In this document: positions 1 through 64,000 of the stretch, one piece after another
How positions within the stretch are numbered: the first letter of the stretch is position 1
How the letters are laid out: the number at the start of each line of letters is the position of its first letter
Position numbers and translations under genes: made by a program
Source: Alphaproteobacteria bacterium
GTDB taxonomy: Bacteria > Pseudomonadota > Alphaproteobacteria > UBA828
Length of the DNA: 64,000 bases
Direction of reading: 5' to 3'
Assembly (NCBI GenBank): GCA_965237415.1
Contig: CBDEFM010000002.1
Span: forward strand, 3,584,001-3,648,000
The notes under the pieces: model-generated
The model's database searches: none
What the model was told of the DNA's origin: nothing
The model's input: only the letters and a program-made list of their open reading frames with translations

Positions 1-115
1 GGGCGTCGATGGCGGCCGGGTCGAGCAGGCCCTTCTCGGTGAGGAGCGTCTCCAGGGCCTTCACCCTCATCGCCGTCTCGGATGGCGGAGCGTTATGGGC
101 GTGATCGTGTGCCAT
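1..115 (-). CDS. nthA: Nitrile hydratase alpha subunit, N-terminus (runs off window)
   Basis: Manual translation from ATG at 115: [38 protein letters not shown], typical NHase alpha N-terminal motif. Confidence 0.85.
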
Positions 116-386
116 GATCGAAGATCCCTCATTCGCGAGCCTGATCGGAATGCTATCCGCTGGCGGAAGCCCGTTCAATGGAGTTGGCGGACCCCGTTCG
201 TGGTTGAAGGGGTGCGGATTCGCAATGACGGAGCGGGCTCATGTGCGCCCCAGCGCGCACTCGTCGGTCAAGTCTCACATAACTGTCCTTGCCGTCTCTA
301 CCGCAGCGTCTGTAACCTCGTCTTCCCGTGAATGATTTTCCCCGCCGGCCCATGCCCCCGATCGACTCCCCATTGAGTACGCGTTG

Positions 387-1160
387 ATGCGCTTGGCAGG
401 CAAGCGCGCGCTGGTGACCGGCGGTGCCTCGGGCATCGGCGCTGCGACCGCTGAGCGCTTCGCGGCAGAAGGCGCAACCGTCGCGATTGCCGATCTGAAC
501 GGCGCCGGCGCGGACAAGCACGCGGAAGCAATCCGCGCCCAGGGAGGAACGGCGGTCGGCTTGGCCGCCGACGTCGGAGACGTCGAGTCCGCCGCCGCCA
601 TGGTGGATCGCGCCTGGGAGGCGCTTGAAGGCCTCGACATTATCGTGAACAACGCCGCGATTCCGACGATGGGCACCGTCGAGACCCTCGCCGCTGACGA
701 ATGGGACCGTGTGCTCGACATCGACCTTTCGAGCATCTATCGGACCTGCCGGGCGATTTGGCCGCGCTTCGTCGCAGCCGGCGGCGGGACTATTTTGAAC
801 ACCGCGTCGGTCGCGGGAATCATCGGCATGGCCGGCCAACACGGCTATTCCGCCGCCAAAGCGGGTGTCGTGATGCTGACCAAGTGCATGGCTCTCGACG
901 GCGCCGCCCACGGCATCCGCGTGAACTGCGTCTGTCCCGGCTTCGTCGAAACGCCGATGGTCTTGACGTATTTCGACGCGCAGGATGACCCTGAGGCGAG
1001 CCGGGCGGCAGTCAATGCCGCTCATCCCTTGGGCCGCATCGGGCAACCCGCCGAGATCGCGGCCGCGTTCCTCTATCTTGCCTCCGATGAGGCCCGCTGG
1101 GTCACCGGGACGGCACTCGTGATCGACGGTGGGCTCACCGCCGGACTGCCGCCGGGATAA
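387..1160 (+). CDS. SDR family oxidoreductase
   Basis: TGGASGIG, NNAA, YSAAK, VNCVCPG, IDGG motifs. Confidence 0.95.
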   Translation: MRLAGKRALVTGGASGIGAATAERFAAEGATVAIADLNGAGADKHAEAIRAQGGTAVGLAADVGDVESAAAMVDRAWEALEGLDIIVNNAAIPTMGTVETLAADEWDRVLDIDLSSIYRTCRAIWPRFVAAGGGTILNTASVAGIIGMAGQHGYSAAKAGVVMLTKCMALDGAAHGIRVNCVCPGFVETPMVLTYFDAQDDPEASRAAVNAAHPLGRIGQPAEIAAAFLYLASDEARWVTGTALVIDGGLTAGLPPG

Positions 1161-1217
1161 TCGCGACGGCATCGCAGCGCGCGCGGCACCCGGCGCCGGC
1201 CGGCGTCGGGAGTCGGG

Positions 1218-1530
1218 TTACTCCAGTATGAACTCGCGGATGACCCGCAGCGCTGCCTCCTGGTCGTCGCGTTCGACGCCGTGGCCGCAGCCGGCGAAGC
1301 GCTCGAAGCGCGCCAGGTGAGAGGGCAGCGCGTCGGCGATATCCTCCGATTGCTCCACCGGCGTGACCGGGTCGATCTCGCCCGACATAACCAGCGTGGG
1401 GCAGCGGACCTGCGAGAGCCGAGGCAGGAAGTCGAAGCGGTGGCCCTCGCCGTCGGCGCCGAAGAAGTAGCCGAGCATGTCCACGTTCATGACGGAGCGC
1501 TTCGTGAGATCGGGATCTTGCGGCGCCCTA
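1218..1530 (-). pseudogene. Alpha/beta hydrolase C-terminal fragment
   Basis: CPTLVMSGEIDPVTP...GCGH catalytic Asp/His region; N-terminal half absent. Confidence 0.7.
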
Positions 1531-1599
1531 CAGCGCGCTGCTCGCGTTCCTCTCCGGCCCGCTTGCACACTTCATGTGCCCGTCCACCATTCAGGGCGA

Positions 1600-1806
1600 G
1601 GACGTGAACCCGGTGGGCACCGGGCCCTGGAAGTTCGTGAGCTGGGAGGCAAGCCCACGGCAGGCGAGGTGCCGAGCCCGCTCAATCCGCCGCCGGGCTG
1701 CCGCTTTCACACCCGCTGCCCCATGGCCGAGGAGCGCTGCCGCGTCGAGGAGCCGCCGATACGGGAGATCGCCCCCGGCCACCACGCCGCCTGCCATCTG
1801 ATCTGA
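1600..1806 (+). pseudogene. Fused remnants of a peptide ABC operon (substrate-binding protein fragment + ATPase C-terminus)
   Basis: [13 protein letters not shown] followed within ~20 bp by [20 protein letters not shown]...AACH. Confidence 0.7.
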
Positions 1807-2018
1807 TTGGAAGGCGACGTGACGCTGACTTGGACCGAGCCTCGCGCGGGCGATATCGCCGGACGGGCGCGAGCGCTGCAAAGCATGGTCAGCGCCGGTA
1901 TGCCGCTCGACCAAGCCGCATCCGCTTCCGGTATTCTAATTGTCGTCGACGGGTAGGTTAAAGGGTAAGGCGGGCGGGCACTCCAGCATCCGCCAAAAAA
2001 CATTCACTGTTTGAGCGC

Positions 2019-2807
2019 TCACGCTGGGCGCATGCGACCCGCTATCCGCGCGGCGGCCGAGGTAAGGTCAAGAAAATTAACCTGGACTTCAGGATCTCGG
2101 GTAATAAGTGGCTGGAGAATAGAGAAATAGCACAATACCAAATCATCTAGTGGCGAAAAATTACTCCAATCGTAGTACCTAATATTTGTGAAATCTTTTG
2201 AGTGCTCTGTCAAAAACTCTTCCAGTGTTCCGGTAAAATCCACTAGACCGTCGTGCTGAAATTTTTTCCATGACTCTCTCGCCTCATCTTGTGCCTTTCT
2301 TGCCTCATTCGCGTCCCTAGTCACCTGACACTGAAGTTGAGATCATTTTCAATTGGCAGTGTCGTCACACTAAGTCGCTCTATTGTCGAAGAATGTGGTC
2401 GTGCAATATAGTTGTCTTTATGTGGCGAACTTCAGATTCAGGTGACTAGCATCTACGGTCAAAGACCAAAACAATTCATCTAACTCGTGCCAGTGTTCGT
2501 ATTGACCCTGAACGTGCAAGTGCCGCTTCAACGATTTCAAGGCAAGCTCGATCGCCAAGGGATACATCACAAACAGAATTTGCGACATCCCAACCATTTC
2601 TTGTTCTTCTCTCGTTCGGCGGCCCACTGTAGATATGGTTCGTGAACCGCCTCCCAGCCGTTGTGCCAGCTGTTCCTTCAGCCAGTACAGTGCGGACCCC
2701 AATTCGAGTGTCCGCAATCCGTTGACTCGATCTGAGGGAGCCGAAGCTGTTGTTGTCATCGCGGCAACCTCATCTTGTTTCAATAGGGTGGTTTCAGATC
2801 GCGTCAA
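2019..2807 (-). pseudogene. HEPN-like protein interrupted by a 129-bp MITE
   Basis: ORFs 2418-2807 and 2019-2324 are in the same frame; removing the insert restores ...LTVDARDANEARK...; motifs LAIELALKSL, HELDELF, FTNIRY. Confidence 0.7.
2317..2449. mobile_element. IS630-related MITE
   Basis: CTAG at both ends; TIRs CTAGTCACCTGAcaCTGAAGTT / AACTTCAGatTCAGGTGACTAG resemble the ends of the IS630 at 39726-40914. Confidence 0.85.
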
Positions 2808-2935
2808 ACAAGCGCCCGTTTCTCAAGCGTGCCATCCACTCGGCGATTCCGTCCACGGGGGCAGTTGCCTCGCGTGAGGCAATTCGGCGCTGGTCACTTT
2901 CGGCTCCATAGCCAACAACGGCTGGAGTTGAGTTT

Positions 2936-3217
2936 TCACTTCTTGCCTAGCGAAACGTAGAACTCATCCATACCGGCGCAGAGCTCTTTCGCGGTCTGCC
3001 TCCTCGCCTTGTCAGAGATTCGCCTGCACGCCTCGTTCAGTGCAGAGCTCAGGTCGTCATGAAGCGATCCTATACCATCAAGTCCCACCCCATATTGCCT
3101 AGTCGTTTGATTAACCGAGATCTTTGCAGAAATTCCCTTCCCCGACACCGTCATCTCGCAATCATCGGGTTTGCTCACGATGAACTTCTCACCGTCGTAC
3201 ACGTGTTCCGTTGTCAT
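2936..3217 (-). CDS. Hypothetical protein (93 aa)
   Basis: ORF from ATG 3217 with GGAG upstream; no recognisable motif. Confidence 0.55.
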   Translation of the reverse strand: MTTEHVYDGEKFIVSKPDDCEMTVSGKGISAKISVNQTTRQYGVGLDGIGSLHDDLSSALNEACRRISDKARRQTAKELCAGMDEFYVSLGKK

Positions 3218-3306
3218 GGTCGCTCCGCTCGTCGCGATGTGCCTACATGGTGCCGACATGGCGTTTTCGACCCTCCGCCGAAATCCACCTAACCCATTGA
3301 AAAGAT

Positions 3307-3351
3307 TGGTGGGCGCACTAGGACTCGAACCTAGGACCCGCTGATTAAGAG
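3307..3351 (-). repeat. att site: duplicated 3' 45 bp of tRNA-Lys
   Basis: Identical to 19811-19855. Confidence 0.95.
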
Positions 3352-3414
3352 ATGGCATATGACCAGAGGGCAGGGGTTGTCTTGAGTTGGCTGGACATAG
3401 AAGAAATATATTTA

Positions 3415-3427
3415 TATCAATCAGTTA
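3415..3427 (+). promoter_or_regulatory. IHF-binding site near att
   Basis: TATCAATCAGTTA matches WATCAANNNNTTR, with an AT-rich tract upstream. Confidence 0.6.
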
Positions 3428-3533
3428 TCAGGTGGGATAGGCGGTTTCGAAGGTCAGGGTGTGCAGTGAGTGATCGTGACATTACTTCAGTTTGTTGACT
3501 TTGGTGTTGATCAGATGCGGGCGATGCACCAAC

Positions 3534-4772
3534 ATGGGTCGCATGGGCGAGACCATTGGAAAGCGCGTGGCGAGGGTGAAGCTGACCCTCAGCAAGCGGA
3601 ACATCGACAACCTCGAGGCTGGGAACAAGCCCTGGATCGCGTGGGACGACAAGCTGACCGGCTTCGGGATGAAGGTGTATCCCTCGGGCAAGAAGTCCTT
3701 TGTGGTGAATTACCGCAGCGGAGAGGGGAGTCGGAAGGATCGCAACAATCGTGTCGTCATTGGGCACTACGGCAGGATAAGTGCGGAGGAGGGGCGACGG
3801 CGCGCCCACAAGCTGCTTGGTGAGGTTGCCAGCGGCGGCGACCCAGCGGAAGAACGCGCCGAAGCCCGTCGCATGCCGCTGCTTTCCGAGGCCTTCGAGG
3901 ACTACATGGCGGTCAATCCAAACCGGAAGGCACGCACGAATGAGGACTATCGGAAAGTCTTCAGGCGTTATCTCAGCGACTGGGGGAAGCGTGCCCTGGA
4001 CGCCATTACCCGACAGGACGTGGAGGCCCGCTTCAACAGTCTGACCGTCGAAAGCGGTTGGGCTTCAGCCAACCAAGCCATATCGCTATTGCGTTCGGTG
4101 TATCGACGGCCTTGCGTCGACATCGAGGGGTTACGCAGCCCGGTCGACCTGTGGCTGGCCGGTGGTGGCAAGTTCCATCGAAATGTGCGGCGCAAGATTT
4201 CGTCGCCGGCCGAAGTGCTGCCGCGTTGGCGGATGGGTATCGAGGCCGCGGTGGAAAATCGCGTGATGAGAGACACGCTGTGGTTTGGGGTCTACACCGG
4301 TATGCGCCTCAACGAGGTCCTTCCGCTGCGCTGGGAGAGCGTGGATCGGGATGGCCGGGTCTTCCGGGTTGACGAAACCAAGACGGGGGTTCCGCTTGAA
4401 CTGCCCATTACCCGTCAGGTCGGAACGGTTTTGGATCGTCGTTGGGCGGAGAACGGCGATCAGCAGGGCGGCTGGGTATTTCCATCCCGTCGCAGCGGCA
4501 CGGGGCACATCATAGGCGTGAACAACTATTACGCGGCGATCGGCAAGGCCGGGGGCGCGAAGTTCTGGTATCACGCGCTGCGCAACTGCTTCATTACGAT
4601 CGCTGAACGGGACCTGATGATCGCTCACACCCTGACCAAGCGGCTGGTCAACCATGTCCCGCCGAGGGATGTGACCGAAGGGTACGCAGCAGATTGGACA
4701 ATTGACCAATTGCGTGAGCCTGCCCAAAGGATTGCCGACCGAATCGAGATCCTGATGGGGAAAGGGCTGTGA
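3534..4772 (+). CDS. Tyrosine integrase with N-terminal arm-binding domain
   Basis: WDDKLTGFGMKVYPSGKKSF arm domain; catalytic R (GMRLNE), HALR, NH, Y (VTEGY). Confidence 0.92.
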   Translation: MGRMGETIGKRVARVKLTLSKRNIDNLEAGNKPWIAWDDKLTGFGMKVYPSGKKSFVVNYRSGEGSRKDRNNRVVIGHYGRISAEEGRRRAHKLLGEVASGGDPAEERAEARRMPLLSEAFEDYMAVNPNRKARTNEDYRKVFRRYLSDWGKRALDAITRQDVEARFNSLTVESGWASANQAISLLRSVYRRPCVDIEGLRSPVDLWLAGGGKFHRNVRRKISSPAEVLPRWRMGIEAAVENRVMRDTLWFGVYTGMRLNEVLPLRWESVDRDGRVFRVDETKTGVPLELPITRQVGTVLDRRWAENGDQQGGWVFPSRRSGTGHIIGVNNYYAAIGKAGGAKFWYHALRNCFITIAERDLMIAHTLTKRLVNHVPPRDVTEGYAADWTIDQLREPAQRIADRIEILMGKGL

Positions 4773-4934
4773 TCGCCCAAGACTTGGGCCACGCGTTGGA
4801 TGTCGATTGGCCCGAGAAATCCTTCGTCTTTTCGGGGCCGCACGGACGCAATTCGGATGGCTAAAGAGGGTTGCATTGCAGATTATTCAGGCTATGCCCA
4901 GACAACTCAGAGCAAGGCCTGACAATGAAACTGT

Positions 4935-4979
4935 CTCATAACCTGAAGGTCGTAGGTTCAAATCCTACCCCCGCAACCA
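4935..4979 (+). other. 3' half of initiator tRNA-Met (att remnant)
   Basis: CTCATAACCTGAAGGTCGTAGGTTCAAATCCTACCCCCGCAACCA; 5' half absent. Confidence 0.85.
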
Positions 4980-4981
4980 AT

Positions 4982-5017
4982 AAATCCCCGTTATCTCAGT
5001 AGGATAGCGGGGATTTT
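4982..5017. terminator. Hairpin / rho-independent terminator after tRNA fragment
   Basis: AAATCCCCGTTATC-loop-GATAGCGGGGATTTT. Confidence 0.7.
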
Positions 5018-5164
5018 GGATTCCAAGTCAGCGGAGTTGCTGGATAGCGGTACTTCATAGGTACCGGAATTTTGTAAAGTTGAGAGCACCCCAGGGCAGA
5101 GCTGACGTTTTTGTTCGGTCACGGCGTGATGAAGGGCCGCACGGGGTGACGGAGGACCATGATC

Positions 5165-6046
5165 TCACCGGTTGAGAGTGCGCCGCCAGTCCTTTCGGAG
5201 GGGGCGGAGCCAGATGTCCCTCTTCGGTTGATCCCGTCTGGTGTGTCGGTCGTAGCGGCCCCGTCCCTTGGTGGTTCCGACGAGGGTCCAGCCGGACGCC
5301 TTGTATAGCGCGCCGGTGAAGCGCGGGGTCTCGACGAAGGTCTCGATGAGCACGGGCGTGGTGTTGTAGCGCTCGGTCCAGTCGTCGGGCAGTTGGCGGC
5401 GGACCAGGGAGAGGATGTGCGAGCCCAGGTTCGGGATCGCGATCCAGGGCAGGATCAGGAACCTCGGGTTGTCGATCACGAGCGGAAGGTTCTTCTCGCG
5501 CAGTTGCGGCGTCCATCCGATGAAGCTGTCGCGGGGCGCGAGCTTGCGTGCCGCTGTGCTGAAGCCGAGCATGGCGAGCGGCCCGCCGTCGCGGTCATGG
5601 ACGACGTAGCGCATCTGGGCGCCGACCAGGGTCTTGTATCCGAGGTAGTGGTAGCGGGCGATGAACTCGTTCCAGCGCTTGCCCTCGCGGGTGTAGCGCA
5701 TGACGGGGCGAAGGCTGAGCGGGCGGACCTCATCGAGCGTTGTCGGCGGCGGGAACGGCGGCGGTTCGGTGTCCGGTCCGAAGACCATCGGCCGGCGCGG
5801 GGGGCGTGGCCATTTCGGCGGCGGCAGCGTGATCAGGCCGTCGTTGTACATGGCCAGCATCGTGACCCTGGCCATCATGTCCTTGAGTCCGCCGTCGGGC
5901 TTGAACCAGCCGATGCGCCGGCAGAACTCCCTCGACAGTGCATGGCGGTTGGGCGGCGGGTCGGCGGCAATCAGCGCACGCAGCAGCGCCATCTCCCCGG
6001 TGGTGAAGTGTCGCCCGTAGTAGCGGCACTCGACGTCGGAGGTCAT
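5165..6046 (-). CDS. DUF4338 (DruA-like) domain protein, IS-associated
   Basis: HYLGYKTLVGAQMRY, RDSFIGW, NPRFLILPW, NLGSHIL, ETFVE, YKASGW motifs. Confidence 0.85.
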   Translation of the reverse strand: MTSDVECRYYGRHFTTGEMALLRALIAADPPPNRHALSREFCRRIGWFKPDGGLKDMMARVTMLAMYNDGLITLPPPKWPRPPRRPMVFGPDTEPPPFPPPTTLDEVRPLSLRPVMRYTREGKRWNEFIARYHYLGYKTLVGAQMRYVVHDRDGGPLAMLGFSTAARKLAPRDSFIGWTPQLREKNLPLVIDNPRFLILPWIAIPNLGSHILSLVRRQLPDDWTERYNTTPVLIETFVETPRFTGALYKASGWTLVGTTKGRGRYDRHTRRDQPKRDIWLRPLRKDWRRTLNR

Positions 6047-6545
6047 CCCGGCGCCATCAGAGCGCGCCTGCGTTCCTCGCTCATGGACCATGGAAGCCAT
6101 GGCGACAGGTCGTCTGGCGGTTGGCCGCCATTATTCGCGCAAGCTTGAAGCCACGCCTCCAGCCAGCGCCGGACATCGATGCCGTTGGTCTTCAGCGTGG
6201 CGACGACGGAGTACATCAGCGCGGTGAACCGCGCGCCAGTCTCGCTGTCGGATCCGAAGCTCAGCCGTCTTCCGATGACCGGGCCCCTGAGCGCGCGCTC
6301 GGCGGCATTATTGTCCATGGGCACCTGGGGCTTGTCGACGAAGACGCTCAGCCCGTCGCGATGGTTGAGCAGCGAGCGCAGGGCCTTGGTCTCACGCGCC
6401 CCGGCCGGCAGGGCGGCGAGTTCCCGCTCGGCGGTTGCGAACAGGCGCTCGACCTCCACTTCCAACGCGCCCTGCGCTTGCGCGAACGCCGCCGTCTGGC
6501 GCTCGAGAGCGGGGTCGTAATGCTCCAACCTCGCCTCGTTCACCG
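6043..6545 (-). pseudogene. IS66 transposase C-terminal fragment
   Basis: VPMDNNAAERALRGPVIGRRLSFGS...YSVVATLK...LPW. Confidence 0.85.
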
Positions 6546-7396
6546 CCGAGAACATCCAGGCCTTTCTGCCCACCTTCAAGAACGCCCTCATCCGCCGCGG
6601 GCTCCCCCAGCGCCTATACGTCGACAATGGCGCCGCCTACCGCTCCCGTCAGCTCGTCCTGATCTGCGCAAAGCTCGGCATGGCCCTCGTCCATGCCCGG
6701 CCCTATCAGCCGGCTGGGAAGGGTAAGATCGAGCGCTTCTTCAGGACGCTGCGCGCCGGCTGGCTCAACCACCTCGATCCTCAGGCTCTGGACAGCCTCC
6801 AGACCCTGAACCGCAGCCTCTGGGCCTGGATCGAGGGCGAGTATCACAACTCCCCCCATCGCGGCATCGAGGGGCGCACGCCGCTCGAGCAATGGGCACT
6901 GGCCAGTGCAGGCGTCCGCTACCCCGATGCCACCCTCGACCTCGACGAGATCTTCCTCTTCGAGGCCAGGCGCCTCGTCCACAAGGATCGCACCGTCAGC
7001 CTGAACGGCCGCCTCTACGAGGTCGATCCCCTCCTCGTCGGGCAGAAGGTCATCTTGCGCTACGACCCGGACGCGCCGCCCTCCCGGCCCCTCGATGTCG
7101 TCCACGACGGAAAGCCCGCCGGTAAGGCCAGCCAGCGCCTCGTCGTCCGACACCATCTCACCGGCCTCGATCGGGATGAGGTCGACGCCTATCTCAAGCA
7201 CCGCCTCCGCCTCGCCGGGTGCGAGCTGCCCCTGTTCGAGGCGCCCGCCGTCGAGGCCCTGTTCCAGAGCGCCAGGGGCCTGCCGCGGCAGATCAACCGC
7301 ATCGCCCACTACGCCCTCTCCGCCGCCGCCCTCGACAAGGCAAGAACCGTCAACGCAGAGCACCTCCAGCACGCCCTGGACGAGCTCAGGCCATGA
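6545..7396 (+). pseudogene. Mu-like/rve DDE transposase fragment fused in frame to ExeA-type AAA ATPase C-terminus
   Basis: LYVDNGAAY...KGKIERFFRT then QRLVVRHHLTGL...GLPRQIN; middle deleted. Confidence 0.8.
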
Positions 7397-7593
7397 CTAT
7401 CGTCATCACCCTGCCCGACGAGATCAGCGACGAGACCGCCGCTCACATCGTCGACTTGTGCTACCAACTCGGCCACGTTCTCGAAGGGCACTACTACGGT
7501 CAGATCAGGCGCTATTGCCAGCGCGAGTGCCCGCCACCCTTCGACGACGGGGAACAGATGCCGCTCTTCCCGGAGTTGGATATCCCGTTCTGA
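7393..7593 (+). CDS. Small hypothetical protein of the transposon
   Basis: ATGA overlap with upstream ORF; MTIVITLPDEISDE...DIPF. Confidence 0.6.
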   Translation: MTIVITLPDEISDETAAHIVDLCYQLGHVLEGHYYGQIRRYCQRECPPPFDDGEQMPLFPELDIPF

Positions 7594-7857
7594 AGCGCCG
7601 TCGCGGGTCAGCGCACGGCCGGGGCCGGCCCAATCATGGTGGCACCACCGCCCGTCCCCTTCCGGCTCCCTGAAACGCTTGAGCGCCGCGGGAGCCGGAA
7701 CGGGAATCACTCCCGCTGACCCTCAAGCCACGCCCCAACAAGCAGGACGAAACGATCCGCTCGCCCCTCGCGAGGCAAGCAGAAATGCGTCGGCACCGGC
7801 TCGTCATCGATCCGGCAAAGCCCGAACAATGTGAGAAATCCACGCCTCCGACGCACG

Positions 7858-7901
7858 AAATAATCCGGGAAATCCATCGTCAAATAATCTGCGATACAAC
7901 A
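7858..7901. repeat. Probable transposon right end
   Basis: Two AAATAATC repeats, terminates in ...ACAACA. Confidence 0.5.
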
Positions 7902-8385
7902 CCCCAACTCTGTCGGCTGATATCGATCGCGACATACAGCGTGCCATGCTCGGTACTGGCCGGCGCAGCGGTCTCGTTTCGTGGAGGCATCTTCTGGCTC
8001 CTGTGAGGGATTCTTGAACGACGGCACCGTAGCGTCGGTCGCCAATTCGGCCTCATAGGATCTTCGTAACCGGCTTCGTAGCAGCACAGGATACGGACCT
8101 CCCGGCCGAGATCCCGTTCGGCCTTCGCCCGATGACGCTCGATCAAATCCCTGAGGCCCTCCACATCCGCGCTGCCAAGCGAGTGCAGGCCGATGCGCTC
8201 GCTCGTCGGACCCTTGATGCCGACTACCCAACTCTTCCCGCTGATCTCGATCGCGACATAAAGCGTGCCGTAGTCCGCACCGGCCGGTGCCGCAGTCTGC
8301 TTCCTCGAAGGCATTCGGTATCTCCTAGTGAGGCTTTCAAAACAGCAGGACCGTAACGTCGGTCCCGATTCGGCCTCATAGGATC
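7902..8385 (-). pseudogene. Two tandem IS110 N-terminal remnants
   Basis: YVAIEISGKSWVVG...CYEAGY and YVAIDISRQSW; repeated ATTCGGCCTCATAGGATCT. Confidence 0.75.
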
Positions 8386-8464
8386 TACGGGGACAAGCTA
8401 CCGCCGAAGCCCGTGGCACACTTTTACTCCGCCGCGCCGGTACACAATCCCGCCGCCGTTGACA
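8385..8464. mobile_element. Orphan IS21 right end
   Basis: Near-identical to 58785-58864, ending CCGCCGCCGTTGACA. Confidence 0.85.
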
Positions 8465-8517
8465 GCTTGGGCTTTCTCACCTGAGGGGTAGGAAACGTAA
8501 TCGGTTTGAGGATGTCC

Positions 8518-10167
8518 TCAGCCGAATTCTCTGGGGTCCACACGATCCGCGAAGCGGCGCTCCAACTCACCTTCACCGTTGCAAGCTGGGCAGTCATTCC
8601 CGAGAAAATGACGTTTTCCATTGCAGAGGGGGCATTCGATAGACTGATAATCCTGCACCTCGATTCTATCTAGGTCTCGACGATCAATCTGTGCCTCGCC
8701 GCTGCAAACTGGGCAATCGTCGCCCTTACGTCTTCCTTGGCCGTCACACACGGGACAATCGACTTTCTGGTAATCTTGAAGTTCGACCGCTTCAGCGAAT
8801 CGCCGCTGCATACTTCCTTCCCCGCCGCATTCAGGACAGTCTCGGTCCTCGTAACTACCCGCACCATCACAGAGGGGACATTCGATCGACTGATAATCCT
8901 GCACCTCGATTCTATCTAGGTCTCCACGGTCAATCTGTGCCTCGCCGCGGCAAGCTGGGCAATCGTCTCCCATATATCTTCCTTGGCCGTCACACACGGG
9001 ACAATTGACTTTCTGGTAATCTTGAAGTTCGACCGCTTCAGCGAAGCGCTGCTGCATACTTCCTTTCCCGCCACATTCAGGACAGTCTCGGTGCTCGTAA
9101 CGACCCGCACCATCGCAGAGGGGACAGGCGACATCTTCGTAGTCCCGCACGTCAATGCTATTGGCGTAGCGTCGGGCCATCCGAGCCTCTCCGTCGCAGG
9201 CGGGGCAAGGTTCTTGCGTCAGGGTCCCCATGCCCTCGCAAACGGGGCAGTCAACGTACCCGTACTCTCTAAGGTCGATTACCTTGGCAAGTCTCGGCTC
9301 AATCTCACGATCTCCGTTACATACAGGGCAGTCGGTTCCCTCATGTTGGCCGCCACTCTCACAAAGCGGGCAGGTCACGAAGCCAAAGGCCGCAACATAC
9401 TTCTTTCGAATCTTCTCTGCCCTTTTAAGACGCTTCACTATGTTTGACTTGCTTTTCGACAACGAGATCGCGTCTGCGGATATCGTCTCGTAAACAGCAT
9501 ACTTTGGATCAGTCTCGGATACAGGAGCGAGCCCCGGAAGGGCAGCGAGCGTCTCCTTTGCAAGTTTCTTTACTGCCTTAATCTGTTCCTTTGTTTTGGC
9601 TCTTTTTAGCTGCTTTTTAAGGCCATTACAGTTCTCCAATACGTAGAAAAGTTGGTGGCTAACTTCATGCTGTGTACGCCAGAGCATTACCCGATAACGT
9701 CGCAGTGCTTGCTTGAAGATGGCGACGAAAAAAGCGTTTTCTTTATCGGGACCGAACAGTCCATTGTCGTAAGCGACATGGTGGTTGGCGCAGAGCCACA
9801 AGAGATTTTCTGGATGGTTATTGTCGCTCTTTGCAACCGGGTCCAGGTGTGCCGCTTCACAAGTATCCTTATGACTGTGACAAACGGCGCACTCGCCGTT
9901 TGCCTCTTGCTTGATCTCGCGCCTAATGCCGGTGGGGATGTGAGGGCGTCGTCCGTCTTTGCGAGGCCACGGCCGCTTCAGCCAGTTGTTGAAATCGAGA
10001 ACCTCTTCTTCATCGAAAAACAAGGTATCGTTCTTGATCTTCGCAGCTTTGAGTTTTCGTTTACTGCCGTGCTTCGGGGAGTACGAGGTAAGCCACCGCA
10101 GCAATGTTGGTGACATCGCTGTCAAAGCCGCTGCCTCGTACTCGCTGATGAGAGTTTTCTTGACCAT
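8518..10167 (-). CDS. HNH endonuclease with 7 tandem DnaJ-like CxxCxGxG zinc-finger units
   Basis: CAVC...AAHLDP...NHPENLLWLCANHH HNH motif; 14 C-terminal CPxC motifs in 41-aa units. Confidence 0.85.
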   Translation of the reverse strand: MVKKTLISEYEAAALTAMSPTLLRWLTSYSPKHGSKRKLKAAKIKNDTLFFDEEEVLDFNNWLKRPWPRKDGRRPHIPTGIRREIKQEANGECAVCHSHKDTCEAAHLDPVAKSDNNHPENLLWLCANHHVAYDNGLFGPDKENAFFVAIFKQALRRYRVMLWRTQHEVSHQLFYVLENCNGLKKQLKRAKTKEQIKAVKKLAKETLAALPGLAPVSETDPKYAVYETISADAISLSKSKSNIVKRLKRAEKIRKKYVAAFGFVTCPLCESGGQHEGTDCPVCNGDREIEPRLAKVIDLREYGYVDCPVCEGMGTLTQEPCPACDGEARMARRYANSIDVRDYEDVACPLCDGAGRYEHRDCPECGGKGSMQQRFAEAVELQDYQKVNCPVCDGQGRYMGDDCPACRGEAQIDRGDLDRIEVQDYQSIECPLCDGAGSYEDRDCPECGGEGSMQRRFAEAVELQDYQKVDCPVCDGQGRRKGDDCPVCSGEAQIDRRDLDRIEVQDYQSIECPLCNGKRHFLGNDCPACNGEGELERRFADRVDPREFG

Positions 10168-10379
10168 TGTACGAAACACTGTAAGTGAATGATTACGAAA
10201 CGGATTTTGACGAGTCTAGATTTCCTCTATATTTCTCGATCGCAGACTTCACAATGCCGACGACCTTGGTCAGGAATGTCCGAGCTTGTAGTCTCAGGAC
10301 TGGTCTGACCGGCGAAATGTTATCCTCGTATGGGCGGCAGATTACTGTAGCACGGCGGGAAACCGAATTGTAACCGGGA

Positions 10380-10836
10380 TCGGTGTAAGCAGTCATCCAA
10401 TCGTTGCGGCGCTGATCAGCAAGCCGTTTCTTCAGGAGGTCAAGCAGGGCGTTGATCGATGAACAGCGCCTCGATCGCCGTTGCATCTTGGCCGAGACGG
10501 CAACGTTCCACCGCGATCCGCATTCTAAAATGGCTGCAGGCCACGATGACCGGGACGCGGGTCGGCATCCACGGTAGTCTTGATCGCGAGTAGGAGCTGC
10601 GGGACGCGTTGGATTTCGTCGATGATCGCCCGGTCAAGATCGCAGACGAAACCAACGGGATCGGCGGATGCGGAGTCGAGGACGGTGGCGTCGTCGAGCG
10701 TTACGAATGGGACATCGTTGCCCGCAATCCGCTGCGCAAGCGTGATCTCGCCTGATTGCCGGGGGCCGCAAAACAGCACGACCCTGGTGTCCGTCAGGGC
10801 TTCCCGAATCCGCCCTTCAACAAAACGAGGATACAT
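10380..10836 (-). pseudogene. AAA_14/DUF4143-type ATP-binding protein remnant
   Basis: GPRQSGEITL (degenerate Walker A), IIDEIQRVP; truncated. Confidence 0.75.
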
Positions 10837-10970
10837 GCCGCCGTCTCGGATCACTGACCGTTGGAAAGATGACCTTCAACGAATTGAAAGTCAATATCCG
10901 ACCAATTGAAACAACGCAGCCGACTCTGCCGCTGACGGATGGGGCCTGCAAGTGGAAGCACGGTGGCCGA

Positions 10971-11645
10971 TCAGCGAGTGGGCGAAGATTCCGCAGCGAT
11001 CGCCAGATCACCGTCGATGCTGTCACCAATACGGGCAGCAGACGCCTTGACGGTGTCGCGAGCGAGGTGGGCATAGCGGGCCGTCGTCTGAACCTGGGTG
11101 TGACCCAGCAGCTTCCCGATCATTGGCAATCCTTCGCCGAGCGCCAGTGCGCGCGAGGCGAAGCTGTGGCGCAGGTCGTGGATCCGCACATCGTCGAGCT
11201 CAGCGCGCGCACGGATACGCCTCCAAGGATGCTGAAGGTCGGTCAAATGGCTGCCCGGCTTTTTGCCTGCGATCACCCAACAGTTGTCCTCGTCGCGGGG
11301 CAGGGACTCCAGGAGCCGCACTGCGGACGGGGCAAGCGGAACCGCCCGCCCCCCGGTCTTGGCGTCGGGAAGCCGCAGCTCGCCCGCCTCCAGGTCAACA
11401 TGCTCCCACTGTAGCTTCTGGATCTCCGACAACCGGCAACCGGTCAGCATCAGCAGGCGAATCGCCACCAACGCGGAGCGGGACTCCGAACCTTCCTGGA
11501 GAATCTCGTCCAGCACGCGCCCGAGACGGGCGAACTCCTCGGCACTCAGGAAGCGCTCGCGCTTCTCCTCCCTGTAGCGCTTGACGTGTAGACATGGGTT
11601 CGAGCCGTCGGGACGGAGGCCCCACATGCCAGCGGCCGATCTCAT
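10971..11645 (-). pseudogene. Tyrosine integrase C-terminal half
   Basis: TGCRLSEI, HDLRHSFAS, LGHTQVQTTARY; N-terminus missing. Confidence 0.85.
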
Positions 11646-11675
11646 AGAGACTATGTCCTGCCTTAGAGCACCACG

Positions 11676-13601
11676 CTACCAAGCCGCACTTTCCAACGCG
11701 GCCTCTGCTACCGCGCAGTAGCGCGCCAGGGCTGGCTCTGCGCGAACGAGACGACGAATACTGTGAAGTAACCGCGTCGATGATTCCTTTCCCTCAACTT
11801 CGAATGCAAGTTCGCTGATCCATTCGCCGGCGAAAGAAGCCCAATTCTCCAACTTCTCGTTTGACGCAGCAGCCAACATAGCGATGCGTATTTGATCCTC
11901 CGCCTCAACGGTCAATCGTTTCCTGCGCCGCATGACCCGATCCAATACCCGCAGCTCTTCCGCAAGGTCCGTGCTCCGAGTAACCGCGGCTACCGTCGCC
12001 AAGCCTCCAATCAACCCGAATAGATTATCATCACTGTCGGCGATTTCAATGGAGTACTTCACTCTACGCAGCGCAGTAGCGGCTAACCCCGCATGACTGG
12101 CGGGCATGCCAAATAGACTAGCCAGGTTCACAAGTCTGGCGAACGAATGTGGTTCCAAGTACTCTGATTTCAGATCGCTTGCCACGTCTTCCAACACATC
12201 GTCAGAGATAGTAGGCACTTCTGACTTAGCTTCCCCCTCCAAAGGTCCAGGAAGCATTCGGAAAGGCCAATCGACCGCGGTCGCCAATCTTGACTCCTCT
12301 CCAACCACGAGGCAGCGCAGCGATTCAGACTTGATTCCCTTCTGCCATCTCTCCACTGCGTTTGAAATTCGGCCCATAAACTCTGCACGCAATTGATATG
12401 GACTAACAAAATCCGGCAACCACCGAGGCTCCAGGCGCAAATCTACCAAGCCCTGTAAGAAGAATACATTGCCGAACCCGCTCGTTTTGGCCCAGTCGAC
12501 AATGGACTCCGCTTTTTCTTCACTTGCATATATTGCGCGAATGATCAGCGAAGCCTGTGCAATAGCCGCCTGCTTTCGGTAAAAGGGTTGAACCTGCCCC
12601 AGCACATGCCTGCGGCTAAGTTCCGATCCAACGAGTACGACGATGGCCGAGAGTAGTGAAAAGCGCCCGCCTTTGTGTTCCGGATCATCCGAGATGAACG
12701 CTTCAATAATCCGCTCAACAAATGGTTCAAGCTCCCTATGCTCCTCAATACTACGAAGTGCCACTTCCACTGCACCCAGCTGCGAAATAGGGTCCCCATG
12801 GTCTGCTAGCCATTCGTACGCCCCTAACAACTCCTGTGAGCTAAACCCCTCAATCCCTATACGCGCCGCTATAGTGCCTGCCGAACACATCAACAGCGAA
12901 TAGAGAAACCCACTAGTAGAATTCCACTTCTGAAGATCGCAGATGAGCTGCGCCGCTCCACCGTTGATGTACTCGTCAGTATTAGAAGCCGAACCTAGGG
13001 AACCAATGAGAAGGTCATAGTACCGCGTTTCGCCTTGCACTAGTGTACCCAGGTCGACACGCCTTTGGGAAAAACCGGACCCAATGTTCTCAAAGGTGCT
13101 AACGGGTGTAAGTGTCAGCGCTTCACGCAACCGCGCGAACTCGTCATCACTCAGCGGTCTGCTAGCCAACCTCTCCATCCATTGCTGTCGTTCACTCCTG
13201 TCAAAATTGACACGCTCTGCAATTTCGTTGAACCAAGAAACCCGAATCTCCTTCTCCTTTGCTAATCCGGAGTGGTCTTCAAGAAGAAATTGGCTACCGG
13301 CGTCCGCGAGCACAAAGGACCAGCTAGAAGCTTTGGCTCGTGCGGTAAGTCGCCACAAGTTGCCCTTGTCGTCCTGAATAGTGACTTCCTCTTCAGGACG
13401 GCCAATGGCTTCTCGCATACCACGGTACAACTCCTCTCGTCGAAAGCACGGCCCATCTTTCCCAATTGCTACACCAGCTGTAGCATTTAGCTCCCAATGA
13501 TCGACGAACTCCTGGTCATCCAGCAGGGATCTCCGCAAGCAAGGAGCCAGGAATCCAAAGGCGGCCACTACTAAGGAATGCTTCGTACGGCTATTGGTCA
13601 T
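11676..13601 (-). CDS. Hypothetical 641-aa protein, partner of upstream giant protein
   Basis: Long lower-GC ORF overlapping the upstream gene by 11 nt. Confidence 0.85.
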   Translation of the reverse strand: MTNSRTKHSLVVAAFGFLAPCLRRSLLDDQEFVDHWELNATAGVAIGKDGPCFRREELYRGMREAIGRPEEEVTIQDDKGNLWRLTARAKASSWSFVLADAGSQFLLEDHSGLAKEKEIRVSWFNEIAERVNFDRSERQQWMERLASRPLSDDEFARLREALTLTPVSTFENIGSGFSQRRVDLGTLVQGETRYYDLLIGSLGSASNTDEYINGGAAQLICDLQKWNSTSGFLYSLLMCSAGTIAARIGIEGFSSQELLGAYEWLADHGDPISQLGAVEVALRSIEEHRELEPFVERIIEAFISDDPEHKGGRFSLLSAIVVLVGSELSRRHVLGQVQPFYRKQAAIAQASLIIRAIYASEEKAESIVDWAKTSGFGNVFFLQGLVDLRLEPRWLPDFVSPYQLRAEFMGRISNAVERWQKGIKSESLRCLVVGEESRLATAVDWPFRMLPGPLEGEAKSEVPTISDDVLEDVASDLKSEYLEPHSFARLVNLASLFGMPASHAGLAATALRRVKYSIEIADSDDNLFGLIGGLATVAAVTRSTDLAEELRVLDRVMRRRKRLTVEAEDQIRIAMLAAASNEKLENWASFAGEWISELAFEVEGKESSTRLLHSIRRLVRAEPALARYCAVAEAALESAAW

Positions 13602-16600
13602 CGTTGGTCTCTAAAAGTTGTTCACAAGCGTCCACGCTATCGGCGACATATTCCTTTGCCCAAGTCAACAGATGCTCGTAAGTCTCAGGGTCTTCTTCTC
13701 GCACCGACTCGAGAATGCGTGTTTCAAACCAGCGCCAGTAGGCTTCCTTTACCGATTGCGGAGGCTCCACGAGCAACGACATCAACATCCAAATCCAATT
13801 CCTGTATCGTTCCATATGCTGGTCGAGGTTGTCGTCTAAACGATGTGCCCAGCCCCTTGGATCGGCTAAAGTAAGCAACCAGTCAGATCGCGCCGCAGCG
13901 GTGGCCTCGTCCATCTCGCCAATCCACTGTTCCCTCAAGCTAAACAGGCACGCCTGATTTACTCCGTTCAGCCACTCTCGCTCGCTTGGAAGCTGAAGCA
14001 TATTACTCATTTGCACCCGTTGGATACTCTCTCGAATAGCCTTAAGCTCTCCGGTCTCCTCTAGAACGCCGTCTCGGACATTGCTACTGGACACTAGCTC
14101 ATTCAATTCGTCGGCATATAATGGTGTCAGAGCGAAGTTTGCCCGTCGCAAAGTGGTAAGAGCATCTTGTTGTTGTGTCTCTGAAATAGCACCGCGTTCC
14201 AGTAAGATGTCCAGCAGATCGATCATAGTGATTATAGGGCGGGAGGTAGTGTCTAGAGTAATAGACCTGTGACGGTTTACATAGCGGTCATCAACCACCC
14301 CTATATCTGAGTCTGTCATTAATTGCAGCAAGTCGATAGTGGGATGCGAGGATATACTTGGTGAATCATCATCGTTCCCACGGCGGGGCGCCTTCCCCAG
14401 ACGAATCTTCTCGCTTTCAAGGCTTTCCCGCAAGCGGACGCGAAGGCGATCCACCATTGAAACCACATCACCAGCACTTGCATCGTAAGAAATTAGAGAG
14501 TCCGCTTCTTCAACGTCTTGGTGTGATACAAATGCCGTTATCTCAGCGCGATGAAGTTTCGGGAGCAGGCCAAGAAAGTGTAGATGTGACGTGGACAAGC
14601 TGTCAAGATAGAGCACCGCCCCATCTCTAATCTCCGGCTCAGTCGGCCATGGTCTTTCTCGAATGTTCAGAGAGGCGTATGCGCTCTCTTGCTCTCGCCG
14701 GGTCAAAACGCCCTTTTCTGCAAGCTTTTTCACTAAGGTGGAACAGCTGCAAAGATGATCCTGGTACTCGCTGATGTCGACCTCTTGCTGCATAAAGGAG
14801 CTAATCTTGTGAATAGGGCCTCCACGTACAACCAGTCGCTGTCTTTCATCCAAGTGTTGTGTCGAAGAAGCCGCGGCAATGAAAGCAGCCAATGATCCTC
14901 CTAGTTCGGTGACCAACTTTTCTGGCGCGGCAGCACTCTCGTCAAAAACACGTAAGTGGCCTTCCGATATCATCGTTCGGAGTTCGCGGGCAGCAAGCAC
15001 ACGGCTCGGCTGATGGAACAAGATTCGTGCCTTTTCTCCCAAAAGCCATCCGAGGGTGCTATGAGGGATTACGATGCTATCGAACGTATCAATGCACTCG
15101 TCAAATAGATTTAGAAACTCCAAAGCTATAAGTGTCGTTGCATCCATCGAAACAACGTCGGCCCTTACCGTGACTGCTTCTCGGGCTCCACTAAATGCAT
15201 ATATAAATGGTCGGCGGCGAACGTCCGACTCGTGCACATTAGTCAGCGCGGGCATCAAATACAGGCTAAGCAAGGACCGGTTCAGCGCTTGTGCTGCAGC
15301 GAACAGCGGAATTTCGCCTCTTTCAAGTAATTCCCAGACACGTTCCTCATGCCCCTCCCAGTCCGGCTTTCTCTTAAGTAGATCATCAATCGTCGCTACC
15401 TGCACAGGCCCTTTGGGGCCTGAGAGTTCTGCTGCTCGCTGTATCCACGAGTGTACTTCAGCGGCATCTTCCCAGCCGCCTGTTGAAGCCAGATGATAAC
15501 TGCCTACCAATATTGTTGGATCGTCCATCGAGCGACTCGCCGCTTCCTTGATCAGATCCCTTCCCCGGCCCGCACCAATATGCTGTGCGATCTCACCAGC
15601 TCGGAGAAGATCGGTGGGCGTACGATCAGCCCGGGCAAGCCATTCAGCTTCTACAAAACCCTGAAGCGACTCCCAATCTCCCGATACCACTGCCAAGCTA
15701 ACCTGTAGATGACGAGCATCCGGCGAATCTTTCAATTGACGAAGTGCACCGACAGCTACCAATGCATCGTTCAGCTTGCCACACTCAAGATATGTCTGTG
15801 CTCGCAATAGTCGCATATCGGTATCTTGAGACCAGAGCGCAGGATATGTCTCAAGCACTGTGATCACTTTTTGAGGCTGCTCGCAATTGTGCAAAGAAAT
15901 CACATATCGACGCACATCTTCAAGATCTCCTCCAACTTCAACAAGGGTCTTGCCGTGCTCGCAGGCTTTCCTCCAATCACCCGCGTCTTCGTATGCTCTC
16001 ACGAGCAAACGCAATTCGATGATTGACGTATTCTCGTTATATGCTGCCAGTCTCTCCGCGATGGGATCCGCGCCGGAGGTCTCTGACAGTTCGCGACGAA
16101 GACGAGCGACGTCTCGTGCGGACAATGGCTTTCCCGCAGCTTCTTCCAGTAATTCCTCGGCCTTTGCAGTTTGTCCCGCATTAGCCAACATTTCGATTTC
16201 AATAAAATAAAGCCCCCTGGGGTCAAGATGCTTAAAGAGTTGCTCCCGGTGTTCGTTGATATAGGCTGCGATATCTGCATGGCTGCCCTTGCTTAGGGCT
16301 AAGGCCAGTCGTGCGATTGCGGCATCCCGCGACATACCTCCACTGAGGGCAGTCTGCCGAGTAACCTCGGCTTCGGCCCGCTCTATATCTATACTCACGC
16401 CAAACTGCAGTCCCAGGCTAAGTCGGCGCAGAAACGTTGAAGGGTCATTGACACTCTCAAGCAGTTCCTGACGCGCGTCTGCGGAGTACTCCGGGTCCAC
16501 CAGCCGTAACCAAAGCGCCCTGTCCTCCGCTAGCCCTGCCATTCCCATTAGACCGAGCGACTTCGCAACGTTATGCAATTGATCGTACAGTTGAATGGCT

Positions 16601-18228
16601 GTTCGTCGATGCTGGATGGCGAGCGGTTCACTGCGCAAGGGAAACTTCACAGCATCAAACGGCATGTCTTGAGCCAAAAACGTTTCCCGTAGTTCGTCCG
16701 GTACCGCCTGCAAAAGAAGGGCATCTGCGCTTGCTGCAAGTAGCCCTGGCGTTTCCTCCCAATCGTTCGGCGTCAAAACTCCCGCCATATCAAACGCTAG
16801 GTTCCAACTTCCCTCCTGCAAAGCGCTTCGAATATAGGAGAACTTGCCATGGCCATCGAGATCGGCGAACGTTAGTCCAGCCTCATCCAACCACGTATTC
16901 GCACTCTTGAAGCCCCTTGCTCCGAGTACCTGAATGTATGCGGCCCCGTAAGCTACTGGCGTTCCAATGCCACAAAGCTCACGTATCGCGTCGGGTATAT
17001 CACCTTTGAGTGACTTCACAACGCTTCGAGCAATGTTGTAAACTTCGCTATTGGCGGTTCCGATGCGGTTCACGAGCGACTCTGCTTCATCGAGATCGCT
17101 TCCAGCAAGAAAGCGGCAGCACCAAGAGAGCGCTGTATCTTTGTGTTCTTCGTTCGCCTGCGCGAGATCACCGCCCTCGAGATTAGCAACAAGGCTCTTC
17201 ACTTCGTCTATTACTAGAAACTCAGAAAAGTATCGGCATTTGCGGATACGTTCCAGCCGGCGGTCAACTTCTGTGTCGATTATTGAGGCGTGAGAACCGT
17301 GCATTGCGGGCCCTAGAGTGATGGCACCTCGCATATCCGAAAACGCTGCAATCTGGCCTTTGGTGAGCGAAACAAGCTCTTGAAGCTGGTCAGTGTTTCT
17401 TTCAAGAACTTGATCAGGACGCGTTACCTGAAGTGGCGGATCAAAGGAGCGGCGTATGAATTCCCGCACATGGATATAGACCTCAGCCTCTTTATTAGTT
17501 GGTTTGCATATACTCATATGGTCTTGGTCAACAGGGATGGGTGTCTCGGGCAAACCGGCGTCTGCACTCTCGGTTGTCACGATTTTCCCTATCGCGGTTG
17601 GCAGCTGAATGCCGAATACTCCAGATGGCTTTCCCTCAGAGAGGAGTAAGTTTCCCATGTTATTGTTCATACTGTGGTGTCTATACCAATGATTTAGATC
17701 GCGAAGTTGAGAACTACCCAAAATCAAGTCGTTCGTCACTTCGGATGGCCTAATCAAGGGCCATAACATTCTTGACAGGTTTGCCAAGAGAGCGCCTCGA
17801 TGAGGTGTTCCGAGGAAAGCTATGCGCTTTACACGGACCAGGAAATTTCGTGCTCTCGGGTTTGTGCCTGATTCTCTCTCCGCATTACGTAGAATTTGCT
17901 TTGCGACCAGCCCGCCAAGACTGTGAGCAACGAAGATAATATTGCCGCCTGCAAGCCCTGATTCTGCCAATAGGAGAGCCAAGATGCTGTCTGCACGTTC
18001 TGGAATAGAGATTCCAGTTCCACCCCAATATGTTTTTGCAGCCGGGTATCCCACAAGCCATAGATCGATGTCGGGAATATCGTCTTCCAACCGGAGGGGC
18101 CATAGCTCTGTAGAGTTATCAGTCGTAGTTGTCCAAGTTCTCTCAATATGTCCTGAAAGCCCGTGGATGAATAAAACGTGTGTCTCTACATTCGTAGCCT
18201 TTGTTGAGATGGTGCGTAGGATGGACAA
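13591..18228 (-). CDS. Alpha/beta hydrolase (PGAP1/SERAC1-like) + helical/TPR-like + PIN-like multidomain protein
   Basis: FIHGLSG, VAHSLGGL, FLGTPHRG, DHMSICKP; helical middle; VSMDATTL...IVIPHST and VVDDRY PIN-like motifs. Confidence 0.8.
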   Translation of the reverse strand: MSILRTISTKATNVETHVLFIHGLSGHIERTWTTTTDNSTELWPLRLEDDIPDIDLWLVGYPAAKTYWGGTGISIPERADSILALLLAESGLAGGNIIFVAHSLGGLVAKQILRNAERESGTNPRARNFLVRVKRIAFLGTPHRGALLANLSRMLWPLIRPSEVTNDLILGSSQLRDLNHWYRHHSMNNNMGNLLLSEGKPSGVFGIQLPTAIGKIVTTESADAGLPETPIPVDQDHMSICKPTNKEAEVYIHVREFIRRSFDPPLQVTRPDQVLERNTDQLQELVSLTKGQIAAFSDMRGAITLGPAMHGSHASIIDTEVDRRLERIRKCRYFSEFLVIDEVKSLVANLEGGDLAQANEEHKDTALSWCCRFLAGSDLDEAESLVNRIGTANSEVYNIARSVVKSLKGDIPDAIRELCGIGTPVAYGAAYIQVLGARGFKSANTWLDEAGLTFADLDGHGKFSYIRSALQEGSWNLAFDMAGVLTPNDWEETPGLLAASADALLLQAVPDELRETFLAQDMPFDAVKFPLRSEPLAIQHRRTAIQLYDQLHNVAKSLGLMGMAGLAEDRALWLRLVDPEYSADARQELLESVNDPSTFLRRLSLGLQFGVSIDIERAEAEVTRQTALSGGMSRDAAIARLALALSKGSHADIAAYINEHREQLFKHLDPRGLYFIEIEMLANAGQTAKAEELLEEAAGKPLSARDVARLRRELSETSGADPIAERLAAYNENTSIIELRLLVRAYEDAGDWRKACEHGKTLVEVGGDLEDVRRYVISLHNCEQPQKVITVLETYPALWSQDTDMRLLRAQTYLECGKLNDALVAVGALRQLKDSPDARHLQVSLAVVSGDWESLQGFVEAEWLARADRTPTDLLRAGEIAQHIGAGRGRDLIKEAASRSMDDPTILVGSYHLASTGGWEDAAEVHSWIQRAAELSGPKGPVQVATIDDLLKRKPDWEGHEERVWELLERGEIPLFAAAQALNRSLLSLYLMPALTNVHESDVRRRPFIYAFSGAREAVTVRADVVSMDATTLIALEFLNLFDECIDTFDSIVIPHSTLGWLLGEKARILFHQPSRVLAARELRTMISEGHLRVFDESAAAPEKLVTELGGSLAAFIAAASSTQHLDERQRLVVRGGPIHKISSFMQQEVDISEYQDHLCSCSTLVKKLAEKGVLTRREQESAYASLNIRERPWPTEPEIRDGAVLYLDSLSTSHLHFLGLLPKLHRAEITAFVSHQDVEEADSLISYDASAGDVVSMVDRLRVRLRESLESEKIRLGKAPRRGNDDDSPSISSHPTIDLLQLMTDSDIGVVDDRYVNRHRSITLDTTSRPIITMIDLLDILLERGAISETQQQDALTTLRRANFALTPLYADELNELVSSSNVRDGVLEETGELKAIRESIQRVQMSNMLQLPSEREWLNGVNQACLFSLREQWIGEMDEATAAARSDWLLTLADPRGWAHRLDDNLDQHMERYRNWIWMLMSLLVEPPQSVKEAYWRWFETRILESVREEDPETYEHLLTWAKEYVADSVDACEQLLETNDDQ

Positions 18229-18592
18229 GTCAATTCTCCGACGAAGCAGATGTTGTCTGGCTTCGGAGTGATGCAGCGTACACTTCAGTCATTTTCTTTG
18301 CTTCGCGAGTATATCTGCGATCATTGTTGACTTCCGCGATTTACACCCTTCGATGTTGTCCAATCCTTCACTCTCTGCACTCCGATCCCGGCTTCGACCG
18401 CGCCGGACATCGTATGCGCCAGCGAACGCAGAAAGCACTCAGTATGGCGGAGGGTACGGACCTCCGTGCCCACAGGCGAGGCCCTGTTGTTGGAGGTGAC
18501 CCAAGGCCGCCTATCGGCTGCTGATGGCCGCGCTCGCCTGGAGAGCGAATACCGCCACGCTCTCGGTTCGGCAACAGTTTCGGCAGTGCTTC

Positions 18593-18910
18593 CTAGCGAA
18601 CCGTATCTACCTTGAGATGAAGTCGTTCGCGATCCTGAAGGCAGGCAATGACCTCGAATAGGTTTCGAGCTTGGGGATTCCCGTTGGGACTGAACATGCG
18701 CATCAAGCTCTTTGGCGACTTCTCAGTCAGGCCGCCCAGCGCTTGAAAGCCGATCGTGGCGTTGATGTAGTCGCGCAAAACCGCCTTGCCGGTGTCAATG
18801 TCTCCCGACAGCAGGCATTCGACCCCCTCCTTGAGCAGCTCTTCCCGGAAAGCTGGATCGCGGTCGCTACGCGCCTTGATCGTTTCCTTGAAGTCGCGTG
18901 TCAGAGACAT
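18593..18910 (-). CDS. Addiction module antitoxin (HTH)
   Basis: LRDYINATIGF...KSLMRMFSPNGNP; directly downstream of toxin. Confidence 0.85.
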   Translation of the reverse strand: MSLTRDFKETIKARSDRDPAFREELLKEGVECLLSGDIDTGKAVLRDYINATIGFQALGGLTEKSPKSLMRMFSPNGNPQARNLFEVIACLQDRERLHLKVDTVR

Positions 18911-18915
18911 GGCTC

Positions 18916-19245
18916 TCAGGCCTCCCGTCGTTTGCGCCGCTTGTAGTCCTGCCAATGACTTCGTGCGGTTTCGATGTCCTGCCGCTGGTGCCTCTTGGTG
19001 CCTCCGCCCAACAGAATGACCAGCGTCTCGCCGTCCTTGCCAAAATATATCCGATAGCCGGGACCGAAATCGATACGGTGCTCGAATACACCGGCGCCGA
19101 CACCCTTGACGCCGGAAAGATTCCCCAGCTCCAACCTTACTAGGGCTGTTGTCACCTTTGCCGCGGCCGGCGAGTTGAGCCGATTGAACCATCTCGCATA
19201 AGGGCTGCGGCCCTCAAGGTCGACATATTCCCTGACTGCGATCAT
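18916..19245 (-). CDS. RelE/HigB-like addiction module toxin
   Basis: GVFEHRIDFGPGYRIYFGKDG...LLGGGTK..Q..DI. Confidence 0.9.
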   Translation of the reverse strand: MIAVREYVDLEGRSPYARWFNRLNSPAAAKVTTALVRLELGNLSGVKGVGAGVFEHRIDFGPGYRIYFGKDGETLVILLGGGTKRHQRQDIETARSHWQDYKRRKRREA

Positions 19246-19320
19246 CCTTAGAGGGGAACATACACGTTACCAATAGGTCGGTCAAGACTGCTCGCTTGGT
19301 CTAGGTCTAGATGCACGTGC

Positions 19321-19566
19321 CTATCCCGCCACTTGTGCAATCCTGCTGGCAATGCGGTTCGCGGCCGATTTGACGGGATCGTTGGCGAGATGAGCGTAGC
19401 GGGCGGTGGTCTGCACCTGGGTATGGCCGAGCAGCTTGCCGATCATTGGCAAGCCTTCGCCGACCAGGAGCCCGCCGCTGGCGAACGAGTGGCAAAGGTC
19501 GTGGATCCGGACGTCCTTGAGTTCGGCCCGCGCCCGGATGCGCCGCCAGGGGTGCTGAAGGTCGAT
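19321..19566 (-). pseudogene. Second tyrosine integrase C-terminal remnant
   Basis: DLQHPWRRIR...RIHDLCHSFAS...LGHTQVQTTARYAHL, paralogous to 10971-11645. Confidence 0.8.
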
Positions 19567-19810
19567 GAGCGGAAGGTGAACTGGATGCTGAACTGTGCCG
19601 TGGGGACATCGAGATTTGCCGCTGCTGGGGCCACGGCCTTCCCTGAACCCCGTCCGATAGCTGTCGGATTGGCCCGGCGCAGTCGCTACCGCTGTCCATC
19701 CAGGATCAGAGAATGACCGGATCTGACCGCACCTCGTGGAGACTTGTTGACTTTTAGTTGACTTCGCTCAACATCGCATGATCGGTGATCGGATAACCCC
19801 TTGAAAAGAT

Positions 19811-19886
<76 letters not shown>

Positions 19887-20007
19887 ACATGCGGCGGTGC
19901 CGCGGCGGTGATGTGCCATGATTCAGCCGCATGCGCAACCGGCGCCCGCGCCCTCGCGGCGCCATGTCCCTCGCGGCGCGCGGGGTCGTCGCACCATTCG
20001 GGTCTGA

Positions 20008-21390
<1,383 letters not shown>

Positions 21391-21410
21391 TCGCGCGGCG
21401 CAGACATCCT

Positions 21411-21521
21411 CCCCCACCTCACCCCGGCCCTCTCCGCCCCCAGGGGCGGAGAGGGAGAGCGAGCCGGTGCCGCCTGCGTTCCCCCTCCGCCTTTGGGGGA
21501 GGGGGAACAGGGGGAGGTGGG
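21411..21521. repeat. Alphaproteobacterial REP-like palindromic element
   Basis: CCCTCTCCGCCCC-ca-GGGGCGGAGAGGG hairpin plus a second degenerate inverted unit. Confidence 0.65.
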
Positions 21522-21660
21522 TGGGTCAGTTGCGGCAGGCACGTGCCGAACGACGACGGGCAACGCTTCCGCTAGGCGGGCAGCCACGTGTCGGGCCGCG
21601 CACCGCCGCCGACACTACCGGCTTGACAGGGGCCGGCGCCGGCGGTGATGTCTTGGCACC

Positions 21661-22057
21661 ATGGCCGAGCGATTCGCGCGCGTTCGATACCGCACGATCA
21701 TCGTGCTGCTAACCTGCGCGCTGGGCCTTATCTATGTCGGCTACCAGAGCGTGCAGGGCGAACGCGGGCTGCTCGGGTGGATCGAGCGCTCCGCCGACGT
21801 CGCTACCAGAGGGCGAACGCGGGCTGCTCGGGTGGATCGAGCGCTCCGCCGACGTCGAGAGAACCCGCGCCGAGGTCGCCGCGCTCGCCGAGGAGCGGCG
21901 CAAGCTGGAGCGCCGCGTCTCCCAGCTTCGGAGCGAGAGTTTGGACCTCGACCTGCTCGATCAGGAGGCCCGGCGGCTGCTCAACCTGGGTCATCCGGAC
22001 GAGGAGGTCCTGTTCCACGACCGGCCGGCGCAGCCCGGCCCCGACCAGGGCGAGTAA
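21661..22057 (+). pseudogene. ftsB: FtsB/DivIC septum formation initiator with 55-bp duplication frameshift
   Basis: TM segment then GERGLL..., LDLDLLDQEARRLLNLGHPDE in another frame; between eno and pdhA. Confidence 0.85.
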
Positions 22058-22206
22058 CCACCCCGACGCTGCAGCGGTCATCTCTTGCCATAGCAAGTAA
22101 TATTCGCCTTGCCCTTGTCAGCCCGGCGCGTTTGACCTAGCGTGCCGCAAGGCTCCGCGCCGCCGAGTGCGTGCTAGGCGGTGCGGGCGTCAGGTGCGAG
22201 GGGGAG

Positions 22207-23229
22207 ATGGCAATCGCCAGGAAAAGGGCCCGAAGCGGGGCCAACGCACCCGCTCAGGCGGCTGCGATGGCGCCGGAGACGCTGCATCGGGCGTTCCGCG
22301 ACATGCTGCTGCTCCGCCGCTTCGAGGAGAAGGCGAGCCAACTCTACGGCATGGGGCTGATCGGAGGCTTCTGCCACCTCTACATCGGGCAGGAGGCCGT
22401 GGTCACAGGTGTGCAGTACGCGCTGGAGCCCGGCGATTCGGTCATCACGGGCTATCGCTGCCACGCCCACATGCTGATCGCGGGCGTGCCGCCTAAGGAG
22501 GTCATGGCCGAGCTCACCGGACGCGCGGCCGGCGCGTCCAAGGGCAAGGGCGGCTCGATGCACCTGTTCGCGCCGGAGCGCGGCTTCTACGGCGGCCACG
22601 GCATCGTCGGCGCCCAGGTGCCGCTCGGCGTCGGCCTCGGCTTCGCCCACAAGTACCGCGCCTCGGACCGGATTTCCGTCACCTATTTCGGCGACGGGGC
22701 GGCCAATCAGGGCCAGGTGTTCGAGGCCTTCAACATGGCGGCGCTCTGGCAGCTCCCCGTCCTCTTCGTGATCGAGAACAACCAGTACGCCATGGGCACC
22801 TCGGTCGAGCGCTCGGCGGCGGTCTCCGACCTGCACGAGCGGGGTGCGGCCTTCGGCATTCCCGGCGTGCGGGTCGACGGGATGGACGTGGCCGCCGTGT
22901 TGCAGGCGACTGAGGAGGCTGTCGCCGGCCTTAGGGCGGGCAACGGGCCGCTGCTGCTGGAAATGATGACCTACCGTTATCGCGGCCACTCGATGTCCGA
23001 TCCGGCGAAATACCGGAGCCGCGAGGAAGTGAGCAAGATGCGCAAGGAGCGGGACGCGATCGAGCAGGCGCGCCAAGCCCTGCTGGACGGCGGTCATGCC
23101 GACGAGGACGCGCTGAAGGAGATCGACCGGGAGATCAAGGCCATCGTCAACGACGCCGCCGACTTCGCTCAAGGCGCGCCGGAGCCCGCCCCGGTCTCGC
23201 TCGGCGCCGATGTCGTGGCCCGCGCCTGA
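22207..23229 (+). CDS. pdhA: Pyruvate dehydrogenase E1 alpha
   Basis: [31 protein letters not shown]. Confidence 0.97.
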
Positions 23230-23254
23230 AGGGCGCGAGGGGCGCCGACCCGCC

Positions 23255-24238
23255 ATGGTTCAGCTGACGGTTCGAGAAGCGCTGCGCGACGCGATGGCGG
23301 AGGAGATGCGGGCCGATCCCGACGTCTTCCTCATGGGCGAGGAGGTCGCGGAGTATCAGGGCGCCTACAAGGTGAGCCAGGGCCTGCTCGACGAGTTCGG
23401 CGCTGGCCGGGTGATCGACACGCCCATCACCGAGGCCGGGTTCGCCGGGATCGGCGTGGGTGCCGCCATGGGCGGGCTCAAGCCCATCGTCGAGTTCATG
23501 ACCTTCAATTTCGCCATGCAGGCGATGGATCATCTCATCAACTCGGCCGCCAAGACGCTCTACATGTCGGGCGGCCTGCTGCCGGTGCCGGTGGTGTTCC
23601 GCGGGCCCAACGGCGCCGCCGCACGGGTCGCCGCGCAGCATTCCCAGTGCTACGCGAGCTGGTTCGCCCACGTGCCTGGCTGGCGGGTTGTCGCGCCCTA
23701 TTCGGCGGGTGACGCCAAGGGGCTGCTGAAGGCCGCCATCCGCGACCCCAACCCGGTGGTCTTCCTGGAGAACGAGCTTCTCTACGGCCAGAGCTTCGAA
23801 GTACCGGCTGACGGCGAGCATCTGGTGCCAATCGGCAAGGCGACCGTTGCGCGCGCGGGCAGCGATGCTACCGTCGCCGCTTTCTCGATCATGGTCGGCC
23901 GCGCGCTGGAGGCGGCGGAGACGCTGGCTGCAGAGGGCATCGAGGCGGAGGTGATCGACCTGCGCTCGCTCCGGCCGCTCGACGGCGAGGCCGTGCTGGC
24001 CTCGGTGGAGAAGACCAACCGCCTGGTCACGGTGGAGGAGGGCTGGCCCTTCGCCGGCATCGGGGCGGAGATCGCGGCGCTCGTGATGGAGAACGCGTTC
24101 GACATGCTCGACGCGCCGGTCGGCCGTGTCTCCGGCGCCGACGTGCCGATGCCTTACGCCGCCAATCTCGAGGCCGCGGCCCTGCCCGGCGCGGCCGATA
24201 TCGCCAACGCCGTCCGCCGCGTCTGCTACCGAGGCTAG
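23255..24238 (+). CDS. pdhB: Pyruvate dehydrogenase E1 beta
   Basis: [29 protein letters not shown]. Confidence 0.97.
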
Positions 24239-24363
24239 TGGTTCGAATCGATCGCTTCGAACCACTAGCATTTTTCGTGATGGATCAACTTATCGAGACA
24301 TTTGAACATGCTATCGTCATTTAACCAGCAACAACCGGGGCCTCAAATGTCTCGGTCGATCCA
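24234..24363. repeat. CTAG-bounded palindrome plus second inverted repeat
   Basis: GCTAGTGGTTCGAA..TTCGAACCACTAGC; CGAGACATTTGA..TCAAATGTCTCG. Confidence 0.7.
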
Positions 24364-24376
24364 GTAGGGAGACGAC

Positions 24377-25672
24377 ATGCCAATCCAGATTCTGATGCCG
24401 GCCCTCTCGCCGACGATGACCGAGGGCAATGTCGCGAGCTGGCTCAAGAGCGAGGGGGATGAGGTCGCCGCCGGCGATATCCTGTGCGAGATCGAGACCG
24501 ACAAGGCGACGATGGAGGTGGAGGCGACCGACGAGGGCACCCTCGGCAGGATCGTGGTGCCGGCCGGCACCGAAGGGGTGGCTGTGAATGCGGTCATCGG
24601 CTTGATCCTGGAGGAGGGCGAGGACGCATCGGCCCTCGACGGCGTAGAGATAGCCACTCCTGCCGTAGCGGCGCCCGCCGCAAGCGCAGCCCCGGCCCCG
24701 CAAGCGACAGCCCCGGTCGCCCCATCGCCCGGTGGCAATGGGGCGACGCCGCCCGCGCCCGCGCGGGAGCCCGGCGCCCGCATCTTCGCGAGCCCGCTGG
24801 CGCGGCGCATGGCCAAGCAGGCCGGCCTCGCGTTGGAGGCGATCGCCGGCACCGGCCCGAACGGGCGCATCGTGAAGGCGGATATCGAGGCGGCCATCGC
24901 CGCTGGTGCTGCCGCGCCTGCTGCTGCAGTAGCCGCACCCGCCCCCGCCGCGGCGCCTGCGGCGGCGCTGGCGCACGCCCCGGCCGCCTACCAGGACGCG
25001 CCGGCGAGCACCATGCGCAAGGTCATCGCCCAGCGGCTCCAGGAGGCGAAGCGCGAGGTCCCGCACTTCTATCTGACGGTCGAGTGCGCGGTCGATGCGC
25101 TGCTGGAGACCCGTGCGCAACTCAACGAGCGCTCGGACGCCTACAATCTCTCGGTCAACGACTTCGTGATCCGGGCCGCGGCGCTCGCGCTGCGAAAGGT
25201 CCCGGCCGCCAACGCGTCCTGGGTGGACGGCGCGCTCCGCCAATACGAGAGCGCCGATATCTCGGTGGCGGTCGCGATCGACGATGGGCTGGTGACGCCC
25301 ATCGTGCGCAACGCGGACGGCAAGGGACTGGCCGAGATCTCAGCCGAGGTGAGGGAGCTTGCCGGGCGCGCCCGGGCCAAGCCGATGGGTCTTGCGCCGG
25401 AGGAGTACCAGGGCGGCACCTTCAGCGTCTCCAACCTCGGCATGTACGGCATCAAGGAATTCGCGGCGATCATCAATCCGCCGCAGTCGATGATCCTCGC
25501 CGTCGGCACCGCCGAGCAGCGCCCGGTGGTCAAGGACGGCGCGCTCGCCGTCGCCACCATGATGACGTGCACGCTCTCGGTCGATCACCGGGTGGTCGAT
25601 GGCGCCCTCGGCGCCACGTTCCTGCAGGCGTTCAAGGGCCTGATCGAAGACCCGCTCACCATGCTTCTCTAG
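24377..25672 (+). CDS. pdhC: Dihydrolipoamide acetyltransferase E2
   Basis: Lipoyl ETDKA, ASPLARR, DHRVVDG. Confidence 0.97.
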   Translation: MPIQILMPALSPTMTEGNVASWLKSEGDEVAAGDILCEIETDKATMEVEATDEGTLGRIVVPAGTEGVAVNAVIGLILEEGEDASALDGVEIATPAVAAPAASAAPAPQATAPVAPSPGGNGATPPAPAREPGARIFASPLARRMAKQAGLALEAIAGTGPNGRIVKADIEAAIAAGAAAPAAAVAAPAPAAAPAAALAHAPAAYQDAPASTMRKVIAQRLQEAKREVPHFYLTVECAVDALLETRAQLNERSDAYNLSVNDFVIRAAALALRKVPAANASWVDGALRQYESADISVAVAIDDGLVTPIVRNADGKGLAEISAEVRELAGRARAKPMGLAPEEYQGGTFSVSNLGMYGIKEFAAIINPPQSMILAVGTAEQRPVVKDGALAVATMMTCTLSVDHRVVDGALGATFLQAFKGLIEDPLTMLL

Positions 25673-25721
25673 CGGGAGCCGGCCTCGCCGGCCCCTCATG
25701 CATACGAGACCGGAGGACATC

Positions 25722-27125
25722 ATGGCGGATGCGTCGTTTGACGTCGTCATCGTCGGAACCGGCCCTGGCGGCTATGTCGCGGCGATCCGCGCGAGCCAGC
25801 TCGGCCTGAAGACCGCCGTGGTCGAGCGCGAGCGCCTTGGCGGCATCTGCCTCAACTGGGGGTGCATCCCCACCAAGGCGCTGCTCCGGGTCTCGGAGCT
25901 CCGCCACACGCTCGGCCGGCTCGGCGATTTCGGAATCAGCGTGGGCGAGGTCTCGGTCGATATCGAAAAGGTCGTCGCCTATTCGCGCGGGGTCGCGGAC
26001 CAGCTCTCCCGCGGCGTCGCGTACCTGATGAAGAAGAACGGGGTCGCGGTGATCCAGGGCCACGCCCGGCTCGCAGGCCCCGGCGCGCTCGAAGTGACCA
26101 AGGAAGACGGCACAGCCGAGACCGTGCGCGCAGCCCACATCATCCTCGCCACCGGGGCGCGGGCGCGGGTGCTGCCGGGGCTCGAACCCGACGGTGAGAC
26201 GATCTGGACCTACAAGGAGGCGATGGTCCCCGCCGTGCACCCGAAATCGCTGCTGGTGATCGGCGCCGGCGCCATCGGCATGGAATTCGCGAGCTTCTAT
26301 GCCGATCTCGGCAGCGCCGTCACCGTGGTCGAGGTCCTGCCCCGCGTGCTGCCTGTCGAGGACGAGGAGATCTCGGCTGCGGCCCGCAAGGCCTTCGAGG
26401 CCCAGGGCATGACCATCCATACCGGCGCGCGCGTGACCGGTCTCGCGGCAAACGGCGGGGCGGTGCAGGCCGCCATCGAAACCGAAGACGGCAAGGCGGA
26501 AGAGGCCACGTTCGACCGCGCGATCCTCGCCGCCGGTATCGTCGGCAACGTGGAGGACCTCGGCCTGGAGGGCACCGGCGTTTTCGTCGAGAAGGGGCAC
26601 ATCCAGACCGACCCATGGATGGCGACCGGCGAGCCTGGCGTCTACGCCATCGGCGATGTCACCGGGCCGCCTTGGCTCGCCCACAAGGCCAGCCACGAGG
26701 GCGTGCTCTGCGTTGAGAAGATCGCGGGCGTCGACGGAGTCCACCCGCTGGATACGAGCAAAGTGCCGGCCTGCACATACTGCCGCCCCCAGGTCGCCTC
26801 GGTCGGGCTCACCGAAGCTGCGGCCAAGGAGCGCGGCCACGCGGTGCGGGTCGGGCGCTTCCCCTTCATCGGCAATGGCAAGGCCATCGCGCTCGGCGAG
26901 CCCGAGGGCATGGTCAAGACCGTGTTCGACGAGACGACCGGCGAGCTGCTCGGCGCCCACATGATCGGTACCGAGGTGACCGAGCTGATCCAGGGCTACA
27001 CGGTCGCCCGCACGCTGGAGAGCACCGAGGCCGAGCTCGCCGAGACGATTTTCCCGCACCCGACACTTTCGGAGGCGATGCACGAATCGGTGCTTGACGC
27101 TTATGGGCGCGTCCTCCACATCTAG
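25722..27125 (+). CDS. lpdA: Dihydrolipoamide dehydrogenase
   Basis: [19 protein letters not shown]. Confidence 0.97.
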
Positions 27126-27148
27126 GCTGGAACACCGAGGATGCCGCC

Positions 27149-28090
27149 ATGCCGGATTCGCAGGTCACACCGCTGAAATCTCGCACCGACCGCCAGCCCA
27201 AGCCGGGCTGGCTCCGGGTCAAGGCGCCGACCTCAACCGAATACAACGCGACGCGAAAGCTGATGCGGATGCACCGGCTGAACACGGTGTGCGAGGAGGC
27301 GGCCTGTCCCAATATCGGCGAGTGCTGGGCCAAGGGCCACGCGACGGTGATGATCCTGGGCTCGGTCTGCACGCGCGCCTGCGCCTTTTGCAACGTCGCG
27401 ACCGGCCGGCCCGATCAGCTCGACCCGCACGAGCCGGACGAGCTCGCGCACGCGGTTTCCGCCCTCGGCCTCGACCACGTGGTCATTACCTCGGTCGACC
27501 GTGACGATCTCGAAGACGGCGGGGCGTTCCAGTTCGTGCGCTGTATCGTGCGGCTGCGCGAGACCGCGCCCGAAACCACGATCGAGGTGCTGACCCCCGA
27601 CTTCCGCAACAAGGCCGGCGCCATCGAGGCGGTGACGGACGCGAAGCCCGACGTCTACAACCACAATCTGGAGACGGTGCCGCGCCTCTATACCGAGGTG
27701 AGGCCCGGCGCGCGCTACTACCACTCGCTCCGCCTGCTCGACACAGTGAAGCGCCGCGATCCCTCTATCTTCACCAAATCCGGCGTCATGGTGGGCCTCG
27801 GTGAGGAGCGCCGCGAGATCCTGCAGGTGATGGACGATCTGCGCTCGGCAGACGTGGATTTCCTCACCATCGGCCAGTATCTGCGCCCGACCGAGCGCCA
27901 CCATGAGGTGATGCGCTACGTCACGCCGGACGAGTTCGCCGAGTACGAGCGGCTGGCCTACGCCAAGGGCTTCCTGATGGTCTCGTCCTCGCCGCTCACG
28001 CGCTCCTCCTACCACGCCGGCGACGATTTTCGGACCCTGCGGGCCAACCGCGAGGCCAAGCTCGCCTCCGCAGTCCCCGCCGACGCCTGA
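27149..28090 (+). CDS. lipA: Lipoyl synthase
   Basis: [26 protein letters not shown]. Confidence 0.97.
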
Positions 28091-28101
28091 AGGCGTGCCC
28101 G

Positions 28102-28566
28102 ATGCCGCAGCACGTCGAGCGCCGAGTCCTGCCCTATAGCTCGGCCCAGATGTTCGATCTCGTGGCCGAGGTCGAGCGCTATCCCGAGTTCCTGCCCTGG
28201 TGCTTAGGGACGCGCGTGACCAAACGCGAACCCGGCGAGCCCGGGATCGTCGAGGCCGACATGCTGATCGGCTTCATGATGTTCCGCGAGCGCTTCGGCT
28301 CACGGGTGCAATTGCACCGCGACGAATACCGGATCGAGGTGAACTACACCCACGGGCCGTTCCGTTACCTGGTCAATCGTTGGCGCTTCAGGGAGCGCTC
28401 GGACGGCTGCGAGGTGGATTTTTTCGTCGATTTCGAGTTCCGCTCCAGGCTCCTCAAGCGGGTCATGGGCGGGCTCTTCGCCGATGCGGTGAAGCGCATG
28501 GTGCGCTCCTTCGAGAGCCGCGCCCGCCAGCTCTACGGCACGCCCGCGGTGGAGGCGACCGGCTAG
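28102..28566 (+). CDS. ratA: RatA/Coq10 START-domain protein
   Basis: VAEVERYPEFLPWC, GPFRYLVNRWRF. Confidence 0.9.
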   Translation: MPQHVERRVLPYSSAQMFDLVAEVERYPEFLPWCLGTRVTKREPGEPGIVEADMLIGFMMFRERFGSRVQLHRDEYRIEVNYTHGPFRYLVNRWRFRERSDGCEVDFFVDFEFRSRLLKRVMGGLFADAVKRMVRSFESRARQLYGTPAVEATG

Positions 28567-28704
28567 TGCGGAGTTCCTGCGACGACGAAACGCAAGAAAT
28601 TGCAAAACGAAGCCAATTTCGAGTAACTCGTTGAGTCATTGAACGAATTGGTGAACCACATCCACGCTGGCTCCTGATCGGGCGGCAAAAGGGGGAGGGC
28701 AATC

Positions 28705-30061
28705 GTGCCGGTCAAAGGTCCAACGCCTGAGCAGATCGTCGAAGTCGGCGCGCAGCTCGGTATGCGCCTCAGCAATGACGAGGCGGCCCAGTATCACACG
28801 GCGATGCAGCCGATGCTCGCGGGCTACGATGCCGTCGATGCCATGGCCGACGAGTTGCCGGAGGTGAGGTGCCCGCGCGTTCCCGGCTACCGGGCCACTG
28901 GCGACGAGAACCCACACAATGGCTGGTATTGGAAGACCGCGATCAAGGGCACGGCGGAAGGCAAGCTCGCCGGCAAGAAGGTGGGCATCAAGGACAACAT
29001 CTGCGTCGCCGGCGTGCCGATGATGAACGGCGCCTCCGTTCTCGAAGGCTACGTGCCGGAGGTCGACGCCACCGTCGTCGACCGCATCCTCGACGCAGGC
29101 GGCGAAATCGCCGGCAAGACGGCGTGCGAGTATCTCTGCTTCTCCGGCGGCAGCCACACCAATGCAACCGGCCTGCCGGTCCACAACCCGTGGAAGCGCG
29201 GCTACACCAGCGGCGGCTCCTCATCGGGCTCGGGCGCGGTGGTGGCGGCCGGCGACGTGGAGATGGCGATCGGCGGCGATCAGGGCGGCTCGATCCGCAT
29301 CCCGGCGTCGATGTGCGGGATCGTCGGGCTCAAACCCACGCATGGTCTCGTGCCCTATTCGGGCGTGATGCCGATCGAGCTGACCATCGACCACATCGGC
29401 CCCATGACCGATACGGTCGCCAACAACGCGCTGCTTCTGGAGGTCATCGCCGGCGCCGACGGGCTCGACCCGCGCCAGCGTGCGCGAGATCAGCATCCCC
29501 GAGCATCTGGTGGGCGGTGCCGTCTGGACCCCCATCGGGCTCGAGGGCACGGTCGATCTCATGATGAACGGCAACGGCTTCGGGACCAACTGGAAGGGCC
29601 TTTACATCACCAGCCTGATCGACCGCTATGCGCGCTGGCGCGAGCGGGCGGACGAGTTCCCCCATACGCTGAAGTACGCAATCCTCCTCGGCCAGTACAT
29701 GCTGAACCAGTATGGCGGCCGCTATTACGGCAAGGCGCAGAACATCGCCCGGCGCATCCGCGCGGCCTACGACCGCGCACTCGCGGAGTGCGACGTGATC
29801 GCCATGCCGACGATTCCGATTGTCGCGACGCCGATCCCGCCGGCGGACGCGCCCATCGACGTCTACATCCAGCGCGCCCACGAGATGTTGACCAACACCG
29901 CCGTCTTCAATGTCACCGGTCACCCATCGCTTACCGTTCCGTGCGGCTTGCGTGACGGTCTGCCGGTGGGACTCATGCTGACCGGCCGGCACTTCGACGA
30001 AGCGACCATCTACCGGGCCGCTCACGCCTATGAACAGTCGGTCGACTGGAAGACGCTCTGA
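28705..30061 (+). pseudogene. Amidase-signature amidase with internal deletion/frameshift
   Basis: GGSSSGS, GDQGGSIRIP; frame changes after GLDPRQ (~29480) to REISIPEH...LPVGLML. Confidence 0.85.
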
Positions 30062-30093
30062 CCGGCGGCGACCATCAAGGGAGAACTGACGCC

Positions 30094-30726
30094 ATGATGC
30101 TCTACGAATTTTCGATCGCGCCCGGCCCGCGCCGGGTGCGGATTTTCGTTGCCGAGAAGGGGATCGAGATCCCCTCCGTCCAGATCAACACCCGCGAGCG
30201 GCAGCAGTTCACCGACGAGTATCGCGCCGTGAACCCCAACTGCGTGGTGCCGACGCTCGTGCTCGACGACGGCACCAGCATCGGCGAGTCGGTGGCGATC
30301 TGCCGCTATCTCGAGGAGACCCATCCCGAGCCCAACCTGATGGGCCGCGACGCCAAGGAGAAGGCGCTGATCGAGATGTGGAACCGGCAGGCGGAGCTCG
30401 AGGGCTACCTCGCGGCCGTCGATGCGCTGCGGAATGGCGCGCCCATGTTCGAGGATCGCGGGGTCGCGGGTGTGACGCGCGGGGTTCCGCAGATCCCCGC
30501 GCTGGCCGAGCGGGGCAAGCAGTCCATGGGCCGCTTCTTCTCCAAGCTCGACCGCCAGCTCGCAGAGAACCGCAATCTCGCGGGCGATACGTTCTCCATC
30601 GCCGACATCACGGCCTTCGTGACGATCGACTTCGCCAAGCGCGCAGAGATCGAGATGCCCAAGGACTGCTCCAACGTCGCCCGCTGGTTCGCCGAGGTCG
30701 GCGAGCGACCGAGCGCATCGGCTTAG
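30094..30726 (+). CDS. Glutathione S-transferase
   Basis: PRRVRIF, VPTLVLDDG..IGESVAICRYLE, FSIADIT. Confidence 0.92.
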   Translation: MMLYEFSIAPGPRRVRIFVAEKGIEIPSVQINTRERQQFTDEYRAVNPNCVVPTLVLDDGTSIGESVAICRYLEETHPEPNLMGRDAKEKALIEMWNRQAELEGYLAAVDALRNGAPMFEDRGVAGVTRGVPQIPALAERGKQSMGRFFSKLDRQLAENRNLAGDTFSIADITAFVTIDFAKRAEIEMPKDCSNVARWFAEVGERPSASA

Positions 30727-30806
30727 GCGCCCCCACGCCGGGCCGTTAGGCCCGGAGCGTCCTGCATCCGACGGACTTGTAAGGGTCGTCGGCGTCTGGA
30801 TCGGCT

Positions 30807-31010
30807 TAGCCCGCATTTCTCACCACGGTCATGGACAGCGCCGCCCTTCTGGTCGCGCCCAGACGCCCGCCCGCGGCGTCGCGGGCCTCAACCGTAGTCC
30901 CCGCTACGCTTTTCGGCCCGCTACTGGCGGATCGAACGCCTGGGCGCATCGTGCGCTCCGCGCGCGTCCCGCGCGACGCAGGCCGTGACCTTGGTGAGAA
31001 ATACGGGCTA
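30807..31010. mobile_element. MITE-like element with 25-bp TIRs
   Basis: TAGCCCGCATTTCTCACCACGGTCA ... TGACCTTGGTGAGAAATACGGGCTA. Confidence 0.7.
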
Positions 31011-31019
31011 GCGCCTCCG

Positions 31020-32246
31020 TCACACCGCGTAGTGCCGCAGGAAATCCCGGTCCGGCTCGACGCCGAGGCCCGGGCCGTCGGGGATCGCGGCGCGGCCCCC
31101 GTTGCGCGCGACCTGTTCCTGGATGTTCAGCGGACGGGTGAGCAGGTCGTCGCGAAACCTGTTCTCGGTCGTATCGAACTCCAGCATGGGCTCGCGCGGG
31201 TGGAGGCCGCCCGGCAGCGGCGGCATCGCCGCCAACAGTTGCAGGTTTGCGGCGACAGCGATGGCCGAGCCCCAGACATGGTTCACCACCGGCGTGAAAT
31301 GCGCGTGGCAGAGCGCGAGAACCCGGAGGTATTCGCTAATTCCGCCCAGCGAGCAGACCTCCGGCTGGGCAATGTCGAGGCCGCGGCTCTCCAGCAGTGT
31401 CCGCCACCCCCAGCGGCTGAACTCGACCTCGCCGCCGGCGATGTTGACGCGCAAACCGGCGCGCAAGGCCGCGTATCCATCCAGGTCCTCCGGCGCCACC
31501 GGTTCCTCGAACCAGAAGGCACCCAGCTCATCCAGCGCGCGGCCGACGTGAAAGGCGTCGGCGGCGGTGTAGCAGTGGTTGGCATCCACCATGAAGTCGA
31601 AGTCGTCGCCCACACCGCGCCGCACCGCCTCGGCCAGCGCCACGTCATGCTGCGGTCCCAGCCCGACTTTCATCTTGGCGGCGACGAAGCCCATCGCCTT
31701 GATTGCCGCGGCCTCGTCGGCGAAGCGCGCGGCGAGTGAGGCGGCATCCTCGCGCCGTAGCATCATGCCGTAGCCATAGACCGGAACCGACTGGCGATGG
31801 GCGCCGCCGATCAGCTTGTGGATCGGCAGCCCCGCCACTTTGCCGGCGATATCCCAGAGCGCGATGTCGACGCCGGAGAGCGCTTGCAACGGCATCCCCT
31901 TCTGGCCGTGATCGCGCAGCAGGTTGTAGACCCTGTGCCAGATCGGGTCGCGGTCCAGCGGGTCCATGCCCAGAACCATCGGCTGGATGACCTGCTCGAC
32001 GATGGCCCTGTTGGCGAGCGCCACGGTGCCCGGCCCGAAACACTCGCCCCAGCCGGTAATTCCCTCGTCGGTCTCGACCTCGACGATATGGGCCGTGCGC
32101 TTGCTGTAGAACTGCTGGGAGTATCCCAGCTCCTCCGGCATGTCGTACTGCAGCACGTGGCTGACAATCCGGGTGATCTTCATCTGCGGGTGCCGCGCCG
32201 GGCCGGAGCCGGCTTCAGCCGTGGCTGCTTTCAATTGCCGGGTCAT
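31020..32246 (-). CDS. Mandelate racemase/muconate lactonising (enolase superfamily) enzyme; start may be 32183
   Basis: DIALWDIAGK, KMKVG, MVDAN, WFEEP, GE, NHVWG. Confidence 0.9.
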   Translation of the reverse strand: MTRQLKAATAEAGSGPARHPQMKITRIVSHVLQYDMPEELGYSQQFYSKRTAHIVEVETDEGITGWGECFGPGTVALANRAIVEQVIQPMVLGMDPLDRDPIWHRVYNLLRDHGQKGMPLQALSGVDIALWDIAGKVAGLPIHKLIGGAHRQSVPVYGYGMMLRREDAASLAARFADEAAAIKAMGFVAAKMKVGLGPQHDVALAEAVRRGVGDDFDFMVDANHCYTAADAFHVGRALDELGAFWFEEPVAPEDLDGYAALRAGLRVNIAGGEVEFSRWGWRTLLESRGLDIAQPEVCSLGGISEYLRVLALCHAHFTPVVNHVWGSAIAVAANLQLLAAMPPLPGGLHPREPMLEFDTTENRFRDDLLTRPLNIQEQVARNGGRAAIPDGPGLGVEPDRDFLRHYAV

Positions 32247-32256
32247 GTCGCGTCCG

Positions 32257-33870
32257 TCAGTCGAAGAGGTTTGCGATGTTCTTCAGGATGCTGTCGCCGA
32301 TATAGAGCGCCAGCGCCTGGATGGTCGAGGTGGGGTTCACCGCGGCGGATGTGACGAAGATGCTGCCGTCCACGATGAAGAGGTTGCGTACGTCGTGGCA
32401 GCGCCCCCAGCCATTGACCACCGAGCGCTCCGGATCGTCGCCCATGCGCGCCGTGCCCATCTGGTGCCATCCGGCCCGCCACCAGACCTCCTGGCCCGCG
32501 CCTGAGATCTGCCTTGCGCCGGCGGCGAGCAACGCCTCCTCCGCCCGCGCCTCGCCGTGGGCGATCATCTTTCTGGTGTTGTCATCCACCGAATAGGTGA
32601 TCTTGGGCGCAGGGATGCCGTCGCTGTCGGTGAGCTCGGGGTCGAGCGTGACCGTGTTGGTCTCGCGCGGCAGGTCTTCGGTGACGACGGTGAGCGCCGC
32701 CGAATAGGGATAGACCTCGTCCATCAGGCGCCGGTGCTCGCTGCCCCAGGGGATGGGCTTGTCGATGCCGAAGCCGCCGAGAGTCCATGTCATGGGGGTG
32801 ATCCAGCGGCTGGCGTGCAACCCGTAGCCGCGCACGAAGTCGCGCGACGGGTCGCTCTCGTAGAACTCCTGGCTCAGGATGCTGCACGCCATGGGTCCCT
32901 TGAAGCCCTCCATCGGCTCGTCGAAGACGCCCGAGACGCCCGTCAAGGGGTGGAACATCAGGTTCTTGCCCACGAGGCCGCTGCGGTTGGCGATGCCGTC
33001 CGGGAAGTGCCTGGATTTCGAGTGCAGCATCAGCCTCGGCGTGCCGATGCCATTGCAGGCAAGAACGACGACTTCTGCCCGCTGGCGCTGCAGGCGGCCC
33101 TCCGGGTCGTGATAGAGCACGCCGCTCGCCATGCCGTGCTCGTCCAGCGTGATCTCGCGCACCCGGCAGTCGGTCCGCAATTCCACGCCCGCGTGCAGCA
33201 GGACCGGCCAGTAGGTTGTATTCACGCTGGCCTTGGCGCCCGTCGCGCAGCCCAGATCGCAGGTTCCCGCGTTGACGCACTTCGCCCGACCGTCGTAGTC
33301 GCGGCTCAGGATCGCAGCATCGGACGGCCACCAGTGCCAGCCCAGACGGTTGAAACCCCGCGCCAGCGTCCGGCCCAGCTTGCCGAGAGGGAGCGGCGGA
33401 AGCGGCGGCTCATAGGGCGGATAGGCCGGGTTTCCGGCGAGGCCGGACGAGCCCATGTTGCGATCGTTCTGCGCGTAGTAGGGCTCCAGCGTCGCGTAGT
33501 CCATCGGCCAGTCGTCGGCCACGCCATCCAGCGAGCGGGCGCGGAAGTCAGAGGGATGCATGCGCGGCCAGTGCGCCGCGAAGTTGATCGTCGAGCCGCC
33601 GACGGCATTGAAGTTGACCGGCGTGATCGGCGACTCCTCCGCGTTGATCGGATAGTCCTGCGGCAGACCGCGCACATTGGGGTCGCAACTGAACTCGGCG
33701 TAGCGGCTGAGCTCGTAATCCGGATTGCGGCTGGGGTATGCCGCGTCGGTGATCATCGGTCCCTGTTCCAGGCAGAGAATGCGCATGCGCGAGCCCAGCA
33801 GCGACCAGGCGAACGCCGCGCCGGACGCGCCTGCGCCCACGATCAGCACATCGACGGGGTCGTCGCTCAT
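32257..33870 (-). CDS. GMC family oxidoreductase
   Basis: GAGASG, VGGST, HQMGTARMG, NPTSTI. Confidence 0.92.
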   Translation of the reverse strand: MSDDPVDVLIVGAGASGAAFAWSLLGSRMRILCLEQGPMITDAAYPSRNPDYELSRYAEFSCDPNVRGLPQDYPINAEESPITPVNFNAVGGSTINFAAHWPRMHPSDFRARSLDGVADDWPMDYATLEPYYAQNDRNMGSSGLAGNPAYPPYEPPLPPLPLGKLGRTLARGFNRLGWHWWPSDAAILSRDYDGRAKCVNAGTCDLGCATGAKASVNTTYWPVLLHAGVELRTDCRVREITLDEHGMASGVLYHDPEGRLQRQRAEVVVLACNGIGTPRLMLHSKSRHFPDGIANRSGLVGKNLMFHPLTGVSGVFDEPMEGFKGPMACSILSQEFYESDPSRDFVRGYGLHASRWITPMTWTLGGFGIDKPIPWGSEHRRLMDEVYPYSAALTVVTEDLPRETNTVTLDPELTDSDGIPAPKITYSVDDNTRKMIAHGEARAEEALLAAGARQISGAGQEVWWRAGWHQMGTARMGDDPERSVVNGWGRCHDVRNLFIVDGSIFVTSAAVNPTSTIQALALYIGDSILKNIANLFD

Positions 33871-33888
33871 ACCGGATTCCTCCCGCGC

Positions 33889-34365
33889 TCAGGACGGGCG
33901 ATAGCAGCGGCCCCGCGCGCGCACCGGGGCCAGCATGTCCGCGAGTTCATCGGGGTCGTCTTCGGGCAGCTCGTAGCCCTCCGGCTGTGTCGGGCGGTCG
34001 GAAAGGCCGAAGTGCGGGCGAACGTCCGCGCGGCTGTAATAGCCCATGTAGGTGTGCCATAGCAGTGCAGTGAACGCGTCGGATGCCTCTCGCTCCAGCG
34101 CCTCGACGACGGCGACGCGCCCGGCGGCATCCAGGTCGTCGAAGCTCGCGCCACGGGCATCGGCGAGGGCCGCGGCGTGCGAGAGGACCTCGCGCAGCGA
34201 GGCCGCGAGTGCCGGATCGGCCGACGCCTTGCTGACCAGGAAGTCGGCGATGCCGAGCGCGCCCGCTGCCGGGATCCGACCGTCCGCGCTCGCAGGCACG
34301 ATCTCGTCGAGCAGGCCGCTCAGCAGGTGGCCCTGGTCCTCGCTCCAGGGGTGAATGTCGGTCAT
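33889..34365 (-). CDS. Gluconate 2-dehydrogenase subunit 3-like protein
   Basis: LLDEIVP...PAAGALG...F..L...GYYS; upstream of GMC gene. Confidence 0.8.
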   Translation of the reverse strand: MTDIHPWSEDQGHLLSGLLDEIVPASADGRIPAAGALGIADFLVSKASADPALAASLREVLSHAAALADARGASFDDLDAAGRVAVVEALEREASDAFTALLWHTYMGYYSRADVRPHFGLSDRPTQPEGYELPEDDPDELADMLAPVRARGRCYRPS

Positions 34366-34738
34366 GTGCCGCCTCCGCGTGAGAAGTTGACGCCCCGACG
34401 CGAGACCGCGTCCATGGCCGCCGCCGTGGTTCATTGTCGGGCCGCTGTTAACACTGCCGGATGCTTACGCACACGCGACATCCTCACGTGATTCTCGCGA
34501 CATTTCCAGCTGTGGAAAGAGGGCGGCTTCCGGACAGGTCCAGCCGGCGCTACAGACGATTTGGTCGTCGCTCAAGTCACACCGCCAACGGGCGCTTATG
34601 GCTGCCGAAGGGATACTTGTAGCGATCGCTCGATACCGCGACGCCGGGATTGCCATCGAGCTCGATGCAGCCCTTGGAACCGTAGAGCGTGAAACAAATG
34701 TCGACCACGGTCGGGCGACGCTGGCCACGCCGCTCTCC

Positions 34739-34978
34739 CTATCCCTTCAACGAACCGCTCAGCATCCCGCGCACGAGATAGCTCTGGAAGGCGAAGGCGA
34801 CGACCACCGGGGGCACGACCGCGAGCACCGCGGCCGCGAACATCGGCCCGTAGTCGTAGAACCTCAACTGGACGAAGAAGCCGGCGATGATGACCGGAAT
34901 GGTCTGCGCCTTCGGGCTGCCGGTGAGAATGAGGGCGAAGATGAACTCGTTCCAGCTGACCAGGAACCCGGCATGCAC
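34739..34978 (-). pseudogene. Carbohydrate ABC permease C-terminal fragment
   Basis: SWNEFIFALILT...FQSYLVRGMLSGSLKG. Confidence 0.8.
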
Positions 34979-35275
34979 CGGCGCGGATCAGGCCGCGATT
35001 GCCGCGCGCATGACGGCGGCCTGGCGCGATAGCCGCAAGGGGGCGCGCAAGCGGTCAGGCGTGATGCAATCGAGGCTAGCGCCGCCGCCGCCGCCGCCGC
35101 AGGGCCTCGAAGGGCGCCAAGTCCGTGTCAGGTCGCCCAATAGATCGATTTGTCCCCGAATATCCCGCTATATCTCGGAATCACGATAGCGGGAGGTCGT
35201 TACGGGAAGAGGTGAGAGTCGTCCGAGAGGCCCAGGACTTGCCGTCGTCGCGTGGCCGCGTTATGAGGCCGGGCG

Positions 35276-35563
35276 ATGGAGGTGCGTATCTACAGGCCGA
35301 CGAAAACGGCAACCCAGTCAGGCCACGCGAAGACCAGCCGCTGGGTGCTCGAGCACGCGCCGCGCGGCCACCGTGCGGTGGACAGTCTGATGGGCTGGAC
35401 CGGTTCCGACGACACCACGCAGCAGATCGAGCTGAGCTTCGCCACCAAGCAGCAGGCGATCGCCTACGCCAAGCGCCGGGGCTTCGCCTACGTGGTGGAC
35501 GAGCCCCAGGCACACACCGTCAAGCCCAAGTCCTACGCCGACAACTTCATCCGCAAGACCTGA
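35276..35563 (+). CDS. ETC complex I subunit (NDUFS4-like)
   Basis: RIYRPTKTATQSG, LMGWTGS.D, KSYADNF. Confidence 0.9.
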   Translation: MEVRIYRPTKTATQSGHAKTSRWVLEHAPRGHRAVDSLMGWTGSDDTTQQIELSFATKQQAIAYAKRRGFAYVVDEPQAHTVKPKSYADNFIRKT

Positions 35564-35665
35564 GCCGGGGCGCTCCGCGCCTGCGGTGCCCGGCCTCTCC
35601 CTGTCCGGCTTGGAGCGAGAAGACGAGCCACATGATGTGTCTCGTGTCCTGCTCACATCGCGTCT

Positions 35666-35890
35666 CTACCAGTGCTCCCTGCCTCGGGGGGCGCCCGTGT
35701 CTCGCTCGCGATGCAGATTGTCATCGGTGACACGGTTCAACAGGTCGGCGAGTTTGTAAGGTCTCTCTCCCGTCACAACCCGATCGCTGTGCGACGCCAT
35801 CTCGTTAGCGGAACTCTCAGTGATGCCTGACTTCTCGGGGATGTCCTTCGGAATGCGCACGGCCAGCTACCTTCCCATCGCCGCAATTGC
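35666..35890 (-). pseudogene. MazE/AbrB antitoxin remnant
   Basis: LAVRIPK...YKLADLL..VT.DNLH.E.DTG...GRE.W; broken start, no toxin. Confidence 0.65.
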
Positions 35891-35893
35891 CCC

Positions 35894-36811
35894 TCAGCCG
35901 GCGAAGCGGGGCTCCGGAATGCCTCTTATGCCGAGCCCGGTGACCGCGAACAGGCCGCCGGCGAGGAACTGCGGCTTGGCCTCCACCGTGAACATGTCGT
36001 GGACCGCCGGGTGCTGCACGCGGGCCATGGAGGTGACGTAGAGCACGTCGAGATTGTCGCCGCCGAACATCACGCTGGTGACGTTCTTCACCGGCATGCC
36101 GATGCGGCGCTCCACCGAGCCGTCCGGCGCGTAGCGCACCAGCTCGCCGCCGATCACCTGGGCGTTCCAGAGGCAACCTTCCTCGTCCACAGTGGAGCCG
36201 TCGGCAACGCCCGCGTCGTCCTTGGTCGAGGCGAACACCCGCTTGTTGGAGAGGCTGCCCGTCTCGATATCGTAGTCGTAGGCCCAGAACTCTTCCTGGA
36301 AGCTGTCGGCAAGGTAGAAGGTCTTGTCGTCGGGGCTCCAGCAGGGGCCGTTGGTGCAGATGATGCCGCCATCCGCCTTGGTGACGCTGAGGTCGGGGTC
36401 GAGCCGCCAGAGGCCGCAGATGGTGAGCTCCTCCTTGTCGTCCATCCCGCCCGCGAAGAAGCGCCCGCGTCGGTCGCACTTGCCGTCGTTGAGCCGGGTG
36501 CGCGGCTGCTCAGGATCGACCTTGGAGATCAGCTCCATCTCCGCCTTGTCGTAGTCGAAGAAGTAGAAGCCGTCGTCGAGCGCCATCACCGCGCCCCCGC
36601 CGGCACGGAGCGCCATCGCGCCGACATCGTGCTCGCCGACGGTCCAGTTCTCGACCTTGCCGCTGCGTGGGTCCATGCGCCAGAGCTCGGGCTTGCCGAC
36701 CCGGCGGCCGGTGCCGTCCACCCAGTAGAGTCGGCCTTCGTCTACGTCCCACACCGGGCCTTCGCCCAGATGGTTCTCGCAGTCGAGGATGCACTCGATT
36801 TTGATGCTCAT
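35894..36811 (-). CDS. SMP-30/gluconolactonase family protein
   Basis: LGEGPVW, RLNDGKCD, NGPCWSPD, DGSTVD. Confidence 0.92.
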   Translation of the reverse strand: MSIKIECILDCENHLGEGPVWDVDEGRLYWVDGTGRRVGKPELWRMDPRSGKVENWTVGEHDVGAMALRAGGGAVMALDDGFYFFDYDKAEMELISKVDPEQPRTRLNDGKCDRRGRFFAGGMDDKEELTICGLWRLDPDLSVTKADGGIICTNGPCWSPDDKTFYLADSFQEEFWAYDYDIETGSLSNKRVFASTKDDAGVADGSTVDEEGCLWNAQVIGGELVRYAPDGSVERRIGMPVKNVTSVMFGGDNLDVLYVTSMARVQHPAVHDMFTVEAKPQFLAGGLFAVTGLGIRGIPEPRFAG

Positions 36812-36921
36812 GCGCGTCGCCCCTTCGTTTGCCCGATGGTGGCGGCCGCCGGCGGAGCGTGCAAGACCGCACACATTGTCACCAGGCGGCACGGCGGCTA
36901 AGAGAGGGCGGGGAGGGCTCC

Positions 36922-37608
36922 ATGACCGCTCACGACATCGATCTCGCGGCGCTCGGCCGCTACGACACGCCGACCATCTGCAACGCGCTGCTGGCCGTGG
37001 CGCCCGAGGCGGCGCGGCGCTCGACCAAGGCGATGCTCCACTGTGCGCGCCCCGATCTGCCGCCGATGGTGGGCTTCGCCCGCACAACGCTCTACCGCAC
37101 GATGGAGCCCGGCAGCCTCGATGCCGAGGGCGAGAAGGCGCAGGACCTCGCCTGGTTCGACTATGTGGCCGCCGGCCCTGAGCCCCGCATCGTCGTGGTG
37201 CAGGACGGCGATACGCCCCATGCCGCGACCAACGCGCTCTTCGGCGAGGTCATGAGCTTCATGCACAGCGCGCTCGGCTGCGTCGGCCTCATCACCAACG
37301 GCGCCGTCCGCGATGTCGCCGGCATGGTGGAGGGCTTCCAGGCGCTCTACGGCGGCCTCGCGCCCAACCGCGCCGACTTCCACCGGGCCGATTTCGACTG
37401 CGAGGTGAACGTCGCCGGGCTCTACGCGCGCACCGATATCCTCATCCATGCCGACGTCAACGGCGCCGTCGTCGTGCCGCCGGAGCATGTGCCCGCGATC
37501 CTGGAGGCGGCGGCCGCGATTGCCAAGAAGGAGCAGGCGATCATCGATTTCTGCCGCGACCCCACTATCACGGTCGAGAGCTTCAAGCGCTTCTGGAGCC
37601 AGGGCTGA
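36922..37608 (+). CDS. RraA/HMG aldolase family protein
   Basis: DTPTICNA, FGEVM, ITNGAVRD, HADVNGAVVVP. Confidence 0.85.
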   Translation: MTAHDIDLAALGRYDTPTICNALLAVAPEAARRSTKAMLHCARPDLPPMVGFARTTLYRTMEPGSLDAEGEKAQDLAWFDYVAAGPEPRIVVVQDGDTPHAATNALFGEVMSFMHSALGCVGLITNGAVRDVAGMVEGFQALYGGLAPNRADFHRADFDCEVNVAGLYARTDILIHADVNGAVVVPPEHVPAILEAAAAIAKKEQAIIDFCRDPTITVESFKRFWSQG

Positions 37609-37614
37609 GCGCCG

Positions 37615-38346
37615 ATGCGAATCCTTCTCCTGCAGAATCACGACAACTCCGGGCCCGGATACCTGGACGAGCCGGCGGTGCGGCGCGGCGTCAGCTTCGA
37701 GGCCTGCATGCCGCACCTGAATGCCGACGACCGGCTGCCCGCCGACGACTCAGGCTACGACGGCTTCCTCCTCATGGGCGGCGCGATGCATGCGGGCCAC
37801 GTGGAGGAGCATCCGTGGCTCGAGGACGCGGCGGCGCTGGTGCGATGCTTCACCGAGGCGGAGAAACCGGTCCTCGGGATTTGCCTGGGCTCGCAGATCA
37901 TCGCGCGCGCCTTCGGCGGGCGCTGCTACGACATGCCGGTGCCCGAGGTGGGCTTCGTGCCGATCGCGCTGACGGCGGCGGCGGCGAGCGATCCGCTGCT
38001 CGGCCAGTCCTTCGACAACCCGCTCCACCTCGCCCAGTTCCACAGCCAGACTTTCGACATTCCCGAAGGCGCAACGCGACTGATGGTGGGCGAGGAAGTG
38101 CCGAACCAGGCCTTCCGGATTGGGGCCGCGACCTACTCCTTCCAGCCCCACTTCGAGGTGACGCCGGAGATGATGACCACCTGGGTCTCGATCTCGGACG
38201 AGATCGTACCCACCCATTTTCCGACGCTGCCCGAGGCGCTGCCGCACCTGCTACAGCTCCACCACTATGCCTCGCACGATTTCTGCTACCGCGTGGGCGA
38301 CGCCTGGCTCGCCCTCGTCGCCGCGCGGGCGAGGCGCAACGGGTAG
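37615..38346 (+). CDS. Type 1 glutamine amidotransferase
   Basis: LGICLGSQ, QPHFE. Confidence 0.9.
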   Translation: MRILLLQNHDNSGPGYLDEPAVRRGVSFEACMPHLNADDRLPADDSGYDGFLLMGGAMHAGHVEEHPWLEDAAALVRCFTEAEKPVLGICLGSQIIARAFGGRCYDMPVPEVGFVPIALTAAAASDPLLGQSFDNPLHLAQFHSQTFDIPEGATRLMVGEEVPNQAFRIGAATYSFQPHFEVTPEMMTTWVSISDEIVPTHFPTLPEALPHLLQLHHYASHDFCYRVGDAWLALVAARARRNG

Positions 38347-38460
38347 GTGGATGACGTGGTGATCCCTAAGGTGTGGGTCTGCGCGCCGATTCCGCGCTGA
38401 TCGGCATCGAGCCGAGACGCCGACTCATAAGCTTAGAAGACGAGTGTGGCGCGAGTTACG

Positions 38461-38748
38461 CTACGCAGCAGCAATTCGTTCGATCTGTATTGTCTGCTCG
38501 AGGTGGCGGGACCGCGCGAGGTCGAAGGCCAGTTGCATGCCAAGCCACGTCTCGGGAGTCGAGCCGAAGGCCTTCGATAGACGATAGGCCATCTCGATGG
38601 AGACGGACGCCTTTTCGTTCACCAGGTTTGAAAGCGTCTGGCGCCCGATGCCGAGCCGCTTTGCGCCTTCGGTAACAGTCAGTCCCAATGGCTTCAGGCA
38701 GTCTTCGCGAACGATGGCGCCAGGATGCACGGGATTGTTCATAGCCAT
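38461..38748 (-). CDS. higA: HigA antitoxin (orphan)
   Basis: PVHPG, MAYRLSKAFGSTPETWLGMQ..FDL. Confidence 0.88.
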   Translation of the reverse strand: MAMNNPVHPGAIVREDCLKPLGLTVTEGAKRLGIGRQTLSNLVNEKASVSIEMAYRLSKAFGSTPETWLGMQLAFDLARSRHLEQTIQIERIAAA

Positions 38749-38851
38749 CGCGAGATCTCTGGTGAGTGGGTCGGCTTGGCCGGTATGGTAGCAGAGAGGT
38801 GACGGCAGTACGCAGGGGTTATACACGCGTGGATAGCTCCACTTATTCGTA

Positions 38852-39524
38852 TTACTCCGCTGTCTCAATCACACCTTTGTCCTCCAGATATTTCCATAAT
38901 TTTGGATTCATGGTTAGTGAACCGTTGGTGATACCGAAGTCCGTTGCAACGTCGACAAGACGGGTTGCAGCTGCGTACGTCTGGGCTGCTTGCACAGCGA
39001 TGAACTCTTCAGAAGCGCGCCAATGATGCAAGGATGACCTTCGGGCCTCCCGAATGAAGCAAAAGTCTCTCACGGAATCTTCCCCAATAAGGTCTGCCTT
39101 CCACAACATTGTCACCCGCCTTTTTTGATCGATTTTCTTGTTAAAGGTTTCGAGTTTCGTGTAGGCGGGGTTGTCCATTATGTAGATTAGAATAGCCAAC
39201 TTTTCTGCAACTATTCCGCTAAGGGCGATCGATCCTATGTAGTTTCCAAGGATGTAATTCGTCTTGGATTGGCGGAGAGGATCAAATAAGCTCTTCCTTA
39301 TTTCTGACTCTTCAATAGAGATAAATAGGCCTTGATCAATTTCACTAAGTTCGAGATATCTCTTTTTGCACGCCGAAATGTCAGAGAGCGCGTCGAGAGA
39401 ACAGAGAGATCTCAGTAGAAGCATTGGCCCAGGCTCTTCGGACGATTCCGAGGAGGGGAACCCAGGTTCCCACTCCGGTATCATCAACGGCTTCAAAAAA
39501 AAGCGTAATATGCTTCTTACTCAT
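38852..39524 (-). CDS. HEPN/DUF4145-like hypothetical protein (possible homopolymer frameshift near start)
   Basis: YILGNYIGSIALSGIVAE and IREARRSSLH (Rx4H); low GC. Confidence 0.55.
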
Positions 39525-39612
39525 CTTGGATGGTTTCGGCAGGCCGACTGTGGAGTGAATGTACGATTAAACGTAAGTTACTGTTTGAATTCAGATTATT
39601 AGGAAGTGGAGG

Positions 39613-39629
39613 TGGTGACCCCTACGGGA
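39613..39629 (-). other. Possible tRNA-Glu 3'-end att remnant
   Basis: Reverse complement TCCCGTAGGGGTCACCA; also forms an ACCCCTAC/GTAGGGGT hairpin. Confidence 0.45.
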
Positions 39630-39725
39630 GTAGGGGTTGCCAATGAAAACAACGGCTTAGTTTGTCCAACTCCCTCAAAGGGGGGCATTGATTCCGTTGG
39701 GGTATTTTCCCCGTTGTCCAACCCC

Positions 39726-40914
39726 CTAGTCACCCGAATCTAAAGTTCGTGGCATAAGTTTTGATCGACGCGGAGGCAGAAGCGTTTGACGGCGGCGAGG
39801 ATGTCGTCGGCCGATTTGGTCCACCTGAAGGGCTTGGGGTCTTGGTTGTGCTTTTCGATGAAGGCCCGGATATCGGCTTCGAGCTGGCGGGTGGAGGTGT
39901 GCACGCCGCGCTGCAACTGCTTTCGCGTCAACTCGGCGAACCAGCGTTCGACCTGATTGATCCAGGACGCCGACGTCGGCGTGAAGTGGACATGCCAGTG
40001 CGCTCGCCGCGCCAGCCAAGCCTTGACCGCCGCGGTCTTGTGAGTGGCGTAATTGTCCATGACGATGTGGACGTCCAGCCCCTCGGGGACCGAGCGGTCG
40101 ATCTCTTTCAGGAAGTCGAGAAACTCCCTGGCCCGGTGGCGCCTGTAGCACTTGCCGATGACGCGGCCCGTGGCGACATCGAGGGCTGCGAACAGCGAGG
40201 TGGTGCCGTGACGCTTGTAATCGTGCGTGCGCCGCTCAGGCATGCCCGGCAACATCGGCAGGACCGGCTGTGTACGGTCGAGCGCCTGGATCTGGCTCTT
40301 CTCGTCGACGCAGAGCACCAGCGCGCGGTCCGGCGGCGAGAGATAGAGCCCAACGATGTCGCGGACCTTGTCCACGAAGTGCGGATCGCCCGACAGCTTG
40401 AAGGTCTCCGAGCGGTGCGGCTGCAAGCCGAAGGCGCCCCGGATGCGCCAGATCGTCGTGTGCGAAAGGCCGCTTTCCCTGGCCATCGAGCGCAACGACC
40501 AATGGGTGGCGTCCGCCGGCGTCGCGCTGAGCGTCCGCTCGACAACCTTGGCCACCTGATCGTCCGTGAGCGTTCGCGGCCGTCCCGGCCGAGGCTCATC
40601 CGACAGCCCCTCGATGCGCTCCTTCAGGAAGCGGCGGCGCCACTTGCCGACCGTGTGCTCGTGCACGCCGATCTCGGCGGCCACCGCCTTGTTGGTCAGG
40701 CCGTCTGCGCAGCGCAGGATCATGCGGCAGCGATCGGAGATCGAGCGCGCGACCCGGCGCCGTCGAGCCTGACGCTCAAGATACGACCGCTCTTCATCGC
40801 TCAGAACCAAGACCGCCATCGGCCGGCCAGTACCACGCGCCATCGCAATGACCTCCACAGCCACACCACGATGAACAGCCTACACTGAGCCTTACTTCAG
40901 TGCCAGATGACTAG
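39726..40914 (-). mobile_element. IS630 family element
   Basis: CTAG at both ends, TIR CTAGTCA..TGACTAG, intact transposase. Confidence 0.93.
39740..40843 (-). CDS. IS630 transposase
   Basis: [26 protein letters not shown]. Confidence 0.95.
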
Positions 40915-40952
40915 AGGGGTAGCTGGCAGCGCTTCGGGCGTGAGGTTGCGCT

Positions 40953-41933
40953 ATGGGCGCGCGCAAGCCGCGTGTCCTGCCAGGGCAGGGACAACTGCCG
41001 TTGGACTTCGCCCCGCCCCCCGTGCGAGCGCATGGTCTGCGGGCAGCACACCCTCGCCCGCTGGTGTCGATGGGCAAGGGCGCCGATCACTATTCCAGCT
41101 TCCGCACGTCACCGGCGAAGGCGTGGCGCTTCCCTGAGGTCGAGTACGGGAACGCAGGATCATCTATCGCAGCGCTCGTGCTCGACTGCGACAAGCCGGC
41201 CCGGCTGAGGCGTGGCCTTCCTGATCTGCCCCCGCCGAACTGGACGGTGTGGCGACGGGGGAATCATCACGCGCATGTGTGCTGGACATTGGACACGCCG
41301 GTGCATCGTTACCCCGCCGCCCGTGTCGAGCCGCTGCGCTACCTTGCCGACATCGCCGACTACTACTCGCACGCCGTCGGCGCCGATCCCGGCTATGCGG
41401 GCGTGCTCGCCCACAACCCCGCTTTGATCGACCGCTCGCCCTACCAGACTACCTGGGGGCGCGAAGACCCGTACACGCTCGACCAGCTGGCATCCGTCAT
41501 CCCGTTCAACTGGGAGCCGCCGACCGTCCGGCAGACAGGCGTGGGGCGGAACTGCGACTTGTTCGAAGCCGGGATGCGATGGGCTGGCCGGCGGGCCAAT
41601 GCTCACCAAGACGTGCTCCCGGCACTCATCGTGGTCAATCAGGAGTTCGACCACCCGTTGCCCTTCTCTGAGGTACAGGCCACGGCGCGCTCCATTGAGA
41701 AGTACCGCAGGCGGTGGGCTGCCCGTGGTTGGCACTGCCCGAGGTGGCTGTCGAGGCAGGCGGCGCGTGGGCGCAAGGGTGGACGGCCGCGCCTGTATGA
41801 GCCGGGCCGCGAGCCGTGGATGCTGGCAGGCATGAGCCGGGCGACTTGGTATCGGCGGCGCGAACGTGAGACAAAAGCCAACACAGATAAGAGGGGGGGC
41901 TGGGGGCCACCCTTGCCCTTGCCAGTGAGGTGA
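40953..41933 (+). CDS. ColE2-type plasmid replicase (primase-PriCT-HTH)
   Basis: LDCD, PNW, HAH, DPGYAG...NP, GRNCDLF, PLPFSEV..TARSI, GMSRATWYR. Confidence 0.85.
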   Translation: MGARKPRVLPGQGQLPLDFAPPPVRAHGLRAAHPRPLVSMGKGADHYSSFRTSPAKAWRFPEVEYGNAGSSIAALVLDCDKPARLRRGLPDLPPPNWTVWRRGNHHAHVCWTLDTPVHRYPAARVEPLRYLADIADYYSHAVGADPGYAGVLAHNPALIDRSPYQTTWGREDPYTLDQLASVIPFNWEPPTVRQTGVGRNCDLFEAGMRWAGRRANAHQDVLPALIVVNQEFDHPLPFSEVQATARSIEKYRRRWAARGWHCPRWLSRQAARGRKGGRPRLYEPGREPWMLAGMSRATWYRRRERETKANTDKRGGWGPPLPLPVR

Positions 41934-41959
41934 GACGACATGAATTCGAGACTGACGGA

Positions 41960-42100
41960 CGACATCACCCTCGACCTTCAGCGTCTTCACGAAGCTCTCC
42001 ATCATCGCGCTGTCGTAGGGGTTCCCGCGTCGCGCCATCGAGCCGACCAGGCCGTGTTCGCTGAGCAGGGCACGGTAGGCTTGGGCGGCGTACTGCGAAC
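41960..42100 (-). pseudogene. IS3 transposase fragment
   Basis: RGSQYAA...SMARRGNPYDSAMMESFVKTLKVE. Confidence 0.8.
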
Positions 42101-42120
42101 CTCTGACGCTCTCATGTTTG

Positions 42121-42490
42121 TCAAGCACTCGATGGGGCCGTGAGGACGCGGTAGATCTCGCGGGCCACGTAACGCTTCAGGCAGCGCATGATCTCGCGTT
42201 TGGACAGCCCCTCCAGGGTCCTGCGAGCGACATAGGCTCGGGTTCGTTGGTCGATGCGCATTCGGCACACGACGACTATGTGCAGGGCGGAGTTAGCTTG
42301 GCGGTTGTCATCGCGGTTGAGACGGTGGCGCTGAGCCTTCCCACTCGATGCGGGGATCGGGCAGACGCCGCACATCATGACGAAGCTCGCCTCGGAGCGG
42401 AGCCGATCCGGGTTATCCCCAACGGCGACCATGATTGCGCCCGCGTTCTCGGTGCCTACACCTTCGAGCTCGAGCAGATTGGGGGCGAGC
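42121..42490 (-). pseudogene. IS110 transposase C-terminal fragment
   Basis: PIPASSG...RHRLNR..NRQAN.AL...RCLKRYVARE. Confidence 0.8.
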
Positions 42491-42552
42491 TCCTCGACCG
42501 GGGTCCCGTTGCCCCCCCCCGCATGGGGCCGTTCACCTCAGACTACCCGGAT

Positions 42553-43995
42553 TTACGCAACCAGCGCCGGCCAACGGTCGCGCCAGGGGCGGGCGGCCTC
42601 GAAGGCGCCCGCTGCCCGCAGCACCATCGGGTCATCCAGGTGGCGGCCCACGATCTGCAGTCCCACCGGCAGCCCGTCCGCGGTCCAGCCGGCGGGCACG
42701 CTGGCGGCCGGCTGGCCCGTCATGTTGAGCGGGAAGGTGAAGGCGAGCCAGGCGAAGGGCGGCACTAGGCGCCCCCCGATGATCTCCGGTCCCTGCGTGT
42801 AGAGCCCGAAGGGCGGACACGCCAGCGTCGGCGTCAGCAGGAGGTCGTAGCCCCGCATGAAGCGCCACATCCTGTTGACCAGCGCCTTGCGCCCGATCAC
42901 GGCATTCGTCAGGTCCTCCGCCGTCCACGGTCGGGTGATGAAGTCCACCAGATGGGGCGTCATCTCTGCGCCATGCTCCGCCACCAGCCGCCGCATCCCG
43001 GCGAGGTCAGTTTCCGCCGCCACCAGGCCCCAGAAGGTGAGGTAGGGATCGTCCCAGCCGGGGTCAGCCTCCTCCACGGTGCAGCCGAGGTCGCTCTCGA
43101 ACACCTTCACCGCCTCGCCCACGACGCGGCGCACCTCGGGATCGACGGCGGCATAGCCCCAATCGGCGCTGTAGGCCACGCGGCATCCCTTGAGATCGCC
43201 GCCGGCACTCGCCAGCCAGTCGAAGTCGGCGGCGGGCAGCGAGTGGCGGTCGCGATCGTCGGGGCCGGCCATGACCGAAAGCATGAGCGCGGAGTCCGCC
43301 ACCGTCCGCGTCATCGGGCCGATATGCTCGATCCCCTCCCAGCTCGAGACCCCGGGATAGCGCTCGTCCCGGCTGCCGGGATAGAGCGGCACCCGCCCCA
43401 TCGACGCCTTGACGCCCACCAGCCCGCAGAAGGACGCAGGAATGCGCACCGAGCCGCCACCGTCGCTGCCGACCGCGAGCGGCCCCATCCCCGCCGCCAC
43501 CGACGCGCCCGAGCCCGCGCTGGAGCCGCCGGGGGTGCGCTCCAGGTTCCACGGGTTGCGGGTCGCCTCGAACACGGCATTGTGGCTCGCGCCGCTGTAG
43601 CCGAACTCCGGCACGTTGGTCTTGCCGAGGATGAGCGCGCCTGCGTCCCTCAGGCGCTCGACCACCACGTCGTCCTCTTCGGCCATAAAGTCCCTGTAGG
43701 CGACGGAGCCGGAAACCGTGGGCAGGTCCTTGGTGCAGACGAGGTCCTTGATGGCGACGGGGACGCCCGCGAGCGGGCCCGGGTCCTCGCCAGCCTGGAT
43801 GCGGGCGTCCACCTTGCGGGCGGCGGCGCGTGCATAGTCGGGCGCCGGCGTGCAAAAGGCGTGCACATGGGGCTCCACCACTTCCATGTGGGCGATGACC
43901 GCGTCCGCGACCTCGAGGGCCGAGAGCTCCCTGGCCCTCACCTGCGCTGCGAGCGTCACGGCGTCCATCCGGCAGATCTCGTTCGCTTTCGTCAT
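42553..43995 (-). CDS. Amidase (GatA-like, amidase signature)
   Basis: GGSSAGS, GSDGGGSVRIPA. Confidence 0.92.
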   Translation of the reverse strand: MTKANEICRMDAVTLAAQVRARELSALEVADAVIAHMEVVEPHVHAFCTPAPDYARAAARKVDARIQAGEDPGPLAGVPVAIKDLVCTKDLPTVSGSVAYRDFMAEEDDVVVERLRDAGALILGKTNVPEFGYSGASHNAVFEATRNPWNLERTPGGSSAGSGASVAAGMGPLAVGSDGGGSVRIPASFCGLVGVKASMGRVPLYPGSRDERYPGVSSWEGIEHIGPMTRTVADSALMLSVMAGPDDRDRHSLPAADFDWLASAGGDLKGCRVAYSADWGYAAVDPEVRRVVGEAVKVFESDLGCTVEEADPGWDDPYLTFWGLVAAETDLAGMRRLVAEHGAEMTPHLVDFITRPWTAEDLTNAVIGRKALVNRMWRFMRGYDLLLTPTLACPPFGLYTQGPEIIGGRLVPPFAWLAFTFPLNMTGQPAASVPAGWTADGLPVGLQIVGRHLDDPMVLRAAGAFEAARPWRDRWPALVA

Positions 43996-44005
43996 GTGTC
44001 CTCCT

Positions 44006-45031
44006 TCACCGCAGCTTGCGTGCGAGCGGCCAGGGAACTTCCCGACCGGCCGTTATTCCTTGAGGGCGGAACAGCAGGATCATCAACATCAAGAATGAAA
44101 GCCCCACCTCGCGCAAGCCGCGCGGCGCGGCCAGATGCATCGCACCGACGTCGAAGCCGGACTCGATCTGGCGCAGCACTTCGCCGAGCACACTCACCAC
44201 GACGGTTCCCGTCACCGCGCCGGCCAGGCTGTTCATGCCGCCGATCACCAGCATGGCGAGCGTAATGAAGGTGACGTCCAGATAGAACGAGCTCGACGAC
44301 AGCACGCCGATGAAATGCGCATGCAACACCCCGCCGAAGCCTACGATGAAGGCGCTGAAGACGAAGGCGATCAGCCGCTCCCGCCGCACATTGATGCCGG
44401 CAGCAAGCGCCGCCACCTCGTTTTCGCGCGAAGCGCGCAGACGCACGCCATGGCGTGATTCCTGATAGGCGTAGGCCAACCCGAGCGCGAGAAGCGCATA
44501 GATCAGCGCGATCCATATGTCGGTATAGACCGGCAGCCCGATCAGGGCGCTGGCACCCCCGGTCACCTCCTTCCAGTTGGAGATGACCACATAGACGATC
44601 GCAAGCCAGGCGAAGGTTCCCATCGCCGCCGAGATGCCCGAGAGACGCATCAGTGGCAGGCCGATGACGAACGCGAAGATGGAGGACAGGATCGCCGCAA
44701 TCACGGCCGCCGGGATCGTCGGGAGCTGCAGAGCCGTCATGAAGGGCGGCAAATCGAGAACGACTTTCTTCATGGTGGGCGGGATGGTCAGCAGGGCGGA
44801 CCCGTAGGCGCCGATGGACATGAAGCTCACATGCCCGAAGGAGAGGATCCCGGAGTTCCCGACGAAGATGTAGATGCCGATCACGACGATCAGCCGGATG
44901 AACGCCTCGGTCGCCGTGCGCTGCAGCGGCATCGAGCCGAGCGAGAGTAGCGCGGCCAGAACGACGAGGACGAGTGCGAGGGAGAGAAGGGGCCAGATCG
45001 GCCGGAGTGCTCGTTCCACCCTGCCCGCCAT
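44006..45031 (-). CDS. Branched-chain amino acid ABC permease (LivM-like)
   Basis: SFGH, LRASRENEVAA..AGI. Confidence 0.9.
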   Translation of the reverse strand: MAGRVERALRPIWPLLSLALVLVVLAALLSLGSMPLQRTATEAFIRLIVVIGIYIFVGNSGILSFGHVSFMSIGAYGSALLTIPPTMKKVVLDLPPFMTALQLPTIPAAVIAAILSSIFAFVIGLPLMRLSGISAAMGTFAWLAIVYVVISNWKEVTGGASALIGLPVYTDIWIALIYALLALGLAYAYQESRHGVRLRASRENEVAALAAGINVRRERLIAFVFSAFIVGFGGVLHAHFIGVLSSSSFYLDVTFITLAMLVIGGMNSLAGAVTGTVVVSVLGEVLRQIESGFDVGAMHLAAPRGLREVGLSFLMLMILLFRPQGITAGREVPWPLARKLR

Positions 45032-45034
45032 TGT

Positions 45035-45919
45035 CTAGATGCGCTCCCTTGCGCTGCGGCCGCGCAGGAGGCCCTGGGGACGAGCCAGGAGGAATCCGAT
45101 CAACACGGCGAAGACGAAGGCATCGCGATAGGGCCTGAACTCCACCGGGAGGACCGCCTGCAACGACACCGTGAGAACGCCGACGACGAGACCACCGACG
45201 GCAGCCCCCACCAGGTTGCCCATGCCGCCTATCACGGTCGCGACAAAGGCGACCAGAACCAGGCTCACGCCCATTCTCGGCGTGAGCGTTCCCGTCTGTG
45301 TGACGTAGAGCAACGAAACGATCCCGGCGAGCACCGCGCTGAGGATGAACGCGATTGCGATAACAGCGTTCGCCCGCACGCCGACGAGGCGCGCCATGCC
45401 GAAGTCTTCGGCGGCCGCGCGCATCTGCATTCCCATGCTGCTACGCCGGAAGAAGAGAACCAGTGCGACCAGCAAGACGACGGTGATGGCGATCGTCACC
45501 ACCTGAAGCTTCGGGATGCGCAATCCCTCAACCACGAAGTACTCGCTCAGATCGCTGAGAAAGGTGACGCTCTTGGGCCGGGCACCGAAGATCAGAAGAA
45601 CGAGATGCTGGAGGAAATAGGCAAGCGCGAAGGACGCGATGAGAAGCGTGGCGGGATTGGCGCGTCGAAGCGGTCGAAACGCCACCCGCTCCATCACGAT
45701 CGCCACGGCAATGACGAGAACGATGGCGACCAGCGCCATCACCGCCTCGTGCTGCCCGAACGTGAAGAACAGCGCGTAGGCCCCGAGCATGATCAACTCG
45801 CCATGGGCGAAGTTGATCAGGCGCATGATGCCGAAGATCAGACCTATACCCAGCGCCGTAAGGGAATAGAGAGCCCCGAGACTGATAGCGTCGACGATAT
45901 TTTGGAGGACGAAGGTCAT
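45035..45919 (-). CDS. Branched-chain amino acid ABC permease (LivH-like)
   Basis: INFAHGE, MRAAAED..MARLVGV. Confidence 0.9.
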   Translation of the reverse strand: MTFVLQNIVDAISLGALYSLTALGIGLIFGIMRLINFAHGELIMLGAYALFFTFGQHEAVMALVAIVLVIAVAIVMERVAFRPLRRANPATLLIASFALAYFLQHLVLLIFGARPKSVTFLSDLSEYFVVEGLRIPKLQVVTIAITVVLLVALVLFFRRSSMGMQMRAAAEDFGMARLVGVRANAVIAIAFILSAVLAGIVSLLYVTQTGTLTPRMGVSLVLVAFVATVIGGMGNLVGAAVGGLVVGVLTVSLQAVLPVEFRPYRDAFVFAVLIGFLLARPQGLLRGRSARERI

Positions 45920-46635
45920 GTGTCGCGCGTCTTGTAGCCGAAATAGGCGTCCTCGAAGCCGGCCTCCGAGCGCAACTCCTCGGCCCTCCCCGCCATCACG
46001 ATCGCACCCGACGCCAGCACATAGGTGCGGTCCGCAGCTTCGAGCGCCCGCGTCGCACTCTGCTCCACGATGAGAACGGTCACGCCGTCGGCGCGCAGAT
46101 CGGCGACCGCACGGTAGACCTCGTTGACGACGAGGGGCGCCAGCCCGAGCGAGGGCTCGTCGATCAGCAGCAGGCGCGGGCGCGCCAGCAGGGCACGGCC
46201 GATCGCCAGCATCTGCTGCTCGCCGCCGGACAGCTTGCCGGCCGGCTGCCGCAGGCGCTCGCGCAACGCGGGAAACATGGTCAAAACGCGGTCCACGTCG
46301 CCGTCGATGGCACCGCGATCGCGCCGGGCGACCGCGCCTATCCGGATGTTCTCGGCCACCGTGAGGCCGGCAAAGATGTGCCGACCCTCGGGAACCAGCG
46401 AGATCCCGAGACGCACGAGGTCTTCGGGCGCGGAGCCAGCGATCGTCCGGCCCTCGAATTCGATTGTTCCGGAGGCGGGAGCGACGACACCGGCAATGGC
46501 GTTGAGAAGCGACGACTTGCCCGCGCCGTTCGGCCCGATGACGGATACGATCTCGCGTTCTTCAATACGGAGCGTAACGCCAGCCAACGCCGAGATGTTG
46601 CCGTAGGTGACCCGCAGATCCTCAGTCGCCAGCAC
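45916..46635 (-). CDS. ABC ATPase (LivF-like)
   Basis: GPNGAGKS, LSGGEQQML, DEPSLGLAP. Confidence 0.92.
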   Translation of the reverse strand: MLATEDLRVTYGNISALAGVTLRIEEREIVSVIGPNGAGKSSLLNAIAGVVAPASGTIEFEGRTIAGSAPEDLVRLGISLVPEGRHIFAGLTVAENIRIGAVARRDRGAIDGDVDRVLTMFPALRERLRQPAGKLSGGEQQMLAIGRALLARPRLLLIDEPSLGLAPLVVNEVYRAVADLRADGVTVLIVEQSATRALEAADRTYVLASGAIVMAGRAEELRSEAGFEDAYFGYKTRDT

Positions 46636-46638
46636 GGC

Positions 46639-47385
46639 TTACGCGAAGTCCTCGCCGAGATAGGCTCTCCTGACCGCGGCGTTCGCCCGGATGTCGGAGG
46701 GCGCGCCCTCGGCGATCGAGCGGCCCTGATCGAGCACATGGATACGGTCGCACAAGCCCATGATGACCGCCATGTTGTGCTCGATCAGCAGCACACCGCA
46801 GTCGAGCCGACGGCGAATATCGCGGATGACCTCCCGCAGCTCCTCGCATTCCCGATCGTTGAGCCCGGCGGCCGGCTCGTCGAGCAGCAGGAAGCGCGGG
46901 CGCATGGCAAGCGCGCGTGCGATGCCGACGCGCCGTTCCTCGCCAAAGGGCAAAGCATCGGCCCGCGCCTCCGCCTGGGTCTCGAGATCGAGCCAGCGCA
47001 GCACCTCATCCGCGCGTTCACGCGCCCGCCGCCGACCGAGGCCCATGCCAAGCGCGCCTGCTTCGACGTTCTGAAACACGCTCAGACCGCCGAAGAGGCG
47101 GACGCCCTGGAAGGTCCGCGCCACCCCGTCGCGCGCCAGCTGGAAGGGCGCGCGCCCGGTCACGTCGTGCCCGGAGAGCCACACGCTGCCCTGGTCCGGT
47201 CTCTGAAACCCGGTCAGGACATTGACCAGAGTGGTCTTGCCGGCGCCATTCGGCCCGATCAGGCCGAGGATCTCATTCTGGCCCACATGCAGGCTCGCGC
47301 CGCTGATCGCGCGCACGCCCTCGAACCGCACATGAACGTCGCGTGCTTCCAGCTTCCCGCCTTCCGCGGCTGGCGCGCCCCGCAT
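46639..47385 (-). CDS. ABC ATPase (LivG-like)
   Basis: GPNGAGKTT, ARTFQ, LLDEPAAGL. Confidence 0.92.
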   Translation of the reverse strand: MRGAPAAEGGKLEARDVHVRFEGVRAISGASLHVGQNEILGLIGPNGAGKTTLVNVLTGFQRPDQGSVWLSGHDVTGRAPFQLARDGVARTFQGVRLFGGLSVFQNVEAGALGMGLGRRRARERADEVLRWLDLETQAEARADALPFGEERRVGIARALAMRPRFLLLDEPAAGLNDRECEELREVIRDIRRRLDCGVLLIEHNMAVIMGLCDRIHVLDQGRSIAEGAPSDIRANAAVRRAYLGEDFA

Positions 47386-47415
47386 TCTCTCCTGCCGGAC
47401 GACTTCTTGCCGGCG

Positions 47416-48609
47416 TCAGTACACGATCGAGGCGGCCTTGGTCGGCCGGAACACCCCGATGGCGCTGTGCTTGCCATTCTGCACCTGCATGATCGTCATC
47501 GGCCGGGTCACGCTCATGTGCAGCTCGGGCGTATAGGTGGTGGCGCCGACCAGGGAGGGCTCGTCGCTGAAGCTCTCGAGCACCTCGCGCACGGCATCAC
47601 CATCCAGCGTCCCGGCCCGCTCGACGGCATTGGCCCACGTCTCGATGGCTGCATAGCCGGTATACATCTGCCCGGTCGCAGGTGGCCCGCCATGCATCTC
47701 GATGAACTTTGCAAGAACCTCGTTGATTTCAGGGCGAGGATCGTCGCCGAAGATCGAGCCGTAGATCGCGTAGTAGAGGCCGCTCAGGTCCGGCACCGCA
47801 TCGAGCCAGTAGATGCCGCCCATGGCCTCGCCGCTCAGCAGCGGGATGTTCACGCCCGCTGCACGCAGCTGCTTGAGGGCAGACGCTCCGCCGGGGGGAT
47901 ATGAACAGTACATGATCGTATCCGGCTGAGTATCGAGCGCCTTGAGCCGCGTGATCTGGGTCGCAATCGACGGATCGTTGTTCTGGAACGTGTCCTCGCC
48001 CAGAAACGCCTCCTCACCCGCGATCTCGATCCAGCGCTCCTTGAAGGAGCGGCACAGGGAAACGTCGAATTCCACGGTCGGATCAACCAGCATGTAGGCG
48101 GAGCGATAGCCTTGATCGTTGTACCCCCATTCCGCCATCAGGGCGCCCTGCCCCGGCGTCCCGATCGACATGGTGAAGGCGTATGGCCCGATGCCCTGGA
48201 CGCCGAACTTGGGATCCGCGGCACAACTCGAGAAGGCGATGATGCCGCGCGCGTTCGCGACCGACGCGGCGGCGCCGCCGAAGTCGTAGTCACAGGTCAC
48301 GAGCACCATCTGCGCGCCTTGATCGATCACCTCGAGCCCGGCGTTGGCACCGTGAGCGATGTCTGACTTGGTGTCCGCGAAGACCATCTCGAGCTGTCGG
48401 CCGAGCACGCCGCCTCGCTCGTTGATGACCTTGACCGCAAGCTGCGCCGCCTTCTGCGGTCCGTCATCATAGGGCGCGATGAAACCGCTCAACGCAACAG
48501 CGGCACCAATGACGATCGGCTCCTCATCCGCGGCTGCATGCTGACCAAGGCCCAGAGACGCCGCCGCAATCAACCCAAGTACGACCCGCGGGACACGAAT
48601 TATCGTCAT
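47416..48609 (-). CDS. ABC substrate-binding protein (LivK-like)
   Basis: Signal peptide, INERGGVLGRQLE. Confidence 0.9.
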   Translation of the reverse strand: MTIIRVPRVVLGLIAAASLGLGQHAAADEEPIVIGAAVALSGFIAPYDDGPQKAAQLAVKVINERGGVLGRQLEMVFADTKSDIAHGANAGLEVIDQGAQMVLVTCDYDFGGAAASVANARGIIAFSSCAADPKFGVQGIGPYAFTMSIGTPGQGALMAEWGYNDQGYRSAYMLVDPTVEFDVSLCRSFKERWIEIAGEEAFLGEDTFQNNDPSIATQITRLKALDTQPDTIMYCSYPPGGASALKQLRAAGVNIPLLSGEAMGGIYWLDAVPDLSGLYYAIYGSIFGDDPRPEINEVLAKFIEMHGGPPATGQMYTGYAAIETWANAVERAGTLDGDAVREVLESFSDEPSLVGATTYTPELHMSVTRPMTIMQVQNGKHSAIGVFRPTKAASIVY

Positions 48610-48739
48610 GTGACAAGCCTCCCCCTTATTCCTTGTCGCAGCAAAGTATTAAGAAACTGCTGCTGTCTTTGCCCCGCAAGCATGCATATCGATCGCCGAG
48701 GTTGTCAACGGCGTGTCCTGGTTCAGGAGATGCGAGACG

Positions 48740-48845
48740 GCGGGGCATCGTTGGCTGCGAGCTGCTCAACGCCCTGGACGGGTTCACCTGCGAGAGCCTG
48801 GCGATCCGAGTGCGGCGGAAACTCTCCTCGGCCGGCGTTTTGACA
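48740..48845 (+). pseudogene. IS3 integrase-core scrap
   Basis: LLNALDGFTCESLAIRVRRKLSS. Confidence 0.55.
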
Positions 48846-48877
48846 CACACCCTGAGCCCGCATTTCTCGCGCCGTGT

Positions 48878-49174
48878 TCAGCCCTGATCGTACCCGCCGC
48901 CGCGCTCGCCAGCCCCCACCGGCAGGCGCGCGGTCGCGGCGACGAGCCTTTCGGTATAGCCGTGCCGGGGTGCATCCAGCACCCGCTCGGTCGCACCGAC
49001 CTCCACGATGGCGCCCTGCTCCATCACCGCCACCTTGTCGGTCGCGAAGCGGACGACGTCGAGATCGTGGGTGATGAAGAGGCACGAAAATCCATCGCGC
49101 TCCTGCAGGTCGAGCAGAAGGTTCAGGATCTGGGCCTGCACCGAGACGTCAAGCGACGAGGACGGCTCGTCCAA
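48878..49174 (-). pseudogene. Peptide ABC ATPase C-terminal fragment
   Basis: DEPSSSLDVSVQAQILNLL...FITHDL. Confidence 0.75.
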
Positions 49175-49312
49175 GATTATGGACCGCTTAATCGAACACC
49201 GACATGGCCGGCTTGGACCGGCCGACAGCGAGTGTCACCTGCTCCGGGCGCCGGCGAAGCGAGGGCGCAAGGGCAAGGCTCCGGTGAGCGGCGAGAGGGC
49301 CGTGAACGCCGC

Positions 49313-49933
49313 TCAGGCCGATGCCGATGGGGGCAATCCCCTGACCACGCCCGCCTGGACGACGTCGGGATCGAAGGCCTTCCGCGCGAAGACCTCATGC
49401 ACCTCGGCCTCGAAGCTCGTCAGCGGGTCCGTCGGATAGTCGGGGTCGAAGCTCGCCTGATCCCAGCGCTCGCAGAAGTCGACGCAGGACCGGAAATACG
49501 GGCTATCGGCATATATCTGGCGCAGCTCGGGCTCCCATCCGTAATGATGTGCGTAGTAGACCATCTGGAAGATGCCGTGATGCCGGACCGTCCAGACGAC
49601 CTCCTCGCGCATATACGGACGCAAGATCTCGGCGGCCACCTTGTCGTGGTTCTGTGGCGCCAGCCCATCGCCAATGTCGTGCAAGAGCGCCGCAACCACC
49701 CAGTCGATATCTGCGCAATGCCGACGCGCCCGGGTCGCCGTTTGCAGCCCGTGCTGCAGGCAGGTGATCTTGTAGCCCGACAGCGTGTCCTTGTCCCGGC
49801 TCGCCAGCTCGCGCAACAGCCGGTCGGCCGTGCCCTGGCGATAGATCTCCTCGCAGCGCGCGAGGAACTCGTAGTCCGCCCGCGTGCCGTCCTTCATCTG
49901 CGTGAAGTCGACCGTCTCCATCGTCTCAGGCAT
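49313..49933 (-). CDS. HD-domain metalloenzyme
   Basis: H..QTAT, LLHDIG, NH, HH, WD motifs. Confidence 0.85.
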   Translation of the reverse strand: MPETMETVDFTQMKDGTRADYEFLARCEEIYRQGTADRLLRELASRDKDTLSGYKITCLQHGLQTATRARRHCADIDWVVAALLHDIGDGLAPQNHDKVAAEILRPYMREEVVWTVRHHGIFQMVYYAHHYGWEPELRQIYADSPYFRSCVDFCERWDQASFDPDYPTDPLTSFEAEVHEVFARKAFDPDVVQAGVVRGLPPSASA

Positions 49934-50801
49934 GGGCGGCCCTTTCGATCCCGCTGTAAAGGGTATTGTCGCCGTCGATCCCGTCGCCCAGCACCTTGGA
50001 CTTTGCGGCCATCACTTCCTCATAAAGGGCCAGGTGCGCCGGCGTAAAGCTGCCGGGCGGCGGCACCACGTTGATGCGGTTGCCTACCCGGTCGGCGCCC
50101 CGCATCAGCATGGCGAAGTCGCGGCGCGGTCCCATCGAGGGCGTGTCGGGCCGGATGAAGCGCATCGCCAGGCCGAGCCGCCGGTCGTCCGAGCTGTTCG
50201 GCCCCGAGGCGTGGAAGAGCCGCCCGTGATGGAGCGATATTTGCCCGGGTGCGAGCGCCGCCACCACGGCTTCCGCCTCGTTCACCTCGACGGCGATCTG
50301 CTGGCCGCGGCTGAGGAGGTTGTCGGCGGCGAAGGTATCCTCGTGGGGCACGATCTGCCCTTTGTGCGAGCCCGACACGAACTTCATGGCACCCGAGGTC
50401 GCGGTCGCCGGCGACAGCGCCACCCAGGCGGTCACCTCGTGGTCGGTGCCGTCCATGCCCCAATAGGTCAGATCCTGGTGCCAGCTCACGAAATTCGGCG
50501 TTCTCGCTTCCTTGATGAAGTATTCGCACGACCACATCAGGATGTCGGGGCCCAGGATGCTCTCGACCTTGTCCAGTATGCGCGGGTCGTGCGCGATACG
50601 AAGCGGCACGTCCGTGCTCAGATAGCTTGAGGTGCGCAGATACTGCCCGACAGGCCGGGGCAGGACCTGGGTACAGTTCCGTTCGATTCCTTCCAGCGCG
50701 GCGCGGTGTGCGGCGGCTTCGTCAGCATCGAAGATGTCGATCGGGCAGAGATAGCCGTCGCGGCGATAGGCCTCACAGTCCTGGGTGCCTAATCCCGCCA
50801 T
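49926..50801 (-). CDS. PhyH family Fe/2OG dioxygenase
   Basis: WHQD, TAWVAL, FHASGPN..DDRR. Confidence 0.9.
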   Translation of the reverse strand: MAGLGTQDCEAYRRDGYLCPIDIFDADEAAAHRAALEGIERNCTQVLPRPVGQYLRTSSYLSTDVPLRIAHDPRILDKVESILGPDILMWSCEYFIKEARTPNFVSWHQDLTYWGMDGTDHEVTAWVALSPATATSGAMKFVSGSHKGQIVPHEDTFAADNLLSRGQQIAVEVNEAEAVVAALAPGQISLHHGRLFHASGPNSSDDRRLGLAMRFIRPDTPSMGPRRDFAMLMRGADRVGNRINVVPPPGSFTPAHLALYEEVMAAKSKVLGDGIDGDNTLYSGIERAAHA

Positions 50802-50900
50802 CGTGTCCTCCGTTATGGCCCGTGCATCTCACGCGAATCGGGAGGCAAACGGAACATCGATCTCTTACCCGTCAGATAGAGCCAGACTTGATTTTCGACC

Positions 50901-51190
50901 ATGGCACGGCGCATCCCGTCCCTCAACTGGCTGCGGGTCTTCGAGGCCGCCGCCCGTGCGGGTCCTTCGCCGGGGCGGCCGAGACGCTCAACATGTCGCC
51001 CCCTGCGGTGGGCCAGCAGATTCGGGCGCTCGAGGATCACCTGGGTCGCGCGCTCTTCGAGCGCGGGCCGCAAAGCGTCATGCTGACCGAAGCCGGCCGC
51101 GCCTATCTGTCCGCCGGAGCTCAGACGCTGCATGGGATCGAAAGCACCACGGCCGATCTCTTCGGCGAGCCGGGGACGCTCGCCCCTGGT
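50901..51190 (+). pseudogene. GcvA-like LysR regulator, frameshifted and truncated
   Basis: PSLNWLRVFEAAAR / AAETLNMSPPAVGQQIRALE..LG..LFER. Confidence 0.8.
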
Positions 51191-51249
51191 GGAGACCTGG
51201 CTGATGCTCGCGTCGGGCCGGCTCGCGCCCCGCTTGCCGAAACGTAGAC

Positions 51250-51420
51250 ACCAATTGACGGCGCCGCTATCGCGACACCTTCCGGCCCGGTCTCCGCGTC
51301 GCCTGGGGCCGCCGCAAGCCGTAGACCATCCTCCAGGCCGAACACGCCGGCGGCCTGCGCTGTCGCCATCTCGCCTGCGACGTGCCCGGCCACAACGCTG
51401 GGCCGGATGGCTTCCTCCGC
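51250..51420 (-). pseudogene. Type I PKS acyltransferase scrap
   Basis: IRPSVVAGHVAGEMATAQAAGVFGLEDGLRLAA resembles the GHSxGE AT motif. Confidence 0.55.
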
Positions 51421-51649
51421 AGGCCGCAACTCTCGGGGATGCGGGCGCTGCGCCGACGGTCCCAGCGAGCCTGCTTTCGCGGACTCCGATCACTCTATAG
51501 CTCAAGTTCCAGCTCGGGCCCCTCGCGGACTTTCGCCCGCTCCCGCTTCCCTTCTCGCGGATCTTCCGCGTCACCTGGATGGCGCGGCCGCCATAGGCCG
51601 GCAGCTGGATGGTGTGACCGTCCGAAGTGAAGGTCGTGAAGCGCGGCCG

Positions 51650-51930
51650 GTCTCGGGGACGTTCTCGAACCGCGCTGTCAGTGGCTCCCGGTCGTCATCC
51701 ATGATCGTGCCGGTCGCCTCAGAGTCTGTGAGTTCCACTTCCGCTGGATTGCTGAGCGTGAGCGTGAAGGTCTCGTCGCCGTCGAACGTCTCATCCTCAA
51801 GCAGCGGAATGCTGATCGTCTTGACGGTCTCTCCGGGATTGAAAGTGAGAGTCCCGCTGCCAGACGTGTAATCCTCTCCTGCCGTCGCCGTGCCGTCCGA
51901 GACGGCCCAGTCCACCTTCACTGACCCATT
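51650..51930 (-). pseudogene. Calx-beta domain fragment
   Basis: VDWAVSDGTATAGEDYTSGSGTLTFNPGETVKTISIPLLEDETFDGDETFTLTLSNP...ATGTIMDDD. Confidence 0.85.
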
Positions 51931-52411
51931 CCTCCGCACCAGGACGATGTCCGCCCGGGCGATGGCGCAGAACCGCCGAACCCGGTGTTCGGCCTCCACG
52001 AATCCGAGGTTGGGCTCGGTCCTGAACGCTGCCGCTTTGCCCGGAGCGGGGCCCGATTATCGACCGTTTCGGCCGATCGGAGGGCCTGGGCCCTGCGTGT
52101 TTCGAAATCGGCACGACCGCCTGCCGGGGCGCGACGGGCTTGGCCCCACGCATCATGCCCCGCATCGGAGGGCATCACGAAGGCCTGAGTCAGGTTTCGC
52201 GAGACCTCCGCGCCGAGCAGCAGCCAGTCGCCGTCCGACGCGACTGTTAACGGCGGAGGAATAATGCTCCACGCGGAGCGACCGGACGGTCCGGTCGCGG
52301 CGGCGCAAAAATGCGCCAACCATGGTCCTTTGTCGCTTGCGACGAGGGGCGGGTGCGGCGCGACGATCAAGATGAGACTTCTCATCCAGATCGTCGCGCT
52401 ATAGGCGGGGG

Positions 52412-53914
52412 ATGTACGGCGTGGAGCTCTATGCGGCGGTTCGACTGGCGGTTGTCGACGAGGGTTTGAGCCATCACGAGGCGGGCCGTCGGTTCGGCAT
52501 CGACCGTCGCACGGTGAAGAAGATGCTGAGCTATTCGGCGCCGCCGGGCTACCGCCGGACGAAGCCGGTCAGGCGGCCCAAGCTGGACGGGTTCACCGGC
52601 ATCGTCGACGCGATCCTGGAGGCGGACACGGATCCGGATGTGCCGCGCAAGCAGCGCCACACGGCGCACCGGATCTTCGAGCGGCTGCGGGACGAGTACG
52701 GGTTCACCGGCGGCTATACCATCGTGAAGGACTATGTGCGTTCCCGGCGGCAATCGACGCGCGAGGCCTTCGTTCCACTGCATCACCCGCCGGGCCATGC
52801 CCAGGTCGACTTCGGCGAGGCGGTGGTGGAGCTGCGGGGGCAGCGGGAGAAGGTCGCCTTCTTCTGCCTGATCCTGCCCCATTCCAACGTCTGGTTCGTC
52901 AAGGCCTATCCCCGGGAGACGACCGAGGCCTTCCTCGACGGCCATGTCAGCGCCTTCGCCTTCCTCGGCGGGGTTCCGCGCTCGATCCTCTACGACAACA
53001 CCACCCTTGCGGTGGCGCGGATCCTGGGGGACGGCACGCGCCGCAGGACGCAGGCGTTCTCACATCTTCAGTCGCACTACCTGTTCCGCGACCGCTTCGG
53101 CCGGCCCGGCAAGGGCAACGACAAGGGCAAGGTCGAGGCCCTGGTGAAGACGGCACGGCGCCGGTTCATGGTGCCGATCCCGAAGGTGCATGACCTGTCG
53201 GTCCTGAACGAGCGGCTGATGGCGCGCTGCCTGGAGCGGCTCGACGCGCTGGAGGAAGGCGACCGGGCGGCGGCGTTGCTCGCCGATCTCGACGCCCTGC
53301 GCGATCTGCCCGCCGTCCCCTTCGAGGCCTGCGAGCATGTGCCGGGCCAGGTCTCGTCCACGGCCCTGGTGCGCTACCGGCTGGTGGACTACTCGGCGCC
53401 GGCGGTGCACGCCCACAAGAAGGTGACGGTCAAGGGCTATGTCGACCGGGTCGAGATCGCGCTCGGCGCCGGGATCGTCGCCCGCCATCGGCGCTCCTAT
53501 GTCCGCGGCGACGTCGTCTACGACCCGCTGCACTATCTGTCGCTGCTGGAGAGGAAGCCGGGCGCCCTGGACCAGGCGGCGCCGCTGCGGGGGTGGAAGC
53601 TCGATCCGGCCTTCGACACGCTGCGCCGCCTCCTCGAAGCCCGCTTCGGCCCGCGCGGCAAGCGCGAATACATCCAGACCCTGCGCCTGCTGGAGGACTT
53701 TCCGGAGCGCCAGGTGACGGCCGCGGTGCAGGACGCGGTGAAGCGGCGCGTGATCGGCTTCGATGCCGTCAAGCACCTGCTGCTGGCGTGCATCGAGAAG
53801 CGGCCGGCCCGTCTCGACCTGGCGCGCTACCCGCACCTACCCCAGCCCTTCGTCGCTGCCACCCGGGCCGCCGATTACGCCACCCTGCTGGCCGGAGGGG
53901 CCGGCCATGGCTGA
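52412..53914 (+). CDS. istA: IS21 transposase
   Basis: QVDFG, LYDN, KGKVE. Confidence 0.95.
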   Translation: MYGVELYAAVRLAVVDEGLSHHEAGRRFGIDRRTVKKMLSYSAPPGYRRTKPVRRPKLDGFTGIVDAILEADTDPDVPRKQRHTAHRIFERLRDEYGFTGGYTIVKDYVRSRRQSTREAFVPLHHPPGHAQVDFGEAVVELRGQREKVAFFCLILPHSNVWFVKAYPRETTEAFLDGHVSAFAFLGGVPRSILYDNTTLAVARILGDGTRRRTQAFSHLQSHYLFRDRFGRPGKGNDKGKVEALVKTARRRFMVPIPKVHDLSVLNERLMARCLERLDALEEGDRAAALLADLDALRDLPAVPFEACEHVPGQVSSTALVRYRLVDYSAPAVHAHKKVTVKGYVDRVEIALGAGIVARHRRSYVRGDVVYDPLHYLSLLERKPGALDQAAPLRGWKLDPAFDTLRRLLEARFGPRGKREYIQTLRLLEDFPERQVTAAVQDAVKRRVIGFDAVKHLLLACIEKRPARLDLARYPHLPQPFVAATRAADYATLLAGGAGHG

Positions 53915-54270
53915 AGCGCCCCGCATCCTGCTCGAGCATCACCTGAAGAAGCTGAAGCTGCCGACCTTTCTGCGCGAGTACGAGAAACTGGCGCGCCAGT
54001 GCGCGGCCGAGGGGCTGGATCATGTGCGGTTCCTGGCCCGGCTGGTGGAGCTGGAGATGATCGACCGCGAGCGCCGCCTGGTCGAGCGCCGCATCAGGCA
54101 GGCCAGGTTCCCCGTCGTCAAACAACTCGAGAGCTTCGACTTCAAGGCGATCCCCAGTCTCAACAAGATGCTGGTGCTGGATCTCGCGCGCGGCGATTAC
54201 ATCGACCGCCGCGAGAACGCGATCCTGCTCGGGCCCTCGAGTCCGAGTGCATAATGCACACCTCGCTACG

Positions 54271-56330
54271 TTATTGAAAATCCAGCTGTTCCTGGTTCGG
54301 ATCGGCTGTTAGCGGGCGCGATTGGCGCAGGTCAGTGCCGTACAGGGCGTCTATCAGCGCCTCCGGGATGGCCCATGGCCCTCCCTTGCACACCTGCGTG
54401 GCGTCGATTGTGCCGCCCGCAATCAACCGCAGCACCGTCATCTTGCTGATGCCGAGCCGTGCGGCGGCATCGGTCAGCGTCAGCTCGCCCCGCTCCGCCA
54501 TCTCGCCTGATCGGAAGACGGCAACGCCACGGCTATTGCGGAAGGTGCGCACCCGCGCTTCCGTCCACGAGTTGCCTCGCCCGGTCTTCTTGCCGAGGCG
54601 GTTGAGCGTGGCCGCGATCGCGCCGTCCGGCAGCTGCCTCGCCAGTCCGCGAACCAGGTCGACCACCTCGGCGCTCGCCGCCCAGCGATGCTGTCCCCTA
54701 CGGTTGCGCGGCACGCTCAGACGCGTGTGGTCGCCGCCACGCCAGTGGAGAAGAAGGTCAACGCAGCCATCGGCCAGCGTGACGACGATCTCCTCCAGAA
54801 CCGCGCGCAGGATGGCCTTGCGCGTCTCGGCGGTGGCATCGGGGCGCGACCACGCCGTCGAGAGATCATCGCCCAGCGCCATCAAGCGCTGTTTCTCCGC
54901 GCATGACGGTGCCTCCGGACGGGCGGCCGCAGTGGCGGCGAGCCGCTCCTCCTGCCGGCGCACCTCCGCCAGCCGGTCGTTCCACCGTCGCTCCAGCTCG
55001 GCCGCGACAAGGCGGTTAGCTGGATCGACGGCATCGTATTGGCGCTGTGCCAGATCGGCCTCGTAGCGCGCCTGCGTCAGCGCCAGCTCCGCCTGCCGTC
55101 GGATCTCGGCGTTGTCGCTCTCACGGGTCTCGATGGCGGCCAGCGCCGCTTCGACGCCGAGCGGAGATAGCAGTCGCAGCACTGCATCGCCGACCGCAGT
55201 ATCCACGCGCAAGCCGCCGAAGGCGATGCACGGCCTGGTGCCGTGGTTGACATGCGCGCCTTGGCAGCCGTAACGGACGCAGTACCCCTTGGTGCCGCTG
55301 TAGTGGACGTGCACACGCCGGCCGCAGTGTCCGCAGCGCAGCAGGCCCGCGAGCAGCGCATCGCCGCGGCGCACGGCGCCCCTTGCCATCAAGCCCCGCA
55401 GTTGGCGTTGTCGGCGATCAGACGCTGGTTCCTCTCGTACTCGTCCCAGGAAACGTAGCCTTCGTGGTGATCGCGGATCAACACGTCCCAGTCCGCGCGA
55501 TCGCGGCGAAAGCCGCGCGTGACGCGCTTGCGTCCGTTCTCGACGGTCACGCGGCTCTCCGTCCGGCCAAACGCGTACGCGCCGGCGTAGACGGGGTTGG
55601 TCATCAGCTTGTGGACGGTGCCGTAGACCGGCGGCTTCCAGACAATATGGCGCTCCTTGCCAACGATCCTGACGGCCGGCAGCAGCACTTCCTCCTGCCG
55701 CAGCCAGAGGTGGACCTGGCGGATGCTCCGGAACTCCGCGAACTTGCGGAACACGAGATCGATTGCCTCACGCACGCGCCGGTCGGGATCCTTGGCGATC
55801 CGGTCGCATCGGACCTTCACGTAGCCCACCGCGACGCTGAGGAATAGCTCGCCACGGGACGCCTTCAGGCGCAGCGCCTCGAGCGAGCGCTGGCGCAGCG
55901 TCGAGAGCTCCATCTCCGACAGCGTCCCCTTCATACCCAGCAATAGACGGTCGTTCGGCAGGCGAGGATCATACAAGCCGTCCTCGTCGCCCAGCAGGCA
56001 GCCCACAAGCGCGCAGAACTCCAGCAGCGTGTGCCAGTCGCGGCCGTTTCGAGCGAGCCTCGAAGCCTCCAGCGACAGCACGATGCCGACGCGCCCTTCG
56101 CAGATCGCCAGCAGCAGCCGATCGAAGCCCGGCCGCGACGTTCCGCCTCCAGAGCGGCCGAGATCCTCGTCGATAATCACGGGCTCGTCCCAGCCCAGAC
56201 CGCGAGCCCGATCCGCAAGGCCGTACTGACGACGGCGGCTCTCGTGGTTGTGCCGCAGCTGGTCCGGCGTCGACTGCCGAATGTAGACGACCGCCTCGCG
56301 CGCCAGATGGTCAGGCGCGATCTTGTTCAT
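54271..56330 (-). pseudogene. Large serine recombinase (resolvase + recombinase + Zn ribbon), one frameshift at ~55392
   Basis: YIRQST, EASRLARN, TNPVYAG, LLRCGHCG; two ORFs 55389-56330 and 54271-55392. Confidence 0.88.
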
Positions 56331-56496
56331 CGCCCGCCTCCTTCTCCGTGGCCGTCCCGTCCGCCATGTCCTCCGTCGGGTTCGCTGCCGCTTCGAGCAG
56401 CAGCGCCGCCAGTATCGGGATTACCGCCCCTCGCATCGCCGGCGTGAGTGCCGGACCCGGCTCCAGTAGTTCCAACAGCTCTCCCTGTCTTCCCAT
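56311..56496 (-). CDS. Small accessory protein of recombinase element
   Basis: ATG with GGAGG upstream; overlaps recombinase start. Confidence 0.6.
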   Translation of the reverse strand: MGRQGELLELLEPGPALTPAMRGAVIPILAALLLEAAANPTEDMADGTATEKEAGDEQDRA

Positions 56497-56801
56497 GTCG
56501 CCCTCCCAAATCCATGCGGGAGGGCGATGGTAGAACAGCGTCGATGACCGAACGGAGGTCGCGCAGGGCGTCCAGCGCGATCCGCGGCTGATCCGTCACC
56601 GTCATCGCCGCCGCGTCTGGAAAGCACATCCAGGTCGGTATCTGCGCCAGCGTGCCATCCGGCTGGCGGACGACGTAGATCATGGTCCCCTTGAAGCGGT
56701 GGCGCCGAACCACTTCCACGCGCTGGCCCGTGCGGGGGTGGAAGGGGTAGTGGATCTTCGTCGGACCGCCCTGGTATCGGGCAGTGTGTGGCTGTTCCGT
56801 C
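56327..56801 (-). CDS. DUF5372/Y4bD-like accessory gene lacking a start in the integrated state
   Basis: Open frame ..HTARYQGGPTKIHYPFHPRTGQRVEVVRR..IPTWM extends to the element end. Confidence 0.65.
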
Positions 56802-57309
56802 AGGCGTCGGCAAGACGCATGTCGCGCTCGCCCTCGGGCTTGCCGCCTGCCAGAAGGGCCTCTCCGTGCGCTTCACCACCGCCTCTCACCTGGTCCACGA
56901 GATGATCGAGGCGCGCGACGAGAAGAGGCTCCTCCGCCTCCAGGACCAGCTCGCCAGGGTCAATCTCCTGATCGTCGACGAGCTCGGCTACGTGCCCCTC
57001 TCGCAGACCGGAAGCGAACTGCTGTTCGACGTCTTCAGCCGGCGCTACGAAAACGGCGCCACAATCGTGACCTCAAACCTGCCCTTCCAGGAATGGACAA
57101 CGGTCTTCGCCAGCGAACGCCTCACCGGCGCGCTGCTCGACCGCATCACCCACCATGTCCATATCCTGGAGATGAACGCAGACAGCTACCGGCTCAAGCA
57201 GAGCCGGTCACGACGCCGGCTGCCGTCCGAATAACCCCGCTTGACCGCGTGGGCCCACAGGCCCTATATGGACGCCTCCCGGTGGCAAGGGCCGATTCGG
57301 TGCTCCGGG

Positions 57310-57470
57310 AGAACCAGGTTGCAGTTCTATATCCGGCCTGTTCGTGCAGGCTGGTGCCTGCTGGCCCTGATGGAATCAGCCGATCCGCGCCTCATTCTCC
57401 CACTGGGCTTCTTGCCCTTGGGCCTGTTCAGGCTTGGCGGATCGCGGTCTGACCTGTTCGCCATCACACT
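57310..57470 (-). ncRNA. Predicted bridge/seek RNA
   Basis: Four guide segments match the reconstructed target and donor; stem-loop pairing visible; boundaries approximate. Confidence 0.8.
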
Positions 57471-57542
57471 TCGTCGTACCTTGCGCAACCTCTTGGCGTG
57501 ACACCTCCTCCTGGTGGTAGGTGATCTCCGTGCCAGTCTTCC

Positions 57543-58586
57543 CTAACCGGGCTGACTGACGAAGTTCGGCCGGTAAGTTCGGTCGTGGGCCAGCAAGGCC
57601 CAGATCGTGCGTGCGGTCTTGTTGGCCAGTGCGACGGCGGCCACGTTCGCCGGCCGCCGCTCGGCCAGGCATGAGGCCCATTCCGGCGGCGATTTGCTCG
57701 TGGTGAGTACGGAGCGGGCGCCGTGGATCAGCAGGGTACGCAGGTAGGTGTCCCCACGCTTGGAGATGCCCCCACGCTTGGAGATGCCGAGCATGCGTAC
57801 CCGCCCGCCGGTGCCGCTGTGGCGCGGCACCAGACCGAGCCAGGCGGCAAACTCCCGGCCGGACCGGAATGCGGCGGGATCGCCCATCATGGCCACCGCG
57901 GCGGTCGCCGTCAGCACCCCGACGCCGGGGATCGCCGCAATCCGCCGGCTTGCGACATTGTCCCGATGCCAAAGCTTGAGCCGTCGCTCGATCTCGCCGA
58001 TCTCCTCATCCAGGCGGCTCACGCGTGCCCACTGCTCCCGCAAGGCCTCCACCACCATCGCCGGCAGACGCTCCGAGACCCGAGCGAGGGCCTCGGCCAT
58101 GCCTCGACGCAGACCGGCCCGGCCCTTCGGCATGACCTCGCCATATTCGGTCAGAAGGCCTCGCAGGCAGTTGATCTGCGCGGTGCGGAACTTCACCAAC
58201 TGCTGGCGCATGCGGTGCAGCGCCAGGATCGCCTGCTGCTCCTCGGTCTTGATCGCAACCGTCTTGATGCCGGGTTGTTGCACCGCCGTCCAGATCGCGC
58301 GTGCGTCGTGCGCATCGTTCTTGTTACCGCCCACGAAGGGCCGAACCATCTTCGCTGACAGCAGCCGTACCTCGTGGCCGAGCTCGCGCAGCCGCCGTCC
58401 CCAGTGCTGCGAACCGCCGCACGCCTCCAGCGCGACAAGGCACGGCGCGCGGTTGGCGAAGTGTTCGAGGAACTTCGTCCGTGTCAGCCGTAAATCCACG
58501 ATCTCGCCCGTTTCCATGTCGACCCAATACAGTTGAAACACCCGCTTCGCCGTATCCACGCCCACGACCGTTCTGCTAATCTTCAT
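57543..58586 (-). CDS. IS110 (IS1111) recombinase with 18-bp in-frame duplication
   Basis: VGVDTAK, LEAC, KNDAHDA, IPGVG; GISKRG duplicated (57752-57787). Confidence 0.93.
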   Translation of the reverse strand: MKISRTVVGVDTAKRVFQLYWVDMETGEIVDLRLTRTKFLEHFANRAPCLVALEACGGSQHWGRRLRELGHEVRLLSAKMVRPFVGGNKNDAHDARAIWTAVQQPGIKTVAIKTEEQQAILALHRMRQQLVKFRTAQINCLRGLLTEYGEVMPKGRAGLRRGMAEALARVSERLPAMVVEALREQWARVSRLDEEIGEIERRLKLWHRDNVASRRIAAIPGVGVLTATAAVAMMGDPAAFRSGREFAAWLGLVPRHSGTGGRVRMLGISKRGGISKRGDTYLRTLLIHGARSVLTTSKSPPEWASCLAERRPANVAAVALANKTARTIWALLAHDRTYRPNFVSQPG

Positions 58587-59214
58587 CCGGACCCTCCGGT
58601 TTGCCTGGGAAGACACCGAATCTTCCCCCTTGGCACTTAGATGCCGTCGGCCCGTGAGGGTCCACCTCAACCCTCCCGACCGCCGGCATCAGGGGTGGGA
58701 GGCGTCCATTCCATTCTCCCACGCGCGGGCCGCAGCCAGCCGCGCGGAGGGCGCGTCGCCCCGCGCGCGGGTCCCTCCCATGGACTACGCGGACAAGCTC
58801 ACGCCGAAGCCCGTGGTACATTTTTACGCCGCCGCGCCGGTACATAATCCCGCCGCCGTTGACAGTCTGGATCGACGCTCTGCGGCAAACCCATGTTTCG
58901 ATTGACGCCCTGGACAGACAGCGAACCCTGTACGGCAATTGGGTTCTCTGCTAGTGTCGCCATGAAAATGGCAACGACCATTTTCCGGGAATTGATCCCG
59001 AGTGGGCCATCGTCGCGAGCGTCACGAAGCATCGGCTCTTGACCATGGTAGGCAGAGCGGCGGGTAGCACGGTCGCCGCGTCGCAGTAGTTCGATAGGCC
59101 GGCCGCGCGAACCCCGCCGACGGGGTTGGACGTCACGCGCAAGCTGGCGCAGGCGTCGCCGCGACACGTTCCGCACAAGAGGCGGAACGGCGCGTCGCAA
59201 CAGGGGAGGCAACA

Positions 59215-60807
59215 ATGACATACGACATTGGCGTGCAATCAATCATGCAGCGCATTCACACGCGACGGCAATTTCTCCAGCGGAGCCTCGGCGCCGGTGC
59301 CGCGCTCGGCGCCTCATCGCTGATCCTGCCACGGATCGTCGAGGCAAGAACCGAGGGGAACACCCTCGTGGTCGCCCACGTCGAAGAGGTCGGAACCCTC
59401 GATCCCAAGGTTTGGGGCGGGTTCGCCGCGATCTACGTGCAGACCCAGATATACGACACGCTGATGCGCCAGGACCCGGTGACCGGTGTATTGCATCCGA
59501 GCCTGGCCGTGTCCTGGGAGAATCCCGATCCTCTGACCTATCGCTACACGCTTCGCGAGGGGGCGAAGTTCCATAACGGCGCGCCCGTCACTGCGGAGGA
59601 TGTCGCCTTTACCTTCAATCGCATCGCGGATCCGAACGAGGGGGCGTGGGAACTCTACATGTTCGTCAATGTGGACGAGGCCGTCGCCCTCGACGATCTG
59701 ACGATCGAGGTGCGGATGAAGCGGCCCGACCACCAGTTCCAGTTCATTGGCTATTTCGAAGGCGGCAACATCTGCAACAAGGCGCATGTCCAGGAACTGG
59801 GAGGCGGGATCGGCACCAACCCAGTCGGCGCTGGCCCCTACAAGTTCGTAGATCGCGACCCGAGCCGCGTCGTTCTCGAAGCATTCGAGGACTATTACGA
59901 AGGCAAGCCGCCGATCGAGCGGATCGAGTTCCGCAACATCAAGGACGCGACCACCATCGTCGCCGGGCTGCGGAGCGGCGATATTCATCTGTCCTACGAC
60001 GTGCCGCGCGACCAGGCCGTGATACTTGAGCGGTCGGACGACGTGGCCATCCAGACCGCGCCCGGCTGGGAGCACACGCTGCTCCACATGGCCAACCAGA
60101 AGGCGCCCTTCAGCGACGTCAAGGTGCGACAAGCGATCCGCTATGCGATTGATCCGGGCGCAGCGCTCGCGGCCTTCAGCCAGAAGTACATCGAACCGGC
60201 CTACGGAGCCTTCATTCCTCCCAACGTCCCGTTCAGCGCGCACGACGAGACCGAGGGCACCTACACCCCCGACATCGAGAAGGCCAAGGCGTTGATGGCC
60301 GAGAGCTCGGTGCCGGACGGCTTCGCTGCGAACATAGCAGTGAACCCCGGTGTCCGCTACGAGGCACTGGCCCTCGCGATCCAGCAGCAGGTCAAGCCGC
60401 TCGGCATCGACATCACCATCCAGCGGCTGCCAGCACCCGACACGATCGCGCTGGCCTACTCGCACGACTTCGACATGATTCTGATGTACTGGATATCCGA
60501 TTACACGGACATCTCGAGCTTCCTGCTGCAATGGTACGGCCCCAACGGCGGCAAATTCGGGCCCAACTTCACCGAGCACGCCAACGAGGCCTACGACAAG
60601 CAGTTCGAGACCTCGCTCTATACCACCGACGACAGCGAACGAGAGGCCGCATTCAAGGAATGCCAACGGATTCTCACGCAGGAGCAGCCGTCTCTCGCCC
60701 TGGCGTTCCCGCAGACGGTGCGCTTCCAGTCGGCGCGGCTTACGGGAGCACCGACGGCCCCGGTGTATGTGTACGACCGATACGCCGACATTGCCTTCAG
60801 CGAGTGA
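59215..60807 (+). CDS. Peptide/nickel-type ABC substrate-binding protein, Tat signal
   Basis: TRRQFL, LDP, AEDVAFT, PVGAGPYKF. Confidence 0.92.
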   Translation: MTYDIGVQSIMQRIHTRRQFLQRSLGAGAALGASSLILPRIVEARTEGNTLVVAHVEEVGTLDPKVWGGFAAIYVQTQIYDTLMRQDPVTGVLHPSLAVSWENPDPLTYRYTLREGAKFHNGAPVTAEDVAFTFNRIADPNEGAWELYMFVNVDEAVALDDLTIEVRMKRPDHQFQFIGYFEGGNICNKAHVQELGGGIGTNPVGAGPYKFVDRDPSRVVLEAFEDYYEGKPPIERIEFRNIKDATTIVAGLRSGDIHLSYDVPRDQAVILERSDDVAIQTAPGWEHTLLHMANQKAPFSDVKVRQAIRYAIDPGAALAAFSQKYIEPAYGAFIPPNVPFSAHDETEGTYTPDIEKAKALMAESSVPDGFAANIAVNPGVRYEALALAIQQQVKPLGIDITIQRLPAPDTIALAYSHDFDMILMYWISDYTDISSFLLQWYGPNGGKFGPNFTEHANEAYDKQFETSLYTTDDSEREAAFKECQRILTQEQPSLALAFPQTVRFQSARLTGAPTAPVYVYDRYADIAFSE

Positions 60808-60960
60808 GCGATCCGAGGCACGGGCAACATATGCTGTAATGCTGTCCGCTAGCCCGCACAGGGTGGAGTCGCGAGTAGCCGATGGCCCCTGGCCAGCAGG
60901 CGGGCGTCCGAGACAGGGCGCCCCCCTCCGGCCCGACCGTCACAGGAGCGGGTATCGGCG

Positions 60961-61887
60961 GTGATCGCCCAGCGGCTTATCGCGTTCATCCCGATCGTGA
61001 TTGCCGTTTCGATCCTGATTTTCCTCGCGCTCAGGGTCGTGCCGGGCGATCCGGTGACAGTGCTGACCGCAGGCAGCCCGGTACCCGCCGAGGTCAAGGA
61101 GCAGTTGCGCCGTGAGTTCAACCTCGATAAGCCGCTGACTGTCCAGTACTGGAACTGGGCCAAGAACGCGGTTCAGGGCGATTTCGGTATCTCCCTGAAA
61201 ACCCGGGAGCCGGTGACCGAGCTTCTCAGCGAGACGCTGCCAATCACGCTGACGATTCTCATCGGCGGTTTGATCCTGTCGATGCTCATTTCAATGCCGC
61301 TCGGCGTCATTGCCGCGCTCAAGCAGGGACGCCTCACCGATCAACTCATCATCGGCGGCACACTTGTCACCTTGTCGGTGCCCGTGTTCACGGCAGGCAT
61401 CCTCGCAATCATCGTGTTCTCCTTTTGGCTCGGCTGGTTGCCGCCCTTCGGCCGCGGTGAGGGCTTCGGCTGGGATCGTATCTCTCACCTGATCATGCCT
61501 TGGTGCGTCCTTGGATTCGCCATGACGGCCGCGCAGACCAACACGTTGCGAGCCGGCATGATCGACGTGCTCAATCGCGAATACATCCTCGCCGCCGAGG
61601 CCCGCGGCCTAAAGCCCATCGCCGTCATACGTCACGGCCTGCGCACGGCGATGGTCCCGGTGGTGAACATCCTGGGCGTGCAGTTCGGCTATATGATCGT
61701 CGGCACGGTCCTGGTCGATTTCGTGTTCGGCATGGGCGGCATCGGCCAGCTCCTGGTGGCTGCCGTCAATCAGCGGGACTATCCGGTCGTCCAGGCGATC
61801 CTCGTGTGCATTGCGGTCGCCTTCACGGCGACGACACTCCTGGTCGACATCGTGGCCTCGCGGCTCGATCCCCGCTACGCTGACTGA
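60961..61887 (+). CDS. Peptide ABC permease (DppB-like)
   Basis: PGDP, GDFGIS, EYILAAEARGL, RDYPVVQ. Confidence 0.92.
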   Translation: MIAQRLIAFIPIVIAVSILIFLALRVVPGDPVTVLTAGSPVPAEVKEQLRREFNLDKPLTVQYWNWAKNAVQGDFGISLKTREPVTELLSETLPITLTILIGGLILSMLISMPLGVIAALKQGRLTDQLIIGGTLVTLSVPVFTAGILAIIVFSFWLGWLPPFGRGEGFGWDRISHLIMPWCVLGFAMTAAQTNTLRAGMIDVLNREYILAAEARGLKPIAVIRHGLRTAMVPVVNILGVQFGYMIVGTVLVDFVFGMGGIGQLLVAAVNQRDYPVVQAILVCIAVAFTATTLLVDIVASRLDPRYAD

Positions 61888-61901
61888 CCCGTAGGGCCGG
61901 C

Positions 61902-62738
61902 ATGCAAACCGCAACCGTTCTCTCGGCTCTCCGGCGCGATCCCGCCCTCGCGATATCCGCGGGGCTCGTGTTGCTGTTCGTCATCATTGCGGTGTTCGGC
62001 CCCTGGATCGCGCCTCAGGACCCCAACCAGATCAATCCCGGGTTCAATTATCTGCCGCCCTCGGGCGATTACTGGTTCGGCACCGACCGGAGCGGTCGGG
62101 ACCTGTTCAGCCGGCTCATCGTCGGCACCCGCATGGCGCTTCTGGGCGCGTTTGCCGTCGTCGTGATCGACGTCGGACTGGGCACGGTGTACGGCCTCAT
62201 AGCCGGCTACATCGGCGGCCGGGTCGACAACATCATGATGCGCGCCGGCGACGTCCTGTTGAGCTTTCCGGCACTCATCATGGGCGTGCTCTTCGTCGCC
62301 GTTTTCGGCCCCGGGCTCATCCCGGTGGTGGTCGGGCTCGCACTCGTCTACATGCCGACGGCGGCAAGGGTGGTGCGCTCGCAGGCGCGCATCCAGACGA
62401 AGGAGCAATATGTCGAAGCGGGCCGGCTGCTCGGCTACTCGACGCTGCGCATCGCGTTGCGGCACGTTCTGCCGAACTGCCTGTCCCAAATCATCGTGCA
62501 GGCGAGCATCGTTCTGGCGTACGCAGTCGTGGATCTTGCCGCGCTCAGCTTCCTCGGGCTCGGCGTGCAGCCGCCCACACCCGACTGGGGCAACATGCTG
62601 GCTGAGGCGCAGAAGAGCATGCTGCTGGCGCCCTGGCTGGCGATCTTCCCCGCACTCGCGATCATTATCCTCGTGCTCGCGTGGAACGTGTTCGGCGCGC
62701 GCCTGCGCTACCACCTCGATCCCACGGAGCGCCGGTGA
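61902..62738 (+). CDS. Peptide ABC permease (DppC-like)
   Basis: FGTDRSGRD, RHVLPN, LSFLGLG..PPTPDWG. Confidence 0.92.
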   Translation: MQTATVLSALRRDPALAISAGLVLLFVIIAVFGPWIAPQDPNQINPGFNYLPPSGDYWFGTDRSGRDLFSRLIVGTRMALLGAFAVVVIDVGLGTVYGLIAGYIGGRVDNIMMRAGDVLLSFPALIMGVLFVAVFGPGLIPVVVGLALVYMPTAARVVRSQARIQTKEQYVEAGRLLGYSTLRIALRHVLPNCLSQIIVQASIVLAYAVVDLAALSFLGLGVQPPTPDWGNMLAEAQKSMLLAPWLAIFPALAIIILVLAWNVFGARLRYHLDPTERR

Positions 62739-63745
62739 GCGACCCACTGCTCAGCGTCGAAGGCCTCACCACGGTCTTCCGGGTTCGTGGCCGGGAATTC
62801 GCGGCGTTGAACGACGTGAGCCTGACCTGCCAGGCCGGCGAGCGGCTCGGGGTGGTCGGCGAGAGCGGCAGCGGCAAGTCGGTCCTGGCGCTGTCGTTGC
62901 TCAATATCATCCGTGCGCCGGGGCGCATCACCGCGGGGCGCATCCTATTCGACGGCCAGGATGTCCTTGGCCTGCCGCGCCGCGAGCTCAGGCGCGTCCG
63001 CGGCGGCGGCATGTCGCTCATCTTCCAGGACGCCGCCGCCTCGCTGACGCCCGTCTATCCGGTGGGCATCCAGCTCGGCGAGGTGATTCGCACGCATCTC
63101 TCGGTCACGAAGGCCGAGGCGGCGAGACAAAGCGTGCGGCTTCTCGGGCAGGTGGGCATTCCGGAGCCCGAGCGCCGGCTGCGGGCGTTCCCGAACGAGC
63201 TGTCTGGGGGCATGAAGCAACGCGTTGCCATCGCGCTCGCGTTGGCCAGCGAGCCCACGCTGCTCATTGCGGACGATCCCACGTCTGCTGTCGACGTCAC
63301 GATCCAGGCCCAGATCCTTGAGCTGCTGCGTCATCTCGTCGACGAACGTAAGCTCGCCCTGATTTACATCTCGCACGATTTCCGCGTCGTCTCGACGATC
63401 TGTGAACGCCTTCTCATCCTCTACGCCGGCGGCATCGTGGAGCAGGGAGACGCAAAATCGGTTTTCACCGCCCCTCGGCACCCCTATACGGACGCTCTAC
63501 TGGCGTGTTCTCCTTCGGTCGAAGAGTATCGTTTTCCCTTCGCGACACTGCCGGGCAATCCACCCAATCCCAGGGATGAGCCGATTACCGGCTGCCAATT
63601 CCATCCGCGTTGTCCTCGTGCGCAGGATGCATGCTCGCGCGAGTCCCCGCCGGATGAGAGCTTCTCACCGGAACACCACTATCGCTGCTGGAGCCCACTC
63701 GGCACGCGGGAGAGCGCATCGTCACCGGTGATGCCGGTCCGATGA
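62735..63745 (+). CDS. Peptide ABC ATPase (DppD-like)
   Basis: GESGSGKS, LSGGMKQR, HPYT, CQFHPRC. Confidence 0.92.
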   Translation: MSDPLLSVEGLTTVFRVRGREFAALNDVSLTCQAGERLGVVGESGSGKSVLALSLLNIIRAPGRITAGRILFDGQDVLGLPRRELRRVRGGGMSLIFQDAAASLTPVYPVGIQLGEVIRTHLSVTKAEAARQSVRLLGQVGIPEPERRLRAFPNELSGGMKQRVAIALALASEPTLLIADDPTSAVDVTIQAQILELLRHLVDERKLALIYISHDFRVVSTICERLLILYAGGIVEQGDAKSVFTAPRHPYTDALLACSPSVEEYRFPFATLPGNPPNPRDEPITGCQFHPRCPRAQDACSRESPPDESFSPEHHYRCWSPLGTRESASSPVMPVR

Positions 63746-64000
63746 GCAGCCCCGACATTCACGTACGCATCGAGGATCTGCGGATGCTGTTCCCGGTGAA
63801 GCGTGGGCTCCGGGACACAGTCCTCGGCGTCAAGCAATGGGTGCATGCCGTCGACGGTGTGAGCCTGAATCTCCACCGGGGGGAATGCCTCGCACTCGTC
63901 GGGGAAAGCGGATCGGGCAAGACGACCCTCGCTAACTGCATCGCCGGCTCGCTCGTGCCCGTGGCTGGAGAAATCTGGCTCGATGACGTCATGATTGCGC
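63742..64000 (+). CDS. Peptide ABC ATPase (DppF-like), partial
   Basis: HAVDGVSL, GESGSGKTTL. Confidence 0.85.
   Translation, partial: MSSPDIHVRIEDLRMLFPVKRGLRDTVLGVKQWVHAVDGVSLNLHRGECLALVGESGSGKTTLANCIAGSLVPVAGEIWLDDVMIA

Follow-up and report, generated by a model that had tools for sequence, protein, structure and literature searches.

The 64,000-nt stretch of alphaproteobacterial (UBA828) DNA analyzed here, the window, harbors a pair of overlapping genes whose products, judged from their domains, are relatives of the TPR-GreA/B-C-PIN ('TGP') conflict proteins in which the parts are rearranged and split between two polypeptides. The pair is probably an anti-phage system. We put at roughly 0.65 the probability that it is an immune (conflict) system of two subunits, acquired horizontally, which comes from a branch of the TGP proteins that is split and rearranged and acts by the Gre-like docking and lipase-head mechanism proposed below. 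An earlier note on this DNA could match the pair to no named system, a view that no longer holds, since the Pfam models PF24407, PF20698 (named 'PIN domain associated with the TPR-GreAB-C-PIN system') and PF24388 cover exactly its parts and thereby tie it to the TGP architecture.

The same note had described two long open reading frames of lower GC, overlapping by 11 nt and intact within degraded island DNA, and both the coordinates (Table 1) and the base composition agree with it, the GC content lying at 0.50-0.55 across 12-18 kb but at 0.61-0.72 in the core DNA beyond 19 kb. A GGAGA motif is found 6 nt upstream of the TTG start of the large gene. Its product has relatives of 1549, 1549, and 1548 aa, and those of the partner are 641-642 aa long. 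The two genes are, on their sequence, translationally coupled, and in related loci the genes again overlap, by 4, 8, or 11 nt. The tRNA-Lys island itself, of low GC and 16.5 kb in length, is delimited by two copies of a 62-nt direct repeat, the proximal of which lies at 19794-19855. The label of degraded DNA is a fair one because the island carries, besides its integrase, two integrase remnants as well as DruA-like, IS66, and AAA_14 fragments.

Table 1. Features of the gene pair and of the surrounding island, in positions of the window.
Feature	Residues	Position	Strand	Remarks
Large gene		13591..18228	-	1545 aa, intact ORF, TTG start
Putative alpha/beta-hydrolase head (DUF676/PGAP1/SesB-like lipase-esterase)	1-270	17419..18228	-	Pfam, PADLOC, conserved triad
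Constant helical, TPR-like middle	271-940	15409..17418	-	TPR_14 match; BLASTP
PF24407 'HTH_upstream_double_PIN' ('HTH upstream of double PIN')	941-1020	15169..15408	-	Pfam
First PIN segment	1021-1200	14629..15168	-	D1029, H1056, E1065, E1149, D1151
Second PIN segment	1201-1345	14194..14628	-	Full acidic set D1209, D1260, D1313/D1314, D1337
Conserved Trp-rich helical tail	1346-1545	13594..14193	-	Abuts partner directly in fused forms
Overlap of large-gene stop and partner start		13591..13601	-	11 nt, ATGACCAATAG
Partner gene		11676..13601	-	641 aa, intact ORF, ATG start
Small alpha/beta domain of partner, Pfam 'Permuted GreAB-C' (PF24388)	43-107	13281..13475	-	Pfam and AF2
All-helical solenoid of partner	117-640	11682..13253	-	
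tRNA-Lys(CTT)		19811..19886	-	
tRNA-Lys(CTT) with island-proximal copy of 62-nt attachment repeat		19794..19886	-	
62-nt direct repeat, distal copy		3290..3351		Far end of island, 98% identical
Integrase gene		3492..4772	+	Just inside distal repeat copy

The large protein begins with a putative lipase-esterase. It contains each of the hydrolase motifs reported earlier, namely HGLSG (residue 22), AHSLGG (101), GTPHRG (140), and DQDH (234), and the nucleophile elbow (small-x-Ser-x-Gly), aspartate, and histidine of alpha/beta-hydrolase esterases are found as AHSLGG with Ser103, Asp234, and His237, a triad that is unchanged in 23/23 hydrolase-headed relatives. The Pfam families DUF676, Abhydrolase_6, DUF7379, and PGAP1 match the window head weakly and below their cut-offs, which the scores of relatives exceed, and the PADLOC model PDLC02918 fits residues 19-266 at 4e-27. 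The head is 58% identical to that of a bacterial NACHT/AAA_16 (STAND) protein, and homologous to fungal NACHT/NB-ARC proteins (25-35% identity, E 1e-23 to 1e-7) that are annotated as het-eN or GPI inositol-deacylase. These homologues bear out the SesB/PGAP1-type effector that had been suspected, and the head is presumed to be the killing effector.

The long middle region, earlier taken to be helical and to hold TPRs, keeps this description: TPR_14 matches residues 739-773 (28.1 bits, cut-off 23.5), this being the only repeat above its cut-off, and a TPR_19 match is weak. We infer that the remainder of the region is helical. The segment is detected by BLASTP in 61/61 large ORFs that adjoin a partner gene and presumably acts as a sensor or scaffold.

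The PF24407 domain that follows is recognized with confidence (5e-25, 88 bits, cut-off 27), occurs in 62/62 family members, and is spanned by helices in the AF2 model. This domain and then two PIN segments make up the order of the 'double PIN' proteins in Pfam. Across the family, the two segments show conservation and resemble PF20698, and 62/62 C-termini match both PF24407 and PF20698 (best 4.4e-18 for PF20698). In isolation, the first segment matches PF20698 in 47/62 members and the second in 59/62 (best 4.7e-15). The window protein scores 19.7-23.1 bits, below the cut-off of 27.8, and neither of its own PIN segments alone matches PF20698 at E<=0.01; it is 27-64% identical to family members that do match, and a paralogue in the same genome has a full-length PF20698 match at the place equivalent to the second PIN. 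No Pfam NTPase family matches either the large protein or its partner.

The two stretches previously singled out as PIN-like prove to be genuine. The first PIN has its D1029 and H1056 within VSMDATTL..IVIPHST, and the second has its D1209 and D1313/D1314 within LYLDSLS..VVDDRY; D1313 is invariant (62/62), and D1209 and D1337 are each kept in 58/62. PIN entries rank first in a structure search, with the PIN domains of VapC, SMG6, Nmd4, and Utp24 among the matches, and no match to a solved PIN structure was found at the sequence level. The conserved Asp, Glu/Asp, Asp, and Asp of PIN nucleases are found on a PIN fold. In PIN domains, the four acidic positions obey a spacing rule, and the second PIN, with four conserved acidic positions, displays PIN-like spacing as in the VapC/SMG6-type nucleases. 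The first PIN of the window has A1119 and Q1148 at positions that are acidic in 56/62 and 59/62 members, respectively.

Core and partner genes are inherited together. In 73 of 80 partner loci, the large-protein core is directly upstream of the partner: a large ORF (1000 aa or more) ends at the partner start in 55, core and partner form one fused ORF with the partner C-terminal in 6, and the upstream core is in pieces or severed by a contig end in 12. The remaining 7 comprise 5 loci that are contig-cut at the partner and 2 truncated partner remnants, and no intact partner without a core was seen among the 80. Between core and partner, the pairwise identities show a Pearson correlation of 0.96, the pairs not being independent. 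The two have also been fused repeatedly into a single polypeptide, of which the partner forms the C-terminal part; there are 19 fused forms among the best 150 database representatives, and the fused or split state has changed at least 5 times on the tree. The constant core consists of the TPR-like region, the HTH, two PIN domains, and the tail, plus the partner. By contrast with this constant core, the N-terminal head is exchangeable. Of 61 loci, 22 have a hydrolase as the head, 14 have an HNH-like module, 7 have one of various other types (including a single TIR), and 18 have no head, and head type has changed at least 16 times on the core tree. A neighborhood survey of the kind proposed in the earlier note reveals both conserved pairing and effector swapping. 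That 18 of the 61 relatives are headless suggests that the double-PIN core is able to act alone.

The family encompasses around 1,465 clusters at 50% identity and is distributed patchily among many phyla. Its public annotation is mostly 'hypothetical protein', with a few entries named 'HTH domain-containing protein' or 'esterase/lipase family protein'. The nearest neighbors include restriction or abortive-infection genes in 10/61 loci and integrases, recombinases, or transposases in 13/61, both being counts without a background control. On a conjugative Agrobacterium plasmid, the pair is flanked by VapBC, an integrase, an HsdR-like gene, and a SIR2 gene. Family, head, and island evidence together favor the sensor-plus-effector conflict system on a tRNA island that had been envisaged from the letters of the DNA.

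Mobile DNA of this kind, with a VapBC pair close by on the plasmid, would also suit an addiction module, and the pair could be read as a toxin-antitoxin-like device that stabilizes the island or plasmid, with the large protein (PIN and lipase) as the toxin and the partner as its inhibitor. The toxins of VapBC are themselves PIN domains, VapC entries are among the structure matches, and the translational coupling would suit such a module. We regard this as improbable. VapBC combines a stand-alone PIN toxin with a small upstream antitoxin that neutralizes it and has a DNA-binding domain, whereas the partner is downstream, 641 aa in length, and matches no antitoxin-like DNA-binding family in Pfam; moreover, its covalent fusion to the supposed toxin in some loci (6/61, and the 19 representatives mentioned above) argues that it is not an unstable antitoxin. 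Exchangeable heads are likewise the pattern of immune effectors. A housekeeping factor for RNA processing or transcription quality, with no part in immunity, is far less probable still. Gre-like and PIN domains are indeed known in ordinary transcription and RNA decay, and SMG6, Nmd4, and Utp24 feature in the structure search, but the system was not found in 40/40 relatives of the source genome, 20 of them in the same genus, and it combines variable heads (HNH, TIR, lipase) and a patchy phylum distribution with a location in an att-bounded, low-GC island.

The partner, which had been thought wholly uncharacterised, is in part recognizable. PF24388 matches 19/23 partner relatives (best 9.5e-15), and the window partner is matched over residues 47-98 with 25.9 bits, under the cut-off of 27. 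In the AF2 model, the small domain is made up of two short strands, one helix, and then four strands; the helix and four strands fit a circular permutation, a compatibility that is no test of it. An hhalign comparison of partner residues 36-118 with 30 alphaproteobacterial GreA C-terminal domains, a template set of low diversity (Neff 2.8), gave E values of 0.086 (single) and 0.19 (tandem-duplicated). As the partner falls under the PF24388 cut-off and the GreA comparison is unsupportive, docking at RNA polymerase rests on the Pfam name and a published hypothesis. The unconfirmed GreA similarity would suit the same immune system without RNA polymerase contact, in which the small domain and solenoid of the partner, or else the TPR-like region, would be the direct sensor of a phage protein or nucleic acid. 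Such sensing would then merely activate the effectors, as in STAND/NLR-type sensors and, so far as the available part of its description goes, in Bab/Agp. The same hydrolase head is borne by STAND NTPases and TPR proteins that are direct sensors, and the big helical surfaces of both proteins in the AF2 models are suited to protein recognition. We nevertheless hold direct sensing to be unlikely, given the curated name of permuted GreAB-C that extends to most partners, and given that two PINs with conserved acidic residues are strictly kept. As both PINs are retained even in the headless forms, it can be argued that the cutting of RNA or DNA by the core matters.

In the docking and lipase-head mechanism that we prefer, the large protein and the partner would assemble into one complex, the core of which would detect infection. 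Following the available portions of Kaur et al. 2021 (PMC8195603), the partner may dock through its Gre-like domain on RNA polymerase, at the secondary channel, with the PIN nucleases perhaps cleaving transcripts from invader DNA. The hydrolase head would be kept inactive until the core is triggered, whereupon it would destroy membrane lipids or another ester substrate, and the resulting killing or arrest of the cell would abort the infection. A broader proposal, that a widespread immune family uses a permuted Gre domain to plug into the secondary channel of RNA polymerase, tandem PINs to reach invader transcripts, and an exchangeable suicide head, here an NLR-type lipase, can only be put forward tentatively and is on balance doubtful.

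Should the mechanism operate as proposed, the pair would offer the first opportunity to test a form of immunity in which infection is read at RNA polymerase itself, and would exemplify a transcription-coupled immunity that is so far undemonstrated for any system. The published TGP hypothesis is unverified, and the one tested member has been shown, in the accessible text, only to trigger its partner by amyloid templating (bioRxiv 10.1101/2024.11.07.622273). The split form has the practical gain of two separable subunits, of natural fused and headless versions for comparison, and of a lipase head that is common to fungal and bacterial NLR-type immune proteins. The PADLOC check suggested earlier recovers the head (PDLC02918) and not the rest, as PADLOC 2.0 has no model for the core or the partner; current defense-finder models thus overlook a family that comprises well over a thousand sequence clusters. 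In the searchable literature, we found no description of a two-gene form in which the PIN is doubled and the Gre-like domain permuted, nor any published experiment or RNA data on it.

Several known systems share parts of this architecture. The SesB-like or PGAP1-like heads that fungal NLRs and bacterial STAND NTPases carry are homologous to residues 1-270, but here the head is borne on a nuclease and TPR core without an NTPase. The PADLOC model of Lamassu LmuA (PDLC03851), which we take to represent a lipase-type effector, matches residues 86-125 around the nucleophile (E 4.9e-4, 18 bits), a match that is short and far weaker than that of PDLC02918, and unlike Lamassu the window system has neither the SMC-like LmuB nor LmuC. 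In contrast to VapC, there is no VapB-like antitoxin, and the PINs stand in tandem inside a 1545-aa protein.

The closest likeness is to the TGP proteins of Kaur, Iyer, Burroughs, and Aravind (eLife 2021; PMC8195603), which in the available portions of that paper are single polypeptides of the order head-TPR-GreA/B-C-PIN, encoded mostly by standalone genes with few conserved neighbors. They have in common TPR repeats, a PF20698-type PIN, a variable N-terminal head (HNH and TIR among others), a patchy bacterial spread, and, going by the Pfam name of the partner domain, a Gre-factor-like domain, and for both the predicted logic is that of a constant sensor or first-line core coupled to a suicide effector. 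Between TPR and PIN, however, TGP has GreA/B-C where the large protein has the PF24407 HTH; there are two PINs instead of one, with a helical tail after them; and the Gre-like match, circularly permuted according to the name of PF24388, is confined to the N-terminal region of a separate 641-aa solenoid protein, which adjoins the core in most loci and is fused to it C-terminally in a minority. An alpha/beta-hydrolase is not among the TGP heads named in the accessible text, although Figure 2-source data 1 may list such forms.

The sole experimental evidence of phage defense by the TGP architecture, according to the available part of a preprint (bioRxiv 10.1101/2024.11.07.622273), comes from Bab/Agp of E. 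coli ECOR25, in which the TGP member Agp together with Bab defends E. coli by abortive infection against phage T5. Bab is a 109-aa membrane-targeting executioner that is switched on by amyloid templating, and its authors report finding no Bab-independent (first-line) activity of Agp. The window system resembles Bab/Agp in having a TGP-type core and a second, adjacent gene product. In Bab/Agp, this second protein is the separate executioner, whereas in the window system it is part of the constant core, and the proposed executioner is the fused lipase-like head.

The intact pair belongs to a large and mobile branch of the TGP-type (TPR-GreA/B-C-PIN) candidate conflict systems, one with two subunits, and carries an NLR-type lipase head. 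We put the probability that it belongs to the TGP-type family at roughly 90%. The two genes overlap by 11 nt, with the sequence ATGACCAATAG, and the TTG start of the large gene is preceded by GGAGA, 6 nt upstream. Their GC content is 0.50-0.55, as against 0.61-0.72 in the core genes from about 20 kb onwards (enolase, pyruvate-dehydrogenase E1). The earlier note described two intact, overlapping, low-GC open reading frames (ORFs) within an island, and the ORFs, the overlap, the GC content and the island content all agree with that description.

Coordinates of the two genes, the features of their island and the second copy in the same genome
Feature	Position	Strand	Remarks
Large gene	13591..18228	-	1545 aa, TTG start, intact ORF
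Partner gene	11676..13601	-	641 aa, ATG start, intact ORF
tRNA-Lys(CTT)	19811..19886	-	
Integrase	3492..4772		island
Truncated integrase	10971..11645		island
Third, integrase-like remnant	19350-19564		76% identical to 11027-11241
DruA-like (Druantia) fragment, beside IS66 transposase fragment	5165..6100 and 6043..6627	-	DruA-like fragment 311 aa
HNH_2/zinc-finger ORF	8518..10179	-	553 aa
Second, distant copy (locus L081)	L081 6939..13322 = G000:C2 ~2264938-2271321 (own genome)	+	single fused 2127-aa ORF

The 3' part of the tRNA-Lys gene, together with 17 nt, recurs at 3290-3351 as a 62-nt stretch that is 98% identical to 19794-19855. Because this repeat stands at both ends, the 16.5 kb in question are regarded as an island flanked by attachment repeats. 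Other contents are DruA-like, IS66 and AAA_14 fragments and a 553-aa protein with HNH and DnaJ-zinc-finger domains. The island appears to be composite, with the full integrase at the far end and two remnants, 76% identical to each other, bracketing the two-gene system, an arrangement that suggests tandem integrations followed by decay. The DruA-like fragment next to IS66 is probably the remnant of another defence system. The 553-aa ORF joins an HNH_2 nuclease domain to four zinc-finger stretches of the DnaJ type (CXXCXGXG), an unusual combination for a defence-type island. The ORF scores as Anti-TRAP too and harbors a 246-nt tandem duplication (8618-9109, 92% identical). A promoter and terminator scan of 11300-18800 gave no signal exceeding shuffled controls, and among the sequencing runs on record (4 entries in 2 studies, library kind unrecorded) none is recorded as RNA.

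The earlier note had read the pair as a sensor-effector defence system matching nothing known; the first part was right in kind, and the second is corrected by three Pfam families that tie the pair to the TGP proteins. The first, PF24407 ('HTH_upstream_double_PIN'), is found at residues 947-1016 of the large protein (5e-25, 88 bits, for a Pfam cut-off of 27). The second, PF20698 ('PIN domain associated with the TPR-GreAB-C-PIN system'), matches the large protein weakly, and one TPR_14 repeat exceeds its cut-off. Residues 941-1545, modelled by AlphaFold from a 62-sequence alignment, give a confident structure (pLDDT 89.2, pTM 0.84). In isolation, the first PIN half (1021-1200) matches PF20698 in 47 of the 62 family members and the second (1201-1345) in 59 (best 4.7e-15); neither of the window protein's own isolated halves reaches E<=0.01 with this family. 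As both halves match PF20698, a common origin of the two PINs is indicated; their direct comparison by hhalign is weak (E 0.005-0.007, probability 5-7%) and covers the first beta-alpha-beta only. The second PIN retains D1209, D1260, D1313/D1314 and D1337. The first retains D1029, H1056, E1065, E1149 and D1151 but carries Ala1119 and Gln1148, at positions that are acidic in 56 and 59 of the 62 members, respectively. A Foldseek comparison of the predicted models, proposed as a check in the earlier note, returned nothing from the PDB at E<=0.001 for either protein. A profile search with the C-terminus of the large protein against PDB sequences gave no match, and searches of NCBIfam and PHROGs no meaningful one.

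The third family, PF24388 ('Permuted GreAB-C'), is found at residues 47-98 of the partner with 25.9 bits, slightly below the cut-off of 27, and is matched by 19 of 23 partner relatives (best 9.5e-15). The model of the partner (pLDDT 90.3, pTM 0.89) comprises N-terminal helices, an alpha/beta domain at 43-107 made of two short strands, one helix and four strands, and then a helical solenoid of 520 residues with generic repeat-protein matches only. By Pfam's naming, the small domain would be related to the Gre factors; a profile-profile comparison with 30 GreA C-terminal domains, a template set of low diversity, lent this no support (E 0.086, or 0.19 when tandem-duplicated for permutation). A profile search of the partner against PDB sequences yielded one chance-level PilM row (E 0.47), a Protein Atlas search with residues 1-135 gave no usable match, and the partner was not matched in any phage record. 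Separately, a 2019-aa ORF from a congener with a weak GreA_GreB match was rejected as a relative, being unrelated to the family profiles.

The partner as a single sequence found no loci, whereas an alignment-based profile run on one-genome-per-species contigs found 84 places, of which 80 were retained. These loci span the Proteobacteria, Acidobacteriota, Chloroflexota, Latescibacterota, Nitrospirota, Verrucomicrobiota, Spirochaetia and one Thorarchaeota MAG. At 55 of the 80, a same-strand ORF of at least 1000 aa ends at the partner start, typically with an overlap of 4, 8 or 11 nt, and at 6 the large protein and the partner form a single ORF of 1889-2014 aa. The remaining 19 have a fragmented or contig-cut core upstream (12), are cut by the contig end at the partner (5) or are truncated partner remnants (2). 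The conserved pairing for which the earlier note had proposed a neighbourhood survey is thus borne out, as the core adjoins the partner and no intact partner without a core was found among the 80 loci. The middle region, the HTH, both PINs and the tail are each common to all 61 large ORFs, and pairwise identities of core and partner are closely correlated (Pearson 0.96 over 1830 non-independent pairs). Against 1.84 billion representatives, the partner profile matched 1465 proteins at E<=0.001, 1253 at E<=1e-10 and 838 at E<=1e-30; among the best 150 of the 1465, 19 exceed 1400 aa and have the partner part C-terminal. Fused and split states require at least 5 changes on a tree of the constant C-terminus, and such repeated fusion is strong evidence that the large protein and its partner act as one complex.

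At the related locus L039 an insert of about 6 kb splits the partner gene: residues 1-212 lie at 3254-3892, and 10001-11308 encodes residues 198-629. L065, a 12-kb contig assigned to an Asgard archaeon bin (the Thorarchaeota MAG), holds a complete pair, in which a 1367-aa large ORF and the partner overlap by 4 nt, adjoining a BsuBI/PstI-type restriction enzyme gene; it could reflect either transfer into archaea or a binning error.

The N-terminal head, whose swapping the earlier note had proposed to survey, is exchangeable. Among the 61 large ORFs, 22 have a hydrolase head, 14 a module of about 90 aa (with an HNH_2 match in 6), 7 one of five other types (TIR among them), and the remaining 18 have under 50 residues before the constant region. 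At least 16 changes of head type are required on the tree, and close neighbours carry unlike heads (none versus HNH-like, HNH-like versus TIR). In the window protein, residues 18-166 give weak Pfam alpha/beta-hydrolase matches, and the head contains the nucleophile elbow AHSLGG (Ser103) and Asp234-x-x-His237; Ser103, Asp234 and His237 are unchanged in all 23 hydrolase-headed relatives. In PADLOC, the head alone of the large protein matches a model (PDLC02918, labelled 'DUF626_VIII', 4e-27), and neither the partner nor the core is covered by any. The head is 58% identical (E 1e-89) to that of P0278, a 1625-aa bacterial protein with NACHT, AAA_22 and AAA_16. It is also found on bacterial TPR proteins and, at 25-35% identity, on many fungal NACHT/NB-ARC proteins with WD40, ankyrin or TPR repeats, a distribution that confirms the proposed SesB/PGAP1-like effector. 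The likeness to P0278 means that one effector was recently shuffled between a sensor built on an NTPase and one built on nucleases. An alpha/beta-hydrolase also occurs as a separate ORF directly upstream of a headless large ORF (L076, 5378-6250), and at L025 (4539-5297) upstream of a large ORF although the latter has its own hydrolase head; apparently a head can also exist as a subunit of its own or in duplicate.

The partner was not found in any of the 40 relatives searched, 20 of them from the same genus. The distant copy in the same genome contains PF24407 at 898-965 (1.8e-18) and full-length PF20698 at 1160-1271 (3.2e-9), and its C-terminal part shares 22% identity with the partner; genes for a winged-helix Fic/DOC protein, a Ser/Thr kinase and a TraI/AAA_30 helicase flank this copy. 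The 112 ORFs that flank the 61 loci most closely include, as raw counts with no background control, restriction or abortive-infection families at 10 loci (AIPR, AbiTii twice, ResIII, HsdR twice, HsdS twice, Mrr, BsuBI/PstI) and integrases, serine recombinases or transposases at 13. In Agrobacterium fabrum the pair is found on the conjugative plasmid pAtN33_94, between VapBC, an integrase, an HsdR-like gene and a SIR2 gene, and RefSeq labels both of its genes 'hypothetical protein'. We consider the pair likely to be an immune system.

The Pfam names 'double PIN' and 'permuted GreAB-C' show that curators already know these domains. No paper describing the two-gene form was found in the literature searched; the search returned a preprint on Bab/Agp, an E. 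coli pair, and otherwise papers irrelevant to this form, with other PIN systems mentioned in the DefensePredictor and 'embedded defences' papers. According to the preprint (10.1101/2024.11.07.622273), in the part consulted, the TGP member Agp and the small protein Bab protect against T5 through amyloid templating, and a first-line activity of Agp is not supported by evidence. In the portions consulted of Kaur et al. 2021 (PMC8195603), TGP are single, mostly standalone proteins in which a variable head is combined with TPR, a GreA/B C-terminal domain and a PIN of a new version. It is proposed there that, once a virus has hijacked RNA polymerase, the Gre-like domain contacts the polymerase's beta' coiled coil at the secondary channel and the PIN cleaves the transcript that is extruded; the head would be a suicide effector kept as back-up. 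For the present pair, docking to RNA polymerase as the sensing step is a tentative suggestion. As far as these portions of Kaur et al. go, the two families are alike in PIN type, TPR and variable head and, by Pfam's naming, in the Gre-like domain. However, the present family lacks two traits that define the TGP proteins: these have the Gre-like domain between TPR and PIN, where the present family has the HTH, and they are encoded by one gene, whereas the present family consists of two.

Follow-up and report, generated by a model that had tools for sequence, protein, structure and literature searches.

A large-serine-recombinase element with a probable excision-state translational switch across its attachment site

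The integrase of mycobacteriophage BPs is of the tyrosine type. In this phage, attP lies inside the repressor gene and immunity is integration-dependent, according to the part of the published account available here (PMC4557955). The element described below resembles BPs in that attP would fall within a protein-coding gene of the element, the excised and integrated products would differ and the gene would report the state of the element; in BPs, however, as far as the same part of the account goes, it is the 3' end that is exchanged, both forms being translated and the viral form carrying a degradation tag, whereas here the 5' end would be removed along with the ribosome-binding site (RBS) and the start codon (PMC4557955). 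The split gene encodes a repressor in BPs as described there, and here would encode a recombinase-associated DUF5372 protein. The SSV-type suicidal integrases of archaeal viruses and plasmids are split tyrosine integrases, stated in the available portion of the source to occur only in archaea (PMC8371274). They share with the present element a gene which is whole only in the circle and a recombination site located inside that gene, according to that portion (PMC8371274). In the SSV-type case, as it is presented there, the integrase itself is split, whereas here the serine recombinase is whole, the hosts are bacterial, and some five codons and the translation signals are separated from the rest of the gene.

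The joint promoter of Tn4451 is reportedly active after the ends have been joined. In the sections of the literature available, circle-specific promoters are described in ICEclc (Pcirc), ICEKp1 (P3'end) and insertion sequences (junction promoters), and the higher level of expression in the circle is thought to help re-integration (PMC5812530, PMC13023037, PMC11187229). The likeness with the present case is that expression signals at the far end reach the first gene only once the ends are joined; the circle promoters, as described in those sections, affect the transcription of a gene which retains a start codon of its own, whereas here the translation start would come across the junction. In the literature searched, which did not include supplements and subscription journals, no mention of 'DUF5372' was found; within the same limits, neither a layout with a start codon or an RBS lying across attP or a circle junction nor such a layout with insertion into IS21/istB or Walker A codons was found to be described. 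Relative to the known attP-in-gene and circle-promoter switches, the present one is probably new in being a translational, 5'-end variant.

The window analyzed, a stretch of 64,000 nucleotides from an alphaproteobacterial genome, contains a large-serine-recombinase element at positions 54237-56801 (2563 bp). The genes occur on the minus strand in the order DUF5372-like gene 1, a small overlapping ORF2 and the recombinase. Both flanks belong to a single plus-strand istB gene, which is interrupted within its Walker A codons: the 5' part (53907-54236, its start being deduced from the ORF listing) ends in ..LLGP + S, and the 3' part (56802-57234) starts with GVGKTH and matches the Pfam family IstB_IS21 (E = 3.5e-49). 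The istA gene (52412-53914, plus strand), which belongs to the element hosting the insertion, matches Mu-transpos_C_2 (2.6e-18), and its rve match (32.4 bits) falls just below the cut-off (32.6). The host is an IS21 family member, with an istA transposase gene followed by an istB AAA+ ATPase gene, both having Pfam matches.

The crossover dinucleotide, GA on the minus strand, is identical at the recombinase-distal end (54237-54238) and the gene-1 end (56800-56801), and contigs from two public runs contain a joint from 54236 to 56800, skipping 2563 bases with 2 letters shared. Rebuilding the empty site restored an intact GxxGxGK motif at the window locus; 43 of the 50 loci rebuilt gave an intact Walker A motif, the residue cut being always the same, which means that the total length removed is fixed. 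Of 51 loci, 40 have the same dinucleotide at the two ends and 11 have unequal ones. The dinucleotides, the rebuilt sites and the contig joints agree on an insertion of the conservative type, in which the crossover spans 2 bp and no target duplication beyond this length arises. The boundaries of the element are independently supported by the contig joints and by the three near-identical copies present in the genome, which occupy one and the same codon in diverged IS21 copies; a repeated unit extending into the istB sequence was also considered and was dropped since BLAST shows these flanks to be diverged IS21 copies. The genome also contains truncated remnants, and a 91% relative (L004), the recombinase-distal end of which is deleted, so that it is uninformative about the junction. 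The near-identical copies at different sites suggest that the element is mobile and may be excised as a circle and re-integrated. No circle junction was present among the joints listed in four public runs (Logan contigs, which drop rare forms). A degenerate two-motif scan of metagenome contigs for joined sites yielded three matches, which were taken to be due to chance because none was accompanied by a DUF5372 gene.

The recombinase is encoded in the window by an N-terminal part (55389-56330, minus strand), including the catalytic and recombinase domains, and a C-terminal part (54271-55392, minus strand), including the zinc ribbon, a presumed coiled coil and a C-terminal HTH_17 domain. The matches with Resolvase (PF00239, 1.6e-22), Recombinase (PF07508, 3.4e-12), Zn_ribbon_recom (PF13408, 5.9e-9) and HTH_17 (1.6e-7) give the catalytic, recombinase and zinc beta-ribbon domains of a large serine recombinase. 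A 1-nt deletion has put the two parts out of frame with each other, and all three copies in the genome carry the frameshifted recombinase. The frameshift site is intact in L004 and other loci, two runs (X6 and X1) contain an allele having the additional base, and the recombinase is intact, with a length of 682-690 aa, in 38 of the 53 related loci. Its ATG overlaps the stop codon of gene 1 as ATGA in the window and in 36 of these 53 loci. Since the ORF lies entirely within the element (54271-56330), it does not have the structure of an SSV-type suicidal integrase.

At the end opposite to that of the recombinase, the GA (56801-56800) is followed by an open frame containing HTARYQ and IHYPFHP, which is the body of gene 1 (56327-56800, minus strand). 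On the strength of the Pfam match, the codon-position substitutions and the structural model, it consists of a 15-codon N-terminal extension (56800-56756), the DUF5372 domain and a low-complexity tail stopping at the recombinase start. The match with DUF5372 (PF17342) reaches 26.9 bits (cut-off 25, E = 4.9e-6), covers only profile positions 1-43 of 78 and places profile position 1 at residue 16, and the nearest protein-atlas clusters are also DUF5372 (score 0.94). The first-pass annotation had described this frame as open to the junction without any start codon before the domain, and this was confirmed: in the integrated form, the first ATG, GTG or TTG given by the ORF listing is at 56719, the conserved domain is preceded by none, and the upstream in-frame stop is 74 nt beyond the element edge.

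In 14 pairs of sequences, the substitutions at the three codon positions amounted to 147/87/310 in the domain part, a pattern which indicates that gene 1 is under purifying selection, and to 172/177/152 in the tail. For the R, Y and Q codons, located 4-6 codons into the element from its left end, most of the changes are third-position ones, and the six HTARYQ codons together show 5/8/22 changes by codon position; in view of this bias, translation must start upstream of R-Y-Q. The frame-0 coding signature is limited to about the first 100 codons of the 162-aa ORF proposed initially, and some 55 codons at its end overlap a conserved ORF in the +1 frame. The joined frame itself holds, but the C-terminal third of this ORF is doubtful.

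It is highly improbable, and indeed close to refuted, that gene 1 is a 5'-truncated relic or that its true start is the internal GTG at 56719. The recombinases of the window copies are admittedly frameshifted, truncated remnants exist in the genome, and this codon is GTG in 41 of 59 distinct sequences. However, the GTG is absent in the remaining 18, the coding signature is continuous from the left end through the domain, the Pfam profile begins earlier, the invariant residues H17, Y18, F20, H21, P22, R23 and G25 all stand before the GTG, and the layout has been retained across many phyla. The first-pass annotation had named this GTG and the CTG at the junction as the starts which, if conserved, would speak against a split gene; the CTG turned out to originate from the flank and to differ among loci.

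Canonical DUF5372 genes, which belong to the same Pfam family and have the same neighborhood, occur at two loci beside large serine recombinases in this genome. They have their own GTG directly 5' of THPFHP, whereas the subfamily present in the window has the start-less 15-codon extension to the element edge, which indicates that the split start is a derived trait. A protein search recovering few relatives gave 11, none of them with a junction-type N-terminus, and no relative of the gene-1 protein was found in a viral contig collection.

On the minus strand, beyond the recombinase stop codon (TAA, 54273-54271), the Shine-Dalgarno (SD)-like GAGGTG (54264-54259) is followed by six bases, ATG (54252-54250), 11 bases and the GA (54238-54237), in agreement with the coordinates initially proposed for an RBS and a start codon 14 nt from the element end. 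This ATG and the 11 nt following it (54239-54252) form the right arm of attP and would constitute the first four to five codons of gene 1 in the circle. Among the 53 loci having the recombinase end and sufficient upstream sequence, 51 show the same SD, ATG, 11 nt and crossover layout, the exceptions being L025 and L087, and this recurrence argues against chance. In all 51 loci where both ends are available, the ATG is found 14 nt ahead of the crossover, and the conserved His codon begins 11 nt beyond it; the distance between the two being always 27 nt, the joined reading is in frame, and it contains no stop in any of these loci. On a tree of 32 end haplotypes, no parsimony change was found in the junction ATG, and AGGTG.GCA hardly varies, each AGGTG site having 0-3 changes. 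In two loci (L067 and L068), GAGGTG is replaced by GGAGGA, and the site thus remains SD-like although its letters differ. At the sequence level, the arrangement is that of an attP in a gene of the BPs type, all 51 loci having an ORF open to the crossover and a start on the other side of the junction.

Part of this pattern may result from the geometry of the site. According to one reading, which we consider unlikely, the far-end ATG and GAGGTG are conserved solely as parts of attP recognized by the recombinase, gene 1 is translated while integrated from a near-cognate, flank-supplied or edge GTG/TTG start, and the in-frame joint is an accident of geometry. The ATG does belong to a half-site motif, GCAYYATG, which is mirrored on the left arm, the His codon (CAT/CAC) and the ATG being mirror parts of the attP inverted repeat, each 12-14 nt from its center. 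The in-frame spacing is at least partly a by-product of the symmetry of the half-sites, given which the prior chance of such a spacing is about 1 in 3, and the ATG could be conserved for DNA recognition instead of translation. Coding periodicity is absent from codons 2-5, which follow the ATG (13/23/19 changes at the three codon positions). In addition, a possible GTG or TTG start belonging to the element occurs in 17 of 65 loci (at the element edge in 8, 2-5 codons before the domain in 9), a further 10 have flank-derived starts only, and gene callers have chosen such starts, as in P0004 and P0006. Against these points, 38 of the 65 loci have no in-frame ATG, GTG or TTG between the upstream stop and the domain in the integrated state, despite the strong purifying selection on gene 1, and the alternative GTG and TTG codons are not conserved among close relatives. 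The SD-like sequence, unlike the ATG, has no mirror counterpart on the left arm and stays SD-like where its letters change, and the left-arm mirror positions vary between CAT and CAC (3 changes), whereas the ATG is constant in the 32 haplotypes.

The preferred reading, a translational switch dependent on excision, is probable in the light of these comparisons, which support the earlier proposal that attP lies within gene 1 and that the full-length protein is made only from the circle.

A switch acting on transcription instead, similar to Pcirc of ICEclc or the joint promoter of Tn4451, with an outward promoter at the recombinase-distal end driving the operon only in the circle and an ATG of incidental nature, seems quite improbable. 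A promoter and terminator scan of positions 54000-57100 detected nothing, with no sigma-70-like match, and the absence of such a promoter upstream of gene 1 in this compact element when integrated is in favor of a circle promoter, as are the precedents Pcirc (PMC5812530), ICEKp1 P3'end (PMC13023037), both as given in the available sections, and Tn4451. There is a weak match to TTTTCA-N18-CATYAT at the right end, overlapping the ATG, in 15 of 38 sequences. However, only 8 of 12 positions match, the spacer is 18 nt long, and the recombinase C-terminus and the half-site already impose constraints on the sequence. If this promoter were real, transcripts would begin downstream of the ATG and lack a start codon for gene 1, which leaves the start-less ORF unexplained; a promoter further upstream, in the 3' end of the recombinase gene, would be compatible with a translational switch and could serve both. 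Its predicted location is the last ~200 nt of that gene, in which case transcription of the operon in the integrated form would depend on read-through. In two RNA runs (X17 and X18), low-depth contigs cover the element in part and cross one junction, in a different IS21 context; they are uninformative about starts, strand and level.

The explanation proposed here, which as a whole we consider rather likely, is as follows. An IS-like element, moved by a large serine recombinase via a 2-bp crossover, would enter coding sequences for Walker A (GxxGxGK) at the third codon, here in the istB gene of an IS21. The attP core would lie within the 5' end of gene 1, the DUF5372 body being at one end of the element and the SD, the ATG and the first four codons being at the other, after the recombinase stop. 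The joining of the ends by excision, or any form bearing attP, would create the sole complete translation unit of gene 1, and we infer that this ATG is then used, the full-length protein being produced from the circle and not from most of the integrated copies. This protein would most probably be a state-dependent cofactor altering the action of the recombinase once the element is free, possibly by favoring re-integration or blocking the back reaction.

The structural predictions are compatible with a role of this kind. The model of the gene-1 protein (pLDDT 80.5) shows an SH3/KOW-like barrel and a helix; fold searches matched it only with generic SH3/KOW/Tudor-like barrels, with a best VIA Z of 5.3 and no Foldseek match at E<=0.001. 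Co-folding the recombinase with the DUF5372 part gave a score of 0.72, as compared with 0.00 in the best of 3 controls; the mark used for this score is attained by 58 of the 80 solved complexes and by 2 of the 110 mismatched pairs. The different runs agreed on at least 82% of the contacts, with a partner pLDDT of at least 73, and the predicted interface on the recombinase comprises residues 332-338, 386-402 and 471-536. It includes recombinase residues 505-510 and 529-535 and, on the gene-1 protein, the helix at 71-90. [quoted passage not shown] It resembles the recombination directionality factors (RDFs) gp3, gp47 and those of TG1 and SPbeta, as presented in the available parts of the sources, in being a small protein encoded beside the integrase with a predicted contact at the zinc-ribbon/coiled-coil base (PMC11795197, PMC11722253). 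It differs from the known RDFs in having no sequence or fold likeness to them, the barrel being a generic SH3/KOW-like one (Z about 5). Synthesis after excision only is also the opposite of what an excision factor needs, and a classical RDF produced only at that stage would be paradoxical. A role in directionality, which is compatible with the co-fold, is a guess. In a more far-reaching version, which we regard as tentative and somewhat doubtful, the cofactor would be a directionality factor in reverse, excision being the work of the recombinase by itself, and integration, or a lock on the back reaction, that of the recombinase and the cofactor together. The element would then belong to a widespread family of minimal serine-recombinase elements homing to the codons for Walker A (the P-loop) in AAA+ genes, IS21 istB among them, attP would serve as a molecular memory, with the RBS and start codon on one arm and the codons of a cofactor made only while the element is free on the other, and the two states would form a self-resetting cut-and-paste cycle requiring no regulator.

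If this explanation is correct, the element could sense in a very compact way whether it is inserted or free, since a single DNA segment would be the binding site of the recombinase, a ribosome-binding site and the coding sequence of a cofactor. A translational 5'-end switch would then join the attP in the 3' end of a repressor gene, the split archaeal integrases and the circle promoters, and the orphan family DUF5372 would gain a function open to testing, that of a cofactor of serine integrases. These integrases are used, together with their directionality factors, as tools for genome engineering, and a new class of cofactors, possibly with a reversed logic, could be useful. A family targeting the short, near-universal Walker A motif is of practical interest, and bears on the ecology of elements which parasitize other elements.

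ORF2 (56311-56496, minus strand; 61 aa) begins with an ATG of its own, preceded by a purine-rich leader, and runs in the +1 frame with respect to gene 1, the tail of which it overlaps. No Pfam match was found for it. The protein is conserved in all the families, and in 36 of the 39 distinct sequences the ORF ends 20 nt past the start codon (ATG) of the recombinase. In P0003, P0005 and P0010, ORF2 is fused in frame to DUF5372.

Re-reading the window showed that all the coordinates of the first-pass annotation were correct. The three genes of the element (54237-56801) lie on the minus strand, where gene 1 (56800-56327) is an open frame without a start codon, matching the Pfam family DUF5372 (PF17342) with 26.9 bits versus a cut-off of 25; its residue 16 corresponds to position 1 of the profile, which is the IHYPFHP motif. 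The large serine recombinase carries Resolvase, Recombinase, Zn_ribbon_recom, and C-terminal HTH_17 matches (Pfam), and its stop codon (54273-54271) precedes a GAGGTG that six bases separate from an ATG (54252-54250); 11 bases after this ATG comes the crossover dinucleotide GA, which is identical at both ends (54238-54237 and 56801-56800, minus strand). The flanks form one istB gene of an IS21, split between the codons of LLGP-S and GVGKTH, with istA upstream. A 375-aa ORF just past the end of the IS21 (57543-58670, minus strand) resembles by eye an IS110-family transposase.

Three copies of the element, at most two substitutions apart, were found in the genome. They interrupt different, diverged IS21 copies at the same codon, with flank identities of 88-92% on one side and of 97% on the opposite one. 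Contigs from two public sequencing runs join 54236 to 56800, skipping 2563 bases with two letters shared; this joint, the sides of which are short (20-28 nt) and metagenome-derived, is the empty site. Unoccupied sites were also observed in two more distant IS21 copies of the source genome (contig C2, at ~52640 and ~2257570), where istB is uninterrupted and shows the same GPSGTGK motif. A 91% relative in the same genome (L004) has lost its far end by deletion, next to an ABC-transporter gene fragment, and three truncated remnants are present (C2:66043-66742, C2:3147393-3147898, and C1:22800-23297). In one of these remnants, istA sequence runs straight into a point within the element, and one has kept the recombinase-distal 498 nt alone, in an IS21 identical to that of the window. 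In the window, loss of one base near 55397 (minus strand) breaks the recombinase into parts of 313 and 373 aa. The three near-identical copies share this deletion; L004 reads through. The allele with the extra base accounts for 24.7 of 24.7 depth in one public run (X6) and for one contig in another (X1). The frameshift could be a genuine defect, the element being mobilised in trans, or it could stem from a systematic assembly error.

Scanning one genome per species yielded 99 relatives of the gene-1 protein, 80 of which were kept. Their hosts, which often carry many copies, include Alphaproteobacteria, Vicinamibacterales, gammaproteobacterial MAGs, Binatia, Thermodesulfobacteriota, and others. 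Ahead of IHYPFHP, all the loci read have an open, conserved frame that includes an H-T/N-A-R/G-Y-Q-like stretch; conservation extends to about four codons before the His codon, beyond which different copies diverge. In nearly all the loci, the recombinase stop is followed by a block consisting of AGGTG, one base, GCAYYATG, and 11 bases. Among the 53 loci with the recombinase end and enough upstream sequence, 51 have the ATG 14 nt before the crossover and the His codon beginning 11 nt past it, the block being absent only from L025 and L087. This places the His codon 27 nt from the ATG in every case, and the 51 joined readings are all free of stops; the in-frame ATG that joining of the two ends would supply to gene 1 is kept throughout these homologues. 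The end dinucleotides are equal in 40 of the 51 loci; in the other 11 (L034, L035, L050, L054, L058, L062, L074, L076, L080, L084, and L085) the geometry is kept, and the difference may stem from copies having swapped flanks, from subsequent mutation, or from chimeric assembly of the MAGs.

When the empty site was rebuilt, an intact in-frame GxxGxGK[ST] motif was obtained in 43 of 50 loci (39 of 46 distinct sites), which independently determines the element's full length and, with it, the frame after joining. The crossover always falls in the third Walker A codon, in the same orientation, and its dinucleotide (GA, GG, GT, or CT) tracks the Ser, Pro, or Thr codon at that position. This element family homes to Walker A codons. 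The targets are mostly istB-like genes of IS21, and some of the motifs resemble, by eye only, those of other AAA+/P-loop proteins.

The distribution of substitutions by codon position from the His codon through the domain (147/87/310 in 14 pairs) shows clearly that gene 1 is protein-coding. When changes were mapped on a tree built from 32 haplotypes of the ends, those in the R, Y, and Q codons immediately within the left end fell mainly at third positions, the six HTARYQ codons together showing 5/8/22 changes, so translation must start upstream of those codons. That gene 1 is start-less before its domain when integrated was borne out in 38 of 65 related loci, where the stretch from the upstream stop to the domain contains no in-frame ATG, GTG, or TTG (in L063, L068, and L083, for example, that stop is a mere 14 nt outside the element); 10 further loci have only starts derived from the insertion site. 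In 17 of the 65 loci the element has a GTG or TTG of its own, at its edge or 2-5 codons before the domain, which weakens the case for the far-end start. The internal GTG at 56719, named earlier as the rival start that would count against the proposal if conserved, occurs in 41 of 59 distinct sequences and follows seven invariant residues, which does not fit that role. The canonical DUF5372 genes in the same genome have their own GTG directly before THPFHP, and the missing start is therefore a derived trait of this subfamily rather than an artefact of family annotation. On the same tree, the far-end ATG showed zero changes and AGGTG.GCA was almost invariant. The GAGGTG is presumably a six-base match to the complement of the 16S rRNA 3' end; in L067 and L068 it is replaced by GGAGGA, which is still Shine-Dalgarno-like.

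The main caveat is that part of this conservation might reflect the recombination site itself. The right-arm GCAYYATG (54250-54257) and the left-arm H-T/N-A codons (56777-56788, both minus strand) form an inverted repeat, each arm 12-19 nt from the centre, in which the ATG and the His codon (CAT/CAC) mirror each other as reverse complements, equally far from the crossover. The symmetry of attP entails the 3+11+2+11 nt spacing, so that a conserved frame does not count as independent support for translation. Codon periodicity is lacking in the four codons that follow the ATG (13/23/19), a pattern that a DNA-recognition constraint and a free N-terminus explain equally well. What symmetry leaves unexplained is the one-sided Shine-Dalgarno sequence, the invariance of the ATG though its mirror varies between CAT and CAC, and how the strongly selected gene 1 would otherwise start. 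On these comparative grounds, the far-end ATG is probably the working start of gene 1.

The 162-aa joined ORF predicted initially stands as an open frame; its size as a protein does not, as the last ~55 codons show no frame-0 signature (172/177/152). This tail overlaps a 61-aa ORF (56496-56311, minus strand) in the +1 frame relative to gene 1, which has its own ATG, is conserved at the protein level in all families, has no Pfam match, and is fused to DUF5372 in some relatives. It ends 20 nt inside the recombinase gene, past the ATG of the latter, in 36 of 39 distinct sequences. Neither frame is interrupted over these ~55 codons; the overlap may reflect dual coding or programmed frameshifting. 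In the window, as in 36 of 53 loci, the stop of gene 1 and the ATG of the recombinase share the bases ATGA, and translation of the two genes may thus be coupled; the fact that frame 0 is open to the ATGA in all families would suit such coupling.

The first 101 residues of the gene-1 protein are predicted to form a small SH3/KOW-like barrel plus a helix (pLDDT 80.5), for which only generic structural neighbours were found (best Z 5.3). When an intact natural recombinase (L011, 684 aa) was co-folded with its own DUF5372 part, using custom 25-row alignments for each, the predicted complex scored 0.72 versus 0.00 for the best of three controls. In the calibration sets, 58 of 80 solved complexes and 2 of 110 mismatched pairs reached this mark; with the custom alignments, these counts apply only roughly. 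The runs agreed in at least 82% of contacts, with a partner pLDDT of at least 73. The predicted recombinase contacts (332-338 in the Cys-rich ribbon, 386-402, and 471-536) flank a segment read as the coiled coil and lie in the region at which RDFs of serine integrases act (PMC11795197; PMC11722253). Synthesis of a cofactor from the free form alone would make sense if the protein favoured re-integration or locked the product; for a classical excision factor, circle-only synthesis makes no sense.

No contigs joining the two element ends were found in the assembled contigs of four public runs, screening of metagenome contigs with a pattern for the joined site produced three matches, all due to chance, and viral contigs contained no relatives of the gene-1 protein. 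Neither a sigma-70-like promoter nor a terminator was detected in 54000-57100. Of 38 sequences, 15 contain a weak match to TTTTCA-N18-CATYAT that overlaps the ATG and lies in an already constrained stretch; if it were a real promoter, its transcripts would begin past the ATG. Since the element has no non-coding room, a circle-operon promoter would have to sit in the 3' end of the recombinase gene, which would make the integrated operon dependent on read-through, as with Pcirc in ICEclc (PMC5812530) and P3'end in ICEKp1 (PMC13023037).

The literature search, which left supplements and subscription journals outside, returned no description of this layout, none of serine-recombinase elements targeting Walker A codons, and no papers on DUF5372. 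Tn4451 is said to have a circle-specific promoter. Related cases are the circle-specific promoters of ICEclc (PMC5812530), ICEKp1 (PMC13023037), and IS junctions, mycobacteriophage BPs, where attP lies inside the repressor gene and the 3' end is exchanged (PMC4557955), and suicidal integrases, in which the integrase itself is split and which a review places in archaea only (PMC8371274). In none of these is a gene cut off from its start codon and ribosome-binding site. The separation of a gene from these signals by attP appears to be a variant of known state switches, and is well supported by comparison. The two canonical DUF5372 genes in the same genome (C2:3091839-3092069, minus strand, and C2:2282691-2282921, plus strand; 75-82 bits over the full profile) represent a second, different type of DUF5372-recombinase element, in which a 165-aa ORF and a further large serine recombinase come after the DUF5372 gene.
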